A stretch of 60,979 nucleotides of DNA from a virus, in the IMG/VR virus record IMGVR_UViG_3300027904_000002, positions 1 to 60,979 of that record; one strand, written 5' to 3'. A program made the position numbers and the translations under genes. A model generated the notes under the pieces. It saw only the letters and a list, made by a program, of their open reading frames with translations. It did not search any database and had not been told where the DNA came from. This document shows positions 1 to 60,979 of the stretch, one piece after another. How positions within the stretch are numbered: the stretch's first letter is position 1; each line of letters opens with the position of its first letter.

Positions 1-127
1 AACACCTGTTCAAGCGACCAATCCACCGCATTATAAGCAAGTATCATGTCTGTCAAGTGTCGCAATTCAGCGTGAGTTTCTAAACACAATTCCTTAATAT
101 AGTCATAAGATATAACATCACCGTCAC
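1..127. repeat. Terminal direct repeat copy 1 (identical to 60853..60979); circular-assembly overlap
   Basis: Bases 1..127 (aacacctgttcaagcgacc...atcaccgtcac) recur base-for-base at 60853..60979. An ORF reads continuously across the junction. Confidence 0.95.
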
Positions 128-485
128 TTGACAGCGTTGAAGCTATTTCCTCGTAAAGTGCTACTGATGAGGACTCCCACGCCCTATAGTCCATAAAACA
201 TTTTTTAACACATTGCCAATTTTCGTTAGATGTGACACCTAAACGGTTTTTGGAAAATGGTGTGATATTCGGTTCAATATGTTCCTCTGACAATAGTTCA
301 TGGCACGTTGACACGATAAAGCGTTTTAGTTCTCTTTGTTTCAAACTTTCACATAAATATCTATATTCGTGCAAAGCATTAAAACCACTTAAAGCTAAGA
401 AGTGGAATATGTCGGCTTGTAGGCGGTGAAATTGCACCGCCCTTAACAAGTTATTATTTACTTTTTCAAGTAACGCTACACTCAT
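1..485 (-). CDS. Hypothetical helical protein, 5' part of the junction-spanning gene (ATG at 483-485, continues into 60852..60708; 209 aa in the closed genome)
   Basis: The minus frame is open from ATG 485 to the window edge (MSVALLEKVNNNLLRAVQFHRLQADIFHFLALSGFNALHEY...). The start overlaps the stop of 482..1213 (ATGA). The frame is the same as ORF-track entry 60708..60941, and 485+145 nt = 210 codons. It is missing from the ORF track because it runs off the edge. Confidence 0.7.
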   Translation of the reverse strand, partial: MSVALLEKVNNNLLRAVQFHRLQADIFHFLALSGFNALHEYRYLCESLKQRELKRFIVSTCHELLSEEHIEPNITPFSKNRLGVTSNENWQCVKKCFMDYRAWESSSVALYEEIASTLSSDGDVISYDYIKELCLETHAELRHLTDMILAYNAVDWSLEQV

Positions 486-1213
486 CGCATGGGTGAAACG
501 TTTGTTGTCCGACCATCACTTCTTGTGTCGCCTGTGGGGTTATCCATGCGCATATCACCTGTTGTTCTATGGTCTGCCCTGTGTGTCGGATTAGCATATC
601 TTGTTACCATATCAAGGGCATTTACCAAAGCATTATGAGTTTCATCTGCTCTGTCTAAATCCATATCCATACGGTCTAAATCATCATGTGGCATATCCAT
701 AGCATAGCGTGTTCTGCGTCTGCGAAAACGACCTGTTCTCGTTCTTGGAGGAAGCCTACGTCTGCGAGCCATTTCCATATCCGCATATTCAGCGTCCATT
801 TCCATTTCTGCTTCCATATCGTCATGAATGTCATAACGGTCATAATCCATATGGGGCATATCGGAGCGTGTACGATAACGTCTGCGTGCCATATCCATTT
901 CAGCGTGGGGCATCATCGGCTGATGTCTGCGGGGCATGATTCCCCCTGCACCGTAATGATGACCGAAGCCGACCTGTCGTTGACTGCCACCGTGACTGTC
1001 TTGACCTAAAAGACTGTCTAAAAATTGGTCGATACCTCCGTGCTTTTCGAGTGCTTTAAATAGTTTACCCATTTCTAATTGCTGTAAAACAGAACTTAAT
1101 GCGACTATATCACTTGCCGTCATTTTAGCTTTACCAGATTGTAGATGATGTAACATTTCATCCAGTTCCTTAAAGAGTATACGCTGACCCTCTTGTATTT
1201 TATGATAACCCAT
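482..1213 (-). CDS. His/Met/Asp/Arg-rich low-complexity protein with an internal duplication
   Basis: 243-aa ORF. It has a helical N-terminus followed by AEMDMARRRYRTRSDMPHMDYDRYD and ADMEMARRRR...RYAMDMPHDDLDRMD repeats. It is translationally coupled to the next gene. Confidence 0.7.
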   Translation of the reverse strand: MGYHKIQEGQRILFKELDEMLHHLQSGKAKMTASDIVALSSVLQQLEMGKLFKALEKHGGIDQFLDSLLGQDSHGGSQRQVGFGHHYGAGGIMPRRHQPMMPHAEMDMARRRYRTRSDMPHMDYDRYDIHDDMEAEMEMDAEYADMEMARRRRLPPRTRTGRFRRRRTRYAMDMPHDDLDRMDMDLDRADETHNALVNALDMVTRYANPTHRADHRTTGDMRMDNPTGDTRSDGRTTNVSPMR

Positions 1214-1229
1214 AGTATTAAATCCTTTC

Positions 1230-1258
1230 TTGACTTTATGATTTTAATTTGATATAAT
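1230..1258 (+). promoter_or_regulatory. Sigma-70-type promoter for the 1383..2272 operon
   Basis: TTGACT (1230-1235), 17-nt spacer, TATAAT (1253-1258). Confidence 0.7.
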
Positions 1259-1382
1259 AAGTACCGCAAGGTACAAGATTGCAAAAATTATTTTATAGAT
1301 TATCCCCTTGAAACGATTTTGTTCTTGCTTGTACCAAGAATTTTATTGTTTTGAGGGGTTAATTACTTTAAGGAGAATTGTT

Positions 1383-1643
1383 ATGAAACAAGACGAAAAG
1401 TATTTAAAGCAAATATGGAAAAACATCAAAGATGGAATATTTTATGTTAAAGGTGAATGGGATAGTGAAACCAACATGCAAGTATTAGCTTTAAAAGAGG
1501 GTAACGTATTCTGCAAAGATAATTGTTATTGGTCTTATGTTGCTGATTTGCCAAACGGAACTTATTATGCAACCGCAGATAAATGTAAGAAAATGCCAGA
1601 CGGTCATAAAGTAATTATATATGCAATGAGCAAAGGAGAATGA
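1383..1643 (+). CDS. Hypothetical small protein
   Basis: ATG 1383 is preceded by aaggagaattgtt. The gene lies inside ORF 1308..1643, and its TGA overlaps the next start. Confidence 0.7.
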   Translation: MKQDEKYLKQIWKNIKDGIFYVKGEWDSETNMQVLALKEGNVFCKDNCYWSYVADLPNGTYYATADKCKKMPDGHKVIIYAMSKGE

Positions 1644-2272
1644 TTATGCAAGAACTAATTAAAGTAATAACTAATGAACAAAATGAGCCAGTAGTAAGTG
1701 GTAGAGAGTTGCATGAATTTTTAGAAATCAACGAAAAATATAACGATTGGTTTCGTAGAATGTGTACTTACGGATTTGAGGAAACCATTGATTTTGTGAG
1801 TTTTACTGTAAATTCTGAAAAACCTCTTGGAGGTAGACCTGCACTTGACCATGTTCTTAAACTTGATATGGCAAAAGAGATAGCAATGATACAAAGAAAC
1901 GAAAAAGGAAAGCAAGCAAGACTGTATTTTATTGAAGTTGAAAAACGATATAGAAATGAATTACAACTCAAGATACCACAAACTTATGCACAAGCATTAA
2001 GAGCATATGCTGACGAAGTTGAACAACGAGAAACGCTTGAAATTGCTTTAAATCAATCTTTAAAGTTTTATACTGTTGCAAAATACAATAGAACGTTTAA
2101 AAAGAAGTGGGATATGAGTAAGTGTAAATATATCGGTAAACAAATGACCGCTTTTTGTAAAGCTAATTCATTTGAAATTAAGCCATGTGAAACTAATGAT
2201 GAACGTTTTGGTGTTGTAAACAGTTATCCGTTAACTGCATGGGAATTATTTTTTAAGGGAGCGGACGATTAA
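1640..2272 (+). CDS. Phage antirepressor (AntA-like N-terminal domain plus KilAC-like C-terminal domain)
   Basis: SGRELHEFLEINEKYNDWFRRMCTYGFEETIDF and HVLKLDMAKEIAMIQRNEKGKQARLYFIEVEK match the AntA/AntB pattern. IPQTYAQALRAYADEVEQRE matches the start of KilAC. Confidence 0.8.
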   Translation: MIMQELIKVITNEQNEPVVSGRELHEFLEINEKYNDWFRRMCTYGFEETIDFVSFTVNSEKPLGGRPALDHVLKLDMAKEIAMIQRNEKGKQARLYFIEVEKRYRNELQLKIPQTYAQALRAYADEVEQRETLEIALNQSLKFYTVAKYNRTFKKKWDMSKCKYIGKQMTAFCKANSFEIKPCETNDERFGVVNSYPLTAWELFFKGADD

Positions 2273-2290
2273 ATCCGCCCCCTATTTTGG

Positions 2291-2989
2291 CTACATGAAA
2301 TCACCAAATTTTTTCGTTCTGCAACGGTCACGTTCAAGGACAAGTCTACCTGCATTATTGAAGTAGAGTACCCATTTTTCACGGTCGCCACATCTACCGA
2401 AACCATTTTGAAGCAGTTTGTTTGTCGTTACGATGTTCCCTCTTAGGTCGAGGTCTACTTCGATAAATTCAAACATTCTACGGTGTCGATGCTCGTGTTT
2501 TTCACATTCGCATTTTTCGTGTTCGCATTCACATTTACAATCATCAAACTTTGCACGGTAGAAACCGGGTAAGTTTTCTGCTGTAAGTTTTAGGAATGGA
2601 AATTCACAAAACGGAACGGTAACGATAGTTTTTTCGAGTTCTAAAGCACCACGCACGAAACGGCACGGTTCTGCCTTAATGAACACCTGCTTTGCATTCC
2701 AATCAATCGCTCTCGGTAAATCCAGTGTATATTCAACATCATAGTCTAAGCAAGGTGTTTGAGTTGACAGGATTATGCAAGAGTTTTCGATTATTACGTC
2801 TGCACATACAGTTTCGCATTGTTTTACTTCACCCTCTTTGATTCTACGGACTGTAAAATCTTCTACGAGTGTGGTGTCCATGAATAGCATTTCTTTTTTT
2901 CTCGGACGTGAGTGTTTATAACTGTTATGTATGCATCCGCAACCGCAACCACAGCCCATGCTGTGTGGAATAAAATTTCTATGGAACAT
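2291..2989 (-). CDS. Cys/His-rich protein of unknown function
   Basis: 232 aa. N-terminal MGCGCGCGCIH, later DDCKCECEHEKCECEKHEHRHRR. SD cggagg lies 9 nt upstream of ATG 2989. Confidence 0.75.
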   Translation of the reverse strand: MFHRNFIPHSMGCGCGCGCIHNSYKHSRPRKKEMLFMDTTLVEDFTVRRIKEGEVKQCETVCADVIIENSCIILSTQTPCLDYDVEYTLDLPRAIDWNAKQVFIKAEPCRFVRGALELEKTIVTVPFCEFPFLKLTAENLPGFYRAKFDDCKCECEHEKCECEKHEHRHRRMFEFIEVDLDLRGNIVTTNKLLQNGFGRCGDREKWVLYFNNAGRLVLERDRCRTKKFGDFM

Positions 2990-3126
2990 TATATGTTTCC
3001 TCCGTATATTGTAGTGCGGAGGTTGAGCGTGGTCGGCTTAAGCTACTGGCGACTACGCTCTGTCACCGCCATATTCAAAACGTGTCGCCAGCATAACACG
3101 GTTGAAACGGTATAATCAGTTACTTA
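2990..3126 (-). promoter_or_regulatory. GC-rich structured 5' leader with an SD-sequestering hairpin
   Basis: On the mRNA, CCUCCG (3022-3017) can pair with the SD CGGAGG (3004-2999). There is also an 8-bp stem ctggcgac (3046-3053) / gtcgccag (3084-3091). Confidence 0.45.
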
Positions 3127-3684
3127 CTAAGCGTAAGCACCTTGAGGTGTGCAAGGGTACGGTGGGTGTGCTGAATAATAACTCGGCACTGCGCCAAGAC
3201 CCCTAATACCAATAATCGTTTCGAGATTATTAAGTTTAAGTTCCGTTGCTCTTAACTTATCCTCTCTGAGATTATTTTCAAGCGTACAAATGCGATTCAT
3301 TATTTCGCTTGTAGATTTTAGTCCAAGTATCTCATTTTCCTTAAATCCCAAAGTGACTAAGTTTCTGTTTTCAAGAGCAGTTTTATCTTGTTGCCAACCT
3401 ACTAATGCAATCTCTTTTTTGATATTTCCCGATTCAAGAAGTAAATCCCTATGTTCGCAACAACAACCATCTTCTTTGCCAAATTTATTAAGTGCCAAAG
3501 CAGGAAGAACACCGTCTATGCCATAGTTGCCTTTGTGGTCATCCCTACGCCAGAATAACGCAATTATGACAACAAAAATGACAAAAATAATCACTGCCCA
3601 AAAAGGATTGTTCCAAGTACCGTTTTGATAATCGCTACCGCCACTTGAAGTAAAATTAGAGGGCATCATCGCTTCGTGTATCAT
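3127..3684 (-). CDS. Single-pass membrane protein with a CCC motif and coiled-coil C-terminal region
   Basis: 185 aa. Hydrophobic segment FWAVIIFVIFVVIIALFW, then DGCCCEH and a heptad-like stretch. Confidence 0.7.
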   Translation of the reverse strand: MIHEAMMPSNFTSSGGSDYQNGTWNNPFWAVIIFVIFVVIIALFWRRDDHKGNYGIDGVLPALALNKFGKEDGCCCEHRDLLLESGNIKKEIALVGWQQDKTALENRNLVTLGFKENEILGLKSTSEIMNRICTLENNLREDKLRATELKLNNLETIIGIRGLGAVPSYYSAHPPYPCTPQGAYA

Positions 3685-3733
3685 TTCTTATATTACCTTT
3701 CTTATTAAATATTATAACCAACAATTTGTTGGA

Positions 3734-4003
3734 TTATTTCTTTTCTGGAGGTGCTTGCGGAATCTGTATCGTATGTGGTGTTTGTGTGTGTTGCGGAGGT
3801 TGTTGAGTTTGCTGTGGATAATCATGTGGAGATTGTTGAAAACTTGGTTGAGGTATGTGTTGCGGAAGTGCTTGTGGTTGTTCTGCACTACTTAATCCTA
3901 ATTGCTGTGCTATATATGGTTTTATTAAACTTATTATCAAAGCACTCGCAGCAACTACAGGGTCTTGGACTGCTTCGTTCACCATTTTCTGTATATCTAA
4001 CAT
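3734..4003 (-). CDS. Gln/Pro-rich small protein
   Basis: 89 aa. C-terminal half reads QPQALPQHIPQPSFQQSPHDYPQQTQQPPQHTQTPH. It is tightly packed with its neighbours. Confidence 0.6.
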   Translation of the reverse strand: MLDIQKMVNEAVQDPVVAASALIISLIKPYIAQQLGLSSAEQPQALPQHIPQPSFQQSPHDYPQQTQQPPQHTQTPHTIQIPQAPPEKK

Positions 4004-4007
4004 AACA

Positions 4008-4307
4008 TTATCCTCCTAACCAACTGTTAATTATTTTATCTTTTACACCCATTTCAGATATTGTGTTTTCAACAAAAGACTGTACATCTTCTGGGTTTTT
4101 ATTTTTTAATTCTCTCCAACTTGGAACATTGTCAAATGCGGAAATCATACCATTTTGTTTTGCCATTTCCTCAAGTCCATTTATAAGTTGTGATAATGAA
4201 GCACCACTTTGTACCATTTGATTAAACTGCTGTTGCATTTGATAAGAATTAGGTACTTTAGGCATATACCACGATAGAACAGCTTTAGCAAGAGCTTCAT
4301 ATATCAT
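4008..4307 (-). CDS. Hypothetical protein
   Basis: 99-aa ORF with a 4-nt overlap with the upstream gene. Confidence 0.65.
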   Translation of the reverse strand: MIYEALAKAVLSWYMPKVPNSYQMQQQFNQMVQSGASLSQLINGLEEMAKQNGMISAFDNVPSWRELKNKNPEDVQSFVENTISEMGVKDKIINSWLGG

Positions 4308-4921
4308 TTTTTAGTACCACCCTTTTTAGATTCTTTTTGTTTGACAATATCTTTAACATAAACATACGGTGTTTCAGCTATTTGTAAAATTAAATCATCA
4401 ATTTTACCGAAACTTTGCTGTATATTTTCAGACAATGTATCAACAGACTCTTTAATGTCGCCCAGACTGTCCAGAATCGTTTCTGTAGCGTTTTTATTGT
4501 CTTGCATGACTTCTGATACCTCTGATTCTGAAATCGACTCTGAGGGCGTAGAAATGGCTTTAAACGTCTTTCGTACCGTTTTCGGTATTGACGCTATGAA
4601 CTGTTGAGTATAAAAGCAATCTTCTGTAGGGTTATAAAACACTTGAACATTGCCCGATAAATCTACATCCTTTTCCCATGCTTGTGATTCTGCGGACACG
4701 ATAGCGTATAATTTGTTATCATTCGGATTATTAGCGATGGGAGACTGATTAACAGGATTAGTAGCTTGTGTAGGGGGTGTATGCGGTTGTTGTGTTTGTC
4801 CATAACCATATCCTTGTTCAAGATTGTTAAGCCTGTTTAATAGGTCGTTGTATTGTTGGTTTGGTTGTTGTGGATATTGAGGGTAATGTTGCGGATAATA
4901 ACTATTCGGATAATTGTACAT
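4304..4921 (-). CDS. Hypothetical protein with a Tyr/Pro/Gln-rich N-terminus
   Basis: 205 aa, starting MYNYPNSYYPQHYPQYPQQPNQQYN. Confidence 0.7.
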   Translation of the reverse strand: MYNYPNSYYPQHYPQYPQQPNQQYNDLLNRLNNLEQGYGYGQTQQPHTPPTQATNPVNQSPIANNPNDNKLYAIVSAESQAWEKDVDLSGNVQVFYNPTEDCFYTQQFIASIPKTVRKTFKAISTPSESISESEVSEVMQDNKNATETILDSLGDIKESVDTLSENIQQSFGKIDDLILQIAETPYVYVKDIVKQKESKKGGTKK

Positions 4922-5069
4922 TACGTTCCCTTTCTTTAATTAAAGATTCAAGCTGTAACGTTATTACAAGCAATTCTTGAAAATTGCCAGAATATTTTGA
5001 TATAAGCTGTTCCGAACATTTATCGCAGTAATGTAAATTGTTCAATCTACTTTTAATAGTGGCTTCCAT
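4902..5069 (-). CDS. Possible small ORF (55 aa), first gene after the terminators
   Basis: ATG 5069 to TAG 4902-4904 (MEATIKSRLNNLHYCDKCSEQLISKYSG...). The SD is weak. Below the ORF-track size cutoff. Confidence 0.35.
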   Translation of the reverse strand: MEATIKSRLNNLHYCDKCSEQLISKYSGNFQELLVITLQLESLIKERERNVQLSE

Positions 5070-5089
5070 AATGGTCACTAATCATCACC

Positions 5090-5120
5090 ACAATAAAAAT
5101 AACAGACTATTAAAGTCTGT
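5090..5120 (-). terminator. Rho-independent terminator candidate (second of a tandem pair)
   Basis: Stem acagact (5102-5108) / agtctgt (5114-5120), followed on the minus strand by tatttttatt. Confidence 0.5.
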
Positions 5121-5145
5121 ATCTAGTGCAACTATCACTAATTTT

Positions 5146-5197
5146 TCAAAAATAAAAAGTGCCCGACATTTAACCTATGAGCCAATTAAATGTCGGG
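5146..5197 (-). terminator. Rho-independent terminator ending the tail-lysis-membrane operon
   Basis: 11-bp stem cccgacattta (5162-5172) / taaatgtcggg (5187-5197), followed on the minus strand by ctttttattttt. Confidence 0.75.
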
Positions 5198-5242
5198 GCT
5201 TTGAAAGGAGGTTGAGGCATGGACATATACTATTATAAATGA

Positions 5243-5839
5243 TTATTTATCATTAGTCAAATGCCTTGCGGTCGCTATTGCAAATAAATGAGCAATATTA
5301 TCCGATAATCTCGATACGTTATAAGAATCACAATCTAAAACGTCTTGTACCATTTTAAAAGAGCGACCTTCACGCCAGATATACTTATAAACGACTTTGA
5401 TAGAATCATCATCTTGTTCATTAACCAAATTCTCAAGTTCTTTTATGACAGGATGATTAGGGTCATTATTACGTATGTAATTCATTACTTCGGCATGTTT
5501 ACGTTCTTTTGACCATGCAAACAAAAACGTATCACTCACATTAAATCTATCTGTCAATACCAAAGCAAAAAATGCAGTTACCACTAACGATATAGTTATG
5601 TCAATATGTGCTATTGCAAATAACGATACAAACAATATTACGCTTGCGAAAAAGCACCTAATCGGGCATTTATAATGTTTAGTTTTTCCGCAAATATTTC
5701 TAACTACAAGAAAAAAGACCAAGATATATGCCACATACCTCCATGTAGGCAATATCCATAGTCCGATTGCTACTATTGTTGTTAACTCTATTCCAAACAG
5801 CAACAAGGCTTTCCAATATTTCTTAAACCACGCTCTCAT
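5243..5839 (-). CDS. Polytopic membrane protein with a cytoplasmic HTH-like C-terminal domain
   Basis: ATG 5839 (MRAWFKKYWK...) lies within ORF 5243..5920. There are about 4 hydrophobic segments. The C-terminus DSIKVVYKYIWREGRSFKMVQDVLDCDSYNVSRLSDNIAHL resembles sigma region-4/HTH. Confidence 0.65.
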   Translation of the reverse strand: MRAWFKKYWKALLLFGIELTTIVAIGLWILPTWRYVAYILVFFLVVRNICGKTKHYKCPIRCFFASVILFVSLFAIAHIDITISLVVTAFFALVLTDRFNVSDTFLFAWSKERKHAEVMNYIRNNDPNHPVIKELENLVNEQDDDSIKVVYKYIWREGRSFKMVQDVLDCDSYNVSRLSDNIAHLFAIATARHLTNDK

Positions 5840-5929
5840 AATGCCCTCGCTCCCAATTATCTTCCACGCTTCAATTATTCGCCTGTTTCTTCGCAGTATA
5901 GGAATCCAATAGTACACCACCCGAACATT

Positions 5930-6463
5930 TTAAACACCCCTTTCAATCATTGTTATAGGAATAATAAGTTGTACAGCAATTAATAAAATATTAAACATAA
6001 CGCAACTTATGTTACGAACTGTAACGCTCTTAATTTTGGGATTATCGCTTTTATCCCAAACAGATAAATATACTTTATATAATTTATTAATATGTTTTTT
6101 AAACACTGTTACACAAGCAAATAATGAAATCCACCCAAGTAACCATCCTAAAATTTCATTTGGTATCGCATAAAAAACGATTGTACCAACTATTACACTA
6201 ATTATTCCTGCTACAGTTATTAAAAATACATCTATAAAGTGTGAACGATATAATAACCATAAAGTTAAATACATTAAAGCAATAAAAATCAAAACTCCCC
6301 ACAACATAAACGGAATAAAAATCTTTATAAGAAAATTCGATAAAAATATAATCGCAATTAATAAAACACGTTTGTACTTAATGTTTTTTGCAAAAATAAG
6401 AAAAAGTCCATAATATAAACTTTCTGGTAGTAATCCTAAAAATATTCCCATTAAAATTTCCAT
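5930..6463 (-). CDS. Polytopic (about 6 TM) membrane protein
   Basis: ATG 6463 is preceded by gaggtggggtt. The sequence is almost entirely hydrophobic segments. Confidence 0.7.
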   Translation of the reverse strand: MEILMGIFLGLLPESLYYGLFLIFAKNIKYKRVLLIAIIFLSNFLIKIFIPFMLWGVLIFIALMYLTLWLLYRSHFIDVFLITVAGIISVIVGTIVFYAIPNEILGWLLGWISLFACVTVFKKHINKLYKVYLSVWDKSDNPKIKSVTVRNISCVMFNILLIAVQLIIPITMIERGV

Positions 6464-6609
6464 AACCCCACCTCTTTCAAGTAAGTGTAAGTATACAGAA
6501 ATAAACTGAAAAAGCAACCCTTTTCATGAATTAGTCTTGATAACTTAATGGTTTGTTAATGTAAAAACCAGATATAGTGTTATATAATAAAAAGTTATCA
6601 AAATGTAGT

Positions 6610-7446
6610 TTATGGAATTACTATGCGTTGCCCTATAGATATAACATTAGCATTTTTTATTTGAGGGTTAGCAGACATTATAGCGTTTACGGTAGTTGAA
6701 TACATACCGGCTATTCTGCTTAGATTTTCTCCTGCTGTGACAATGTGAGTACGTGTTGTAGGTTGAGTTTGTATCGGTGGTGGTATTGTAGTAGATGTCG
6801 GCACATTTATAATTTGTCCAATATCAATACGATTGATGTCACCGATTTGTCCGTTTAAATTCCACAATTCATCTGTTGTTAAATTAAAACGTCTTGCGAT
6901 TGCAGTAAACGTATCGCCACTTTGTACGATATATGTACCTGCTTGTGCAGGTGGTGTCGGATTAGGTTGTTGTGGTGTATTTGCATTTGCAAGTCTAACA
7001 GCTTCTTGCACTGCATTATTACCACGTTGCCACCAATCTCTGCTTGTTTGCAAACTTCTAAATCTGACTTCCATGCTGTTTATATAGTGCAAGCACATAT
7101 GAGAACCCTCTGAATTACGTCTTAAATCAGAAGTAAATATATTAAAAGAATTTGAAGCAACAACAACGCTGTGTGGCATGGTATGAATAGCACAAGCGGT
7201 TACATTATTACCCCATTGTAGTGTACAGGGAATCCAATTCCAAGACCAATTACCACCAGACCATCTTAGCAACCTCTCAGCGTCTTGTCGTGTTTTTGGC
7301 ATATAATCCGAATGATGATAGTTTTGTGGTGAACTTAATCTGATAATTACAGTTTCATTATTACGCAAGTTTCTTAATGTAGCGTCACCGTTTAAGCGTG
7401 GTGTCGCAGCGTTCATCTGTGCTATTGTCATTGCAGTTACGCTCAT
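6610..7446 (-). CDS. Putative endolysin: unassigned N-terminal catalytic domain plus two C-terminal LysM repeats
   Basis: LysM-like segments YIVQSGDTFTAIARRFNLTTDELWNLNG...IGQIINVP and HIVTAGENLSRIAGMYSTTVNAIMSANP...IGQRIVIP. The gene sits directly after the holin-like gene. Confidence 0.65.
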   Translation of the reverse strand: MSVTAMTIAQMNAATPRLNGDATLRNLRNNETVIIRLSSPQNYHHSDYMPKTRQDAERLLRWSGGNWSWNWIPCTLQWGNNVTACAIHTMPHSVVVASNSFNIFTSDLRRNSEGSHMCLHYINSMEVRFRSLQTSRDWWQRGNNAVQEAVRLANANTPQQPNPTPPAQAGTYIVQSGDTFTAIARRFNLTTDELWNLNGQIGDINRIDIGQIINVPTSTTIPPPIQTQPTTRTHIVTAGENLSRIAGMYSTTVNAIMSANPQIKNANVISIGQRIVIP

Positions 7447-7447
7447 A

Positions 7448-7684
7448 TTATTCTTCCTTTAATGTATCGTCAATATAGCTTCTATCTTTTCTGTTAAAAA
7501 AGTAACCAAACACCATTGTTGCAAACGGTACAAATATTTCAGACCCTATTCTCCCATCTATGAATCCCCAAAGCAAGCCGAAACATATTGCTAAAGATAT
7601 TATAGAGCGTACTTTCAATAACTCTATTATTTGATACCGTATGTGGTTTGTAAAAGTATATAAACATTTATGAATATTATTCAC
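7448..7684 (-). CDS. Putative holin (two TM segments, charged C-terminus)
   Basis: GTG 7684 lies 6 nt after SD ggagag. An alternative GTG at 7702 would overlap the REC gene. TM segments SIISLAICFGLLWGFIDG and IFVPFATMVFGYFF, then NRKDRSYIDDTLKEE. Its stop lies 1 nt before the lysin ATG. Confidence 0.6.
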   Translation of the reverse strand: MNNIHKCLYTFTNHIRYQIIELLKVRSIISLAICFGLLWGFIDGRIGSEIFVPFATMVFGYFFNRKDRSYIDDTLKEE

Positions 7685-7686
7685 TG

Positions 7687-8106
7687 TTAACTCTCCAAGC
7701 ACTCTGTAAATGTTTTAGCTTCATGTTTGTTTCTGTGTAATGCTAAATGCAGTTCAATTCGTCTTATCAATAATTCTTTTTTAAATGGTTTTCGTATATA
7801 GTCAACAGCACCACATTCAAATGCTTTGTATTCATCTTCAAAATCCGTTTGTCCAGATACCATTATTACAGGGATGTCAGCAAACTTGCTTTTTTTTAGC
7901 ATTGCAACCGCTTGAAATCCGTCTATTGCAGGCATTACGATATCCATAAGGATTAGGTCTATATTTTCTCTCTCAAGCACAGTAATCATATCGCTTGTGT
8001 TAGTGACTAAATACAAATTATAGTCATGCTCTAACATTGAACGAATTGCATTCAAATCAAACGGGTTATCATCAACAGCTAATAAAGCATTTTTCTTACT
8101 TTTCAC
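7687..8106 (-). CDS. Stand-alone response-regulator receiver (REC, CheY-like) domain protein
   Basis: 139 aa. LLAVDDN (D12, D13), DLILMDIVMPAIDG (D55), PVIMVSG (S84), DYIRKPF (K106-P107). No output domain. The GTG start overlaps the upstream stop (GTGA). Confidence 0.85.
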   Translation of the reverse strand: MKSKKNALLAVDDNPFDLNAIRSMLEHDYNLYLVTNTSDMITVLERENIDLILMDIVMPAIDGFQAVAMLKKSKFADIPVIMVSGQTDFEDEYKAFECGAVDYIRKPFKKELLIRRIELHLALHRNKHEAKTFTECLES

Positions 8107-8495
8107 TTTCTATCTTCCAGTTTTGTGAGAGTTCTTAAAACTTCGCTCATATCCCTTTCAAGAACCTTTATGATTGTGTTTAATCCCGATATAACTTGAG
8201 TATTGTTTGAAACTACTTCTAATACTTGACCCTCTCTTTGCAAATAAGCTACCTGTCTTTTTTCAGCAGCTTCGGATTCAATTTTAGCTTTTTCTTTTAT
8301 TGCTTCGGCTTCGATTTCTGCTATTTTTTCATCGCTGACTCTGCGTTCTTTTCGGTCTTTATACATTAAAAGAGATGGTAAGATTATGGCGATAGCGGCT
8401 ACAGCGATAATGAAAAAGAATATTAAATCACTTTCACTTTGTTTTGTGACTTCGTATAAAACATCCACAACCCCATAATCGCTGTCATACGTCAT
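8103..8495 (-). CDS. Membrane-anchored coiled-coil protein, first gene of the lysis cassette
   Basis: 130 aa. TM segment LIFFFIIAVAAIAIILPSLLMY, then a Glu/Lys/Ala heptad-rich region. Confidence 0.7.
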   Translation of the reverse strand: MTYDSDYGVVDVLYEVTKQSESDLIFFFIIAVAAIAIILPSLLMYKDRKERRVSDEKIAEIEAEAIKEKAKIESEAAEKRQVAYLQREGQVLEVVSNNTQVISGLNTIIKVLERDMSEVLRTLTKLEDRK

Positions 8496-8568
8496 TATTG
8501 ATTACCTGCCCTCTATATTGTCTCACAAAAATATTACCATATTTTATAGATATTGTAAATAATTATTT

Positions 8569-9786
8569 TTAGAATACTAAATGTGGCGCATTTTCTGCTG
8601 CTTGAAATATTAATAATCTCACTTTTTGTATATGTGACGGTAATATTTCTCTAGCCAAACACAAAATGAGGTGTTTATTTTTAAAAGAAGCAAACTGTGA
8701 AATTAAAAATATTTGATTTCCATCTTCCGATTGAAGTATAGACCAATCACGTTTTTGTAACGAATTAGTATATGAATTTATCCCTATGCGCTGTAACGCA
8801 ATGTCAGCAAAAATTGCTTGATTTGTCAAAAATCCAACCATATGTGATGAAATGCGTGATGGTTCAATTAACATAGAATTTAATGCTACATCCGCAGCAA
8901 ATGCTCTATTAGTAGAAAATGGAAATATTGCGTAATTTTCAACTTGTCCAGCTACAAAACCAGCCGGAGGACTATTCATGATTCTAAACGCACCAGAAAG
9001 TCTTGCAGGATATCCATCGGGTGTATATCCATGAACTTCTATAAAATTCGTGTCAAACGCAAATGTAGATGCTTGGCTTGCACCTGCCGCTGTAGTCATT
9101 AACAAGTATTTTCCTACTGTTGCCAAACCCCTTGCCACAAAACTGAGACTAGGCACGCTTGGAACGCTCGATGTAATAACATCTCTTTGCAAAGATTTAT
9201 TATACCTAACAAAATTTATGGGAAAACCACCGCCAAATCCAGACACAACACCTATCAGGGATTCGTTAAACTCTATATAGTCTTGTGAGTAATGTACGCC
9301 TGAATTTGTAACATATTCTAAAATGTGTGATTGCAAAGTATTATCAAGAACTAAAAATGTAGAATTATTTGAATTATGAAGATTAACAAACAAAACATAG
9401 TTTCCTACTGAATATGTTGCCCCGTAGCGAGAAAGAGAAATATTTTTAAATGATTGTGGGATATCAATAATTCCCAATTGATATGTTTCGTCATAAGTAT
9501 ATGTGATTCCCCACGGGTCTGAAAAAATCGCATAATTTCCGATGCTTCCTGCTGCCGACATACCCATTGAAGTAGGAACAAGAGGTGGATGTTCGGGCAA
9601 TAATGGTGGCGGTTTAGGTCTAACAGGAGGCATAGGCTCAGTTGGCAATACAGCTAAAGGCAAATACGGTATCTCCAACTCTGGAAATGGTAAAACAGGC
9701 AACGGTTCTAAATCCGTAAATTTAGACTTAACTGCAAACTTACGCACTATAGGGTAATTTATATTGTTAACATTAGTCCATTCCAT
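8569..9786 (-). CDS. Tail fibre/receptor-binding candidate, paralog B (shared Pro-rich N-terminal module)
   Basis: The N-terminus PIVRKFAVKSKFTDLEPLPVLPFPELEIPYLPLAVLPTEPMPPVRPKPP parallels the N-terminus of 14058..15437. The C-termini have diverged. Confidence 0.6.
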   Translation of the reverse strand: MEWTNVNNINYPIVRKFAVKSKFTDLEPLPVLPFPELEIPYLPLAVLPTEPMPPVRPKPPPLLPEHPPLVPTSMGMSAAGSIGNYAIFSDPWGITYTYDETYQLGIIDIPQSFKNISLSRYGATYSVGNYVLFVNLHNSNNSTFLVLDNTLQSHILEYVTNSGVHYSQDYIEFNESLIGVVSGFGGGFPINFVRYNKSLQRDVITSSVPSVPSLSFVARGLATVGKYLLMTTAAGASQASTFAFDTNFIEVHGYTPDGYPARLSGAFRIMNSPPAGFVAGQVENYAIFPFSTNRAFAADVALNSMLIEPSRISSHMVGFLTNQAIFADIALQRIGINSYTNSLQKRDWSILQSEDGNQIFLISQFASFKNKHLILCLAREILPSHIQKVRLLIFQAAENAPHLVF

Positions 9787-11099
9787 TAAGACAACCTTGA
9801 AACAGCAAAAGCCATTCTACGCCAATCGTTAGTTAAACCACCAAAAACAAATCTGTTGTTTCCGAATGCAGACAAATAAGTATCTAAAATTTCATTACTT
9901 GTATACGTTTCCCATGTTTTAAAATCTTTAGTTGTAGCAAATATAGTAAATTTCCACGATTCGTCCATAAGGCTCAACACAAACGTACCATCAGCAAAAT
10001 GTAATTGAGAAACATAATCCAATGCCCCGTAACTGCTAAACGCTTCATTGCCAGATACTCTTATATATTCCCATGATTTTAAATCACTGGAAGTGTAAAC
10101 AGCAATTTGTGTTTGACCCTCATCCCAATGACGAAACGCATAAGCATACAATCCGTTTCCATATGTATAGGCGGAATTTCCATATAAACCTAGCCAAGTT
10201 TCAAAAATCTCTGAGGTTTCCCAATTAATACCATCGAAAGATTTGGCAAGACCTACATGTACATTCCATGGGTCATAATAATAATGATATTGAACGATAA
10301 ATCTATCTACACTATAAACAAACCCTTTAAAAGTTGTTAAAATAGCCGACTCTTTATCTACATTCAAATCATGTGTTTCCCAATTTATTCCATCTTCTGT
10401 AACATTAACTACTCTTTTATCAAGCTGACTTATATACGAATGTTCAAATAATATTTCATTATTGCCATAAATATCATACTCATTGAAAAGCTGTAAGTGT
10501 GCATTAGAGACATCAACATTAATATCTTCCCACACTATCCCATCTACAGAGGTTGATATTTCAATATTATCTAATTTACTCCATAGAGAATGCGGACTTT
10601 TAAATAATATAAACTTATCGTTTACAAAATATATAGTTCTAATGCGATGATTTGTAATTGGTAAAATCTGACCATCAGTTTCTTCCCACTCAACCCCATC
10701 TTCACTCCTAAACACAGTAACAAGATTGCTGTCTTTAGCTCTATATGAAGCTAAAAATATACCATTATTAAATGCTATATTAACAATAGAGTTCGTTCTA
10801 TTTTCTTCAACAACTACCCACTCTGGTAAAACAGGCGCTTCTACAGGCGGTTTGGGTGGTATATATTCTTCTTCAACAGTTATAATAAATTCTGGTGTAG
10901 TCACATTAAATCCACCGAAATTAGAAATAACTAATTTGGCTGTTCCCTCTGTAACGTTAGTAACGTCAAGTCTATAGGTACTGCCAAAACCGCTTAAAGC
11001 AACTTTATCAGCACTTCCAGTAATGGGAGTCAACTGAATATGGTCTAGCGTAAATCCTGCAACTGGTCTATCAAATTGTATAATAATGTGTGTTGTCAT
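9786..11099 (-). CDS. Tail protein: Ig-like N-terminal domain plus six-bladed Asp-box (BNR-like) beta-propeller
   Basis: ATG 11099 lies 1 nt after the upstream stop. Asp-box-like motifs occur at about 55-aa spacing: SEDGVEWE, SVDGIVWE, TEDGINWE, SFDGINWE, SSDLKSWE, TKDFKTWE. Confidence 0.65.
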   Translation of the reverse strand: MTTHIIIQFDRPVAGFTLDHIQLTPITGSADKVALSGFGSTYRLDVTNVTEGTAKLVISNFGGFNVTTPEFIITVEEEYIPPKPPVEAPVLPEWVVVEENRTNSIVNIAFNNGIFLASYRAKDSNLVTVFRSEDGVEWEETDGQILPITNHRIRTIYFVNDKFILFKSPHSLWSKLDNIEISTSVDGIVWEDINVDVSNAHLQLFNEYDIYGNNEILFEHSYISQLDKRVVNVTEDGINWETHDLNVDKESAILTTFKGFVYSVDRFIVQYHYYYDPWNVHVGLAKSFDGINWETSEIFETWLGLYGNSAYTYGNGLYAYAFRHWDEGQTQIAVYTSSDLKSWEYIRVSGNEAFSSYGALDYVSQLHFADGTFVLSLMDESWKFTIFATTKDFKTWETYTSNEILDTYLSAFGNNRFVFGGLTNDWRRMAFAVSRLS

Positions 11100-11100
11100 A

Positions 11101-13467
11101 TTATTCGTACCTAAATAGTTCAAGTTGACCTATCATTACATAACCAGAATTTGGTAAATGTACTCTGGTTATTGTTATTCTATAATATCTATATGAAGTG
11201 GTGGAAGACAATTTGTGTTCTGTAGCTAAAGGCGTATGCGAAAGCTCTCTATCTATAACCGTATCAAGCACAGTCCAATTAACACCATCGTTTGAACCAC
11301 TAAAAGTAAAATCAGCTGCGGAATATGTTGACGCAGGAATTGGAATTTCCTGTCTATTATGAACTTTGTATAAATTTACATCAGTTATTGCACCCGTATC
11401 TATTTGCAACCATGCATTACCTATTCCCGTACTTGGTGAAAAATTTAATGTACTAGACCATCCATCATTAAGATTTAATGGTGATGTTCTGCCTAACCAC
11501 CTATCAAATGCTTTAAACGGAAAATATCTATAAGTTCCAGAAGTTTCAGCACTGCTTGCACTCGCAACAAACGGAACAGGTAAAGTATTACTTGTCATTT
11601 GAGGAACAACAAGAACCAATACAGGCACTTTCAAATTTAAAACAACATGTGGTGTAGTTACCCTAAACTCACTAAAATTAGATAAAACAAGCCTAATCGT
11701 TCCCACAGAAACCACATTAATATCAAGTCTATAAGTTGTGCCAATCCCCGACAACGCTTGTTTTGTAGCGTTTCCAGTTAACGGTATTATATCAACATGA
11801 CTTAGGTTAAATCCATGTACAACCCTATCGAAAATAATTTCAATGTGAGAAATTACATCATCTTCTAAAATGACTTCTGCTATAAATGTTACATCAATTA
11901 AAGTTGGCGATATATAGCCGATATTATCAATCTGTCTTTGCAAATCAGCTAATATTGAGTCTATATTCATAATAGTTGACGGTTTATTTAAAATGTCTGC
12001 CCATTCTCTTATGCCAAAAGTTTCAGATACAAATAAACGACCATCTTGTGTGCTTATAACAATAGCGTTTCCATCTTCTAAAGATATCAAATCAGCAGGG
12101 TTTGTTATTCCGCCGCCACCACCACCGGGGCAATCAACAGGAGGTGGTGCGCCATGACCATCCCACGGATAACGTGTGTCATATACAACAACTGTATCTC
12201 CGTCATGCCATGTGCTAATCAGTTGCGGTGTAGGCAAGTGTGGAAGTTGTATTACGCCACCGCCAAAGCCACCACCTACCATACGTTCCGATTCTGCGCC
12301 TGGGTGTTCAAATTGTTCCCAAACCCCGTTTTGACAATCGGTACGTGGCATTGCACCTGCATGTACGTCTAAATAAGTAACCCTATATACTTCTCCAGAT
12401 ACACGCCCTATAACTTTATCCCACGGCTGTATCGCAGGGTTTACAAGGCTGTTTCCGATAAGTATAGGCATATTAACATAGCCACGAATGTAACTTAAAG
12501 TTTCGTCAACCGCTGCTTGACCTCTTAGCCACGGTACGTGAACGTCCAATATGTAACCCGTAGCATTCCCTGAAAAGAATACATTTCCGCCACGATTACT
12601 TATACGCAATCCAGTTATCGGAGGGTGTTCAGTTTCAATTACATCATAATCCCATTCGGAAATCAGTATAGGTTCATCGGGTGTGAATTGTCTGTTAGGT
12701 GGTGCTATATCGTGCATTATACCCCACCCTGTTATCATCCCATCGGGTTTACAACGTGCGTTAGCACCTATAGTTATCAGCATAAAAGATAAAACCAAAC
12801 GACAGCTCATATCATCTGGCACGTTGTCTATAATATGAGTTGTATTAAGCATATCATCAATCGGCACACCTGTAATGCGTTTTATGCGTTCAACAGCGTT
12901 AGCATATGTCATTGGAAATGTAACTGTTTCACCACGGATAAAAGACGTGTTTTCCAAATACCACATAAAATCAAAACACTTTATACTTATTCTACGTGTT
13001 TTATGGTCGTGTGTTACTTCCATTACACGATATGTGCCGATTAATACCCATTCTGAAACATTTTCAAATTCATCATTTACGTTTGTCGTTGTTGCCGAAA
13101 ATGACGTAAAATCCACGCTCATAGGTTCTATAGCAGGAGACATTTCTTCCGAAACAGCTCTTGCAGTAAAGGTTACATCTATCAATTCTGGTGTTTTGTC
13201 TATGTCATAATCCACAACAATCCGCATATAAACGCCAATTATTTCACCTACATTCGGAACGGTTGCTGATTCTTTTAAAACGCAGTTAAAGCTACCCATA
13301 AAAGCATTGCCAATACAAAATTCTTCACCATCTGAGAACCCATCTATCCAATTAGGCGAATCTGCAAAGTCAGATGAAAAAACAACCTTACCGCCAAAAA
13401 CTAAAGCGTATTCAAACCTGCCACGCTTATTATATAAATCATTAAATTTTTGGCTTACTTCACGCAT
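11101..13467 (-). CDS. Large tail-tip protein (Tal-like N-terminus, Ig-like middle domain, C-terminal discoidin/F5-8 type C-like domain)
   Basis: 788 aa. The Ig-like segment HIEIIFDRVVHGFNLSHVDIIPLTGNATKQALSGIGTTYRLDI is paralogous to the N-terminus of 9786..11099. The C-terminus FKAFDR...NAWLQIDTG...GSNDGVNWTVL...YRYYRITITRV...IGQLELF fits the discoidin pattern. Confidence 0.65.
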   Translation of the reverse strand: MREVSQKFNDLYNKRGRFEYALVFGGKVVFSSDFADSPNWIDGFSDGEEFCIGNAFMGSFNCVLKESATVPNVGEIIGVYMRIVVDYDIDKTPELIDVTFTARAVSEEMSPAIEPMSVDFTSFSATTTNVNDEFENVSEWVLIGTYRVMEVTHDHKTRRISIKCFDFMWYLENTSFIRGETVTFPMTYANAVERIKRITGVPIDDMLNTTHIIDNVPDDMSCRLVLSFMLITIGANARCKPDGMITGWGIMHDIAPPNRQFTPDEPILISEWDYDVIETEHPPITGLRISNRGGNVFFSGNATGYILDVHVPWLRGQAAVDETLSYIRGYVNMPILIGNSLVNPAIQPWDKVIGRVSGEVYRVTYLDVHAGAMPRTDCQNGVWEQFEHPGAESERMVGGGFGGGVIQLPHLPTPQLISTWHDGDTVVVYDTRYPWDGHGAPPPVDCPGGGGGGITNPADLISLEDGNAIVISTQDGRLFVSETFGIREWADILNKPSTIMNIDSILADLQRQIDNIGYISPTLIDVTFIAEVILEDDVISHIEIIFDRVVHGFNLSHVDIIPLTGNATKQALSGIGTTYRLDINVVSVGTIRLVLSNFSEFRVTTPHVVLNLKVPVLVLVVPQMTSNTLPVPFVASASSAETSGTYRYFPFKAFDRWLGRTSPLNLNDGWSSTLNFSPSTGIGNAWLQIDTGAITDVNLYKVHNRQEIPIPASTYSAADFTFSGSNDGVNWTVLDTVIDRELSHTPLATEHKLSSTTSYRYYRITITRVHLPNSGYVMIGQLELFRYE

Positions 13468-13496
13468 TTAATTTTACCCATTTCAAAGAGTTTGCA

Positions 13497-13631
13497 TTAT
13501 TCAGAATATTCCTTGCCTGTAATATTAAAATAATTTTCAGCAGTTATAATTTGTGCTTTTACAGCAAGTTTTAATTGGTATTCAGTCCACAAACCTGCTT
13601 CATAATTTCTTTTTGCAATAGCTTCTGTCAT
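13497..13631 (-). CDS. XkdX-family small protein (44 aa)
   Basis: MTEAIAKRNYEAGLWTEYQLKLAVKAQIITAENYFNITGKEYSE matches the XkdX pattern (W..eql..aV.kg.IT.eeY..ITG). Below the ORF-track cutoff. Confidence 0.6.
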   Translation of the reverse strand: MTEAIAKRNYEAGLWTEYQLKLAVKAQIITAENYFNITGKEYSE

Positions 13632-13632
13632 T

Positions 13633-14043
13633 TTAGTTGCCCTCCATTGAATTGATTATTTCCATAACGCACAAAAATTCCAACGCTGCCGCAATTCGTT
13701 CTTCTGATGTAGGTGGCACTTCTTGCGGTCTGCTTTCAAATTCTTCGATAACGTCAAGAACTTCACGGTCTGACATTCCATCTTCTAACTCTAACCCCAT
13801 ACGTACATACATTTCAACAAATGAATTATACTCAGTGAAAATAGTTCCGTTTATTGCTCCACCACCAATGACCGCTTTTGAATTAGGTGCAGTTATCCAC
13901 GGGTGCATTTCAAAATATTCTTCCGCAGTCCATCTACTTTGACCCTTTCGCACTATTTCGCCTGTCATTGGATTTATTACGTCAGGGGTTCTTCCAATTG
14001 TTATTATGTCGTCTTGTTTGTTCCAAATTGCATATCTTGCCAT
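13633..14043 (-). CDS. Hypothetical tail-module protein
   Basis: 136-aa ORF, tightly packed with its neighbours. Confidence 0.65.
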   Translation of the reverse strand: MARYAIWNKQDDIITIGRTPDVINPMTGEIVRKGQSRWTAEEYFEMHPWITAPNSKAVIGGGAINGTIFTEYNSFVEMYVRMGLELEDGMSDREVLDVIEEFESRPQEVPPTSEERIAAALEFLCVMEIINSMEGN

Positions 14044-14057
14044 GTTTATTTTTCTCC

Positions 14058-15437
14058 TTAATTATAAATATAAGTTTCAAATTCTGATATTCCGTTGATT
14101 TCCCCATTTGTTCTAACAATTACTTTCAGACTAGTATTGTTTATATCTGCATTATCCATTGAAAGTTCTCTTGACCTTGAATGAGTTCCAGATAGTCTTG
14201 TATTTGGGGATACATTGCCTGAGAGCGACCATCCATAAGTATCAATAACCATAAAAGGTGCAGTTTCAACATTACCCTCAAACAATATAAGACTGATATA
14301 ATATCTTGCGATACTATGAAAAGTAACGACTAATGCAGCTGATAATGATGAAAAATTCTCTAATCTAGTATTATATGCGACTATATGTTGACCTATAGCA
14401 AATAGCATAAAGTTGCCAACCGAAGACGCTTTAGAATTAAATATGTCAGGAATTGACTTTCCTAGAAGATTGAAAAAAAGACTTGAATTTATAGCGGAAT
14501 TGCTATACAGACCAGCAATAATCGCTAAATCTTCACGCAATATATTCGTTGCTGACCCAATTATACTACCGAATCCCACAATACGTGGTAACGTATCTAT
14601 TTGAAATGATTTATTTATCGAAAAAATATCCCCGCTGAGTTGACCCGTTGGTCTATCAAACAATAAATATTCTTGCACTGTTGTAGTTGTCGTGTCTAAA
14701 GCTCCGCCTGTTATTCCAGTCACAATATGTGAGAATGTCCTTTGCAAAGACTCATCAAATGCTTGTACATGTAAAGAAGTGTTGGAGCTTCTCCCAAAAA
14801 TTATTGCATGATTATTAAAAGAATCAGACTCCATCATCCCAGTATAAAAAGACGCTAATTCACTCCCAACATATTGAAATTCTTTTGTTATTGCTGATAC
14901 GTAACTTCTAGGCACTCCAGTAACATCTGCAAAAATTACATAATTTCCTACGTATGACGCTGTTCGCAAAGTTCCATGAAAAGGCATGGTTGGTAATATT
15001 TGTTTTTGTAGCACATTATTATATACAACTAAACCCCCGAGTGTTACAACTACACAATGACGAGCATCCGATGTTTCTGTTGCAACACTTGCACGATATA
15101 CTATAGGATTTAAATCAATTCTTTGAAGTGCATTATTATATGCATAAATAGCATTGTTGGCAAGAGTAGGAAAATAAATCGCATAATCTTGAACCCTTGT
15201 CGCAACAATCGAAACCCAATCGCTAGGCAAAGGTAAAATCCCATCTGGCGGAATCATAGGCGGTTGGGGCGGTTTCGGTCTAACAGGAGGCATAGGCTCA
15301 GTTGGCAATACCATCAAGGGCAAATAAGGCAACTCCAATTCGGGAAATGGCAATATCGGCAAAGGCTCAAGTTCCATGTCTTTAGACTTTACCGCAAATG
15401 ACCTTGTTATGGGGAATATTTCGTTAAAGTTTTCCAT
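14058..15437 (-). CDS. Tail fibre/receptor-binding candidate, paralog A (shared Pro-rich N-terminal module)
   Basis: ATG 15437 (MENFNEIFPITRSFAVKSKDMELEPLPILPFPELELPYLPLMVLPTEPMPPVRPKPP). It shares an exact 35-bp stretch with paralog B. Confidence 0.6.
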   Translation of the reverse strand: MENFNEIFPITRSFAVKSKDMELEPLPILPFPELELPYLPLMVLPTEPMPPVRPKPPQPPMIPPDGILPLPSDWVSIVATRVQDYAIYFPTLANNAIYAYNNALQRIDLNPIVYRASVATETSDARHCVVVTLGGLVVYNNVLQKQILPTMPFHGTLRTASYVGNYVIFADVTGVPRSYVSAITKEFQYVGSELASFYTGMMESDSFNNHAIIFGRSSNTSLHVQAFDESLQRTFSHIVTGITGGALDTTTTTVQEYLLFDRPTGQLSGDIFSINKSFQIDTLPRIVGFGSIIGSATNILREDLAIIAGLYSNSAINSSLFFNLLGKSIPDIFNSKASSVGNFMLFAIGQHIVAYNTRLENFSSLSAALVVTFHSIARYYISLILFEGNVETAPFMVIDTYGWSLSGNVSPNTRLSGTHSRSRELSMDNADINNTSLKVIVRTNGEINGISEFETYIYN

Positions 15438-15442
15438 TAATA

Positions 15443-15820
15443 TTACATCTCTATTATATTGATTTGCGCACCGTGTACCCACGCACCACGCTTTACACTT
15501 ATCAACCTTGCTTCACGCTTATTTATATAACCTGTAAAATTTACCATACCACCTGTGTATGTGTTGTATGCTGTATAAGTATTCACTCTGCCATTAGCAG
15601 ACACAGCATTTGCAAATTGTCTAAACCTTGCACTCATTTTATGGCTTTTAGGGAATTGTAATTCAACCCTATGCTTAGTACCGATAATAGTAAATTCCAT
15701 TAATCCGTCAAGAGGGTTTCTACCACTGCCCTCTGCGTGCAAATCCTCTGTGACAAAGTTATAGTTTTCTCTGAATATTAAATCTGAAAAGTCTTGACCG
15801 TTTACCAATAACAACGTCAT
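15443..15820 (-). CDS. Tail component in the distal-tail-protein position
   Basis: 125-aa ORF overlapping the tape-measure stop by 4 nt. The call is positional only. Confidence 0.4.
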   Translation of the reverse strand: MTLLLVNGQDFSDLIFRENYNFVTEDLHAEGSGRNPLDGLMEFTIIGTKHRVELQFPKSHKMSARFRQFANAVSANGRVNTYTAYNTYTGGMVNFTGYINKREARLISVKRGAWVHGAQINIIEM

Positions 15821-18800
15821 GTTTTAAACACCACCTTACCCGCTTGTAAAGATGAATCGTTGATACCATTACGGATTATTCTAAGCAGTAACTTTTCGTT
15901 AAAGTACCCTGCCATTTCTTGATTCATTATAGCGTCAATCAATTCTTCAAGTAAACTATTTGTAGTTTGTTGTTCCGCATATAAATCATCAAGCCTTTTG
16001 CTGTCAAAATCAACTGCACCACCGTACTCGCCACCCATTGTTCGACCTTTTTCAACTAATGCACTTATCGTAGAACCGCTTATAAGCCCTCCTCTGGGCA
16101 TTTCGGGTAACTTGAGTTGAATATCGCTTATAGCTGTTAAAGCTTCGTACAGGCGATTTATTTCAACGAGAACATCATCTACAAAGCCTTTGAATAAATC
16201 ACGCCATGAATCAAGCATATGCTCTATAGCCATTATCGGTGAATCTTCTTCATCTTCCATGCCCTTAAACAAGCCTTGCATTAAAAATTGACCTATTTTA
16301 GCAAATACTACGGAGGGTGATTTTACACCGAATATGCCACTTACCGTATTAATAACAGAACTTGCTATATTGCTAACAACATTAAACACTGCACTTGCCA
16401 TGCTTGAAATACCGTTTGCTAATCCGCTCATTAAGTTAGAGCCGATTGTTTTCATGTTATTTACAAGACCGCTAAAGAAGTTTTGTACACTATTGCCTAT
16501 AGTTTGTGCAGCATTAACAACCGTTGATTTTGCTTTTGTCATTGCATTTGACATATTAGTAATTGTAGCTCTGCCAGTTTCAGTAAACCATTCTCTGGCA
16601 TTGCTAAATGCGTCTTTTACGTCATTCCAACGATTTGTAAAGAATTGTTTTGTGCCACTCCATGCTTTTTCAACACCATCTTTTGCACTTTTGAATTTAT
16701 CTGTAAACCATTCTCCGACATTTTTAAATACGTCTGTAATTCCATTCCAAATATCAGTAAACAATTTGATTACATTTTCTATTAATTTTGAAATACCCTC
16801 AAGCATACCCTCAATTATCCATCCACCAATTTCAGCCATTACAGTAGACGGTGATTTTATGCCAAATAAACCTTTTAAAGCGTCTATAATAGGAGCAAAT
16901 ATATTTTCTCTTATCCAAGTAAACGGATTCGGCATACCGTCTAAAATCCCACCAAATAATCCGTTGATTATATCCCACCCGATTTCCATAATTATAAACG
17001 GAAGCTCTAACATTGTTGTTACGATATAATCAACGATTCCTACTACGATTTTCCCTATGCCCTGCCATGCAGTTTCCCAATCGCCTGTAAATACACCGAC
17101 AAGAAAATCAATAATTCCACCTAAAAGATATAAAAATGGTTCAAGAATATCCATTATAAGATTAAATGCACCCTTTACAGCAGCAACGATACCTCTAAAT
17201 ACGCCTTTTACAACTTCCCATAAAACGTTAAGCACCATTTTTAAGTTTTCAAAATCAATAATCCCATCATCTATTGCTTTTTTTACAATCAGGAAAACAG
17301 CAACAATACCTGCGATTACAGCAATAATTTTAGCAAAAGGTATCAATAAAGCAATAGCACTTTTACCTAATAAAGCAAAAGCAAATCCCGTCAGAGCTGC
17401 TTTTGCTAATAGCGGAACTATAATACCTGCCAATAATCCAAATACAGTTACAGCAGTGCTTATTTTCATTATCAAACTTCCAATATCAACATCGTTTTCT
17501 TTTATCCACTCCGCTAATCTTTCAAATGCGTTTGCAATCCAATCTATTACAGCAGGTAGTGTTGTTTCAGCTAATTTTGTAAACATAGGCAATAAAGTAT
17601 TTTCCCATGCGTCAGCAAGGCTATCTAAAATAACAGTAGCCAATTTATTAAATGCTATAAGCAATCTTTCAACACTTTCCAATAATGGACTTGCATTAAG
17701 TGTTTTCGCCCATTCAGCAGTAGATTTTGTAATCCTGTCGATAAACCCTAATACTAAAAGCAATAAATCAAGGATATGCCCCCAAATTCTCACACCTAAT
17801 TCATTTTCATTCCACGCTACTCTAAATCGCTCAACCAAATTCTCAACAAAATTAGCAATATTTGTTATTATTTGAAGTATAAATGCAAATATACGCACAC
17901 CACGTTCATTTTCATTCCAAGCTTTAATAAACGCTTCACCTATATCGTTAGCAAATCCCAAGATAGAAGTCATTGCTCTTGTGATAGCCAAAAGCATGTT
18001 ATATCCTCTGTCGTTTTCATTCCAAGCTTTTCTAAATGCGTCACCTATATAATGAATCAAATCAGCAATCAATATCAATGTTCTTGCTACTTCATCTAAA
18101 AACTTATCCCAAGTAGCAGACGCAAATAGCCTTGCCAAATCATTCATAACGTCAATCAGTAAATCTCTTACTGTCGTCATTGCACGTTTCCAAGCTTCTA
18201 CAATAGCTTCACCGTGACGCTCCCACATGCGTACTAATGAGTTCCAAAATTCTTGAGCCATATTTTTTAATGCATCCCATAAAGGCTCAAGCCAATCTAA
18301 TAGCTTTTTAAACCATTCGGGAACTTCGGGTAATTCAAAATCAAAATCGGGAATCAAATCAGACATATCCGTATCTTCTGCTTTTGAACTAACTACAATC
18401 AATTCATCAAATGGTGCTAAAAATCGTTCTAATGCTTTTGCACCCGCTTTAGAAGCTTTAACATTTTCCCACATTGCTTTTGCGTTTTTCTTCATTATGT
18501 TAGGGTCTAATTTGAAAAAGTAAGAAGCCATTACAGCTAAATATTGCATTGCTTTAGCAAGTAAATTTACAAAGTGCAATAAAATAGGTACTATTACTTC
18601 AAAAAATGGTTGAAATGCGGTTAATGCAGAGCCTTTAAGCAATGCCAAAGCCGACCTAAATTCTGTTGTAACCATCAAGGCTTCATTTACATACCGCACA
18701 TATTCCCTTAGTTTTCTGCGTATTTGATTAAACACCATAGCAGTAACAGCTAAACCAATCAGACGAGCGTTTAGCTTGCCAAATGCACTATTTGCTTTAT

Positions 18801-20097
18801 TTGTTTCTCTTGTAGTTTGTTTCATACTACGATTTACAGTAAATAGATTTTTTATAAGCCTACCTGTAAATCTAACAGCATTGCCAAATGCTTGTCTTAC
18901 TCTTTTTCCAAATGCTGATATGCTTCTTTCAATAAATTTCAAAGCATAGAACATCCTAAAAGATACTTCAACGCCTTTTAACTTTTCCTTGTTTGCCATT
19001 GATTGCTGTTCTTTATAGAAACCAAGTGTGCCGGATAATTCTTTTAGTTTTTGTTCTAATCTGCCATATTCGGTACTTGCCTGTCTTGCATTTTTTGAAG
19101 CTTGCTCAATAGCTTCAACCTCTTTCATTGAAGTAACTTTTTCGGGTACGGTTATAGGTTTTTCCATAACCTGCCTTAACGCACCCATTCTGTTCTTTAG
19201 CTTTTCAATTTGCAATTCAGTACGCTTAATAGCACTTTCAGCTTGACTAAACGACATAACAGATTTAGCACTAACTTCTTGAGATACTTGTGATATTTTA
19301 CCCAAAGATTCTGTAGTGCTATCTACAGAATTTTTTAATGCTTGTGTTATAACAGGTTCAACAGGTTTGGTTTCTACTCTTTGTTCAAGTGCTTTAACAA
19401 TTTGTTGTGAAGCTTTTATTTCAGCACTTACTCTATGGTCGATTCTCCGCATTGCGTCAGCGTGAAGTTGAGCGTCAGCTTGTGCTTCTTGTTGATGTCG
19501 TGCTTGCATATCTGCCATAGCTTGTTTTCGGGCATTAGCACGTTCCAACTCTTTTTGCGTTAAAGATTGTTGTTTTTGTTCCTCTTGCGTCAACAATCCC
19601 AACCGTTGACCGATTGCTTGAACGTCTGCGGTAATTGCACCTGTAGATTCTTGTCGCAACCTGTGTTGTTCTAATATTCTCGCATTTTCTTCACGGGCGA
19701 ATTCAATTCGTTTTTGTTCATCTCTCTCAAATGCTGTAGATGCTTCACCTAACTTTTTAAAGCTATCTGTAGTTTGATTAATTGGTGATTCTAACTTCTT
19801 TATATCATTTCCAATGTTGCCTAATGTTTTTGGAATAGGTGTCAAAGCATTTTCCATGCCTTGAAATGCAGCTGTTATAATTCCAGACGTTTTATCAGCA
19901 GAATTTTGTACTTCTGTTAAACTCTGCTCTACGCTTTTAGTGTTTAATTCTGCACCAACAACAACTTTAGGTGGCTCAAACTTTCCAATTTTAGCCAACT
20001 TGTCTTGTAGTTTATTTATTTCATCGTCTATGCCAGTTGTGTCAAGCTTTACATCAATTTTTACAGAACCGTCTGCCACTGTTTCACCACTTTTCAT
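15817..20097 (-). CDS. Tail tape measure protein
   Basis: 1426 aa. Coiled-coil N-terminal third, hydrophobic central segments, and a threefold AWNEN(D/E)RG / AWNENELG repeat. It lies downstream of the chaperone-position genes. Confidence 0.9.
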   Translation of the reverse strand: MKSGETVADGSVKIDVKLDTTGIDDEINKLQDKLAKIGKFEPPKVVVGAELNTKSVEQSLTEVQNSADKTSGIITAAFQGMENALTPIPKTLGNIGNDIKKLESPINQTTDSFKKLGEASTAFERDEQKRIEFAREENARILEQHRLRQESTGAITADVQAIGQRLGLLTQEEQKQQSLTQKELERANARKQAMADMQARHQQEAQADAQLHADAMRRIDHRVSAEIKASQQIVKALEQRVETKPVEPVITQALKNSVDSTTESLGKISQVSQEVSAKSVMSFSQAESAIKRTELQIEKLKNRMGALRQVMEKPITVPEKVTSMKEVEAIEQASKNARQASTEYGRLEQKLKELSGTLGFYKEQQSMANKEKLKGVEVSFRMFYALKFIERSISAFGKRVRQAFGNAVRFTGRLIKNLFTVNRSMKQTTRETNKANSAFGKLNARLIGLAVTAMVFNQIRRKLREYVRYVNEALMVTTEFRSALALLKGSALTAFQPFFEVIVPILLHFVNLLAKAMQYLAVMASYFFKLDPNIMKKNAKAMWENVKASKAGAKALERFLAPFDELIVVSSKAEDTDMSDLIPDFDFELPEVPEWFKKLLDWLEPLWDALKNMAQEFWNSLVRMWERHGEAIVEAWKRAMTTVRDLLIDVMNDLARLFASATWDKFLDEVARTLILIADLIHYIGDAFRKAWNENDRGYNMLLAITRAMTSILGFANDIGEAFIKAWNENERGVRIFAFILQIITNIANFVENLVERFRVAWNENELGVRIWGHILDLLLLVLGFIDRITKSTAEWAKTLNASPLLESVERLLIAFNKLATVILDSLADAWENTLLPMFTKLAETTLPAVIDWIANAFERLAEWIKENDVDIGSLIMKISTAVTVFGLLAGIIVPLLAKAALTGFAFALLGKSAIALLIPFAKIIAVIAGIVAVFLIVKKAIDDGIIDFENLKMVLNVLWEVVKGVFRGIVAAVKGAFNLIMDILEPFLYLLGGIIDFLVGVFTGDWETAWQGIGKIVVGIVDYIVTTMLELPFIIMEIGWDIINGLFGGILDGMPNPFTWIRENIFAPIIDALKGLFGIKSPSTVMAEIGGWIIEGMLEGISKLIENVIKLFTDIWNGITDVFKNVGEWFTDKFKSAKDGVEKAWSGTKQFFTNRWNDVKDAFSNAREWFTETGRATITNMSNAMTKAKSTVVNAAQTIGNSVQNFFSGLVNNMKTIGSNLMSGLANGISSMASAVFNVVSNIASSVINTVSGIFGVKSPSVVFAKIGQFLMQGLFKGMEDEEDSPIMAIEHMLDSWRDLFKGFVDDVLVEINRLYEALTAISDIQLKLPEMPRGGLISGSTISALVEKGRTMGGEYGGAVDFDSKRLDDLYAEQQTTNSLLEELIDAIMNQEMAGYFNEKLLLRIIRNGINDSSLQAGKVVFKT

Positions 20098-20125
20098 TGA
20101 CTTTTTGGTTTATATGTGGTATAAT
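20097..20125 (+). promoter_or_regulatory. Promoter of the HNH cassette
   Basis: TTGACT (20097-20102), 17 nt, TGgTATAAT (-10 at 20120-20125). Confidence 0.65.
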
Positions 20126-20151
20126 ACCATCAAAAATAAGGAGATTTATTT

Positions 20152-20898
20152 ATGGAAATTTGGAAACCCATTGTTGGATTTGAGGATTCATTTGAAGTTT
20201 CAAACTATGGTAATCATAGACGCATTGCATATCATCACACTAACGCAAGAAATCAATTACCCTTAAAAACTGTATTAAGACAACAGAAAGCAAGAGATGG
20301 ATATATGCATATGCCTATAAATTATAATGGTCACAAAAGGGCATATCCTGCACATAGAATTGTTGCTCAAGCATTTATTCCTAATCCTAATAATTATCCA
20401 CATATAAATCATAAAGACGGTAATAAACAAAACAATTATGTTGATAATTTAGAATGGGTTACACCATCTATGAATCAGAACCATTCTGTTAAGATAGGTA
20501 CTTTTACCCCAAGAAAACCACCGTATAAACCCGTTGGTAAATTTGATAAAGATATGAAATTATTGGAAATTTATGAAAATTCATATAAAGCTGCGGAATC
20601 TGTTGATGGATTTGCGACTAAAATCAGAGCATGTTGTTTTGGAATTATTAAAACATATAAAACTTTTGTTTTTAAGTTTGTCGATGAAAATGGAAACATC
20701 TTGACTCCCAAAAAAGAGGGAGGTAAAAAGGCTGTAAATCAATATGATAAAGATGGGAATTTTATAAGACGGTATGATACAATAAAACAAGCAAGTTTAG
20801 ATGTTGGTGTAAACAGTAATCAGATAGTATGTTGTTGTAAAAAACGCAAATATTTTAAAACAGGTGGTGGCTATATCTGGGAATATGCTGATAATTAA
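20152..20898 (+). CDS. HNH homing endonuclease (NUMOD4-like N-terminus, HNH_3 core, C-terminal HTH-like repeats)
   Basis: MEIWKPIVGFEDSFEVSNYGN, then HRIVAQAFIPNPNNYPHINHKDGNKQNNYVDNLEWVT. It lies on the opposite strand, between the tape measure and chaperone genes. Confidence 0.8.
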   Translation: MEIWKPIVGFEDSFEVSNYGNHRRIAYHHTNARNQLPLKTVLRQQKARDGYMHMPINYNGHKRAYPAHRIVAQAFIPNPNNYPHINHKDGNKQNNYVDNLEWVTPSMNQNHSVKIGTFTPRKPPYKPVGKFDKDMKLLEIYENSYKAAESVDGFATKIRACCFGIIKTYKTFVFKFVDENGNILTPKKEGGKKAVNQYDKDGNFIRRYDTIKQASLDVGVNSNQIVCCCKKRKYFKTGGGYIWEYADN

Positions 20899-21554
20899 AG
20901 TGGAGGTAATCCTTGTTCCGCTCTTATGCGGTTTTTTTCTGCCAAAAATTCATCTTCGTGTTGTTTTTCAGCTTTCAACTTGCGTACGTCAACCATTCGC
21001 ACCATATCCATGCCCCAAACGGATTCAGCTTCTTTTTTCTCATTTTTATATTCTTTTTTGTCTAATTTTTTATCTCTATAAAGTGACCTTATGTAAAGCA
21101 ATCGGTTATATGGAGCTTCAACGGTTGCAATCAACCTTATCTTTTGCATTAATTCGGGGTAACTCATTTTGCCAATTTCAAATGGATTAATATTATATGG
21201 TGGTATCAATGATAATGCGTCACGAATCAATACTATATCGGTACTCCAATTTATTAGTGGAGGCTTATTGCTTTCTTTATCTATTTCAGATATACGGGCG
21301 TATTTAATAAAATATTCTGTAAGTTCATCTAAAACGTCTTTTACTTCCTGTTTGTCTATGTTAAAAACATCAAACTCACGATTTAACATTAAATCATATG
21401 CTATAGATATTGCGGTCAAATCTGACATTTCACCGTCTTTTGCAAGCCTAAACGCTTCTTGTGTTTTGACCGCTTGTTCTGCACCAACGTTTATAGGTAT
21501 TTCCGCACCTTTAACGGTGATAGTAGTCTGTATAGACTCTATGAGTTCAAACAT
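20895..21554 (-). CDS. Tail assembly chaperone-position protein (second)
   Basis: 219 aa, immediately upstream of the tape measure region. The call is positional. Confidence 0.45.
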   Translation of the reverse strand: MFELIESIQTTITVKGAEIPINVGAEQAVKTQEAFRLAKDGEMSDLTAISIAYDLMLNREFDVFNIDKQEVKDVLDELTEYFIKYARISEIDKESNKPPLINWSTDIVLIRDALSLIPPYNINPFEIGKMSYPELMQKIRLIATVEAPYNRLLYIRSLYRDKKLDKKEYKNEKKEAESVWGMDMVRMVDVRKLKAEKQHEDEFLAEKNRIRAEQGLPPL

Positions 21555-21555
21555 T

Positions 21556-22053
21556 TTATTTGTTTGCTAAAAACGCTTGTTTTTCAGCCTTTACCTGTTC
21601 GGCTTTCGCTTTCCGATTTTCCATTTCCTCTAAGTTAGCTTTGGTTTTAGCAACTTCATTAAACCAATCCATAGCTTGCCTTACGGTTTCCAAAAGTTCT
21701 TTAATGCCTTGCTGTTCGATTCCGCTATATTTAAAAACAAATTTTGCCGCACCATCACCGAAAATGCTGTCAAAATGATAGTCTATTTTTTCACTTAAAC
21801 TTGAAAAACGTTTAATAGCTTCGCTAACTTCATTTTCATTATCTTCATTAAAATCGGTAATGTTTTCCTCTTTTATATTTTCAAGTGCAAAGATGTGCTG
21901 ATATATACCCTTATCATTAGGATTAAAATACAACGTCTTTACAATATCACCATCAATAGAATTTTTTACAATGTACTCAATAGGTATACGCTCGTCTTGT
22001 GTTACTACCTTAAATTGTGGCATTTCCAACCCTTTATTTGCCTTTTTGCTCAT
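21556..22053 (-). CDS. Tail assembly chaperone-position protein (first)
   Basis: 165 aa, acidic. The call is positional. Confidence 0.45.
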   Translation of the reverse strand: MSKKANKGLEMPQFKVVTQDERIPIEYIVKNSIDGDIVKTLYFNPNDKGIYQHIFALENIKEENITDFNEDNENEVSEAIKRFSSLSEKIDYHFDSIFGDGAAKFVFKYSGIEQQGIKELLETVRQAMDWFNEVAKTKANLEEMENRKAKAEQVKAEKQAFLANK

Positions 22054-22114
22054 ATCGCCTTATCTCCCTTTTTAAATTGAGGGGCGATTTATCACCGCCC
22101 CCATGTTTGATTAA

Positions 22115-22288
22115 TTAGTTTTCCTCTGCTATTTTAACGTCTGAATCGTCATGCAACCACGACTTTTTATCCTTTTTACTTGGCTTAACGGGTGAATCAA
22201 CATTGTCCGTCACTATTGCAACTCTTTGTTTAACTTCACCGCCAAGAAGGGGTAATCCTACGCTTTCACGATATTCGTTTAAAGTCAT
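22115..22288 (-). CDS. Small ORF (57 aa) between the major tail and chaperone genes
   Basis: ATG 22288 to TAA 22115-22117 (MTLNEYRESVGLPLLGGEVKQRVAIVTDNV...). It is followed by the hairpin ggggcg/cgcccc at 22081-22101. Confidence 0.4.
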   Translation of the reverse strand: MTLNEYRESVGLPLLGGEVKQRVAIVTDNVDSPVKPSKKDKKSWLHDDSDVKIAEEN

Positions 22289-22303
22289 ATCCGCACCGCC
22301 TGA

Positions 22304-22879
22304 TTAAGCAGCTGCAAATTGGAATGATTCTGTCGGAATATCAAAACGTGGATATGCAGTTGTGCTTGTCGGATTTGCGTCTGTGGGTGTGCCTGTGATT
22401 TTAAGCGTAAACGGAATGTCTACACCGTCAGTTGACTCTCCACCGATACCTTGTATCAAAAGAACGCAATCTTGCACGTTTGCAAACATTACTTTCATCG
22501 GAGCGTCACCAAGCTTTTCAAGGTACACCTCACCATATTGTGCTTGAATATCGTCAAGACCTTTACGCTTGAAGTACATATCAAGCAATTGATGTGTGAG
22601 GGGGTCTCCCGCTCTTGCAATGTACTTGTCAACATCTACAGTAACCGCAGTCATAACGTTTGAAGATGTCATTTCCTCACGCACGTTCATTTCATCGGTT
22701 TCTTCCCAATCGGGTTCTGCGGAAGCGTCTGTATTATCCCTCATTAAAGCATACGTGCGCTTTGCAGTACCTACAGTAAGTATTAAATATTGTCTGAACC
22801 AACTTCTGGTTGACTTAGGGTCGCCCGGAAAGGGGTTCAGTAATTGGCTGTTAGCACCAATTTCGCCAATACCACTCAT
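22304..22879 (-). CDS. Major tail protein candidate
   Basis: 191 aa. It sits after four connector-size genes and before the chaperones and tape measure. Confidence 0.55.
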   Translation of the reverse strand: MSGIGEIGANSQLLNPFPGDPKSTRSWFRQYLILTVGTAKRTYALMRDNTDASAEPDWEETDEMNVREEMTSSNVMTAVTVDVDKYIARAGDPLTHQLLDMYFKRKGLDDIQAQYGEVYLEKLGDAPMKVMFANVQDCVLLIQGIGGESTDGVDIPFTLKITGTPTDANPTSTTAYPRFDIPTESFQFAAA

Positions 22880-22947
22880 TATTATATTCTCCTTGTCTTA
22901 GTATTTTTGTTTATATCATCAACTGTATCAGTACATACAGCTAATTT

Positions 22948-23424
22948 CTAAGTAATATCAAAATCAAAATGTAAGCTGATAAGGTACTCTCGCAACCGTA
23001 TTCCACTTATTTCTAATGCAAGTGACGGATAACCACCATTTGCACTCATGATTTCATAGCTTGTATCACTGAATTTTGGTAATAATGGATTTGCGTTTGG
23101 TGTATTGCGGTCGCTATCAGATTTGTTTATCCAATCTAAGAATCTCGGCAATGCTACCGCTATATAAAATCTTTCATCGTCCAATTCCGCAGGTCTGCGG
23201 AATATAAGATTATAATTAGCACGTTTACGCAAAAATACCAATTCATCACGCACATTTGTTTGCCTTGTTACAATGTTTTCACCAACAGGGATTATCATGT
23301 TTCCGCTTGTTTCTCTTGCAGGGTCAATATCAATGGTGTCAAGAATGTCTATACATTCACCTTGCCAAACAGGTACAGGGCATGATAACAAAAAAGCGTG
23401 TATTTGTTCTATTCGGCTTGGCAT
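22948..23424 (-). CDS. Head-tail joining/tail terminator-position protein
   Basis: 158 aa. Start and stop codons overlap those of its neighbour. The call is positional. Confidence 0.45.
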   Translation of the reverse strand: MPSRIEQIHAFLLSCPVPVWQGECIDILDTIDIDPARETSGNMIIPVGENIVTRQTNVRDELVFLRKRANYNLIFRRPAELDDERFYIAVALPRFLDWINKSDSDRNTPNANPLLPKFSDTSYEIMSANGGYPSLALEISGIRLREYLISLHFDFDIT

Positions 23425-23831
23425 TATACTACCCCACTGTTTATGTGCTGTTCAAATTCTGCGGTCAATACAGGCATATCATTCGCTATTATATTATTTG
23501 ACCAATATGCATTTGATAACGGATTTGTATATCGCTGTATAAATCTTTCACCAAACAAACTTCTACCTGTCCAAAGCCAGACCGCTTGATACGGATAACC
23601 GCTTTCGGGGTCTGCTTCAAATATGAGTTCGCCTGTACCAAACTGATTCGGGTCGTTTAATGACCGATTGTGATTTAGGAAATCACCATACTCAAACGGA
23701 ACATATTTTTCCATAGCATACCAGACTTTTTCATCCCACGCTTTTTGTGCAGGTGATTGTATGCCAAAACGCTCTTGTAAACTCGGTAAAATGTTATCTA
23801 TTTCAATTTCAGTTTGAAATGTGATTTTCAT
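23424..23831 (-). CDS. Head-tail joining protein (positional)
   Basis: 135-aa ORF in the connector block. Confidence 0.45.
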   Translation of the reverse strand: MKITFQTEIEIDNILPSLQERFGIQSPAQKAWDEKVWYAMEKYVPFEYGDFLNHNRSLNDPNQFGTGELIFEADPESGYPYQAVWLWTGRSLFGERFIQRYTNPLSNAYWSNNIIANDMPVLTAEFEQHINSGVV

Positions 23832-23833
23832 AT

Positions 23834-24319
23834 CTACGCCCTAATCAAAATGTGACTTGCTTTCGGCGAAACATCGAATTGGTGATTTTCGTAACCTGCA
23901 ATGCGAGTTGACCCATCTATCCAATCAAACCGTCTGCCACTTGGTACATTCTGTGTGATAATATCACGTTCTATGTTGGTAATCTCTGCATTTGTACCTG
24001 CGGGTATTTCAAGTTGAACAGCTTGTGGTATTATAACAGTATTTGTACTACCACCTACTTGTAAAGACCAAAAACCGTCAAGTTCATCCTCTGGTTTCGC
24101 TAACCATTCGTGATAGGGTATAAAAGTTAGCTGTGGTGTGTCAAATATCATGTATAAGTTAGCTTGATTTAAAATAACACCTGTTCTGATAGCTGTTGAT
24201 TCACGTTCTGATGTAAATACCGTTTCGGGTAAAATGCGTGGGATTAACTTAATGAGTCCTGTGGTTTTATGTACCCATCGTATTAAAACTGTTACAGGTC
24301 TGCGATAACGTCCGCTCAT
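23834..24319 (-). CDS. Head-tail joining protein (positional)
   Basis: 161-aa ORF in the connector block. Confidence 0.45.
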   Translation of the reverse strand: MSGRYRRPVTVLIRWVHKTTGLIKLIPRILPETVFTSERESTAIRTGVILNQANLYMIFDTPQLTFIPYHEWLAKPEDELDGFWSLQVGGSTNTVIIPQAVQLEIPAGTNAEITNIERDIITQNVPSGRRFDWIDGSTRIAGYENHQFDVSPKASHILIRA

Positions 24320-24321
24320 GG

Positions 24322-24720
24322 TTATATACCTGCGTGTACAAGCAAGTTATGAAGCGGAGTAAACGCCAAATATACACCGATTGCGTCTCTTATTTGCTTT
24401 TCATATTCAGCTTTATCAGTTACATCTTTTAGCGTATATGAGTAACTAAACGCTTTTTCGCTTGTAACGTCACCTGCTTTTGGAGCATTACTTTTTTCAA
24501 ATTGAATGGTCGCCAATCTTGCAACGCACATCTTTAGATATAAGGGAAAGTCACCATTATCAATACGCAATTCATCTAATGGAACATTCCTCTTGTTAAC
24601 AACCGCCCATGCTTGAGATTCAAAATGCCCCCATGCGTTTCTTGTGATAGGTGGATTATCCATACCTGCCATGTACATTTCAGTATAAAATTGATATGAA
24701 ATGAACGGAACGTATGCCAT
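24322..24720 (-). CDS. Head-tail adaptor-position protein
   Basis: ATG 24720 lies 7 nt after aggtg. It is the first gene after the capsid gene. Confidence 0.45.
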   Translation of the reverse strand: MAYVPFISYQFYTEMYMAGMDNPPITRNAWGHFESQAWAVVNKRNVPLDELRIDNGDFPLYLKMCVARLATIQFEKSNAPKAGDVTSEKAFSYSYTLKDVTDKAEYEKQIRDAIGVYLAFTPLHNLLVHAGI

Positions 24721-24805
24721 GATAATCACCTTTCAAGATTATTGTTTGTATCTGCTGAGTATCGTGTACTGCCGACACTCAGCAGAGTTATGTTTTGTTA
24801 GTTAC

Positions 24806-25798
24806 TTATGGAGTCGTGGGCGCAGCTACACCCAAAAACGCAAACGGTACAGGATTATTGCTCATTTGTGTTACGGGGTCGAGTACCTGCCAGCCTAATC
24901 TCATGTGTAAGATAAGGGCTGTTTTGTTTTCTTGTGCAAGATTATGTGATTTCCCTGCACCGTCAACAATGATACCGTCACGAGTCGTTCTGTAGGTGAT
25001 TTCCTCACGAATTGAATATACAAGACGTGTGAAGTCAGCCATAAGCATTGAAGCTTTTGTATAATCCCATGAACCGTTACGCACAAACCAAAGCGGAAAA
25101 CCGCCAAGTGCAAAAGGTGTACCCTCTTGAAGTGTAGCGTTGGGTGCAAAAATCGGTCTACCGTCACCATCGACCATGCCTTGTAATCTTGCTCTCATTT
25201 GAACAGCAGATACAAGTCCTGTCGGAGCGTAATCGGTAAGTTCGATTTTTTCCATTACACCGCCAACACCGAATAAGTCAACATAATTGTTAGCTGTCGG
25301 TGTTACTACAAGACCGTTGGTGCTTGCTCTAAGCCAGAGTGAATCAATGTCTGCCCACTCAACAGGCTTATCTACTCCAAAAATGATTGCACGGTCAATC
25401 GCACGACCAAATTGTGAAGCGAATACAGGAATGTCACCACCGATAACATCATAGCCATTAGCGAGAGCGTCTGCTAAATCAGCGTCACGGAATACTTTAA
25501 TAGCGGCAAATTCGCCAGCTTTAAGTAAACGTGGCTCAAACTTTTGTGTGGTAACTTTCTTTGTGTTTGTTTTTACTGACGGGACTGCTCCACCCTCGTT
25601 GTAACCATCAACTGCAAACGCAGAAGGCAATTCGCTACGAACATCAAGCCAAGTTTCCCTTGCTATCATGTTACGCATACGAGTGAAGTTAGAGAGAACA
25701 ACAGATTCCCTCATTGTGTTTTCAATTACCCCTGCTATAAATTCGGGGTGTAACAACCCACCATACTGAGGATGGGATGTAAAAGTTTCTTGTGGCAT
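24806..25798 (-). CDS. Major capsid protein (HK97-fold type)
   Basis: 330 aa, directly after a scaffold-like gene. The size and sequence style (e.g. FAAIKVFRDADLADAL) are typical of HK97-like capsid proteins. Confidence 0.8.
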   Translation of the reverse strand: MPQETFTSHPQYGGLLHPEFIAGVIENTMRESVVLSNFTRMRNMIARETWLDVRSELPSAFAVDGYNEGGAVPSVKTNTKKVTTQKFEPRLLKAGEFAAIKVFRDADLADALANGYDVIGGDIPVFASQFGRAIDRAIIFGVDKPVEWADIDSLWLRASTNGLVVTPTANNYVDLFGVGGVMEKIELTDYAPTGLVSAVQMRARLQGMVDGDGRPIFAPNATLQEGTPFALGGFPLWFVRNGSWDYTKASMLMADFTRLVYSIREEITYRTTRDGIIVDGAGKSHNLAQENKTALILHMRLGWQVLDPVTQMSNNPVPFAFLGVAAPTTP

Positions 25799-25818
25799 TT
25801 CTTATAATCCTTTCTGAA

Positions 25819-26415
25819 TTAAGAGTGCCGCCCGAATAATGCTTGTGTATAATTAGTAGGCTTCTTTACGTTGTTTTTTGAATTTGTACCACCTACATAC
25901 AAAGCACCCTTAGGCGGTTCTGGTTTAGTTTCTACATCATCTTTTTTATAAGGATTTTTTTCAAAATATTCTTTAGCAGTTGTAGCAAAATCTTTTTCTT
26001 TTGTTACAAGTTTATCAATGCGTATAGAATAAATCTCAATATCCTCAGGGTCAGTCACTTGATATGATTGGACAATTTTGTGCTTTTCGTTAGTAGATTT
26101 ATAATCTTCCAATTCAGCAATTCTTTTATCCTTTTCTTGGATTATCATATCAGGTGTGATTTGTTTTTCTTTCCATTCGGTAGCCATTTTATTGATAGTT
26201 TCGGGGTCAAGTCCGCTTTGTTCAAGCATTGACTTAAATACACCCATCATCTTTTTTTCGGCTGCTTCAATGGCTTTTTGTTCTGCTTGTGATACTATCG
26301 CATTTGTATCAACGGGTGTTTGAACATTTATAACAGGTGTCGCCTGTGTACCGCCCACTTGTGGCGTTGTAGCCTGTACAGGTTGTACAGTTGTTTGTGT
26401 AGCTTGTTCGCTCAT
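25819..26415 (-). CDS. Scaffolding protein
   Basis: ATG 26415 follows ggaaagga. The protein is helical, charged and Gln/Thr-rich, and the gene lies immediately upstream of the capsid gene. Confidence 0.65.
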   Translation of the reverse strand: MSEQATQTTVQPVQATTPQVGGTQATPVINVQTPVDTNAIVSQAEQKAIEAAEKKMMGVFKSMLEQSGLDPETINKMATEWKEKQITPDMIIQEKDKRIAELEDYKSTNEKHKIVQSYQVTDPEDIEIYSIRIDKLVTKEKDFATTAKEYFEKNPYKKDDVETKPEPPKGALYVGGTNSKNNVKKPTNYTQALFGRHS

Positions 26416-26528
26416 GGTATTCCTTTCCGTATTTAAACGCTCGTCAGCTATATTCCATGTTTTATGTCGTGTCCGACAATATGTAGTTCTATAATCACCA
26501 CTATACCACATGATATAGTGTTAATCAA

Positions 26529-26897
26529 CTAATTTTTATCGGGAAACATCTCCCTAATTTCTTTTCTGTGTTTCCTGCTTGCAACTCTCAATTCTTGTGC
26601 CGCTTGAGGGTTTTCGTCAACTTCCTCGTAATTGATTATCTTAATAGCCGCTTGGTCTATCGTGCCACCTAAATCATCAAAGTACATGGTAGCGTATGCG
26701 TTTGCACGTTGCTCTGATGGTACATCGGGTATGTCAACGATTTTAAGATTGATTAACCTACCCTCTGTGATACGCTCCTCAAACGATTCCAAGACAGCTT
26801 CAAGTTGGTCTGCTTCAATAATCATCTGATTGTTTTCGTCAAACTTAGTCCAGATGTCGCCGTTAAGTTCTTCGTAATATAGTTGTTTTCTTGCCAT
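26529..26897 (-). CDS. Hypothetical acidic protein
   Basis: 122-aa ORF. Confidence 0.65.
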   Translation of the reverse strand: MARKQLYYEELNGDIWTKFDENNQMIIEADQLEAVLESFEERITEGRLINLKIVDIPDVPSEQRANAYATMYFDDLGGTIDQAAIKIINYEEVDENPQAAQELRVASRKHRKEIREMFPDKN

Positions 26898-26908
26898 GAT
26901 TTTCCTCC

Positions 26909-27841
26909 TTATGGCATACTATCGTTAGTAATCCATGTCATAGATGTGCGAATGTCGTTATTTGCACTTGCGATATTAACTGTTGGTCTTACTGTACTTC
27001 TTGCAGTTCCGCTTGCTTCGCTCACTTGTAATCTCAAGTTTGCAGCAGCAGGAACAATAGCCGATGTAGCTGTCGCAGTAGGTCTAAATCCTATAGGAAT
27101 TGTCCATAGATTTTGTGCTGTTGTAATAGCACCTGCCGCTTTTTCGTTAGGAATATCCATTACAACAACTTGACCAACTCTTGACAAAACAGGAGTGTTT
27201 GTGTCTGTAAATATCGTTGGCGCTTGTGCCGAAACAGACAATCCGTTTGCACCAGACCATTGCCTAAAAACTATTGACCTACCAACAGTAGCGTCACTTA
27301 TTTGTCCGAACCAAAAAGCGTGTCTCTGTGACGCTGTTCCAGATGTTTGAGTCAAAGCAACCGCTGAACTAAAGCTAAAGCTAAAAACATCACCTTGCTC
27401 ACATTCTGACACAGCAAAAATGCTAGGACTAATTACCCCCAAATTCATACCTTTATTATTCCACGTTTTTAATATTTCAGCTCCTCTATACAGTTGAATC
27501 CGAATACTTTCATTACTTACAACATTTTTATTTCCCGCTCCTATAAATAATGCCCATGTTCCCTTATTTGAAACAGTTAAGTATACACCATTTATAAGGT
27601 TTGTTCCTTTTTCAAAAACAGGAGTAAGGTCAGTAAATGTTTCTAAACTGGCGACTGCCGTTACGCTTCTACTCGCATAATTCCCCTCACAGTACGGCAA
27701 CCCCATCAATCCTGCTCTGCCTAGTATGATGTCAAGGTTTTCACCGTCTTTACCAAACACACCGTTGGTAGCAGTCACGGGGGCATAGGGGTTTCCCTCA
27801 TGGTCTAATGCTATGCCTAGTGGTAATTCGTGTATGTTCAT
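26909..27841 (-). CDS. Fibre-like protein with C1q/TNF-like jelly-roll motifs (family member 4)
   Basis: LTPVFEKGTNLINGVYLTVSNKGTWALF ... ECEQGDVFSFSF parallels the C-terminus of 27851..29113. Confidence 0.55.
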   Translation of the reverse strand: MNIHELPLGIALDHEGNPYAPVTATNGVFGKDGENLDIILGRAGLMGLPYCEGNYASRSVTAVASLETFTDLTPVFEKGTNLINGVYLTVSNKGTWALFIGAGNKNVVSNESIRIQLYRGAEILKTWNNKGMNLGVISPSIFAVSECEQGDVFSFSFSSAVALTQTSGTASQRHAFWFGQISDATVGRSIVFRQWSGANGLSVSAQAPTIFTDTNTPVLSRVGQVVVMDIPNEKAAGAITTAQNLWTIPIGFRPTATATSAIVPAAANLRLQVSEASGTARSTVRPTVNIASANNDIRTSMTWITNDSMP

Positions 27842-27850
27842 AAATATCTC

Positions 27851-29113
27851 CTATGCTATTCTGCGGAATAAAAAGCTTAAAGGGGGCGATGTAGGGGTTA
27901 TTGAAGTTCTTGCGATTGCGCTATTGATTTGAACACGTATGCGCTCACCTTGTTTTAAATCTTCAACGTATACTATCGACATAAAAGAACCCGCATTAGC
28001 TGCACTAACATCATGTCTGAAATGTCGAGATTTTTCGGAAATAGTTGTTATGCTTTCTGTGCTTGCCAACACCATAACATGAACATTACCTGCCGTAGTT
28101 GGTGCAAACAAAAATCTTCTAGTTGATAAAACATAAGTACCCTTTTCGGGTGCTATTAAAAACGTACCATCTACCATATTTATGCCCGATTCAAAAACTG
28201 GTGTTATTGCCTCGTCAACACCTGCCGCTAAACTTCTGTCTTGAAAACGACCACGCATTGACGGCATATCCATCTTAATAACAGCAGGACTACCATCAAA
28301 CGGTTTCATTGTAGGTACTGCCGCAGGGTAATTCAACCAATTCCAATAAGTACCATCCCATTGGAAATCCCAATCGCCAACAGTTAACAAAGACGCTATT
28401 ATCGGTTGACCATTCCAACGTATTTCAGCAGCACCTGTAGTTGTGACGTTCAATCTCGGTGTTGCGTGTGTGTTTGCTACTGTTAACCGTATTGTCACTC
28501 TCGGATTGCCAACACGGACGAAGCCTGTAATCGTAGACGCTTTGTCTTGTGTTCCTGCTGCTGTGTTGCTTGTGCCATACCATATATCTTGAGCGTTAAT
28601 CCACAACTTTAAGCGGTCACGGTTTGCTTGTGGTAGTTGTGTTGTTGTTGGTGCTGTTGTCGGTGTTGATATGTTTTGTAAAACTCGACCTGCTTGTTCG
28701 GATGTTAATGTTTGAGCAGCGTCAAAACGTAATCTTGTATTGAACAGGTGCAACATTTTATTCCAAATACTTTGAAGTGTGTTTAGTAATGTTACGTTTG
28801 TTGTAGCCGCAGGTGCTGCACTATCTGCGGTTGGAGTAGCTAAACTAAACGTAGTGTCTCTTACTTGCTGTGGGTCGAAAACGCCACCTGTTCCACCATC
28901 ACCATCAACAGGAAACTTAACAAATTTTGTTCCGTCATATCCGATTTTATAAACTTTCGGAGGATTTCCAACAACGGAAACAACTTGTCCGTTAAATGCT
29001 TCACCTACAAGCAAATAATTATCAAGCATTGCTTCATTTTCAAATGTGCTTGAAACATCAAGTGGTCGTCTATTTAATCTTTTAAAGCTACCTGCTTGAT
29101 TAATAGTTGACAT
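27851..29113 (-). CDS. Fibre-like protein: shared N-terminal module plus C1q/TNF-like C-terminus (family member 3)
   Basis: The N-terminus MSTINQAGSFKRLNRRPLDVSSTFENEAMLDNYL parallels that of 29123..30487. The C-terminus reads ITPVFESGINMVDGTFLIAPEKGTYVLS ... DLKQGERIRVQI. Confidence 0.55.
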   Translation of the reverse strand: MSTINQAGSFKRLNRRPLDVSSTFENEAMLDNYLLVGEAFNGQVVSVVGNPPKVYKIGYDGTKFVKFPVDGDGGTGGVFDPQQVRDTTFSLATPTADSAAPAATTNVTLLNTLQSIWNKMLHLFNTRLRFDAAQTLTSEQAGRVLQNISTPTTAPTTTQLPQANRDRLKLWINAQDIWYGTSNTAAGTQDKASTITGFVRVGNPRVTIRLTVANTHATPRLNVTTTGAAEIRWNGQPIIASLLTVGDWDFQWDGTYWNWLNYPAAVPTMKPFDGSPAVIKMDMPSMRGRFQDRSLAAGVDEAITPVFESGINMVDGTFLIAPEKGTYVLSTRRFLFAPTTAGNVHVMVLASTESITTISEKSRHFRHDVSAANAGSFMSIVYVEDLKQGERIRVQINSAIARTSITPTSPPLSFLFRRIA

Positions 29114-29122
29114 AACTAACTC

Positions 29123-30487
29123 CTATATTGTCAGTGTAAAACGCTCATTTGAAATAAACGGAAACTCGGGAAGTAAATAAAGTATTCTATAATCAACGGC
29201 GGTAAATCCATTTGCTCCTTGAACAGAAACTATAATTTCAGTAAACAATGACTTCACATCACTTCCAAGACCTGCTTGAACAATGCTTGTTGGAAACCTT
29301 AAACTGCTTGGATATGCGAATACAACACCACGACCACCTGTAGGCACTTCTGCAATCATTTGAAAATTCTCACCAACATTTAATTGACTGCTTGCTAAAG
29401 CACGAATAAACGCTGAATTGTTAGGTATAGTTCCGTCTGCCAATACACCCCAAAAAGACCTGCGTTGTGGAGTGTATGTTACGTTATTTGATGTAATCGA
29501 ACCTGCTTCAATTCTTCCAACCGGGTCTGGGTTTCCCTCACTGTCGTCTTTAACCGCTCCTTGAGCAAAATCAACAATAGCTTGATATGTTCTGTTAGTA
29601 GTCAGTTGAAAAGTTGTATCGGAGTGAGCAATCGGAGTAGCACCTGTATAAATGTTTGTTCCATCACGAGTAACCCTATATCCTGTTGCCCCACCACTAT
29701 CCCCTGCGTTCCAATCAGGCGTTAGTGTAGGTGTGATATTTTCCCCTATTTCTCTTGCAAGCGGAGCAGTACCACTAAGCGACAAAGTAGGTGCTGTATA
29801 TTTTGCAGGAACACGAGGGTTTAATATTTTACGCATTGTTGCCAATAGGGTATCTGTATCAGATATTACAGTTCCGCTTGCTAACCCTAAATTTGCATTA
29901 GTAACTGGAATAGTCGCCCCAGATATAATATCATCAAAACTGCCCCCAACTTCACCTGCCTGCCAAACACGGTTTAAATCCCATGTTATAGCACCAGAAG
30001 TAGCATTTATTTCTTTTACAACGTATCTTGTATAATTTCCGTTTTGCGTTTCGTCAACACGAACATAAGCGAAATCATTTACAGATATGCTTTTCCATGC
30101 AGATTTATTTGTGGGTAAGTCCGCTTTTGTATTGAAAGTTCCTGCATATTGACCAAGTTCTGCGATTCCGTCTATTCTATCAGCTAATTCACCTAATTTT
30201 GCCCTTATATCTGCATGAGATAATTCTGATATATTATGAGCATTTATCGCAGTATCTATATCTTCTGTATCACCACTTATAGGTGAATAAGTAAAATCCT
30301 CGTTTATGATAAAGACCAAAGGTGTGTTTTCAGCAGTACGAACACTGACTATTTGTCCGACATAAGCCGCACCTGTTGCAAGATAACTTTCAAACAAAGC
30401 CATATTGTTAAACGTTACGTCTGGGTCTAAATTTCCTCTAAATAATCTTTTAAATTGACCTGCTACGTTTATTGCATTAACTGACAT
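29123..30487 (-). CDS. Fibre-like protein (family member 2)
   Basis: The N-terminus MSVNAINVAGQFKRLFRGNLDPDVTFNNMALFESYL is shared with 27851..29113. The C-terminal ~225 aa are paralogous to 30500..31477. Confidence 0.55.
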   Translation of the reverse strand: MSVNAINVAGQFKRLFRGNLDPDVTFNNMALFESYLATGAAYVGQIVSVRTAENTPLVFIINEDFTYSPISGDTEDIDTAINAHNISELSHADIRAKLGELADRIDGIAELGQYAGTFNTKADLPTNKSAWKSISVNDFAYVRVDETQNGNYTRYVVKEINATSGAITWDLNRVWQAGEVGGSFDDIISGATIPVTNANLGLASGTVISDTDTLLATMRKILNPRVPAKYTAPTLSLSGTAPLAREIGENITPTLTPDWNAGDSGGATGYRVTRDGTNIYTGATPIAHSDTTFQLTTNRTYQAIVDFAQGAVKDDSEGNPDPVGRIEAGSITSNNVTYTPQRRSFWGVLADGTIPNNSAFIRALASSQLNVGENFQMIAEVPTGGRGVVFAYPSSLRFPTSIVQAGLGSDVKSLFTEIIVSVQGANGFTAVDYRILYLLPEFPFISNERFTLTI

Positions 30488-30499
30488 ATCATATTCTCC

Positions 30500-31477
30500 T
30501 TAAATCGTCAATCTGAACACTTCCGAACTTGCGTAGGGAAATTCTGGTATTAAATATAGAACTCTATACATAACTGCTGTAAATCCATTTGCACCACGCA
30601 CAGGCACAGCAATTTCCGTGAACCAAGATGTCACATTTAACCCCAAAGACACTTGAATTATACTGCTTGGTGGTCTTAAAGACTGTGGATAACAGAACAC
30701 TAACCCTCTTTGACCTGCGTTTACTTCAACTGTTATCTGAGTTCCATTTTGGGGATTATCCAAACTTTGCGATAACGCTCTTACGCTATCTGAATCAGTT
30801 GGAAACTGTGGTGTAAATAAAGCGGAATAAAACGCTCTGCGGAATGGCGTATATGAAACCGTATTGCTTGTAACCGTTCCTGCTTCAATACGTCCTGTAT
30901 CATCTGGTTCACCTGCACTATCTTCTTTGATTTCGCCTTGTGCAAAATCAGCTTGTGCAAAATAATTTCTATTTTCAGTCAACTGGAATGTTTCTGTTAT
31001 TGGTACAGCACTTGTTCCAGTGTGTATATTTATTGCATTTCTTACTAATCTATATTGTTCTAAAGCACCACCATCATTTTGAGTAAATGTAGGCGTAAAA
31101 GTTGTCGTTATATTCTCACCTATTTCTCTTGAAAAAGGGACTGTTCCTGTAAGCGATAAAGTTGGTTTAATATATACTGGTGGTTCAATAGGTCTTAATA
31201 TAAATCTTAATATTGAATACAAATCTCTTTCACTTTTAATTTCTGTGCCTAAAGGTATTCCAGCATACGGATTTGTTACTATAAAGCTATCTCCACCCAT
31301 GAAAACTTCACGAGCATCGTTTGTGCCACCTGCACCTTTGTTTAATTCAGCGATTATATTACGTTCATCTTCATCATCTATAGAAACAAATCCATCAACA
31401 TAATCGAAAAGTATACGCCCATGTTGTATAGGAACTTCAACATCTGGAGTTTTTCTATATGCAATACTGAATATCAT
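30500..31477 (-). CDS. Fibre-like protein (family member 1)
   Basis: The C-terminal region PTLSLTGTVPFSREIGENIT...GRIEAGTVTSNTVSYTP...GANGFTAVMYRVLYLIPEFP aligns with 29123..30487. Confidence 0.55.
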   Translation of the reverse strand: MIFSIAYRKTPDVEVPIQHGRILFDYVDGFVSIDDEDERNIIAELNKGAGGTNDAREVFMGGDSFIVTNPYAGIPLGTEIKSERDLYSILRFILRPIEPPVYIKPTLSLTGTVPFSREIGENITTTFTPTFTQNDGGALEQYRLVRNAINIHTGTSAVPITETFQLTENRNYFAQADFAQGEIKEDSAGEPDDTGRIEAGTVTSNTVSYTPFRRAFYSALFTPQFPTDSDSVRALSQSLDNPQNGTQITVEVNAGQRGLVFCYPQSLRPPSSIIQVSLGLNVTSWFTEIAVPVRGANGFTAVMYRVLYLIPEFPYASSEVFRLTI

Positions 31478-31478
31478 A

Positions 31479-32006
31479 TCAGAATACCTCCACCGTTAAT
31501 ATTTCTCTTGAAGCTACATCAACATAATCGTTTAATTCCGTAGAAAAATATTGAAACACATTATATGTTATTCCATCAGGAGTAGTTCTTAAATCTTCTC
31601 GAATTATAGGCGTAGAATTATTCGGAGTCTTAACATACACATGAGTTGCAAGAGGTGGTTTCGGGGGTGATTCTTCCGCAAAACCACTTTCAACTACGGA
31701 TATGAATGTAGAATTTATTGTGCGTAAATTGCCCGCCATGACGGAAACTTCAATTGTGCCGACTTCTTGTAGCATTTCATTCGGAATAGGCATAATTCCA
31801 TTTTCGTCAAGAAAATAATGACCTACTGCATAATTATGTTTTAAAATTATCGCAGGAGTTAAATTGCTCCAATGTTCGCTAAACGTAAACTGAATAAACG
31901 CATAATTTTGTGTCATTCTATAAATCGGAGTTACATCGACACGACTTATATTTCTGTCACTTACGTTTATCTTTATCAGAATATCATTTACCGTTAACTC
32001 GTACAT
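31479..32006 (-). CDS. Hypothetical structural protein (weak BppU-N-like look)
   Basis: 175 aa, with start and stop overlapping its neighbours. The domain resemblance is only an impression. Confidence 0.4.
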   Translation of the reverse strand: MYELTVNDILIKINVSDRNISRVDVTPIYRMTQNYAFIQFTFSEHWSNLTPAIILKHNYAVGHYFLDENGIMPIPNEMLQEVGTIEVSVMAGNLRTINSTFISVVESGFAEESPPKPPLATHVYVKTPNNSTPIIREDLRTTPDGITYNVFQYFSTELNDYVDVASREILTVEVF

Positions 32007-32392
32007 TATTTTCTCCCACGCTTGCGACGTAAAACTATGCTACTTGTGCGATATTCGTTTTTAGGCTTATTTTTGCCCTCTGGCTTGCCTTTTCGCTGTG
32101 GGGGTGTATGTTTTGTAGGGGCAACATCAGGAACGCTTACAGGCGATTCTTTTGGCTCTGGTGACACTTCAGCTTTTTCGGGTTTAACAGCCGATGTCGG
32201 CATTACGGTTTCGTGCCGATAAGAACGCAAGAAGTCCGCTTCTTTTTTTGTAATATATTTTTCGTCAAGCAATCTTTGTATCACCGTCATGGGTATCGGA
32301 ATCTTGCCAAGTGTTTCAAAATCTTTGTTACCGTTAAGGATTTCTTCGATAAACTTCTTTTGGCTACTGTTTAAATTTTTGGGGATTGTCAT
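32006..32392 (-). CDS. Basic Lys/Pro-rich protein
   Basis: ATG 32392 follows aaggag (9-nt spacer). The C-terminal tail is rich in K, P, E and R. Confidence 0.6.
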   Translation of the reverse strand: MTIPKNLNSSQKKFIEEILNGNKDFETLGKIPIPMTVIQRLLDEKYITKKEADFLRSYRHETVMPTSAVKPEKAEVSPEPKESPVSVPDVAPTKHTPPQRKGKPEGKNKPKNEYRTSSIVLRRKRGRK

Positions 32393-32536
32393 TATTTTAA
32401 TCTCCTTTGGCTTCAAATTCAGTACACATCATATCTTCGCTAATTTGTTCTGTGCAAAATTGGCTTTCGGGATTTGTGCAGACGTTTTCACCAAACATAC
32501 TGTGACTACTTACAAACCACATACAATCCCTACAAG

Positions 32537-34021
32537 TCATTGTTTCTGACTCCCTGCAAAATGGAGTTCGGACTCGATAGCCATATCTTCATAGAAGTCT
32601 AAGTTTGTATCGTTGCCTTGCGGTTGTTGTGTACCACCAAACATATTCACACGTTCAACAGCTTTTTTTATCATTTCGTCATTTATGCTGTGTAGGTCTT
32701 TTGACATTTCGTACATATAAGCTGCCGCAAGTCCTGTTGGTACTTCACCCTTGCTTTGCAGACGTAAAAGAGCGTTTACAGTACGGTCAAGAGCGTCCAA
32801 CTGTTCTTGTTCTGTGGTCATGATACTGTCGCCTATTACAAATGTCACATCATCTTTATTAACATTGCTATTTCCAAGTGAATAAGCATGGGTTATCTCG
32901 GAATATATAACAACAGCTTCTCTTAAAACCTTTTCAAGCTGTTTCTGTATCGTATTTACAAGCACGAAAAATCTTTGTCTACCGTGCATTATTTCCGTTG
33001 CTGTTTTTTCAACACTTGAAGTTTCGCTTAGTATGCCAAAACTTAAACCTACCGATATTTCAATTTGTCGCAATAATTCTTGTTTGCGTTTCTGATAAGC
33101 GTCAACTCTTATTTCGGGATTGAATATAATCGGATTAAGTTCTTGTCCTAATCCTGTGTCAATTCCCATAAACACATCACTGCCACTATCATTGATACGA
33201 CCACTACTGTCAACCTCTGCCATTAGTTTATCAATAATAATTCGGCTACGAGCGTTTTTAAACTCTCTCACTAATAACGAGTCAAGTTCATCAGCAAGCC
33301 TTATCAGCTCAATGGCTCTATGGAAAACAGCTTCATTATTCGGTGCAATCAATTCTACAAACCACGCTCTTGTAGTTTGAAAATTAGATGTAGGCTCTAT
33401 ATATTTCCACGCTTCAACTTCGGATAAAGCCACTTCACTACCAAGCATATTCTTATCACTTGACCGAAACGCTTTATTGATTATGGTGTATTCTCCGTAT
33501 TCAGCATTTTCCTCTTTTACAAAATCCAAGTGGGATAATAGCGTATAAAACAATTCACCGATTTGTTGTCTGTCAACTACGACCACTTCTGACAACTCAC
33601 CCGAAACATCATATCGTACAGGAAAATAATTACCTGCCCCCACCGCATTAACTGCTATTTTATCCCCTGCGATATACGGTCTTAACAAAACGCTACCAAC
33701 AGCACCCATTTGCTCTACAATAGCACCTAAACCGTTTATCAGCTCTTGATACCATTCGTTAAGCATTTCATTGTTTTGTATTTCGGACTCAAATTCGCTA
33801 ACGCAATTTCTGGCAATTTCCGCACAAATAGAATAAGCCAAGTTTAGGCTTGGCACTTGAGGGGTATTCCAATTTGCCTCTCCCAAAAACAGGCTTTTCC
33901 ACAATTCAATATCGTCAACTTCCTCTTGTGAAAGAAGTATCTCTACATCTAATGCGCTTGCAACGTCACGTTTTGGAATCATGCTTTTAATCCACCTTAC
34001 GATATTCGACAACAGCGACAT
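32537..34021 (-). CDS. Portal protein (SPP1 Gp6-like)
   Basis: 494 aa. The position after terL and the N-terminal style (IELWKSLFLGEANWNTPQVPSLNLAYSICAEIAR) are typical of Gp6-type portals. Confidence 0.8.
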   Translation of the reverse strand: MSLLSNIVRWIKSMIPKRDVASALDVEILLSQEEVDDIELWKSLFLGEANWNTPQVPSLNLAYSICAEIARNCVSEFESEIQNNEMLNEWYQELINGLGAIVEQMGAVGSVLLRPYIAGDKIAVNAVGAGNYFPVRYDVSGELSEVVVVDRQQIGELFYTLLSHLDFVKEENAEYGEYTIINKAFRSSDKNMLGSEVALSEVEAWKYIEPTSNFQTTRAWFVELIAPNNEAVFHRAIELIRLADELDSLLVREFKNARSRIIIDKLMAEVDSSGRINDSGSDVFMGIDTGLGQELNPIIFNPEIRVDAYQKRKQELLRQIEISVGLSFGILSETSSVEKTATEIMHGRQRFFVLVNTIQKQLEKVLREAVVIYSEITHAYSLGNSNVNKDDVTFVIGDSIMTTEQEQLDALDRTVNALLRLQSKGEVPTGLAAAYMYEMSKDLHSINDEMIKKAVERVNMFGGTQQPQGNDTNLDFYEDMAIESELHFAGSQKQ

Positions 34022-34039
34022 TTATTCACCGCCTAAAAA

Positions 34040-34714
34040 TCACGCAGTTCTAATTTCGCCCCAATATTCAAGTTCTAACTGCTTTCTTTTCAAAAATGCT
34101 TCCTCAAATGTATCAAAAGTTCCAAACTGTTTCATTTTGCCATTTACAGGAAACCTTACTCTCCATTTTTGCGTGGATTTTACAAGTCCTACACCTGCAC
34201 ATCCCGACGTATTTTGTTTTGGTAATTTTTGGTTTCTTGCTTGTTCCTCATCTGTTGCCCATCTAACATTGCCCGGCTCATAATTACCTCTTTTGTTAGG
34301 GTATCTGTCTATTGAATATCCCTCTTTACCAAAGTTTTCTAACTTAGAAACATAATCATACCAAGACAAAAAATCATTTATCCAATTTTGATATACTGTT
34401 ACACCGACTGCTCCATAAAGCTCATAGCTGTCATTATTTTTATTATAACACCGTTCTTTCATATTTCTCCAAACTATGTAAATTGGAGAATCTGCAAATC
34501 CGTGTTTTGTGCTTCTTTGTATAACTAATTCTCTTTTATAACATCCACATGAAACAATCCTGCCCGAAAGTAATCCACGACTTGCTATTGATTTAACGTT
34601 TCCACAATCACATTTGCACAACCAATAAGCCTTATAGTGCTTGTCTGTTTTGTCAAATTGTAAAACTAATAATCTGCCAAATCTTTGACCTGTTAAGTCT
34701 TTTCTCTCACTCAT
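34040..34714 (-). CDS. Free-standing AP2-domain homing-endonuclease-like protein
   Basis: LTGQRFGRLLVL...WLCKCDCGN...SCGC, then IDRYPNKRGNYEPGNVRWATDEEQARN and an AP2-like SGCAGVGLVKSTQKWRVRFPVNGKMKQFGTFDTFEEA. Confidence 0.7.
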   Translation of the reverse strand: MSERKDLTGQRFGRLLVLQFDKTDKHYKAYWLCKCDCGNVKSIASRGLLSGRIVSCGCYKRELVIQRSTKHGFADSPIYIVWRNMKERCYNKNNDSYELYGAVGVTVYQNWINDFLSWYDYVSKLENFGKEGYSIDRYPNKRGNYEPGNVRWATDEEQARNQKLPKQNTSGCAGVGLVKSTQKWRVRFPVNGKMKQFGTFDTFEEAFLKRKQLELEYWGEIRTA

Positions 34715-34832
34715 TATTGTAACCTCCTATAGTTACTCCTAAAGTTTTGAGTGGGAAACGGTGTTAGGATTCACCGCTTGTCGTGTTGCAATCACTATCC
34801 CACTATATATATTTACACAATTATACATTGTC

Positions 34833-34862
34833 ATTCTATCATATAGTGCAAACTGTTGTCAA
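34833..34862 (-). promoter_or_regulatory. Promoter of the AP2-endonuclease cassette
   Basis: On the minus strand: TTGACA (34862-34857), 18 nt, TAGAAT (34838-34833). A ~110-nt leader with stems gtggga/tcccac and cggtg/caccg follows. Confidence 0.55.
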
Positions 34863-34903
34863 CAATATCTTGTTGTGTTCATAATTTCGTAACACAAGAT
34901 ATA

Positions 34904-34929
34904 GAAAAAGCCACTATTTTCAAGTGGCT
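34904..34929 (-). terminator. Terminator after terL
   Basis: Stem agccact (34909-34915) / agtggct (34923-34929), with a T-run on the minus strand (plus strand aaaaa at 34905-34909). Confidence 0.6.
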
Positions 34930-34968
34930 TGTGTATATTTATTCAGTTAAAATGGATATATATGCAAT

Positions 34969-36212
34969 TTATTTTATAAAATTCTTTATTCTGTGCGTGA
35001 AAGTATAGCAGAAACTGTCATAGTCATCGACAGGCGTACTATAATCGTCAAGAATAGTATCTGGTTTATCTGGATGCCACACTAATTGAGTTAAAGAGTC
35101 AACCAACGATTCACAATCATCTGTCATGTGAAATCTGCCAAGTGCCATTAAATCTGTTAATGCCTGTATTCTTTCAATACCCTCTGGTTTTTTAGCATAC
35201 GCCACTTGTAATAATGGATATTTTTTTCTTACAGATATTCTCAATTTATTACCCATATATTGCGCTCCGTCAAAAAAAACACAACGCACATTCCCATAAG
35301 TCATCATAATTTTATCTAAAAAATCAAGAAACAACTTTTCTATTTGCTCTGGTGTTGTATCTTTAGCAGGATGTCTTTCAGTTGCTAAAGCATGAACTCC
35401 ACGCCAATTTTTAGTTATACCAGAAGCAGATAGAGCGTGATTTGACCGATTTTCACCGCAATCAAGAGCTACGATAATTTCTGCAAATCTTTCAATGTGA
35501 CCTGTTTTTTTATCGAATACGGGTTTTATAAATTTATTGGGGTTTTCTGCAAAAAGCGGAAAAACAATGCCGGAACCTACAGCCCATTCACCCTCACAGT
35601 AGCGTTTGTACCATACAGAGCCAACGGGGTACATAGATAAAATAAAATCTCTTTCATTTTCGGGTAAAAATGGATTATCCCATATCGTATATTTCTGATA
35701 GTAAACATATTTTGGGTTATCATCAATTAGTTTCTTAACATGATGTGTAGGAAAAAGCGGATTTAGTGTACCGTCTGCAACGCTATATGGCTTATCAAGG
35801 CATGGTATCAGTTCGACTACAACTTCCTCTGGGAATGTAGCCAATTCATCAAGATTTAGATACTTAATACCTGCACCTTTAACTTTTAACGCTTGTTTTA
35901 TATTGTTTGTTCCAAAACAAGTAACTATTTGTCCGAACATTCTTGCTTCATTTTTTGAGTTAATTTCAGAAACTAAAGCCTTGCCGTACATTTGTTGTAG
36001 CGGACGTATTATGTTAGTTGTTAATGTTTGTTTTGTGTGTCCTAATAAAAATACTTCACCCTCTAAATCAATTCTTTCACGAATACGTTTAGGGATTAAA
36101 AATCTGTTTAGGTAGGTTATTTGCCCGTTCTTCTTGCCCCTCCAGCCAAATTTATTTTTTTAGTAGCATTTCTAAGATATTCCTGCTGATGGTCTGAAAA
36201 TGATAAGTTCAC
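34969..36212 (-). CDS. terL: Terminase large subunit, reading frame broken inside the Walker A codons
   Basis: The frame starting at GTG 36212 (SD aagggggtg) encodes ...KKINLAGGARRTGK and then TAA at 36117-36119. The -1 frame continues ITYLNRFLIPKRI...YLNLDELATFPEE (Walker B-like) to 34969. Skipping the two bases ta (36119-36118) would restore GARRTGKT. Confidence 0.8.
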
Positions 36213-36257
36213 GGTTAAACCACCCCCTTTTACCCCAAACACTCGCAGCACAACACG

Positions 36258-36536
36258 CTAAACCACCGTTTTATCAGCTAAAACGTACTCGTAGGCTGCA
36301 ACTTTTCCACTTAAGAACGCAAGTTCAAGGTGTAGTTCGCAAATGTCATTGTCCTCGTCAACCTCGCATTGACCGCACCCATCGCAGATGTCCTCTGGCG
36401 AAATGCTACAAAACTCGTCCTCATCGTCTGCAAATAGTTTCTCAAGGAAGTCAAAGACCTCTTTTAGCTCATCATCGTTCAAAGATGATATGTTCTTGTG
36501 CTTAATTTTGTCAAAACTTGCCTTATCCATGCTCAT
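36258..36536 (-). CDS. Small highly acidic Cys-containing protein upstream of terL
   Basis: 92 aa. Asp/Glu-rich (ADDEDEF, CEVDEDNDICE) with CDGCGQC. Confidence 0.65.
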   Translation of the reverse strand: MSMDKASFDKIKHKNISSLNDDELKEVFDFLEKLFADDEDEFCSISPEDICDGCGQCEVDEDNDICELHLELAFLSGKVAAYEYVLADKTVV

Positions 36537-36594
36537 ATTACTCCTTTTTCAATATTTAGTAGTTGAAAATCAGTATAGCACAATATATTCCCTA

Positions 36595-36623
36595 TTGCAA
36601 TTAGTTTTTACTTATGGTATAAT
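36595..36623 (+). promoter_or_regulatory. Strong sigma-70-type promoter of the plus-strand cassette
   Basis: TTGCAA (36595-36600), 17 nt, TGgTATAAT (-10 at 36618-36623). The leader contains an 11-bp inverted repeat gataacgccat (36639-36649) / atggcgttatc (36706-36716). Confidence 0.7.
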
Positions 36624-36755
36624 CGGTATTGCAAACATGATAACGCCATGTTGCCGACAGATGTTGTTATAGCCTTATTGGTTTTAACGGTTCAGTAGCT
36701 TTTGGATGGCGTTATCGTCCAAAAAGTTACTGAATTTTATTTTAGGGGCGTACAA

Positions 36756-36998
36756 ATGGCAACAGAGAAATCTTGCAAAATGGAAAAGTGTTTGGACACT
36801 TCCACCTACTTTGACAAGTTGATAATAACGTCCGAAGCGTTTAACAACGTCAGTTACGAAATCAAGGGTGACGCTATTCAGCTACTTGTTTGGTTACATG
36901 GTGCTAAAGACCCTATTAAATTGCCTATGAGGTTTGGGGATTGTCTTGTTTTATGTGATGAAATGTCTGAAATTGTGAGGGAGTGGCGGTATTTGTGA
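36756..36998 (+). CDS. Hypothetical small protein
   Basis: ATG 36756 (MATEKSCKMEK...) within ORF 36702..36998. Confidence 0.6.
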   Translation: MATEKSCKMEKCLDTSTYFDKLIITSEAFNNVSYEIKGDAIQLLVWLHGAKDPIKLPMRFGDCLVLCDEMSEIVREWRYL

Positions 36999-37194
36999 GC
37001 CAATTTACTTTTGATATGTATAGCAAAGAACGGTTTATCAAAGTCACAACTATACAAAACCGCCGGAAACTCAATCTGCTGCGGAGTGCTTGAAGCTATA
37101 TTCAAACAGATGTTACCAGACGAAAGGAGCAACCCATGCTAACAATGACCCTTATTGAAAAAAGCGAACTCACTTGTGCGTTTGGAGGTAGATT

Positions 37195-37395
37195 ATGAAC
37201 AAAGGTATTAAAAAGCAAATAAAAAAAGCAAGAGAAAATGTTTTGAACGAGATACATACACAAAGCAGAAGTCATGTTCAGCGTGGGTTGTCTACTGAGG
37301 GTTACGCAGGTGGCTATTTAGACGCTTTAACTGATGTTGAATTAGCTTTAAACGGCGTTTATAACAACAATAGCAGATATTGGGTGAAAGAATAA
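37195..37395 (+). CDS. Hypothetical small protein
   Basis: 66-aa ORF with ggaggtagatt immediately upstream of its ATG. Confidence 0.65.
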   Translation: MNKGIKKQIKKARENVLNEIHTQSRSHVQRGLSTEGYAGGYLDALTDVELALNGVYNNNSRYWVKE

Positions 37396-37438
37396 CCCTC
37401 GCCCACGCAATAGTAAAAAATATTTAGGGAGTGTAAAT

Positions 37439-37705
37439 ATGTTGATAGATGAATTAGAACAGACAAGCAATTATCACGATTTAAGTATAGAGCTTGAAAG
37501 GGAAAACGCTCAACTCAAAATAAAGTTGGAGTTGGCACTCGCTGATTTAAAATTGATTTGCAGCAGTAAATACGGTGACGGTTGCGAATTTTGCCTTTAC
37601 GAAAATGATAAAGAAAAGATAGAAACTGTTTGTGTTTTATGCAATGAATATCACGATAAGTGGGTCTGGCGTGGCATGAAAGATAGTGAGGTAAAAACCC
37701 CATGA
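37439..37705 (+). CDS. Hypothetical coiled-coil/Cys protein
   Basis: 88-aa ORF preceded by an SD (agggagtg). Confidence 0.65.
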   Translation: MLIDELEQTSNYHDLSIELERENAQLKIKLELALADLKLICSSKYGDGCEFCLYENDKEKIETVCVLCNEYHDKWVWRGMKDSEVKTP

Positions 37706-37833
37706 ACAACAATGAAAAAATAAAAGCGTGTTTGCTTTATTGCGAAATTTGTAAAGGCACATTTATTTCTGTTATGGATGAACAGATTTGCGAATGGTGT
37801 AAAATTGCCAGAGCAAGACACACCGAAAATTAA
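37702..37833 (+). CDS. Small zinc-ribbon-like ORF (43 aa)
   Basis: The ATG overlaps the upstream stop. CLLYCEICKG...CEWCK. SD gaggt lies 9 nt upstream. Below the ORF-track cutoff. Confidence 0.45.
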   Translation: MNNNEKIKACLLYCEICKGTFISVMDEQICEWCKIARARHTEN

Positions 37834-37872
37834 CGCTTGCAAATTGCAAGAGGGATAGGGGAGAAATGAATA

Positions 37873-38067
37873 ATGAAATGTCCATACAGGATAAAAACAA
37901 CAAGGTATAATAATACAAATAATACTGGATTTTATGAAGTGCAAGAGTGGTGTTTGTGTATTCAAGAGGATTGTATGTTTTATAAACCACAAGATAAAAG
38001 AGAGCAACATCGTGAACAATACCATTGTCAAAAAGCACTTTTAGAAAGTTATATAATTTTAGATTAA
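37873..38067 (+). CDS. Hypothetical Cys-rich small protein
   Basis: 64-aa ORF, SD ggggagaaatgaat. Confidence 0.55.
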   Translation: MKCPYRIKTTRYNNTNNTGFYEVQEWCLCIQEDCMFYKPQDKREQHREQYHCQKALLESYIILD

Positions 38068-38118
38068 CAAACAACCAGATATGGAAAAATAGGTCTTGAC
38101 AAAGGAGGATATAAAAAC

Positions 38119-38325
38119 ATGTTAGAATTTGTTTTAATTGACAAAAAAGGTAAAGAAGTAGAATGGATTGACCCTGTTGTTAACATTGTTATTGATGAAA
38201 ACACAATAAAAGTATATAACGGATTTAATAATGTTTATGATTTTAAAATTCATGGCTATAAGTGTTTGCATTGGGATGAAGATAAATTCGGTGAATTTGA
38301 TTTTGTATTAAGAATCAAAAAATAA
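38119..38325 (+). CDS. Hypothetical small protein
   Basis: 68-aa ORF, SD aaggagg. Confidence 0.65.
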   Translation: MLEFVLIDKKGKEVEWIDPVVNIVIDENTIKVYNGFNNVYDFKIHGYKCLHWDEDKFGEFDFVLRIKK

Positions 38326-38350
38326 ATAACTAAATATAGTATTTTGGGTG

Positions 38351-38379
38351 TTGACAAACACTATATATCGTGGTAATAT
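38351..38379 (+). promoter_or_regulatory. Consensus-like promoter ahead of the Lar-like gene
   Basis: TTGACA (38351-38356), 17 nt, TAATAT (38374-38379). Confidence 0.7.
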
Positions 38380-38496
38380 ACTCTTACGAGTGCTACCGTG
38401 ATATGCTTGTATGTTAGTGGCAACACTTTCAAAATAAATAGCAAAACGACTCGGACGGTAGCACGTTAATGGGTCGTTTTACTTTGCGGAGATATT

Positions 38497-38673
38497 ATGA
38501 CAGAATTAAAGCCTTGTAAAAAATGCGGTGGCGAACCTAAATCATCTTCACATAAACCAATGTACAGAACTAAGTTTTTCGTTTATTGCTTAAATTGCAA
38601 TTATTCAACTCATAGATACCACGATAAAGAACAAGAAGCTATGGACACATGGAATCAAACCATGTCTAAATAG
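38497..38673 (+). CDS. Lar-family restriction-alleviation-like protein (58 aa)
   Basis: MTELKPCKKCGGEP...FFVYCLNCNYST...EQEAMDTWNQ fits the Lar pattern (LKPCPFCGG ... C..C ... eA...WN). Below the ORF-track cutoff. Confidence 0.65.
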   Translation: MTELKPCKKCGGEPKSSSHKPMYRTKFFVYCLNCNYSTHRYHDKEQEAMDTWNQTMSK

Positions 38674-39074
38674 CTTTTTTATTTTTTAATTAAATATTGT
38701 TGCGGTTTCTATGCAATCGTTCCGCTCGCAAAAAACGATTAGGTTAGTAGCAACCAAAGCTAATTGAAAAAAGCTACAAAAGAGTTTTTCCGATTACTCT
38801 ATAAACAAATAACGGGGGCGGTACTTGTTTCAGTTTTTAACTGAGGGCATTTACTGAAAGTGATTCCGTAGGGCGCAAGAGCGGAACATAGTCACTTTTA
38901 GACTTTATGACGGGGCGATTCCGTACGGCGTGATAAAGGTTTGTCCGCTTCGTGCGGGCAACCTATAATCAAAAGCTCAAACCGTTAGCGTAAAACAATT
39001 ACAAACAACCAAAACTACCTAAACTTAAATAATATATAATAAAAACTCACATGATGTTTATAGAAAAAATTTTA
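38674..39074 (+). ncRNA. Candidate ~400-nt structured non-coding RNA / long 3' UTR
   Basis: No ORF of at least 60 aa on either strand. GC-rich islands form many local helices: aatcgtt/aacgatt, tcagtt/aactga competing with tttcagt/actgaaa, agtgattccg/cggaa..tcact, and gtccgc-ttcgt-gcgggc. The region is bounded by a promoter upstream and a terminator downstream. Confidence 0.45.
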
Positions 39075-39113
39075 AGCCCTTATTAGCTTTATTTAGCTGA
39101 TAGGGGCTTTTTG
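39075..39113 (+). terminator. Rho-independent terminator of the Lar/ncRNA transcript
   Basis: Stem agcccttat (39075-39083) / ataggggct (39100-39108) with one G-U pair, then ttttg. Confidence 0.65.
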
Positions 39114-39261
39114 TCGTTATACCAAAAAAAAATTAGCCATACGTTACTAACATAACTATACAACTACACAAAACGAAAGAGCCTACAATAAGCAGACTCA
39201 ATCTCAGCTAATATACATCTTGGTTATATCAGTCGACTATCACGAAAAATCAAGTTCCACG

Positions 39262-39313
39262 ATAGTAATATATGAGTAGGTTAAAAAACCAAATCACACT
39301 ATAGTAATATATG
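39262..39313. repeat. Two copies of the 13-bp direct repeat atagtaatatatg
   Basis: Exact copies at 39262-39274 and 39301-39313, just downstream of terS. Confidence 0.8.
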
Positions 39314-39405
39314 TAGAGGGATTTGCGATTCCAGACCACTACATAGGGTGGTAGGGGAGGGTGTCCACCACCACATCTTGACAATTAAACAAACACCCAT
39401 TTTGT

Positions 39406-39909
39406 TCAATTGGTCTCTTCTGGCTTGCAATCGGTATCTCCCGAACCGATTGTTATCTTGTTTAACACTTCATCAAGTTTATTGATAGCTTCAGCGATGC
39501 CGGAGTCATCTTGTTGTTGAGCGGGGAGTTTGTAACCATGATTTGACATCCACATGCCGTGTAACCGTGTATCAATAGCACCCTGTTCAAATCTCATACG
39601 TGCATTGAGTTCACACTCTTTGTGCATACGTGTAACAGTTTCAAGAAACTCGGCTTCATTGTTAGTCATATAGGTTTCATTAAAAGCCTGTTCTGATATG
39701 TCGTTATGTATACAGAAACCACCGATTGTATAAGTTATCGGGGCAGGAACGTCTTGTGTAAAGAACTGACCTAAACGTTGACTAAATTCTGTACGTGGTT
39801 TAGTCATATTATCACAGTAATGTTTATATTCATTCCATTTTAATAATAGGTCATCCGATGTTTTAAATACTCTAGGACGACCTATTTTATTATTAGCTTT
39901 ATTACTCAT
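39406..39909 (-). CDS. terS: Terminase small subunit
   Basis: 167 aa. N-terminal IGRPRVFKTSDDLLLKWNEYKHYC and PITYTIGGFCIHNDISEQAFNETY (HTH), later FEQGAIDTRLHGMWMSNHGYK. This is the typical TerS pattern. Confidence 0.7.
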   Translation of the reverse strand: MSNKANNKIGRPRVFKTSDDLLLKWNEYKHYCDNMTKPRTEFSQRLGQFFTQDVPAPITYTIGGFCIHNDISEQAFNETYMTNNEAEFLETVTRMHKECELNARMRFEQGAIDTRLHGMWMSNHGYKLPAQQQDDSGIAEAINKLDEVLNKITIGSGDTDCKPEETN

Positions 39910-40046
39910 GTTATATCATTCCTTATTATGGGATATTGCTATAACTCAATATTTTACGTTCTGCGGGCATTTTATTATCCTAGTAGTATTGTTTATGCCC
40001 GGCATTTTACACGCTGTTTAGAACGCCGTTATTTGCGTCATATGAG

Positions 40047-40076
40047 ATTGTACCACATCATCATATTTTTTGTCAA
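40047..40076 (-). promoter_or_regulatory. Promoter of terS
   Basis: On the minus strand: TTGACA (40076-40071), 18 nt, TGgTACAAT (-10 at 40052-40047). A ~130-nt leader follows. Confidence 0.65.
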
Positions 40077-40099
40077 TATATAGTGTATTAAGTTAGTGT
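40070..40099 (+). promoter_or_regulatory. Early promoter candidate with a TAGTGT -10 element, back-to-back with the terS promoter
   Basis: TTGTCA (40070-40075), 18 nt, TAGTGT (40094-40099). Its -35 shares bases with the minus-strand -35. Confidence 0.4.
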
Positions 40100-40389
40100 A
40101 AATTGTCATTTTGGCAGTTTTTTGTCTATATGTTGTGTTTTTAGCCATTTTGACACACGTGGGTACGTTGTTATGTCACTCCATTTTGTAGAAAATAAGT
40201 GTTGCAATCTGTGTTTGTTTGTGGTAGGGTATGTATACAAAGTAGAAAACACAATTAAATATCAGAGTCATTATACTGTACATCAAGACTATAAAAAGAA
40301 GTACGGTGCAGGACACACCGAAACTATTAAAAAAATGTCCGTGAGTTATGAACAGAATGTTATAGTATGGCAATATAGAAAGTGAGATT

Positions 40390-40599
40390 ATGACTATGAA
40401 TAATAATAGTTTATGGAATAAATTAGTTGATGACAAACAATGCCGCGAATATTGTGAAAAATGTGCTTTTAATGCCGGAAAAGGTAGATGTGCAGCATTA
40501 AAAGATTCTACACGGGATTATAAATGTAAAATATGTAATATACATCATTGTTTCAAAACATTAAATAACGATAATATATGCTTAACTTGTGCAAGCTAA
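40390..40599 (+). CDS. Cys-rich small protein
   Basis: 69-aa ORF containing CREYCEKC, CKICNIHHC and CLTC. Confidence 0.6.
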   Translation: MTMNNNSLWNKLVDDKQCREYCEKCAFNAGKGRCAALKDSTRDYKCKICNIHHCFKTLNNDNICLTCAS

Positions 40600-40666
40600 C
40601 AACAAATAACCATACTATAACATTGTGTTTATAACACTAAAATAAAATACGATTGGAGATACTACA

Positions 40667-40861
40667 ATGTTTTTAACTTATGACGAAAGATGTATTATTG
40701 CAAATTTAATCTATGATAGGGGATATCATAATATTCCATTAAACGGTATTTGCCCGTTTTTTATGGGATATATTGTAAATCGTGATGCCTACAGTGATTA
40801 TAACGAGATGTATAACGATATCGCAAATGATTATATCATAACAATTTATAAAGCAGCTTAA
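40667..40861 (+). CDS. Hypothetical small protein
   Basis: 64-aa ORF, SD ggagatactaca. Confidence 0.6.
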   Translation: MFLTYDERCIIANLIYDRGYHNIPLNGICPFFMGYIVNRDAYSDYNEMYNDIANDYIITIYKAA

Positions 40862-40890
40862 TTGACTGTTAGTGTACACTTCCATAGTGT
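40862..40890 (+). promoter_or_regulatory. Promoter candidate with a TAGTGT -10 element
   Basis: TTGACT (40862-40867), 17 nt, TAGTGT (40885-40890). The 9-mer tagtgtaca occurs twice (40870, 40885). Confidence 0.45.
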
Positions 40891-40940
40891 ACATTATAGA
40901 GTTAATTAACTCTTATTATTTAAAAAGGACGGGTAAAATT

Positions 40941-41384
40941 ATGAGCATCAATTATTATGCAGAGCTAAACGGACGTTATAGAACAAAAAGTAAATTCAAT
41001 TCGGAGTATATCAGAACGCAGGTAAATTGTGAGGAGTATATGGCAATCCATAGCAGAACAGAAACCGCAGAAATACTTGACATGATAAAATGGGTTAAAT
41101 GGGTATTGAAACAAAATGACGGACGTATAGCATTAAATGAACGCCTTGACAATGTATATCACACACTTCCGGCAATATTAACAATCAACCGTGAATATAT
41201 GAACGGGAAAGAAGTTTTAGTTTACCGCGACTGGCTTGACTATAATGGGCGCAAGGTTGACAGGGATGACGGACGTGAAATCAAACTATCAGATATTGAC
41301 AGTCTTATTGTTAAAGCAATCGACCGCAGGAAACGTCAAGTTGATAACATGATACAAGAGGAGTCTAAAAATCAATCAGCATAA
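40941..41384 (+). CDS. Hypothetical protein
   Basis: ATG 40941 follows aaaaggacgggtaaaatt. It lies within ORF 40872..41384. Confidence 0.65.
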   Translation: MSINYYAELNGRYRTKSKFNSEYIRTQVNCEEYMAIHSRTETAEILDMIKWVKWVLKQNDGRIALNERLDNVYHTLPAILTINREYMNGKEVLVYRDWLDYNGRKVDRDDGREIKLSDIDSLIVKAIDRRKRQVDNMIQEESKNQSA

Positions 41385-41406
41385 CAAAGTTAAGGAGTAT
41401 TTTATC

Positions 41407-41676
41407 ATGCAAGGTAAAATTATAGCAAAGTTTTACGATAAATTTGTCAATGCATTTTTCGAAGTTTTTGAAAATTTAGAAGATGCCGAAAAAGTTAGTA
41501 ATAGCGATTATGAATTACGGTATTACGTTACTGTAAATGTCACAAATAAACAAGCAGAAGGATACTTAAAAAGAATAAGAGGACACAATGCGGAGCAAAG
41601 ATGGCTTGCATATCTGTATAAACTTAATATTGACAATGAAGTTTGCGTTAAAAAATACACAAAAAGAAACGTTTAG
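41407..41676 (+). CDS. Hypothetical protein
   Basis: 89-aa ORF, SD aaggag. Confidence 0.65.
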   Translation: MQGKIIAKFYDKFVNAFFEVFENLEDAEKVSNSDYELRYYVTVNVTNKQAEGYLKRIRGHNAEQRWLAYLYKLNIDNEVCVKKYTKRNV

Positions 41677-41693
41677 CATACTTTAAGCCGATA

Positions 41694-41720
41694 TTGACTA
41701 TAATATCGGCTTGATAGTGT
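41694..41720 (+). promoter_or_regulatory. Promoter candidate with a TAGTGT -10 element (within or after a hairpin)
   Basis: TTGACT (41694-41699), 15 nt, TAGTGT (41715-41720). It overlaps the 11-bp hairpin aagccgatatt/aatatcggctt. Confidence 0.35.
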
Positions 41721-41770
41721 ATTAAACACTACCAACAAATATTATAATATATACAAGGAGATTTAAGGCA

Positions 41771-42160
41771 ATGGAAAGAACATTATATCTATCTGAGGAA
41801 TTTAAAGAGTACAGAAAAACACTTCATAAAATCGGCATGGACGGTTATGACCTCGACACGTTAGACAATGGAAAGTATGAAATAACACTTATTGAAAACA
41901 GATACGAAAAGTTAGGACGTAAACACTTCCCGAAAAATCCTACAACAACAGAAACGTCACAAATAACCGCCCGTCAATACGCTTGTTATATAACTTCTAT
42001 CGGATTTTTTAGGGATAGAGTAGTTAAAGGTTATACGGCAGCCGGAAATATCGTCACCCGTTTAACTTGTCAAAATCCCGATAAAACGCTAAAGGTTGAG
42101 CGGATATTCAGAATAAAATATAATCCCGATGCAGAATATAAAATAATCAAAACAGCTTAA
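41771..42160 (+). CDS. Hypothetical protein
   Basis: 129-aa ORF, SD aaggagatttaaggca. Confidence 0.65.
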   Translation: MERTLYLSEEFKEYRKTLHKIGMDGYDLDTLDNGKYEITLIENRYEKLGRKHFPKNPTTTETSQITARQYACYITSIGFFRDRVVKGYTAAGNIVTRLTCQNPDKTLKVERIFRIKYNPDAEYKIIKTA

Positions 42161-42162
42161 TA

Positions 42163-42189
42163 TTGCTAAAGTACACTAATTGTTAGTGT
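42163..42189 (+). promoter_or_regulatory. Promoter candidate with a TAGTGT -10 element
   Basis: TTGCTA (42163-42168), 15 nt, TAGTGT (42184-42189). It is embedded in the 11-bp inverted repeat aagtacactaa/ttagtgtactt. Confidence 0.35.
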
Positions 42190-42238
42190 ACTTCATGAAG
42201 TATTAAACAACACAAAATATTATAAAGGAGTTATCAGC

Positions 42239-42454
42239 ATGAAACGACAACAAGGCGAATTAGTAAAAATTCAAACTGAAAACGGGGAACAATACGGCGT
42301 TATTATGTATCAAGTAGGCGTAAACGGACGGTACAACAATAAAACCGGACGGCGTGACGGACGTTGCCGGAAAGTAGAAAAAACAGTTTATTCAATCTAT
42401 GTTAAAGGTGACGGCGAATATCGCCGGACTTCTGACAAAATCAAATCAGCATAA
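42239..42454 (+). CDS. Hypothetical basic small protein
   Basis: 71-aa ORF, SD aaaggag. Confidence 0.65.
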   Translation: MKRQQGELVKIQTENGEQYGVIMYQVGVNGRYNNKTGRRDGRCRKVEKTVYSIYVKGDGEYRRTSDKIKSA

Positions 42455-42520
42455 ACAAAATCAGCAGTCAAGGCGGTTAATCCCGCCTACGCTGCTACAC
42501 TATGAAAGGGGTTATAACAG

Positions 42521-42664
42521 ATGAAAAAATATATAGTCAATTACACTTCAAACAATGGTGAAAAAAATCAATGTGTCATTAAAGCTGATAATATGGATGC
42601 AGTTATAGAAATATGGGCGTTAACTCATTGTGGAGTTATAACAAGCATTAAACCTATTCAATAA
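42521..42664 (+). CDS. Small ORF (47 aa)
   Basis: ATG 42521 follows gaaagggg (MKKYIVNYTSNNGEKNQCVIKADNMDAVIEIW...). Below the ORF-track cutoff. Confidence 0.45.
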   Translation: MKKYIVNYTSNNGEKNQCVIKADNMDAVIEIWALTHCGVITSIKPIQ

Positions 42665-42694
42665 CTATACTAAACTAAAGGATATAAAAAGACT

Positions 42695-42925
42695 ATGAAT
42701 TTAAAATATAAACGCATAAAAGACAATGACGGATATGTAAAATCTTATATAAACATTCAATACGATATTGAAATTATTTTAGAGTATGGCAGTTTTACAA
42801 ATAATGTGCCAGTAGGATATACATTACACATTAACGGAAACGAAAAAAATTCATACCAAACCTTAAAAGAAGCTAAAGAAATGGCAATATATTATTTAAT
42901 CAATGAAAGGGGTATAAAACTATGA
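42695..42925 (+). CDS. Hypothetical small protein
   Basis: 76-aa ORF. Confidence 0.6.
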   Translation: MNLKYKRIKDNDGYVKSYINIQYDIEIILEYGSFTNNVPVGYTLHINGNEKNSYQTLKEAKEMAIYYLINERGIKL

Positions 42926-43179
42926 TAACCGCAAGAACACCATTAAAACCATATGAACAAGACTTTTATGGACTTTTAAACGATTATGATATGTTATCGC
43001 TAAAATATGAAGGTCATTACGAAAATTGTACCAAAAAAGATTGCAAAAATTGCCGAGCAGATACAAGGCTTATACAAGAAAAATCATGCAAACATTTTGA
43101 ACGTGAATTACTTGAAATCGAAAAAGAATATAAAAAAATATCATACATAGAGGATTATAAAGGAGTTAAAGTATCATGA
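42922..43179 (+). CDS. Hypothetical small protein
   Basis: 85-aa ORF with a 4-nt overlap with the upstream gene. Confidence 0.65.
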   Translation: MITARTPLKPYEQDFYGLLNDYDMLSLKYEGHYENCTKKDCKNCRADTRLIQEKSCKHFERELLEIEKEYKKISYIEDYKGVKVS

Positions 43180-43538
43180 TTATTGATTTAATATTAGACC
43201 GTAAAGACGGCGACAATTACAATGCACACGAATTTTTAGAGGGAATCAAGCGATATAATGAAACTTTTGACGGAATCGGCGAGGAAATAATAACCGCATT
43301 TAACTCTAAAAACGGTTATAGCATTAAACGAGCACTTGCAAAATACATAATTGACAATGATTATAACCTTGACATTATCAGCTATATAAATTCAGTTGAC
43401 TGGAATACACCGATAAACATTGAAATCACAGCATTAGAACTCAAAAACCTTATCGAAAACAAAAGGCAAATAACAAAAAATTGCGATATTTACAATGACG
43501 GTAAACTAATCGGTACATTTGTACCCACTGTAGCGTAA
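43176..43538 (+). CDS. Hypothetical protein
   Basis: 120-aa ORF with a 4-nt overlap with the upstream gene. Confidence 0.65.
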   Translation: MIIDLILDRKDGDNYNAHEFLEGIKRYNETFDGIGEEIITAFNSKNGYSIKRALAKYIIDNDYNLDIISYINSVDWNTPINIEITALELKNLIENKRQITKNCDIYNDGKLIGTFVPTVA

Positions 43539-43592
43539 ATAATACAATCTGTATTAACAACCATCAATTAACAAAAAGGAGATTATAAAACT

Positions 43593-43829
43593 ATGAGCAG
43601 TAACACAAAAAGTCAGTCCATGCAGAAAACATCATATCTACCAACATTTAAACACGGTAAAACCGTCAAAATGACATTTAACAAACTAATGGACTTTATC
43701 AATTCAGCATATACAACACTTGAAATTGATATGTTAGCCGAATTGTTAGAACTTGTAGAACTATCACCGCAGGAACGCAAACAAGCGGAAACAGCTTTTA
43801 ACAAGGTTATAAGAAACTATTTATACTAA
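43593..43829 (+). CDS. Hypothetical small protein
   Basis: 78-aa ORF, SD aaaggag. Confidence 0.65.
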   Translation: MSSNTKSQSMQKTSYLPTFKHGKTVKMTFNKLMDFINSAYTTLEIDMLAELLELVELSPQERKQAETAFNKVIRNYLY

Positions 43830-43836
43830 GAAAGGA

Positions 43837-44124
43837 TTGGTGATGACAATGTCAATTGTAGAACTTACAGAAACCGCTACCGAATACCGTATCATACAAG
43901 CAGAAATTAAAGAGTTAGAACAACAGCTAAACGAACTCAAACAGCAGTTGATTGCGGAAATGGATTCTCGGCAAGCGGAAAAAGTACAAGCGGGCGCATT
44001 TACAATAAGCTATGCACCCATAAGTCAAAACAAATTTGATTCCGCTTTATTCAAAAAGGAAAACCCCGAAACATACAATGCCTATCTTAAAAACAGCGTA
44101 TATTTGAGGTTTTCCGTAGCGTAA
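43837..44124 (+). CDS. Coiled-coil small protein upstream of the FtsK-like gene
   Basis: 95-aa ORF. EYRIIQAEIKELEQQLNELKQQLIAEM. Confidence 0.65.
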   Translation: MVMTMSIVELTETATEYRIIQAEIKELEQQLNELKQQLIAEMDSRQAEKVQAGAFTISYAPISQNKFDSALFKKENPETYNAYLKNSVYLRFSVA

Positions 44125-44178
44125 AAACAGTATAACAGATATTAACATAAATTACAAGACGTTAAATAACCGCTCTAA

Positions 44179-44253
44179 AATCGCCTACAATCGCATGAGC
44201 GTTTTGGTATATAGTTTATCGCATGAAATACTAAAACGCTCACACAGGCGATT
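44179..44253 (+). other. Two-tier 18-bp hairpin in the intergenic region before the FtsK-like gene
   Basis: The outer stem aatcgcct (44179-44186) / aggcgatt (44246-44253) encloses the inner stem tgagcgtttt (44196-44205) / aaaacgctca (44233-44242). Confidence 0.6.
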
Positions 44254-44306
44254 CTCGCAAGCCACAGACACATATAAACTAAAATATTATTATAGGAGTA
44301 ATTATT

Positions 44307-45464
44307 ATGAAAAGTACACGTTATTGGCAGACACCTAATATCAGCATATTAGACCATAGTGAAGCAAAACTTCCAGATGAGGAAACGGTATATGCGGAGG
44401 TTAATCCTCGCAGTATCACAGAAGCATTACAAAGTCTTGGTATACCTGTTAATAGTTGCGGAATGAGTAGTACACCATCAAGCATAATTTACAGTTACCG
44501 CTTATGTGATTTAAGGCATTGGAGTAAACTGCAAAAAGCCATCGAACCTTTATCGGCAAGGCTGAACAAAAATATAATTTTTACGTCATCAGAAATCGGA
44601 GATTTTGCCTTAGCAATAAGCAGAGAGAAGCGGTCATGGGTAAATTTAAAATCCTGTCTATTAGCAAAAACCGATTTTACGGATGATTGCACATTGTCGG
44701 ACTTTGCAAGAGCAGGAAAACAATCAGATATGACCGCAATTTTGGGTTACGGTCAAAAACCGCTGATTATAGACATAGCAGACGCACCACATATTTTAGC
44801 CGGTGGTGTTTCGGGAAGTGGTAAAAGCACCCTATTGCATACAATGTTATGTTCACTCATGTTTAATGCAACGCCCGCCACTCTCGGCATGATAATGATT
44901 GACGTAAAAAAGGTGGAACTCTCGCAATATAGAAATGTTAAGTTTTTAGAACGTCCGATAATTACAGACGCAGTTGAAGCAACAATGGCTCTTGAACAGA
45001 TTTGTCAAGTAATGGAGCAACGCTATGAGGACATTTTAAACGGTAAACCGATAACAAAACGCATTTTAATTGTGATAGATGAGTTGACAGATGCTATCAT
45101 GATTGGTGGCGATATGTTTAAAAGACATTTAACCAGAATATCACAAATGGGTAGAGGTTGTGGCTTGCACTTGTTATGTTGCACTCAAAATCCTTTGGCA
45201 AAAGTGTGCGATACACTTATCCGCTCAAACTTCAATGCACGTATCGGATTATCAGTTAAAGAGCCTAACACCGCAAGAGTTGTCGGAGTTGTCGGATGCG
45301 ACCGCTTGCAAGGCAAGGGCGATGCTCTTTGGCAGTCGAATGACCATACTAAACTTCCAGAGCGTTTTCAAGTTGCGTGGACTTCCGCAGATGACATAAA
45401 GGCTATAACTGAATATTGGTCATCAAATGCATGTATCAAAGAGGTTGCGGAAGATGTTGCATAA
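44307..45464 (+). CDS. FtsK/SpoIIIE-family DNA translocase-like ATPase
   Basis: 385 aa. Walker A GGVSGSGKSTLLH, Walker B RILIVIDELTD, and GLHLLCCTQNP. Confidence 0.75.
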   Translation: MKSTRYWQTPNISILDHSEAKLPDEETVYAEVNPRSITEALQSLGIPVNSCGMSSTPSSIIYSYRLCDLRHWSKLQKAIEPLSARLNKNIIFTSSEIGDFALAISREKRSWVNLKSCLLAKTDFTDDCTLSDFARAGKQSDMTAILGYGQKPLIIDIADAPHILAGGVSGSGKSTLLHTMLCSLMFNATPATLGMIMIDVKKVELSQYRNVKFLERPIITDAVEATMALEQICQVMEQRYEDILNGKPITKRILIVIDELTDAIMIGGDMFKRHLTRISQMGRGCGLHLLCCTQNPLAKVCDTLIRSNFNARIGLSVKEPNTARVVGVVGCDRLQGKGDALWQSNDHTKLPERFQVAWTSADDIKAITEYWSSNACIKEVAEDVA

Positions 45465-45485
45465 TCTATGAATATATGTTATAAT
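45457..45485 (+). promoter_or_regulatory. Promoter of the HNH-AP2 cassette
   Basis: TTGCAT (45457-45462), 17 nt, TGtTATAAT (-10 at 45480-45485). Confidence 0.65.
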
Positions 45486-45495
45486 AGGTTATGCA

Positions 45496-45586
45496 ACTAC
45501 CACTTGCAAAAAACTTAATTCAGCTAATAGGTCTGATTTTGTTAATTCTCGATAGTGGTAGTATTGGGAAAAGCAATTTCAGACCT
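45496..45586 (+). promoter_or_regulatory. Structured leader with interleaved (pseudoknot-topology) helices
   Basis: S1 is actaccact (45496-45504) / agtggtagt (45554-45562). S2 is aggtctga (45529-45536) / tcagacct (45579-45586). Confidence 0.45.
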
Positions 45587-45608
45587 TAAAGCATATTAAG
45601 GAGAAATT

Positions 45609-46370
45609 ATGAGAAACAAAGACCCCAGATTTATTGACAGAACGGGCGAAACAAAAATCCAAAACAGTAGCGGAATAAATGCAACAATAATCGCATATCG
45701 CAATAACAAAAGCATTGATGTTGAGTTTGACACAGGGCAAATTGTCAAAAACAAACGATATACTGACTTTTGTAAAGGGTTAATTAGATGTCCTGTAAAA
45801 ATTGAGATTGTTGACGATTATGCAGTTATAACAAATGTAAACACGGATAGCGAAACTGTTTTTACGATTGACATCGAAGATATACCGCTCGTTGAGGGTA
45901 AGCATTTTCGCATAAATCCAAAAGGATATGTAATAGCAGGACATAAGCCTATTAAACTGCTTCATAGGTTGATAATGAACGTACCGCATAACGCCATTAT
46001 CGACCATGCCGATATGAATACTTTGAACAATTGCAAAAGCAATCTTAGAATTTGCGATAGGTCTAAAAACGGAATGAATAGAAAATCACCAAAAAGCAAC
46101 ACTTCGGGATATAAGGGTGTAATATTTCATAAAAATTATTGGAACGCTCAAATATCCGCAAGCGGAAAGCACATATACTTAGGCAATTTCAAACACAAAG
46201 AAGCTGCCGCATATGCGTACAACTTTATGGCAAAACAGCTACACAAAGAATTTGCACAGCTTAACACCGTAACAAATCCACCATCCGAAGCGATTGCCGA
46301 ATTTAAAGCATGGCTTATCAAAAAAGGCTACGACACACAAATAATTGAAAGTGAAATGGAGAGAATATGA
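45609..46370 (+). CDS. HNH homing endonuclease with a C-terminal AP2 domain
   Basis: HRLIMNVPHNAIIDHADMNTLNNCKSNLRICDRSKN, then TSGYKGVIFHKNYWNAQISASGKHIYLGNFKHKEAAAYAYN. Confidence 0.8.
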   Translation: MRNKDPRFIDRTGETKIQNSSGINATIIAYRNNKSIDVEFDTGQIVKNKRYTDFCKGLIRCPVKIEIVDDYAVITNVNTDSETVFTIDIEDIPLVEGKHFRINPKGYVIAGHKPIKLLHRLIMNVPHNAIIDHADMNTLNNCKSNLRICDRSKNGMNRKSPKSNTSGYKGVIFHKNYWNAQISASGKHIYLGNFKHKEAAAYAYNFMAKQLHKEFAQLNTVTNPPSEAIAEFKAWLIKKGYDTQIIESEMERI

Positions 46371-46537
46371 TATACACTAAAGAACTATACGAATGTCAAG
46401 AGCGGTTAATCACTTCCCTTGAAGAAAAAATCAAGATTAATGAGGAATACATTACCCACCTTGAGCGACTTGTTACTGAATTGCAAAGTCAAAAGCAGCG
46501 TGAACAAAAATACAGAAACATGAAAGGAAAATATTAA
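46367..46537 (+). CDS. Small coiled-coil ORF (56 aa)
   Basis: The ATG overlaps the upstream TGA (ATGA). MIYTKELYECQERLITSLEEKIKINEEYITHLERL... Below the ORF-track cutoff. Confidence 0.5.
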   Translation: MIYTKELYECQERLITSLEEKIKINEEYITHLERLVTELQSQKQREQKYRNMKGKY

Positions 46538-46538
46538 T

Positions 46539-46784
46539 ATGTCAGAGTTTGAATATACATGCGAAACTGTATTAAAATGCGAATATATGGGTGAAACCTT
46601 TTTAATCAACAAAAAGCAGCAGTGCCCTAACGTAATATACTTTGAATTTGCAATAGCAAAACCCGATGAACGATGCGATTGTCCTGTCGGTTGTTATGAT
46701 AATTTCAATATAGCCTTAAACAAAATGACCGACTATATCAAAGAAATGAACTGGAAAAAGGGGTGTTATCAATGGAAAACATAG
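46539..46784 (+). CDS. Hypothetical small protein
   Basis: 81-aa ORF starting 1 nt after the previous stop. Confidence 0.65.
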   Translation: MSEFEYTCETVLKCEYMGETFLINKKQQCPNVIYFEFAIAKPDERCDCPVGCYDNFNIALNKMTDYIKEMNWKKGCYQWKT

Positions 46785-47131
46785 GGCTTTTAAACTATCA
46801 ATCAATCCAAATGCCACAAGAACGCACAGACCACAACACCTATTGTTGTATCTGTGACAAGCTAGACGAAACTGACGAATGTACCAAAATAGATGGGGAG
46901 TGGTATTGCGAGTCTTGCAGGGATAACCTGTTCAACTATTGCGAAAATTGCGAGAAATATTTTACTGACGATTATACCCACAAAATACAGCCTACAGAAG
47001 ATGATTATGAAAACGGAATCACGAAACCACACTATCTTTGTGACGAGTGTTACGAATTGAGTCATGAAATGCAAAGCTATTACGCCACAAGAAAACATGG
47101 AGAAAGTTATGAGGAATGGTGTTATGGATAA
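46772..47131 (+). CDS. Cys-rich zinc-ribbon-like protein
   Basis: ATG 46772 follows aaaaagggg. CCICDK...CESCRDNLFNYCENCEKY...CDECYE. Confidence 0.65.
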   Translation: MENIGLLNYQSIQMPQERTDHNTYCCICDKLDETDECTKIDGEWYCESCRDNLFNYCENCEKYFTDDYTHKIQPTEDDYENGITKPHYLCDECYELSHEMQSYYATRKHGESYEEWCYG

Positions 47132-47327
47132 CATTGTCGAAACCACCTACAACGGACACAAATACATGATATGGCAACAAGGCGGTTTGTATGCACTTTC
47201 CGCTTGCAGCATTGATTCCGAATTTGGGAACAAAGTAAATTCATACGCAACCATTAAAGAAGCATTAGACACAATCACAGACATAATAGCACCACAGCAA
47301 AGCGAGGACAAGAACAATGTGGAATGA
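47124..47327 (+). CDS. Hypothetical small protein
   Basis: ATG 47124 overlaps the upstream stop (MDNIVETTYNGHKYMIWQQGG...). Confidence 0.55.
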   Translation: MDNIVETTYNGHKYMIWQQGGLYALSACSIDSEFGNKVNSYATIKEALDTITDIIAPQQSEDKNNVE

Positions 47328-47517
47328 TATAAATAAAAAGTTGCCCGATTCCGACATTGCAGCAATTGTCCATGCAAACAATACCTTTTACACTGCAAGA
47401 TTTGTCACAAAAGATATGCGTTTTGCCAACTTTAGCCACTATATCGACCACAAAGAAATGACACACTGGATGGAAATACCACCATTGCCAGAAGAAACGG
47501 AGGAAAACAACCAATGA
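47317..47517 (+). CDS. DUF551-like small protein
   Basis: MWNDINKKLPDSD...MTHWMEIPPLPEE matches the DUF551 hallmark (W..lP...THWmplP.pP). Confidence 0.55.
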   Translation: MWNDINKKLPDSDIAAIVHANNTFYTARFVTKDMRFANFSHYIDHKEMTHWMEIPPLPEETEENNQ

Positions 47518-47723
47518 ACGAATTTGAAATATCGTGGAAAGACAAAGTGAGAGATATTAAGGAATTGTCGGGCATGACATTAGAGGAAATGGAAACCGCT
47601 TCGGGCATAAGTATGCACACAATCAAGTCTTGGATATATGGCGAAAAGACAGCTAAACCGTATAATCAAGACGGTTTATTGTACCGATTGCGAAAACATT
47701 GCGTCACAAGGAGAACACCATGA
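47514..47723 (+). CDS. Small HTH (XRE-like) protein
   Basis: IKELSGMTLEEMETASGISMHTIKSWIYGEK. Confidence 0.55.
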   Translation: MNEFEISWKDKVRDIKELSGMTLEEMETASGISMHTIKSWIYGEKTAKPYNQDGLLYRLRKHCVTRRTP

Positions 47724-47950
47724 ACAAAACCGACAAACAATATATCGAATACCTTGAACGCAAATTGCAAAATCTTGAGTGGCTACTTGCAGAATTTATC
47801 GGCGGAGTGCAAGAACACCTACCTGATACGCACAAAACACCCCACAATCCCACTGACGCACCCAAACGCACTATACCCGTAATAGATATAGCCGATGTGC
47901 CGAAGCTGATAGAACGCAGGGAAATGGCTCAGAAAGCAGGTAACAAATGA
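47720..47950 (+). CDS. Hypothetical small protein
   Basis: ATG 47720 follows ggagaacacc and overlaps the upstream TGA. Confidence 0.6.
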   Translation: MNKTDKQYIEYLERKLQNLEWLLAEFIGGVQEHLPDTHKTPHNPTDAPKRTIPVIDIADVPKLIERREMAQKAGNK

Positions 47951-48177
47951 ACGGACTATCTGAAAAACAAAAAGAATATCTTAATGCTAAAAAAACCAAA
48001 AAGAAAACCTGTCCTATGTACTCAATACATAATCGAATAACCAATGAATGTTCCGAAGATAGTTGTGCATGGTATAACGACCATTGGAAACAATGTTCCA
48101 TTCTTGACATTTCACAATCGCTTAACGGAATAAACGAGGGTATTGACTCCATCAGAAACTCAGTTTATAGACCATAG
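47947..48177 (+). CDS. Hypothetical small protein, last gene of the plus-strand block
   Basis: 76-aa ORF with a 4-nt overlap with the upstream gene. Confidence 0.6.
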   Translation: MNGLSEKQKEYLNAKKTKKKTCPMYSIHNRITNECSEDSCAWYNDHWKQCSILDISQSLNGINEGIDSIRNSVYRP

Positions 48178-48183
48178 CAAACT

Positions 48184-48227
48184 GACCGCTCGGCAGTCCT
48201 TACGGATTGTCGGGCGGTCTTTTTTTG
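48184..48227 (+). terminator. Rho-independent terminator of the plus-strand early block
   Basis: Imperfect 12-bp stem gaccgctcggca / tgtcgggcggtc, followed by ttttttt (48220-48227). Confidence 0.65.
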
Positions 48228-48414
48228 CGTTCACAGCACTTTTCGGTCAGCCTGTAGCAATATTTGACTTGTTACAGCTACTTTTCAACCTCTTTTGGCG
48301 GTGGTGGTTTGTCGGCTTGCCTACGCAATCGGCATTTCCGTTTACAGATACAAGGCAGACCGCTACTCCATGAATCCTGTTTCAAACACATCTTGTCGGG
48401 ATTTATCATAGCTG

Positions 48415-49132
48415 TCACCTAAATAAACTCATTTGAGATAATTCAGCGTCAACACGCTCTTTACCCAAGTTAAAATAATATTCATCACGTTCAATTCCAA
48501 CATACTTGAAACCTGTTTTAATGCAAGCGATAATAGAACTTGCCGAGCCAAAATGTGTATCGAGGATAATGTTACCCTCTTTAGCATAATTATTCAATAA
48601 CCAGATATATAAATTGACAGGTTTCTGATTCGGATGTTGACGTTTTTCTTTATTTTTCATATCCTGCTGTAACATTCCATTCCATTTGTAGCGGAATATT
48701 CTTACTGCAGATTTGAATGAAGTCCATGCCAACTCGCAGTCGGCAAAATCATTAGCTTCGTTTACTTTATCCCAAACAATCCAACATGGACTATCAATCG
48801 GAAACCTGCTGATAAGATGATTCGCACCCCATATGATGAAATGTCTTGATACCCTAAACAACTCGTCAAAATACTCTTGGGGGGGGAGCAATATCGCCAC
48901 CGTCATACGCTTTATATTCTCGGCAATATGCCGCTGCATTACTCAATGATTGTTTGCCCTCAAAATGTGGTTGCTTACCCCTTGTAATCGCTTTGCTACC
49001 GTCCTCGCCTATTCCGTAGGGTGTTCAAGTGTCAATGATTGCTAAATCGAAAAACTTGTTAGGAACGCTCGGTAAAATATCCATACAATCTGAATTTATT
49101 AACTGACTTTCAAAATTAACATCATTGAACAT
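48415..49132 (-). pseudogene. Beta-class N6/N4 DNA methyltransferase, disrupted by an in-frame TGA and a G8/C8-tract frameshift
   Basis: ATG 49132 (SD aggagg) gives MFNDVNFESQLINSDCMDILPSVPNKFFDLAIIDT, then TGA (49025-49027), then TPYGIGEDG... The frame then shifts at the C8 run (plus-strand G8 at 48880-48887) into PPQEYFDELFRVSRHFIIWGAN...HPNQKP...DTHFGSASS. Confidence 0.75.
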
Positions 49133-49307
49133 CTTGCACCACCTCCTTCTTAAACGGACAATACTCCATATCTGGCATTACTCTCTTGCCACCCTCAAAC
49201 ATATCGCAGTTAGCTTCACCCATGCACTCAAAGGTTATGCACATCACACCGTCAATTTCTTTAGTACAAATCTGGCTGTCATTAGTACATATTGTCATTT
49301 TTCGCAC
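49122..49307 (-). CDS. Cys-rich small protein
   Basis: 61-aa ORF. Its end overlaps the methyltransferase start. Confidence 0.6.
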   Translation of the reverse strand: MRKMTICTNDSQICTKEIDGVMCITFECMGEANCDMFEGGKRVMPDMEYCPFKKEVVQDVQ

Positions 49308-49365
49308 CGCCCCTATTATTTAGTTAATCTTGAATGTTTGTTTTGCTATAGTGCAGATTTTAAGT

Positions 49366-49920
49366 TTAAGTAGTGTCGCTTTCATACTTCCATATATATC
49401 CCCCTGCGTGTTTATGTTTCCCCCCTGCACATTCAACTATATTAGACAATGGTATTTTATTGATTTCACTTGCTTCAGTTGCAGAACAATATCTTTTTAC
49501 ATAATTTTCATTAACGTCAAATTGCAAAATTGGTCTTGATTTTGCTTTTGATATTTTTTTACTTCTCAATTTACCGTACCTTATATTTTCTAAAAATGTC
49601 ATCCATTCTAAATTTTCAACATTGTTATTTGTTTTCAATTCGTCTATATGATTGACAGTTTCTTTATTAAACGGATTTGATATAAATGCTTGTGCAACAA
49701 GTCTGTGTACCTTAAATGTTTTAACTTTTCCCTCTTTGCATAAATGAACTACTAAATATCCACAATAATCTAAACGCTGAACAAGAAGTTTCTCATTGAG
49801 TTTTATTTTTGCATTACCCTTTCCTCGTTTTATTCGTTCTAAACTTTTAACATTCCCATAGTTACTAACTTGATAATATCCCTCATATCCCTCAATATCT
49901 TTCCATTTTTCATTATTCAT
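49366..49920 (-). CDS. HNH homing endonuclease (NUMOD4-like plus HNH_3)
   Basis: ATG 49920. NNEKWKDIEGYEGYYQVSNYGNVKS and HRLVAQAFISNPFNKETVNHIDELKTNNNVENLEWMT. Confidence 0.8.
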   Translation of the reverse strand: MNNEKWKDIEGYEGYYQVSNYGNVKSLERIKRGKGNAKIKLNEKLLVQRLDYCGYLVVHLCKEGKVKTFKVHRLVAQAFISNPFNKETVNHIDELKTNNNVENLEWMTFLENIRYGKLRSKKISKAKSRPILQFDVNENYVKRYCSATEASEINKIPLSNIVECAGGKHKHAGGYIWKYESDTT

Positions 49921-50027
49921 AAAATTAACCCCTTTGCTCACAATTATTACGTTGGGTCAAGCAACGTCATATCTGCAAACAAAAGGGATTAACACAATGC
50001 AAAATGCGTACTTGACCTACGCACCCC

Positions 50028-50057
50028 TATTGTACCACAAATAGCCATAATTGTCAA
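50028..50057 (-). promoter_or_regulatory. Promoter of the 49366..49920 HNH cassette
   Basis: On the minus strand: TTGACA (50057-50052), 18 nt, TGgTACAAT (-10 at 50033-50028). The leader has stems tgcgta/tacgca and acgttg/caacgt and a long-range pair ggtcaag/cttgacc. Confidence 0.6.
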
Positions 50058-50108
50058 CTAAATCTATGGGAATGTCAAGACATTTTAACACTAAATGTTG
50101 TGGGATAA

Positions 50109-50375
50109 CTATACATTCTGTATAATCTTATAAACTGATTTTGTCGGAAACTCTGGGTCATTTTCCTCCATGTGTTTAAGTCCGCAGACGAGTACCTTTG
50201 GACAACCACTTGCAGACTTCACACGCAACATTTGTCCTTTTTCAATAGTGCCTATAAGGTTGTCGGGGATAAGCCAATGCAATTTACGTTTGCTTATTCT
50301 CATAACACCCTTATCGTTGACTTTGAAGTGGCAACATTCGACCACATTCGCCACGCTCTCAGACTTCTTTGCCAT
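50109..50375 (-). CDS. Hypothetical small protein
   Basis: ATG 50375 follows aaggag (10-nt spacer). It lies within ORF 50109..50399. Confidence 0.6.
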   Translation of the reverse strand: MAKKSESVANVVECCHFKVNDKGVMRISKRKLHWLIPDNLIGTIEKGQMLRVKSASGCPKVLVCGLKHMEENDPEFPTKSVYKIIQNV

Positions 50376-50754
50376 GTTGGTCACGCTCCTTGCGTTCAAA
50401 ATTAAAGCAATTTATTCTGCACCAATCGCCTAAAGGTGGTTGTATGTTACAATCTTTTTTCTTAGCACAATCGTTACAACTTGGTAACTGTGATATGCGT
50501 TGCGAGTGTAGTTTGAAACCGCAGTTATCGCATTTATTTTTGGAATCGCTATCATATTTGCCATTTAGTTGTCTAACATCAATCACAGCATTAAGTGTAC
50601 CACCCTCGATATTGTCAACGGTTAAAGTGTAGTCAATGTTTCCGTATCTCTCATGCACTATTGCCATAATCTCTTTAAGCATAAACAATCTTGCTGACTT
50701 TTCTCCGCTCCAATTACCCAAATCCTCTAAACTTTTAATAGGTCTGTTTGCCAT
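50359..50754 (-). CDS. Hypothetical protein with a C-terminal Cys cluster
   Basis: ATG 50754 follows aaggagcgtgattgagc. CDNCGF...CNDCAKKKDC. Confidence 0.65.
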   Translation of the reverse strand: MANRPIKSLEDLGNWSGEKSARLFMLKEIMAIVHERYGNIDYTLTVDNIEGGTLNAVIDVRQLNGKYDSDSKNKCDNCGFKLHSQRISQLPSCNDCAKKKDCNIQPPLGDWCRINCFNFERKERDQHGKEV

Positions 50755-50756
50755 GC

Positions 50757-50942
50757 TCAATCACGCTCCTTACAACCACATTCAACCGTTACGTGTATCG
50801 GCTGTTGGTGTTCCTCTATAATTCTTTCAGCTTCTTTCACTTTAGCAATTCCGTCAAGCGTAAAAACCACTATCATTATAACAAATACACCTATTAAAAT
50901 ACCCGTGACTACCGAACCTACCGTATCCCAATTTATTTTCAT
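50757..50942 (-). CDS. Small single-TM protein
   Basis: VGSVVTGILIGVFVIMIVVFTL. Confidence 0.6.
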   Translation of the reverse strand: MKINWDTVGSVVTGILIGVFVIMIVVFTLDGIAKVKEAERIIEEHQQPIHVTVECGCKERD

Positions 50943-50944
50943 GC

Positions 50945-51265
50945 TCATATCTCCTTTGGTGTTGTATCTCTGATTTTTATAATTTGTTCATCTGTAAAAA
51001 AGTTTTCGGGTTTAAGTGCTTCTTTGATAATGTTTTTTAAGTCAACATATCCGACTTTAGTATATGCAGGTGTTCCATCGTAATACGGTTTACTGAAGCT
51101 ATCTGTATAAAATGACTGCCTTTCGTGTTTAACAACACCGTTGATGGCTTGTACGGTTTCTGAATATGTGCCATGATTTTTAATAAAGATAAAATATCTA
51201 CCCTCTGGGTGTCCTGCCCACTTATTTAACACAATGTCACCACATCTAAACGGTGTTTTTGCCAT
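50945..51265 (-). CDS. Hypothetical protein
   Basis: ORF 50945..51271. The second ATG has better SD spacing. Confidence 0.65.
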   Translation of the reverse strand: MAKTPFRCGDIVLNKWAGHPEGRYFIFIKNHGTYSETVQAINGVVKHERQSFYTDSFSKPYYDGTPAYTKVGYVDLKNIIKEALKPENFFTDEQIIKIRDTTPKEI

Positions 51266-51389
51266 GCTCATGTCTCCTTTTCATTTTAAGGGCAATTCTC
51301 GCCACTCTGTTGCGTTTTGTTGTCGCCCATACACTTTCACGCCAACAATGCCGAAAACGTCATACGGGCTATTATTTGCGGTATTTTGA

Positions 51390-51743
51390 CTATTCTATGA
51401 CTTTCTGCTTGCTAATGACAAAATGATTGCAAGTCGGACATCTTGAGGTTACAAAAAAGTTTTGCATATTTCCGTCTTTGTCTCTGCCCGAATCAGTACC
51501 CCTTAAACGCTCTGGTATTTGTCGCAGTGGTACAATAAATTCTGCATTACATAACTCACATAAAAAGTGGTATCGGACATTATTGCCCTCTCTGATTGTG
51601 TATGCTCCATGTTTTTTATTATGTACTTCAAGATATTCTCTAAGTTGTTCGCCTTTTTGTTCTTGAGTCATCATATTTTTCGGTGGTGGAAACATCTCTT
51701 TTTCAAGTTCCTCAATAGCTGATTTCTTTTTAAACCATTTCAT
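51390..51743 (-). CDS. Zinc-ribbon-like protein
   Basis: 117 aa. CELCNAEF ... RCPTCNHF. Confidence 0.65.
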   Translation of the reverse strand: MKWFKKKSAIEELEKEMFPPPKNMMTQEQKGEQLREYLEVHNKKHGAYTIREGNNVRYHFLCELCNAEFIVPLRQIPERLRGTDSGRDKDGNMQNFFVTSRCPTCNHFVISKQKVIE

Positions 51744-52123
51744 TATTCTATCTCCAAATAATCCTTTATAATGTTTATTGCTTGGTCATATCCACGACAA
51801 GTAGCAACCCTGTACCCTTGTTCACTTAACGCATTAAGCCACCATACCTGTTCTTTTGAAACAACTCCACCTTTAAGACGTTTCATTTCAATGAATAAAC
51901 CGTGATAGCCTTTTCTCGCAACAGCTAACATTAAATCGGGTACACCTTTTTTTAATCCCTCTGCTTTGAACATACCACTTGCAGCTTTACTTTTATAAGT
52001 ACCGTTGGGAATCGCAAAGAGCATTTTCAATTCGGGGTGCTGAAGTTCATGCCATAACGCCCATTCAACAACCGCTTTTTGCTCCTGATGTTCTGTTGGA
52101 ATTATTACCCCATTGTGTATCAT
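51743..52123 (-). CDS. VRR-NUC domain nuclease
   Basis: ATG 52123 follows aaggagaaaaag. EHQEQKAVVEWA...GVPDLMLAVARKGYHGLFIEMKRLKGG...EQVWWLNAL fits the PD-(D/E)xK VRR-NUC pattern. Confidence 0.75.
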   Translation of the reverse strand: MIHNGVIIPTEHQEQKAVVEWALWHELQHPELKMLFAIPNGTYKSKAASGMFKAEGLKKGVPDLMLAVARKGYHGLFIEMKRLKGGVVSKEQVWWLNALSEQGYRVATCRGYDQAINIIKDYLEIE

Positions 52124-52158
52124 CTTTTTCTCCTTACTCGGTGGCAGGAATGGGCTTC

Positions 52159-53130
52159 TCATTCGGAGTCACTCCCATTTCTAAACTTATCCATGAACTT
52201 GTTATTACTCGGATTACAATCTCTGCAAAAATCAATATCAATTTGATAATGTTTACATATCCGACAAGGCGTAGTCATACAATGCTCGTCTATTGCTTCT
52301 CTTAATGCAATTATTTCTGCTTTATAATAAACGACCCGCTCATTCAATATTGCCAACTCTCTACGCTGATTCCGTATCTTCTCATTGCGTCTTTCGTAGC
52401 AGTCCAAACAACAGCCTGTGCATTGAGTTTTTTTGAGTTGTTCAATATCTATATCATACTGGTCAATCAGCATTTCAATTTTTGTGTTTAGTTGTCTACA
52501 TTCTCGACACTCCGATACCGCCACTGTCGGCTTTTCTTTTGGTCGCCAGTTCTTCATTTGTCCTGTTTCATCTTTACAACTTGCACAAGGCTCATAATAA
52601 TGTGAGGTTAATGTAAATCTACAATCATCACAAAACCGCTCGAACTCTTGAACAGGCACTTTTGGTTGCCATTCGTTACAATCAGTTTGGTTTGCCAATG
52701 TGTAATGCTTTAGTTTGCAGTTATAAATATTTGTCAACTCACCATGCATACACGTTTCACAACTTTTCGGCTCTGCTATGCTCTCATTTGTGTCGGAAAC
52801 ATCTTGTTCTAAGCATTTAGGGCTACATTCTATGCATTTTTTCTCAACATCAAATGCACAATGTATCGTCATTTTGTTTCTTGGATTGCTTGTGTGCCTA
52901 TCCGCACCCTCGCTTTTCCTATAAACATGAAACACATCACTCTTTGACCGCTTTACGCAACTTACATGAACACCATCAGCAAATTGTGTATGAAAACAGT
53001 ATTGCTTGCCTTTGTAGGTTTCCGACACCTTGCCTCCGTTTATAACACTATGCACATAATACATAGCTTCACTGTCCGATATATCGTCACTGTGTATGCG
53101 GATTATTATGTTGCGTTTGTTGTCACTCAT
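52159..53130 (-). CDS. Large multi-CxxC (zinc-finger-rich) protein
   Basis: 323 aa with at least 7 CxxC pairs (CIECSPKC, CETC, CDDC..CASC, CRECRQ, CTGCCLDC, CRIC..CRDC). Confidence 0.7.
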   Translation of the reverse strand: MSDNKRNIIIRIHSDDISDSEAMYYVHSVINGGKVSETYKGKQYCFHTQFADGVHVSCVKRSKSDVFHVYRKSEGADRHTSNPRNKMTIHCAFDVEKKCIECSPKCLEQDVSDTNESIAEPKSCETCMHGELTNIYNCKLKHYTLANQTDCNEWQPKVPVQEFERFCDDCRFTLTSHYYEPCASCKDETGQMKNWRPKEKPTVAVSECRECRQLNTKIEMLIDQYDIDIEQLKKTQCTGCCLDCYERRNEKIRNQRRELAILNERVVYYKAEIIALREAIDEHCMTTPCRICKHYQIDIDFCRDCNPSNNKFMDKFRNGSDSE

Positions 53131-53369
53131 GCTCTATCTCCAATCTTAGGCATTGAATTATAAAGTTCAATCATTTCTTGATTCCGCTTTTGTTCCTTAA
53201 TCAGTTCATCTTGCTTGCGTGTGTGTTCTTCCCAATCTACAAAGCTGTCACATTCACGAACACCGTCACGCAACGTCATAGCGTCATGACCGTACTTTGT
53301 ACACGCTCCGCTTACAGGGTCTTGATGAAAACACACAATACAGTCGCCACCATCCACTGTCACACCCAT
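53127..53369 (-). CDS. Hypothetical small protein
   Basis: ATG 53369 follows aggtgg. It has an ATGA overlap with the downstream gene. Confidence 0.6.
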   Translation of the reverse strand: MGVTVDGGDCIVCFHQDPVSGACTKYGHDAMTLRDGVRECDSFVDWEEHTRKQDELIKEQKRNQEMIELYNSMPKIGDRA

Positions 53370-53381
53370 CACACCCACCTT

Positions 53382-53633
53382 TCATCGCTTATCGTTTTGC
53401 TTGCTTGGTATCTGTTCATGCCTTATATCCCATTGATTTTTTAATTCTGCATACACCGCAAGCAATAATCCGCTTAATAGTGTGTCCTCTTTGGCAAGTT
53501 GTACGCATTCTTCATCCGCTGCCCGAAAATCGTCAAGACTATCCGCTCCGTAATGTTTTTCAAGGGTTTCATAAGCCACCTTAAAACACCTGTTTATTCG
53601 ATTTTTCTGTTCATTCGGTATCGTTCTGTTCAT
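53382..53633 (-). CDS. Hypothetical small protein
   Basis: 83-aa ORF. Confidence 0.6.
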   Translation of the reverse strand: MNRTIPNEQKNRINRCFKVAYETLEKHYGADSLDDFRAADEECVQLAKEDTLLSGLLLAVYAELKNQWDIRHEQIPSKQNDKR

Positions 53634-53724
53634 TTCTCACCATTTCCACAATCTCTAAAATAAACTGTTGTAAATCTTCGCACTTATCTATTGCTACACT
53701 TAGCATACGTTCAACGTCTGTCAT
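53611..53724 (-). CDS. Possible small ORF (37 aa)
   Basis: ATG 53724 overlaps the end of the upstream small ORF, and its own stop overlaps the next start. Confidence 0.3.
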   Translation of the reverse strand: MTDVERMLSVAIDKCEDLQQFILEIVEMVRNEQNDTE

Positions 53725-53872
53725 ATTCTCTCCTAATTTCATATTCAATTTGTTCTACTTTTTCTAATATCTTGCATAATAGTTTAGTGTTTTGTGAAGC
53801 TGTACTGTCACAGGTCGTACAGTATTTATCAACGTCAAATGGTTGTCCGCAAATTTCACATTCAATAATCAT
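53711..53872 (-). CDS. Possible small zinc-ribbon ORF (53 aa)
   Basis: ATG 53872 follows aggagaaaattt. MIIECEICGQPFDVDKYCTTCDS... Confidence 0.45.
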   Translation of the reverse strand: MIIECEICGQPFDVDKYCTTCDSTASQNTKLLCKILEKVEQIEYEIRREYDRR

Positions 53873-53882
53873 AAATTTTCTC

Positions 53883-55922
53883 CTAATCATCTAAAAAGGG
53901 TAATTTTATTTTTTCGTATACTTCGTAAAATTCTGAATCTTCCCAACCATACCGCTTATGCTCATGCTCATAGTTTTTTAACCGCTTTCCTTGATTGCAG
54001 TAATATAACGGTATAAACGTGTCCATTGTTCCCATTTCTCTATCTTTACATATCTCAATTACATTCGTTGCTGAATATAAATCATTGTTCTTTTCCCACT
54101 TATACATAGCATGAGATAATCTTTTAAAATCGTCATTTACTCTATGCACTATAAAAGCATTATCTACCCTGTTTGTAATATCACCACTTCCACCTACATC
54201 ATCTAATCTTAAAAATCCTAATGGTTTTCGTGGGTGTGCTACAAACAACGTATGAACATTCGATAATTTAGAATAGTCCATAAGCGTTTGAACAAACATA
54301 CTCTGCTGACGATATATTTCTTTTTCAAGCATTGAAATATCTAATGCCATTAAGTTATCTAATATTATAAAATCGACTTTATATTTTTCAACGCACTCTG
54401 CTAATCTATCAAATATTTTAGCAAAATCATTTCCGTGTGCATTATTATAAACATATATTTTATTGTTTAACCAATCTACTATTTTTTGATTAACTTCATC
54501 TTTTACCGTAAAAAAATTATCATATTGTGTTGGATTGACATGATACTTCCCTGCGGATTGAAGTTTTAACCATGATGATATTTTTTTAGTTTTTAACTCT
54601 CCGCTAAATATTGCAGTTCTATATCCCTGTTCTGCCGATTCAATAGCAAGTTGTCCTATCCACGTTGATTTGCCCGACCCTCTCAAGCCTGTTATGCACG
54701 TTACACAACCTTTTGCAAGTCCACCCATCTTTGTATCTATAACATCTGTTCCTGTCTTTATATACTCGTCTGGTGGTGTTACAAGTTCTTCTATCTGTTG
54801 CATTGTATAAAATACAGGCTCGTCATTTACATCTTGTACTATTTTCTGATTAACGATTTTAGGTGATGTGTGATTTTCGTTATTGCTATTTGACCCAAAA
54901 TTAAGTTTAACATATTTTTTATCAGAAAAATTAGGCTCATACATCGCTCTTAATTGTTGCCATTTGTTGTTAGCACATGAATTATGAAAACAAAAGAAAC
55001 CTATTGCACCATTATCATTTATCGTTACCATTGAATCCTTACCCTTATGTTCGGGATTGAATGGACAATGCTCTAAAATATATTTTGTATATCCACTTGC
55101 TGTAATTTCTTGCTTTACTCGTAGATGTTTTGCCATAAATTCATGGATATTAAATTGCTTATTATTATATCCGTTCCGAAAATTATTTATCTTTACTTCT
55201 GGCTCTGGCATTAGTGAAGCAAGTTCTTCCAATAGATGTTTTTTGTTTTGAATAATATTGTCGGGGATTTTTAAAACTTCGCTCATTCGGTGTGGTCGTT
55301 CTTCTGTATTATCACCTTTGCATGATTTAGTACCATAAAGTTTAAATATTCTCGATGGATTAGATGTTTTAACATCAATGTTTATGTGCTTATCGGAAAA
55401 TAACATGCTCAAAACTTTAAGACAATTTGAAACAAGTGTTGCGTTTTCTCTGCTATTTTCAAATCCTATAAGATATAGCAAGTGATAACCGTTTCCGCTC
55501 ATGGCAACTATCGGGTCGCTAAAACCATTTGCATACATAAAGTTTCTAACCTCATGTGCTTTATGCCTTGCCAAAAGCAATTCATCACTTGTAGATGATA
55601 CGTTTGTTGGTCTAACAGGGTCTACGTCTATTGGCAACCACTCATAATAATTTATATCATTATCTGATGTTGTCGGCTTTGCTCCACTTACAAATTTATT
55701 AAATTGTTTTCGCTCCTTGCACTTATCGTTAATATTATTAAGCGTAAAATAAATATTAGAATTATTAGGAAAACTATAATCTTTCAAACATTCGACCGCT
55801 GTTGTTATGCAATCAAAATATCCGCTTACAACTTTACCACCACCATATAATGCCCTAATTTCAAATAGCTTGTTATCTGGTTTTATGACTTCTAAAAAAG
55901 CATTTATAACATCAAACTTCAT
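53883..55922 (-). CDS. Bifunctional AEP-type primase plus RecA/DnaB-like helicase
   Basis: 679 aa. AEP motifs WLPIDVDPVRP, AMSGNGYHLLY and INIDVKTSNPSRIFKLYGT. Zn motif CPFNPEH...CFHNSC. Walker A GLRGSGKST and Walker B DFIILDNLMAL. Confidence 0.8.
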   Translation of the reverse strand: MKFDVINAFLEVIKPDNKLFEIRALYGGGKVVSGYFDCITTAVECLKDYSFPNNSNIYFTLNNINDKCKERKQFNKFVSGAKPTTSDNDINYYEWLPIDVDPVRPTNVSSTSDELLLARHKAHEVRNFMYANGFSDPIVAMSGNGYHLLYLIGFENSRENATLVSNCLKVLSMLFSDKHINIDVKTSNPSRIFKLYGTKSCKGDNTEERPHRMSEVLKIPDNIIQNKKHLLEELASLMPEPEVKINNFRNGYNNKQFNIHEFMAKHLRVKQEITASGYTKYILEHCPFNPEHKGKDSMVTINDNGAIGFFCFHNSCANNKWQQLRAMYEPNFSDKKYVKLNFGSNSNNENHTSPKIVNQKIVQDVNDEPVFYTMQQIEELVTPPDEYIKTGTDVIDTKMGGLAKGCVTCITGLRGSGKSTWIGQLAIESAEQGYRTAIFSGELKTKKISSWLKLQSAGKYHVNPTQYDNFFTVKDEVNQKIVDWLNNKIYVYNNAHGNDFAKIFDRLAECVEKYKVDFIILDNLMALDISMLEKEIYRQQSMFVQTLMDYSKLSNVHTLFVAHPRKPLGFLRLDDVGGSGDITNRVDNAFIVHRVNDDFKRLSHAMYKWEKNNDLYSATNVIEICKDREMGTMDTFIPLYYCNQGKRLKNYEHEHKRYGWEDSEFYEVYEKIKLPFLDD

Positions 55923-56659
55923 TTTTCAATAACCCTCAATATTGTACCATCATTATTGTAATGCACATCAATATACTCTTGTTCAACTTTATTTACTTCC
56001 ACTTCATCATCTAAATAGTTATTTATAACTTCATTAAAAAAGTTATCTCGTTTATGTAAATATTCTTTGGGTTGAGTTTCAAGATATTTTTTGCAAGCTG
56101 ATTCAACCCTATCATAACCATAATCATATAATTCTTCTTTGCGTTTTTTTGATACTTTACTTTTCCTATCATTAACGTGTGGTGGCAATAGTTTCCAAAT
56201 TTTTTCAAAAAGTTCGTCAATATAATTTATGCTATTCTTTTCTGCACTATTCTGTTCTATACTACTCTGCGTTAACTTTTGTTTAACTTCCGTTAAACTT
56301 TGGTTTAACTTTAGTTTAACCGCACTGGCACAATACTTCCCGTTGTCTATATGCACTAAAGATTGTTCTTCAAGATATTCTGTTGGTTGAATTTTATTTT
56401 TATCAATGTAATTATTTTTATGCCAATCTACTATTACAACTACTCCCGTTTCAAAAGGTATTACATATTCCTTTAGTATCAATAATTTTAAATCATCATC
56501 TGTTGCTCCGTGTGTTCGCATCACTCGTCTTGGTGAAACAAATCCATAATCATCAGCTTCCATTCCTAACAGAAAATATAAGGCTTTACTGCTCATTGGC
56601 ATATCGCAAAATTTATCTTTATTTACAATCTCCCTATCAAACATTCTTTTTCTTGCCAT
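55919..56659 (-). CDS. Phage replisome organizer (N-terminal domain type)
   Basis: MARKRMFDREIVNKDKFCDMPMSSKALYFLLGMEADDYGFV matches the replisome-organizer N-terminal pattern. Confidence 0.7.
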   Translation of the reverse strand: MARKRMFDREIVNKDKFCDMPMSSKALYFLLGMEADDYGFVSPRRVMRTHGATDDDLKLLILKEYVIPFETGVVVIVDWHKNNYIDKNKIQPTEYLEEQSLVHIDNGKYCASAVKLKLNQSLTEVKQKLTQSSIEQNSAEKNSINYIDELFEKIWKLLPPHVNDRKSKVSKKRKEELYDYGYDRVESACKKYLETQPKEYLHKRDNFFNEVINNYLDDEVEVNKVEQEYIDVHYNNDGTILRVIEK

Positions 56660-56683
56660 ATATTGCTCCTTGTAACAGACAAA

Positions 56684-56771
56684 CCCTGTGACTTATGTAG
56701 GTTGTGGCTACTAAGTTACAGGGGATTGGCTTACTATATTCAGATTAGCAAACCCACAACGTAAGCCAATC
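56684..56771. other. Two adjacent large inverted repeats upstream of the organizer gene
   Basis: ccctgtgactta (56684-56695) / taagttacaggg (56712-56723) with one mismatch. gattggcttac (56724-56734) / gtaagccaatc (56761-56771) is perfect. Confidence 0.7.
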
Positions 56772-56843
56772 ACACTTTGTCTTTACAAGGATTATACCAA
56801 ATTGACTGTCACTTGTCAACAGATATTTTAAATAAATTATGAA

Positions 56844-57485
56844 CTAAAAAGGCAAAATCGCTTCCACTTCTTCGTCTGTCATTTCCTTAAAATCATCAGT
56901 AGATGGCATTTTAGAACTGTTTGTGCTACCCCAATTTAACGCCCTTTTTACAATATCTTTTTGCCAATCGGGGATTTTTTCAAGCGTTTCTTTGAAGTCT
57001 GGTGCAGACCAATCTAAGTTGATAATTTCAGTTGCAGGTTTCGGTGGCTCAAGTCCTTTCATCAATGGCATAACGTGATATACTTTTTCTCTTATATCAC
57101 CGTTATTTTTCTCATTGTGGACAATCTGCAACATACAGGGTACACCTAAGATATTTTTCAAGTCAAACGATTGCATTTCCTCTTTTGTAAACGGTTTACC
57201 TCTCCACGATACAAGATGTTTATACAGTGTTGATTTTTCACCTATAATAGCTTCACCGTCTTTGGTAGTACCGAGATTATAAAATTCGCTAATCATGCGT
57301 GGCATGGGAACACCGTCAATATCTATAGTTATATCGGGCAACTCCCAACAAATTATAATCTGGTGCTTATCACCATACATACTTCCTTTTTGAACGCCAC
57401 AATCAATCAATCTCGTTGCTACTGCTCTAAACGTTTCTGCGGGTATCAATTCTCTTTCAAATCCACTTCCGACTTTGATTTTCAT
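56844..57485 (-). CDS. Hypothetical early protein (possibly DUF669-like)
   Basis: 213-aa ORF. The family resemblance is only an impression. Confidence 0.6.
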   Translation of the reverse strand: MKIKVGSGFERELIPAETFRAVATRLIDCGVQKGSMYGDKHQIIICWELPDITIDIDGVPMPRMISEFYNLGTTKDGEAIIGEKSTLYKHLVSWRGKPFTKEEMQSFDLKNILGVPCMLQIVHNEKNNGDIREKVYHVMPLMKGLEPPKPATEIINLDWSAPDFKETLEKIPDWQKDIVKRALNWGSTNSSKMPSTDDFKEMTDEEVEAILPF

Positions 57486-57519
57486 TACTTTTACTCACTT
57501 TCTTTTACTTTTATAGTTT

Positions 57520-57702
57520 TTAATATTTTTTATCATCTGTATCGTCAAAAACCTCATAATCCTTTTCCATCTGCTTCAACTTATCATCCGTCTTTTTACT
57601 TCTTATCCGCTTGTCAATTATGAATAACAGTATTAAAACCGCTACGCAACTCATAAACCCAGAAAGCCACCATAAAAAAGCTGTACTTACATAGATGTGC
57701 AT
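57520..57702 (-). CDS. Small single-TM protein
   Basis: AFLWWLSGFMSCVAVLILLFII. Confidence 0.55.
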   Translation of the reverse strand: MHIYVSTAFLWWLSGFMSCVAVLILLFIIDKRIRSKKTDDKLKQMEKDYEVFDDTDDKKY

Positions 57703-57713
57703 ATAATCACTCC

Positions 57714-57914
57714 TTACTGATTGCCTTTAATGGTATCAATATTAAACGATTTAATAGATAACTTTATTTCAATATGAACATTAGCACCTGTGTTACCTAC
57801 GCTAATATATTCTATTCGGGAACAACTGTCATTTAAGTCTACTAACTCGCCGTCAACGTATAACCTGTTGTTTTCTAATTTGACTTCGGGTATTACTATT
57901 TTATTCTTTTGCAT
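57714..57914 (-). CDS. Hypothetical small protein
   Basis: 66-aa ORF. Confidence 0.6.
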   Translation of the reverse strand: MQKNKIVIPEVKLENNRLYVDGELVDLNDSCSRIEYISVGNTGANVHIEIKLSIKSFNIDTIKGNQ

Positions 57915-58192
57915 TAAAAATCAACCTCCATTATTTCAAACCACTTTTTATGTAAGTGATTGCGATTTAATTTTTCTTTATTAACAGCTTTTATTAAAAT
58001 ATCTAAACCATCTGTCATAACCTCAAGCGTATTCCATCTATTTTCGCAAGCAAGGCACTTTCGTCTGCGCCTTATACCCATACTGTTCCCCCTACTATCA
58101 AATACCATAATGTCTGTACTGCGACATTCGGGGCAACAAGGAAATGCGTGTTTATCACCCTTATTCCTGATTGTCCAACTGTTTTTATCCAT
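57914..58192 (-). CDS. NrdR-like zinc-ribbon protein lacking the ATP-cone
   Basis: CCPECRSTDIMVFDSRGNSMGIRRRRKCLACENRWNTLEV parallels the NrdR N-terminus (CPFC..dtkViDSR....vRRRReC..C..RftTfE). Only about 90 aa in total. Confidence 0.6.
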   Translation of the reverse strand: MDKNSWTIRNKGDKHAFPCCPECRSTDIMVFDSRGNSMGIRRRRKCLACENRWNTLEVMTDGLDILIKAVNKEKLNRNHLHKKWFEIMEVDF

Positions 58193-58197
58193 TGTCC

Positions 58198-58422
58198 TCA
58201 ATCCAAAAAGATAGAATCGTTATGCAAGTAATCATGATTTAAACTGCTGTCAACCATGCCCACTTTCCTGTCTGCTTTTTTCGCTTGCGGATATTGCTGT
58301 TTCGGATATGTAAAATTCCAGAATCCCGGCACTGGTTGTTTCAACCGCCTTGTGCAAATATGCGGTTTATCATCCTCATAGTGAATCGTTCCGCAAGTGT
58401 TACATAGAATTGCTGTCCTCAT
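58198..58422 (-). CDS. Small zinc-finger-like protein
   Basis: 74 aa. CNTCGTIHYEDDKPHIC. Confidence 0.6.
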   Translation of the reverse strand: MRTAILCNTCGTIHYEDDKPHICTRRLKQPVPGFWNFTYPKQQYPQAKKADRKVGMVDSSLNHDYLHNDSIFLD

Positions 58423-58448
58423 TAGCTGTTAACTCCTTTTCAAAACCC

Positions 58449-58604
58449 CTACATTTTCCACTTATCTTTGCCCTCGTTTCTGTCAATCCACTCTGTCAAT
58501 ATTGCAACGACAACATCTTGCACCCTACGACCTTTTTTATCAGCCTCGATTTTTATGCGTTCATATAGCTTTTTGGGAACGCTCGGTCTGTATGTATCAG
58601 CCAT
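58449..58604 (-). CDS. Ribbon-helix-helix (Arc/CopG-like) regulator, first gene of the early minus operon
   Basis: ATG 58604 follows ggtggtgaaaat. MADTYRPSVPKKLYERIKIEADKKGRRVQDVVVAILTEWI. Confidence 0.6.
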   Translation of the reverse strand: MADTYRPSVPKKLYERIKIEADKKGRRVQDVVVAILTEWIDRNEGKDKWKM

Positions 58605-58625
58605 ATTTTCACCACCTTTGCCATT

Positions 58626-58654
58626 ATGATACCACATCAAAAACAGTTTGTCAA
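58626..58654 (-). promoter_or_regulatory. Early leftward promoter
   Basis: On the minus strand: TTGACA (58654-58649), 17 nt, TATCAT (58631-58626). Confidence 0.6.
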
Positions 58655-58685
58655 CACTTTTGTCCAAAATAATACCAAAAACTTA

Positions 58686-58714
58686 TTGACTTATCCCGAA
58701 ACATCTGTTATTAT
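58686..58714 (+). promoter_or_regulatory. Divergent rightward promoter
   Basis: TTGACT (58686-58691), 17 nt, TATTAT (58709-58714). Confidence 0.65.
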
Positions 58715-58744
58715 CATAACGTAAAATAAATTATCGAAAGGAAT

Positions 58745-59368
58745 ATGAGCAAAATGAAAACATTAAAATGTAGGGCAACACTTATGGAGGAAATGTTAGG
58801 CACGCAAGCTAACGACAAAGAAATACATGAGGAATATATCGCAAGTTTAGCACCTGACGCTCCGAGCAGAGAGGAAGAAGTGGCTGCAATCGGTGTTGAA
58901 GCAGAAGTAGAAAAATCAATGACAGTGTTTCCACGATTAAACGGTAAACCAGACGGACAACCGTTTATGTGGGATTATCAAATTAAAGGTTTTCTGAAAG
59001 AGTCCGCAAGAGCGATGGCAAGGGTAGGTGGCTCGGAAACATCAAAAACAAAAGCATACATTAAAATCATAAACGATTGTGTTTTTGTATATCCACGCAA
59101 AATACCATTATGCTATGAGGGTGCTGAACAAGGCATTGTAGGCAATATGCAAAGACCATTACGGGCGCAAACAGCACAAGGGGAGCGTGTGACGCTTGCT
59201 AATAGTGAAACAGTACCCGCAGGAACAACATTTGATTTTGAAATTAAAATGCTTGACGTTAAATTTGAAAAACTAATCCGTGAGTTGCTTGACTACGCTC
59301 AATACAAGGCTTTTTTACAGTGGCGTAACAGTGGTTATGGTCGTGCGGAAATAACTGTGCAAGATTAA
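58745..59368 (+). CDS. Orphan 207-aa protein of unknown function (weak RAMP-like motifs)
   Basis: The only plus-strand gene in this region. DGQPFMWDYQIKGFLKESARAM and C-terminal QWRNSGYGRAEITV are loosely reminiscent of the RAMP IKG..R and G-rich loop motifs. Confidence 0.7.
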   Translation: MSKMKTLKCRATLMEEMLGTQANDKEIHEEYIASLAPDAPSREEEVAAIGVEAEVEKSMTVFPRLNGKPDGQPFMWDYQIKGFLKESARAMARVGGSETSKTKAYIKIINDCVFVYPRKIPLCYEGAEQGIVGNMQRPLRAQTAQGERVTLANSETVPAGTTFDFEIKMLDVKFEKLIRELLDYAQYKAFLQWRNSGYGRAEITVQD

Positions 59369-60213
59369 ACGTGATTGTAAGGCGAAGCGTTTTAATTTGA
59401 GGTGTAGGTAAGGTAAGGTTTAGTGTCGTACAGTGGCGTGATTGTTCCGCAAGGTATTTTGCCGTAATGTTTGGGTGTAGTGACGTAAGGTATTGTGATG
59501 GTTTAGTGACATGCTGTACCTTGACGTAATGGCAAAGTGAGGTAAAGCAAAGTTGCGTCACGTGCTTTAAAGCAATGAAACGGTAGAGTAAAGTCTTGTG
59601 CCCTTGCGTATAGTTTTGGTGCGGTACAGTATATTTGTTTTTTTGTGGCGTAATGGTTAGGTACGATATTGTGTGTTTTGGTACTGTCTGATACGGTGAC
59701 GGCATGGTTCAATATGGTCTTGTACGGCTCTGTGGTGGTGAAGTCCAATAATGTGAAATACGGTCAAGTAGATGTACGGTAGTGTGGGATAGGGTTGAAT
59801 GTTGTCAAGGTTTTGTGATGAACAGCGATATTGTGCTTTGGTTTCGTTATAGTTTAGTTCAGTTAAGTGAATTAAAGTGCAGTAAAGGTAAGGTCGTGCA
59901 TCGCAAAATGAGGTAGCTTAATGGTGCAGTAGGGTCAAGTTTCGTGGGGTTTAGTATTGGTAAGGTGAGGTGGGGTGTAGTGACGTGGTTTGCTGTAATG
60001 GTACAGTTCGGTTAAGTCACATATTGTTTCGTTACGGTTTGGCATGGTTGAGTCTGCTGTTGTAAATGTCATGTCTCGTGAGACATAGTATAGGTTTGGT
60101 GGAGTAGAGTCATATGTTGTTTTGGCGAAGTGAGGTTGTGAAAGTTGTATAAAGTGATGGTATGGCAATGTGAAATGCAATAGAGTAGAATGATGTATAT
60201 TTTTGTATAACAC
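59369..60213 (+). other. ~845-bp non-coding, GT-rich/C-poor strand-asymmetric tract with dispersed short repeats
   Basis: Hand counts over three 60-nt lines (59401, 59701, 59941) give C = 6, 8, 3 and G = 21, 18, 26. The exact 14-mer gggtgtagtgacgt occurs at 59473 and 59973. ggcatggtt occurs at 59701 and 60041. ggtttagt occurs at 59417, 59500 and 59948. A palindrome atgtctcgtgagacat lies at 60071-60086. Confidence 0.7.
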
Positions 60214-60239
60214 AAAAACCCCTCGCTTTAGAGGGGTTT
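60214..60239 (-). terminator. Rho-independent terminator (hairpin is usable in both directions)
   Basis: aaaaacccctc-gcttta-gaggggttt. On the minus strand it follows the stop of 60238..60612 and is followed by tttttgtgtt. Confidence 0.8.
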
Positions 60240-60612
60240 ACTTAATTTTACTATAAAGATTAGCAATCCAATCTTTTAAAATGTTTTTTTCGTCAACATC
60301 AGCACCTTGACGCAAAACATCTATCAATTCTGACAAACGGTGTAAAACCGCCTTAAAATCGCCTACATCAGCTTTTTCGTTTCGGAGTATAGATTGCCGC
60401 TTGCTATCCGCATAATCGCAAATAACCGCATTAAAATGAGCCATAAGCTGTTCAAGGTGGTCGTCAGTATCAACAACCGAGATTTGCTCGATAGTTGGCA
60501 ATTTTTCTTTTAGCAATAGCAAATGTGCGAGGTCGCTTGATAACGCCAAAGTTGGCGGTTGCTCAAGTATAAAATTTACTTGTTCATCTATTGCGGTCAG
60601 CCATTCTTGCAT
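60238..60612 (-). CDS. Hypothetical acidic helical protein
   Basis: 124-aa ORF. Confidence 0.65.
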   Translation of the reverse strand: MQEWLTAIDEQVNFILEQPPTLALSSDLAHLLLLKEKLPTIEQISVVDTDDHLEQLMAHFNAVICDYADSKRQSILRNEKADVGDFKAVLHRLSELIDVLRQGADVDEKNILKDWIANLYSKIK

Positions 60613-60736
60613 AAATTATCCATTTCGCAATCAGCAGAATTAAAACCAAAAGTCCGTAGACCAAAATAACGACATTAAAAAGTCCAAAGTTTGACAACCA
60701 AACATTTTCAATCCACAATGCTGGTGTTGTGAACAT
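60584..60736 (-). CDS. Small single-TM protein
   Basis: ATG 60736 follows aaaggac. FGLFNVVILVYGLLVLILLIAKWII. Confidence 0.55.
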   Translation of the reverse strand: MFTTPALWIENVWLSNFGLFNVVILVYGLLVLILLIAKWIIYARMADRNR

Positions 60737-60979
60737 AGTAAAGTCCTTTCTTAGAGTCACTAACGTCACTATTCATGTGATGACCCAAATACGGGGAGTG
60801 AAGTTTTGATATTAAAAACCTATAACGCTCCGTTAAGGTATCGTTATCGTGCAACACCTGTTCAAGCGACCAATCCACCGCATTATAAGCAAGTATCATG
60901 TCTGTCAAGTGTCGCAATTCAGCGTGAGTTTCTAAACACAATTCCTTAATATAGTCATAAGATATAACATCACCGTCAC
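60708..60979 (-). CDS. 3' part of the junction-spanning gene (see 1..485)
   Basis: The frame is open from the window end down to the stop at 60708-60710. 60853..60979 duplicates 1..127. Confidence 0.7.
   Translation of the reverse strand, partial: DGDVISYDYIKELCLETHAELRHLTDMILAYNAVDWSLEQVLHDNDTLTERYRFLISKLHSPYLGHHMNSDVSDSKKGLYYVHNTSIVD
60853..60979. repeat. Terminal direct repeat copy 2
   Basis: Identical to 1..127. Confidence 0.95.

What the first reader, a model, noticed from the sequence alone, without database searches (positions are those of the whole stretch)
59369..60213. ~845-bp strongly strand-asymmetric (G+T-rich, C-starved) non-coding tract with dispersed short repeats
The plus strand here is about 35-43% G and only 5-13% C. 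My hand counts over three 60-nt lines gave C = 6, 8, 3 and G = 21, 18, 26, unlike anything else in the genome.
- Plus-strand frames are full of stops. The minus-strand ORFs (148, 81 and 92 aa) are Thr/Pro/His/Tyr low-complexity artefacts of the skew.
- The tract is not a tandem array but is peppered with recurring words. The 14-mer gggtgtagtgacgt occurs at 59473 and 59973, exactly 500 bp apart. ggcatggtt occurs at 59701 and 60041. ggtttagt occurs three times, gtaatg five times, tacggt five times, and AGGT about 15 times (aaggt/gaggt are SD-like).
- It also holds a 16-bp palindrome, atgtctcgtgagacat (60071-60086).
- It lies downstream of the rightward early promoter with no terminator before 60214.

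It would therefore be transcribed as a long G/U-rich RNA, and a G-rich transcript over a C-rich template favours R-loops. Candidate roles are a transcription-primed replication origin, a protein- or ribosome-sponging RNA, a decoy for a host defence, or a substrate of the adjacent orphan protein. I know of no described element matching this.
Basis: partly seen in the sequence, partly recalled or inferred. Interest (0 to 1): 0.8.

Follow-up and report, generated by a model that had tools for sequence, protein, structure and literature searches.

The report
Phage VIPR guide-RNA repeat array
The odd G+T-rich stretch is a long array of degenerate 5-base repeats that, with the Cas7-like gene just upstream, forms a VIPR system, a CRISPR-like RNA-guided DNA-silencing device of phages first described in 2026 preprints.

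Summary
The G+T-rich, C-poor tract at 59369-60213 is real and is the most skewed 845 bases in the window. It is a degenerate tandem array of about 163 units, NNNGT, with G-T falling on a lattice of 5.16 nt. The Fourier power is 61.8, against at most 12.4 in shuffles. The extra 0.16 nt comes from a 6-nt unit (NNNGGT) every 6-7 units.

The upstream "orphan" ORF (58745-59368) is a stand-alone Cas7-like RAMP. Its AF2 model has pLDDT 89, and Foldseek matches type VII Cas7 and Csm3 at E 1e-8. Homologues in more than 80 unrelated phage contexts nearly all carry the same periodic array directly beside the gene.

This matches VIPR (Vipr protein plus vrRNA of GGY/NN pentanucleotide repeats), described in two 2026 bioRxiv preprints. 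There, one protomer binds each repeat and the NN bases read DNA, skipping one base in three.

This locus is a new member with a variant architecture:
- the first G of the repeat is relaxed, and the residues that contact it are replaced;
- there is no 3' tail;
- no accessory gene was found;
- the array is punctuated into modules.

The R-loop origin idea is not supported. Targets remain unproven.

The parts
58686..58714 (+). Sigma-70-like promoter (TTGACT, 17-nt spacer, TATTAT with a TG extension). It probably drives the vipr gene and the array. It is divergent from the promoter of the Arc-like repressor gene at 58626-58654 (minus strand).
   Evidence: Consensus scan, 10 of 12 matches. This is a sequence match only; transcription was not measured.
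58745..59368 (+). vipr gene: a stand-alone Cas7-like RAMP protein of 207 aa (204 aa if translation starts at the ATG at 58754). It has an RRM core, a helical insertion, a thumb beta-hairpin (residues 133-157, with invariant R137) and a C-terminal glycine-rich loop GxGQWRNxGxGR.
   Evidence: - No Pfam, PHROG or PDB sequence hit with the single sequence.
- 5049 homologues, in 1551 clusters at 50% identity.
- The family profile hits type VII Cas7 at E 2.6e-5, and Csm4.
- The AF2 model has pLDDT 89 and pTM 0.84.
- Foldseek top hits are type VII Cas7 and Csm3, at E 1e-8 and TM about 0.6.
- A BFVD homologue is named a RAMP superfamily protein.
- hhalign against the SUSP1 Vipr family gives probability 80% and E 1.3e-5 over the full length.
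59369..60213 (+). vrRNA array of about 163 degenerate units. The units are 138 pentamers NNNG(T/C), 24 hexamers (mostly NNNGGT) recurring every 6-7 units, and 1 tetramer. In VIPR notation each unit is N4 N5 | x G2 Y3.
   Evidence: - Spacing, autocorrelation and Fourier analysis and the parse.
- The same period, 5.12-5.18 nt, beside homologous genes in other phages.
- The G position is conserved while the NNN positions vary between near-identical relatives.
- The RNA fold is no more stable than shuffles, z = -0.63.
- No Rfam family matches.
60216..60239 (.). Bidirectional hairpin terminator (AAACCCCTC-6 nt-GAGGGGTTT). It closes the array transcript and also the convergent gene at 60238-60612 (minus strand).
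   Evidence: Terminator scan on both strands. The T-run is better on the minus strand.

Best explanation
The tract is the guide-RNA array of a VIPR (Viral Interference Programmable Repeat) system, and the upstream ORF is its Vipr protein.

Shown here:
- The ORF is a stand-alone Cas7-like RAMP.
- The tract is a long pentanucleotide repeat array on the same strand, with a conserved G-pyrimidine and variable other positions.
- Gene and array travel together in many unrelated phages.

Taken from the two preprints, for the experimentally studied SUSP1 and P. fulva systems:
- One Vipr protomer binds each 5-nt repeat.
- Protomers polymerise into a right-handed helical filament.
- The filament flips out and holds the GGY bases and presents the two N bases.
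- The N bases pair with double-stranded DNA while skipping every third target base.
- This silences transcription of competing phages.

Inferred for this locus:
- Gene and array are co-transcribed from the promoter at 58686-58714 to the hairpin at 60216-60239.
- The conserved G-T of each unit is G2-Y3.
- The first G slot is relaxed because the two residues that read it in SUSP1 (H17, D177) are replaced here by T20 and Q192.
- The first two bases of each unit are the guide.
- The regular hexamers divide the array into modules of about 26-36 nt.
For: Protein:
- Cas7/Csm3 fold, from an AF2 model with pLDDT 89.
- Profile hit to type VII Cas7.
- Full-length profile-profile match to the SUSP1 Vipr family: probability 80%, E 1.3e-5, with the G-loop aligned as GlGDWRPRFGRF against GlgQWRNsGxGRF.

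RNA side:
- 5.16-nt lattice, 113 of 163 units ending in GT.
- The preprint lists YNNNG as an alternative vrRNA repeat.
- The SUSP1 vrRNAs I read directly are GGT/NN repeats.

Linkage:
- All 4 closer relatives examined, in different gene contexts, and nearly all of the IMG/VR loci show the same period directly beside the gene. 63 of 82 scored loci (80 from the alignment scan plus L002 and L003) have power of at least 15, and 81 of 82 have their peak within about 1.3 kb of the gene.

Guide-like evolution:
- Arrays diverge and gain or lose sequence while the vipr genes stay 97-100% identical.
- Mismatch rates by unit position are .115.142.115.033 and .109.

Consistent residue and RNA changes:
- The G1 contacts are replaced and G1 is not conserved.
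- The G2 and Y3 contacts (W193, R194, and R137 in an RP(L/I) motif) are kept, and G-Y is conserved.

Other:
- No CRISPR array in the window and no Rfam family, including CRISPR direct-repeat and hammerhead models.
- Only under the published one-base-skip code do array units 15-22 match the phage's own tape-measure gene 8 units out of 8, in frame. Shuffle probability is 0.017.
Against: - Homology to an experimentally characterised Vipr is remote (probability 80%, 12% identity).
- The published vrRNA anatomy of 9-16 repeats followed by a conserved structured 3' tail is not met. This array is one uninterrupted run of 163 units with no tail.
- No accessory (vap) gene is conserved next to this clade.
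- No convincing natural target was found. The IMG/VR scan gave only chance-level extensions. The self-matches are statistically modest, and the preprint reports no self-targeting.
- The similarity of the guide dinucleotides to codon positions 1-2 (r = 0.91 in the window) did not clearly replicate across the clade (r = 0.70, against 0.82 for bulk dinucleotides).
- Expression, processing and RNP formation are untested.
- The literature basis is two unreviewed preprints whose figures and supplementary data I could not see.
Confidence: 0.85

Rival explanations
1. The Cas7-like protein coats its own long G/U-rich RNA, but the resulting filament is not a DNA-targeting guide. It would instead act as a decoy or sponge, for example titrating host type III or type I CRISPR subunits or another RNA-binding defence factor, or as a structural ribonucleoprotein.
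For: - Arrays are far longer than any published vrRNA: 845 nt here and up to 1.9 kb in L031.
- There is no 3' tail and no accessory DNA-binding or nuclease gene.
- G1 recognition is relaxed.
- No convincing target was found.
Against: - The variable positions carry no information, and they turn over quickly between near-identical relatives while G is held fixed. That is expected for guides, not for a sponge, which needs only the bound motif.
- Only the published skip-1 code gave better-than-shuffle matches.
- The family is homologous to a protein shown experimentally to guide DNA binding.
Confidence: 0.08
2. The G-rich transcript forms a persistent R-loop on the C-rich template and primes replication, or otherwise acts as an origin.
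For: - Strong G over C on the non-template strand downstream of a promoter.
- The tract lies about 2.7 kb from the replication genes.
Against: - In relatives the tract accompanies the RAMP gene in lysis, packaging, methylase and other contexts, upstream or downstream of it, and is not linked to replication genes.
- R-loop formation does not explain a 5.16-nt lattice with one conserved G per unit.
- G runs are few.
- The window has iterons at 56228-56320 inside the DnaD-like loader gene, a conventional origin position.
Confidence: 0.03
3. The tract has no function of its own. It would be a mutationally skewed spacer, or it would encode one of the minus-strand ORFs (148, 81 or 92 aa).
For: - Open minus-strand frames exist.
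- One of them is even called as a gene on the twin contig.
Against: - The periodicity is 5.16 nt, not 3 (power 2.0 at period 3.00).
- The 148-aa ORF overlaps the 3' end of the vipr gene by 110 nt.
- A strand with 10% G has few stop codons by chance.
- The lattice and the punctuation motif are conserved across more than 80 loci with otherwise unalignable sequence.
Confidence: 0.02

Closest known systems
VIPR type II systems (Escherichia phage SUSP1, Pseudomonas fulva prophage). Sources: bioRxiv 10.64898/2026.04.26.720920 and 10.64898/2026.04.26.720927.
   Same: - A small single-RRM RAMP with a thumb and a G-loop.
- The gene is flanked, on the same strand, by pentanucleotide-repeat RNA with a conserved G-pyrimidine and variable bases.
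- Phage-encoded, with no CRISPR array and no cas operon.
- The G-loop W-R and the thumb R-P motifs are shared.
   Different: - SUSP1 vrRNAs have about 13-17 strict GGY/NN repeats with no hexamers, each followed by a hairpin or pseudoknot tail and separated by leaders.
- Here there are 163 contiguous units and the first G is relaxed (xGY).
- A hexamer recurs every 6-7 units, giving a 5.16-nt lattice.
- There is no tail, and no vap gene was found.
- The G1-contact residues H17 and D177 are replaced by T and Q.
- Protein identity is only about 12-22%.
Other VIPR array architectures named in the preprint: YNNNG, NNNGG and NNNNG repeats, and the "staggered arrays with overlapping vrRNAs" of its fig. 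S18.
   Same: - The repeat here fits YNNNG.
- A contiguous array whose register shifts by 1 nt at regular intervals could be what the authors call staggered.
   Different: - I could not see the figure or the type table, so this equivalence is unverified.
- The text does not mention the 26-36-nt module lengths, the ..GC|AANGGC|ANNGC punctuation or kilobase-long arrays.
Class 1 CRISPR backbone: Cas7 (Csm3, Cmr4, type VII Cas7) on crRNA.
   Same: - The fold is the same (Foldseek E 1e-8, TM about 0.6).
- The logic is the same: a protomer per short RNA segment, with a thumb that flips bases out.
   Different: - Cas7 filaments use a 6-nt register with one flipped base; here the register is 5 nt with two or three sequestered bases.
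- There are no repeat-spacer units of about 60-70 nt, no Cas5, Cas6, Cas10 or Cas11, and no adaptation genes.
- Here the protein is a single stand-alone gene.
TRAP and its (G/U)AG-NN repeat RNA. This is an analogy only, and it rests on my own knowledge.
   Same: An oligomeric protein reads a short conserved motif that recurs every 5-6 nt in an otherwise variable, unstructured RNA.
   Different: The fold is unrelated, TRAP is a closed 11-mer ring, its role is regulatory attenuation, and it does not guide binding to DNA.

Membership tests
VIPR (Vipr protein + vrRNA) | The protein is a minimal RAMP of about 20 kDa: a single RRM core, a thumb hairpin and a glycine-rich loop. | tested here: met
   - 207 aa.
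- The AF2 model (pLDDT 89) shows a beta-alpha-beta core, a helical insertion at residues 25-47, a hairpin at 133-157 and a C-terminal G-loop.
- Foldseek top hits are Cas7 and Csm3.
- G-loop motif GxGQWRNxGxG.
VIPR (Vipr protein + vrRNA) | Sequence homology to an experimentally characterised Vipr (SUSP1). | tested here: met
   - hhalign of the two family profiles gives probability 80%, E 1.3e-5 and 186 aligned columns over the full length.
- The family profile against the single SUSP1 sequence gives probability 76% and E 2.2e-5.
- The homology is remote. tblastn does not connect the two.
VIPR (Vipr protein + vrRNA) | Tandem pentanucleotide repeats (GGY/NN, or the related YNNNG, NNNGG or NNNNG) flank the gene on its own strand. 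| tested here: met
   - 138 pentamers and 24 hexamers; 113 of 163 units end in GT.
- Period 5.16 nt with power 61.8.
- The same arrangement in more than 80 related loci.
VIPR (Vipr protein + vrRNA) | The motif positions are conserved while the guide positions are hypervariable. | tested here: met
   - Between relatives whose vipr genes are mostly 96-100% identical, mismatch rates by unit position are .115.142.115.033 (G) and .109.
- Information content is about 0 at the NNN positions and 1.3-2.0 bits at G.
VIPR (Vipr protein + vrRNA) | Each vrRNA has 9-16 repeats capped by a conserved structured 3' tail (the type II anatomy). | tested here: not met
   - One uninterrupted run of 163 units ends at a terminator hairpin.
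- No recurring tail was found.
- The fold z-score is -0.63.
- No ribozyme or other Rfam match.
- The preprint states that other architectures exist, so this excludes type II anatomy, not VIPR membership.
VIPR (Vipr protein + vrRNA) | An accessory vap gene lies next to vipr. The preprint calls this typical, not universal. | tested here: inconclusive
   - Clustering of neighbouring ORFs across 76 loci found no gene shared by more than 33 loci, and none shared with the window other than a probable array artefact.
- The window's neighbours are an Arc-like repressor and an unannotated 124-aa ORF.
VIPR (Vipr protein + vrRNA) | The locus is not part of a CRISPR-Cas locus. | tested here: met
   - No CRISPR-like tandem array and no Rfam CRISPR repeat in the 61-kb window.
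- The neighbouring genes are phage replication, regulation and structural genes.
- Not every ORF in the window was scanned for cas domains.
VIPR (Vipr protein + vrRNA) | The vrRNA is expressed, co-purifies with Vipr and directs DNA binding with a one-base skip. | not testable with these tools
   - There is only indirect in-silico support.
- The skip-1 code alone gives an 8/8-unit in-frame match in the phage's own tape-measure gene (P = 0.017).
- The database scan for targets was inconclusive.
CRISPR-Cas (class 1) | A repeat-spacer array and a multi-gene cas effector or adaptation module. | tested here: not met
   There are no repeats of 25-40 nt separated by spacers. A single RAMP gene is present. 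The register is 5 nt, not 6.
Transcription-primed (R-loop) replication origin | Conserved linkage to the replication module, or origin activity. | tested here: not met
   The tract is linked to the RAMP gene in non-replication contexts. Origin activity itself cannot be tested here.

The most novel reading that the evidence does not exclude
In this very large, mostly gut-phage clade of Vipr proteins the array would not be a string of about 100-nt vrRNAs. It would be a continuous lattice punctuated every 5-7 units by a conserved motif (..GC|AANGGC|ANNGC; AATGGT-like in this phage).

The resulting 26-36-nt modules correspond to about one helical turn of the published filament, and they have the length of a CRISPR spacer. 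That would be a proto repeat-spacer organisation, intermediate between VIPR and CRISPR arrays.

In addition, some modules of this phage would match its own late genes (the tape-measure ORF and the region upstream of the endolysin gene). VIPR would then silence superinfecting kin, or the phage's own late genes, rather than only unrelated competitors.
Probability: 0.2. Interest if true: 0.75.

Novelty: new member of a known kind. Interest (0 to 1): 0.55.

Why it matters
VIPR is a newly reported way to recognise DNA with RNA, and it is proposed as the ancestor of the CRISPR RAMP proteins. So far it rests on two preprints and a few model systems.

This locus shows several things:
- The clade around ORF207 is very large: 5049 protein clusters at 90% identity and 1551 at 50%.
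- The clade is invisible to Pfam, PHROGs and Tandem Repeats Finder.
- It can be found with a simple spectral test, a peak at about 5.16 nt next to a 200-aa RAMP gene.

The locus also offers a natural experiment on the recognition code. The residues that read the first G are replaced, and that base is no longer conserved in the RNA. The regular hexamer punctuation raises a concrete question about how long arrays are measured or processed.

In practical terms, the minus-strand "genes" called in such tracts in public annotation are artefacts.

Tried and rejected
- DNA similarity to GenBank phages for the locus and for a 10-kb structural block: no match.
- Rfam at permissive and gathering thresholds: nothing relevant. 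tRNA scan: none.
- Single-sequence searches of ORF207 against Pfam, PHROGs, NCBIfam and PDB: nothing. PADLOC gave only weak Cas7, Csm4 and Cas6 tails.
- Half-turn-of-DNA idea. I considered that 2 x 5.16 = 10.3 nt reflects the DNA helical repeat. I set it aside once the hexamers proved to be a discrete conserved motif, not drift, and the protein proved to be an RNA-binding RAMP.
- Hexameric-ring idea (31 nt per ring). The module lengths are a mixture of 26, 31 and 36 nt, not a fixed 31.
Host taxa were therefore not obtained.
- Target search by contiguous read-out of NN, NNN or all variable bases: no better than shuffles. An earlier version of that script timed out.
- Target search with skip rules of 0, 2 and 3 bases: no 8-unit match.
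- IMG/VR scan with the 8-unit skip-1 pattern: more than 118 hits. The best extensions were 11 of 13 units in L113, L140 and L152, and 11 consecutive units in L199. These are within what AT-rich chance allows, and those contigs share no protein with the window.
- Guide dinucleotides against codon positions 1-2: r = 0.91 in the window, but the clade replicate was weaker than the bulk-dinucleotide control. I count this as suggestive only.
- Search for a conserved vap-like neighbour: none found.
- Search for a conserved leader or tail at the array ends: L005 and L011 share a leader that the window lacks.
Full report
**1. The observation**

The tract 59369-60213 has A .241, C .101, G .312 and T .346. 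Its GC skew is +0.52, the most extreme of any 845-nt window in the 60,979-nt sequence, where the mean is -0.08 and the sd 0.14.

- It lies between a plus-strand ORF (58745-59368) and a hairpin terminator (60216-39). A sigma-70-like promoter sits at 58686-58714.
- Repeated 8-12-mers exceed dinucleotide-preserving shuffles only modestly.
- The minus-strand ORFs exist, but they are what a strand with 10% G produces by chance.

**2.

On reading the relatives' tracts I saw strings such as tgagt tgagt acagt acagt taagt, and tested for periodicity.

- In the window, successive GT dinucleotides are 5 nt apart in 41% of cases, against 10% in shuffles.
- The autocorrelation stays high out to more than 250 nt, at lags of 5, 10, 15/16, 21, 26, 31, 36 and so on.
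- The Fourier spectrum has one sharp peak at 5.16 nt with power 61.8. There is no power at 5.00 or 5.25, and only 2.0 at period 3.00. Three hundred shuffles give a mean of 6.2 and a maximum of 12.4.
- No other place in the window shows this signal.
- A dynamic-programming parse gives 163 units: 138 pentamers NNNGT, 24 hexamers (17 of them NNNGGY) and one tetramer. 113 units end in GT, and most of the rest end in GC or AT.
- The hexamers are regularly spaced. The gaps are 7 6 5 6 10 7 3 4 9 7 7 7 6 2 7 7 7 8 7 6 5 6 4 3 units. This regularity is why the lattice stays coherent at 5.16 rather than 5.00.
- Tandem Repeats Finder does not report the array.

**3. The neighbouring protein**

ORF207 has no hit in Pfam, PHROGs or NCBIfam, and none in PDB by single-sequence search. 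It nevertheless has 5049 homologues at the 90% cluster level and 1551 clusters at 50%.

- The consensus ends in GxGQWRNxGxGRF, which looks like a RAMP glycine-rich loop.
- A profile of 68 members hits the 200-aa Cas7 of type VII CRISPR-Cas (E 2.6e-5) and Csm4.
- The AlphaFold model is confident, with pLDDT 89 and pTM 0.84.
- Its 179 significant Foldseek matches in the PDB are led by type VII Cas7 and type III Csm3, at E 1e-8 and TM about 0.6.
- In BFVD the nearest model is a gut siphovirus protein named a RAMP superfamily protein.
- The window has no CRISPR-like array and no Rfam CRISPR repeat family.

**4. Gene and array travel together**

The closer homologues (75-82% identity) sit in quite different contexts:
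- after a ClpP-like gene and before a methylase;
- between lysins and a ParB-like gene;
- in a divergent pair;
- before an HTH gene.

Each is followed by 300-750 nt of G-rich, C-poor sequence with the same 5.12-5.18-nt period.

I then scored 82 loci: 80 IMG/VR loci with 48-77% identical proteins, plus L002 and L003.
- 63 have a period-5.1-5.2 peak of power at least 15. In the window, no 400-nt segment clear of the tract and its flank exceeded 8.9 on this strand.
- In 81 of 82 the peak lies directly upstream or downstream of the gene. It is on the gene's strand in most of them; about a quarter scored slightly higher with the complementary motif, which is ambiguous where units end in GC.
- Arrays range from 200 to 1940 nt.

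**5. Identification**

A literature search for Cas7, pentanucleotide and phage returned a Doudna-laboratory preprint, and a second search returned its structural companion. The identifiers are bioRxiv 10.64898/2026.04.26.720920 and 10.64898/2026.04.26.720927.

They describe VIPR systems as follows:
- A phage-encoded minimal RAMP of about 20 kDa (Vipr) is paired with vrRNAs made of 9-16 YNNGG (GGY/NN) pentanucleotide repeats and a 3' tail.
- One protomer binds each repeat, in a right-handed helix. It has six subunits per turn when free and five per turn when on DNA.
- The GGY bases are flipped out and held. G1 is read by H17 and D177, G2 by R138 and W178, and Y3 by a pocket that includes R179.
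- The NN bases pair with DNA while skipping every third target base.
- The system silences competing phages.
- There are seven types. Alternative repeats (NNNGG, YNNNG, NNNNG), "staggered" arrays and ribozyme-separated arrays are mentioned.

I fetched phage SUSP1 (KT454805) and found its locus at 27.5-29.5 kb. Its vrRNAs read as strict GGT/NN repeats followed by hairpin tails.

A profile of the SUSP1 Vipr family aligns with the ORF207 family over the full length, at probability 80% and E 1.3e-5. The G-loops are superposed.

**6. Fit and misfit**

The unit here, N N x G Y, is the YNNNG variant.

The alignment gives a coherent picture. It is an inference from a remote alignment.
- Both G1-reading residues are replaced: H17 by T20 and D177 by Q192. 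G1 is also the one motif base that is not conserved in these arrays.
- W193, R194 and the invariant R137 (in an RP(L/I) thumb motif, as in SUSP1 R138-P139) are kept. G2-Y3 are the conserved bases.

Among relatives whose vipr genes are 97-100% identical, the arrays differ by substitutions and indels. Mismatches avoid the G position: the rate is .033, against .11-.14 at the other positions. The RNA is predicted to be no more structured than shuffles, with z = -0.63.

What does not fit the published type II anatomy:
- there is no tail;
- there are no separate units of about 100 nt;
- no conserved accessory gene was found.

**7. A feature I could not find in the preprint text**

Across 82 arrays the hexamers recur every 5, 6 or 7 units in 652 of 1025 gaps. 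The sd is 2.5, against 5.4 for random placement.

- The hexamers have their own consensus, AANGGC. They are preceded by a strongly conserved GC and followed by ANNGC.
- Modules are mainly 26, 31 and 36 nt long. The central units carry no information at NNN.
- This may be the "staggered array" of the preprint's fig. S18, which I could not view.

**8. Targets**

- With the published one-base-skip code, array units 15-22 match the phage's own tape-measure gene (17840-17862, minus strand) at 8 of 8 units. The match is in frame, with the skipped base at the wobble position.
- A 7-unit match lies 60-80 nt upstream of the endolysin gene.
- In shuffles of unit order, P = 0.017 for any 8-unit match and P = 0.006 for three 7-unit words.
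- Skip rules of 0, 2 and 3 bases gave no 8-unit match.
- This is a lead, not a result. An IMG/VR scan with the 8-unit pattern gave only chance-level extensions.
- Contiguous read-outs gave nothing.
- The codon-like composition of the guide dinucleotides (r = 0.91) did not clearly replicate across the clade.

**9. Verdict**

- The tract is a pentanucleotide repeat array, not an aperiodic skewed spacer.
- The R-loop origin reading is not supported.
- It is a VIPR locus: a new member of a kind known since 2026 from preprints, with a variant repeat and a variant array architecture.

Noticed in passing
window 56228-56320: Tandem 11/22-nt iterons (TTAACTTTAGT, about 4.5 copies) lie inside the DnaD-like helicase-loader gene (55919-56659, minus strand), next to the DnaB-like helicase gene. 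This is a conventional candidate for the phage replication origin.
   Followed up: partly
window 17840-17862 (-) and 7506-7525 (-): Under the one-base-skip code the phage's own array matches its own genome in two places. One is its tape-measure gene: 8 of 8 units, in frame, on the sense strand. The other is a site 60-80 nt upstream of its endolysin gene: 7 of 7 units. Shuffle P is 0.017 and 0.006. This could reflect targeting of kin phages or self-regulation.
   Followed up: partly
L010 4506-4952 (-), which equals window 59259-59705 (-): The public gene call on the twin contig annotates the 148-aa minus-strand ORF inside the array as a gene. It is an artefact of the G-poor strand and overlaps the 3' end of vipr.
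   Followed up: yes
window 60708-60979 joined to 1-2272: The window appears to be a circularly permuted complete phage genome. On the twin 61,331-bp contig, the gene order at the window's end continues into the window's start: a 209-aa ORF, a 243-aa ORF and an AntA-domain gene.
   Followed up: no
L031 1100-3040 and 3590-4750 (IMGVR_UViG_3300035130_000336): One vipr homologue is flanked by more than 3 kb of periodic array, upstream and downstream. This was the longest case seen.
   Followed up: no
L005 5622-5680 and L011 2554-2595: The two relatives share a leader of about 45 nt between the stop codon and the array (GGCRCGGCTRCRTGGGKCGAAAGMTRCACCGTGATAATG), with paired base changes. The window lacks it.
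   Followed up: no
window 59316-59325 and 59429-59438: The word ACAGTGGCGT occurs twice: inside the vipr ORF, where it encodes the G-loop residues Q-W-R, and again in the array (family D5). It may be coincidence, since the word happens to fit the NNNGT pattern.
   Followed up: no
window 58449-58667 (-) and 57914-58201 (-): An Arc-like ribbon-helix-helix repressor gene is divergent from vipr, and an NrdR-type zinc-ribbon ORF lies further left. VIPR therefore sits at the regulatory early region of this phage.
   Followed up: no
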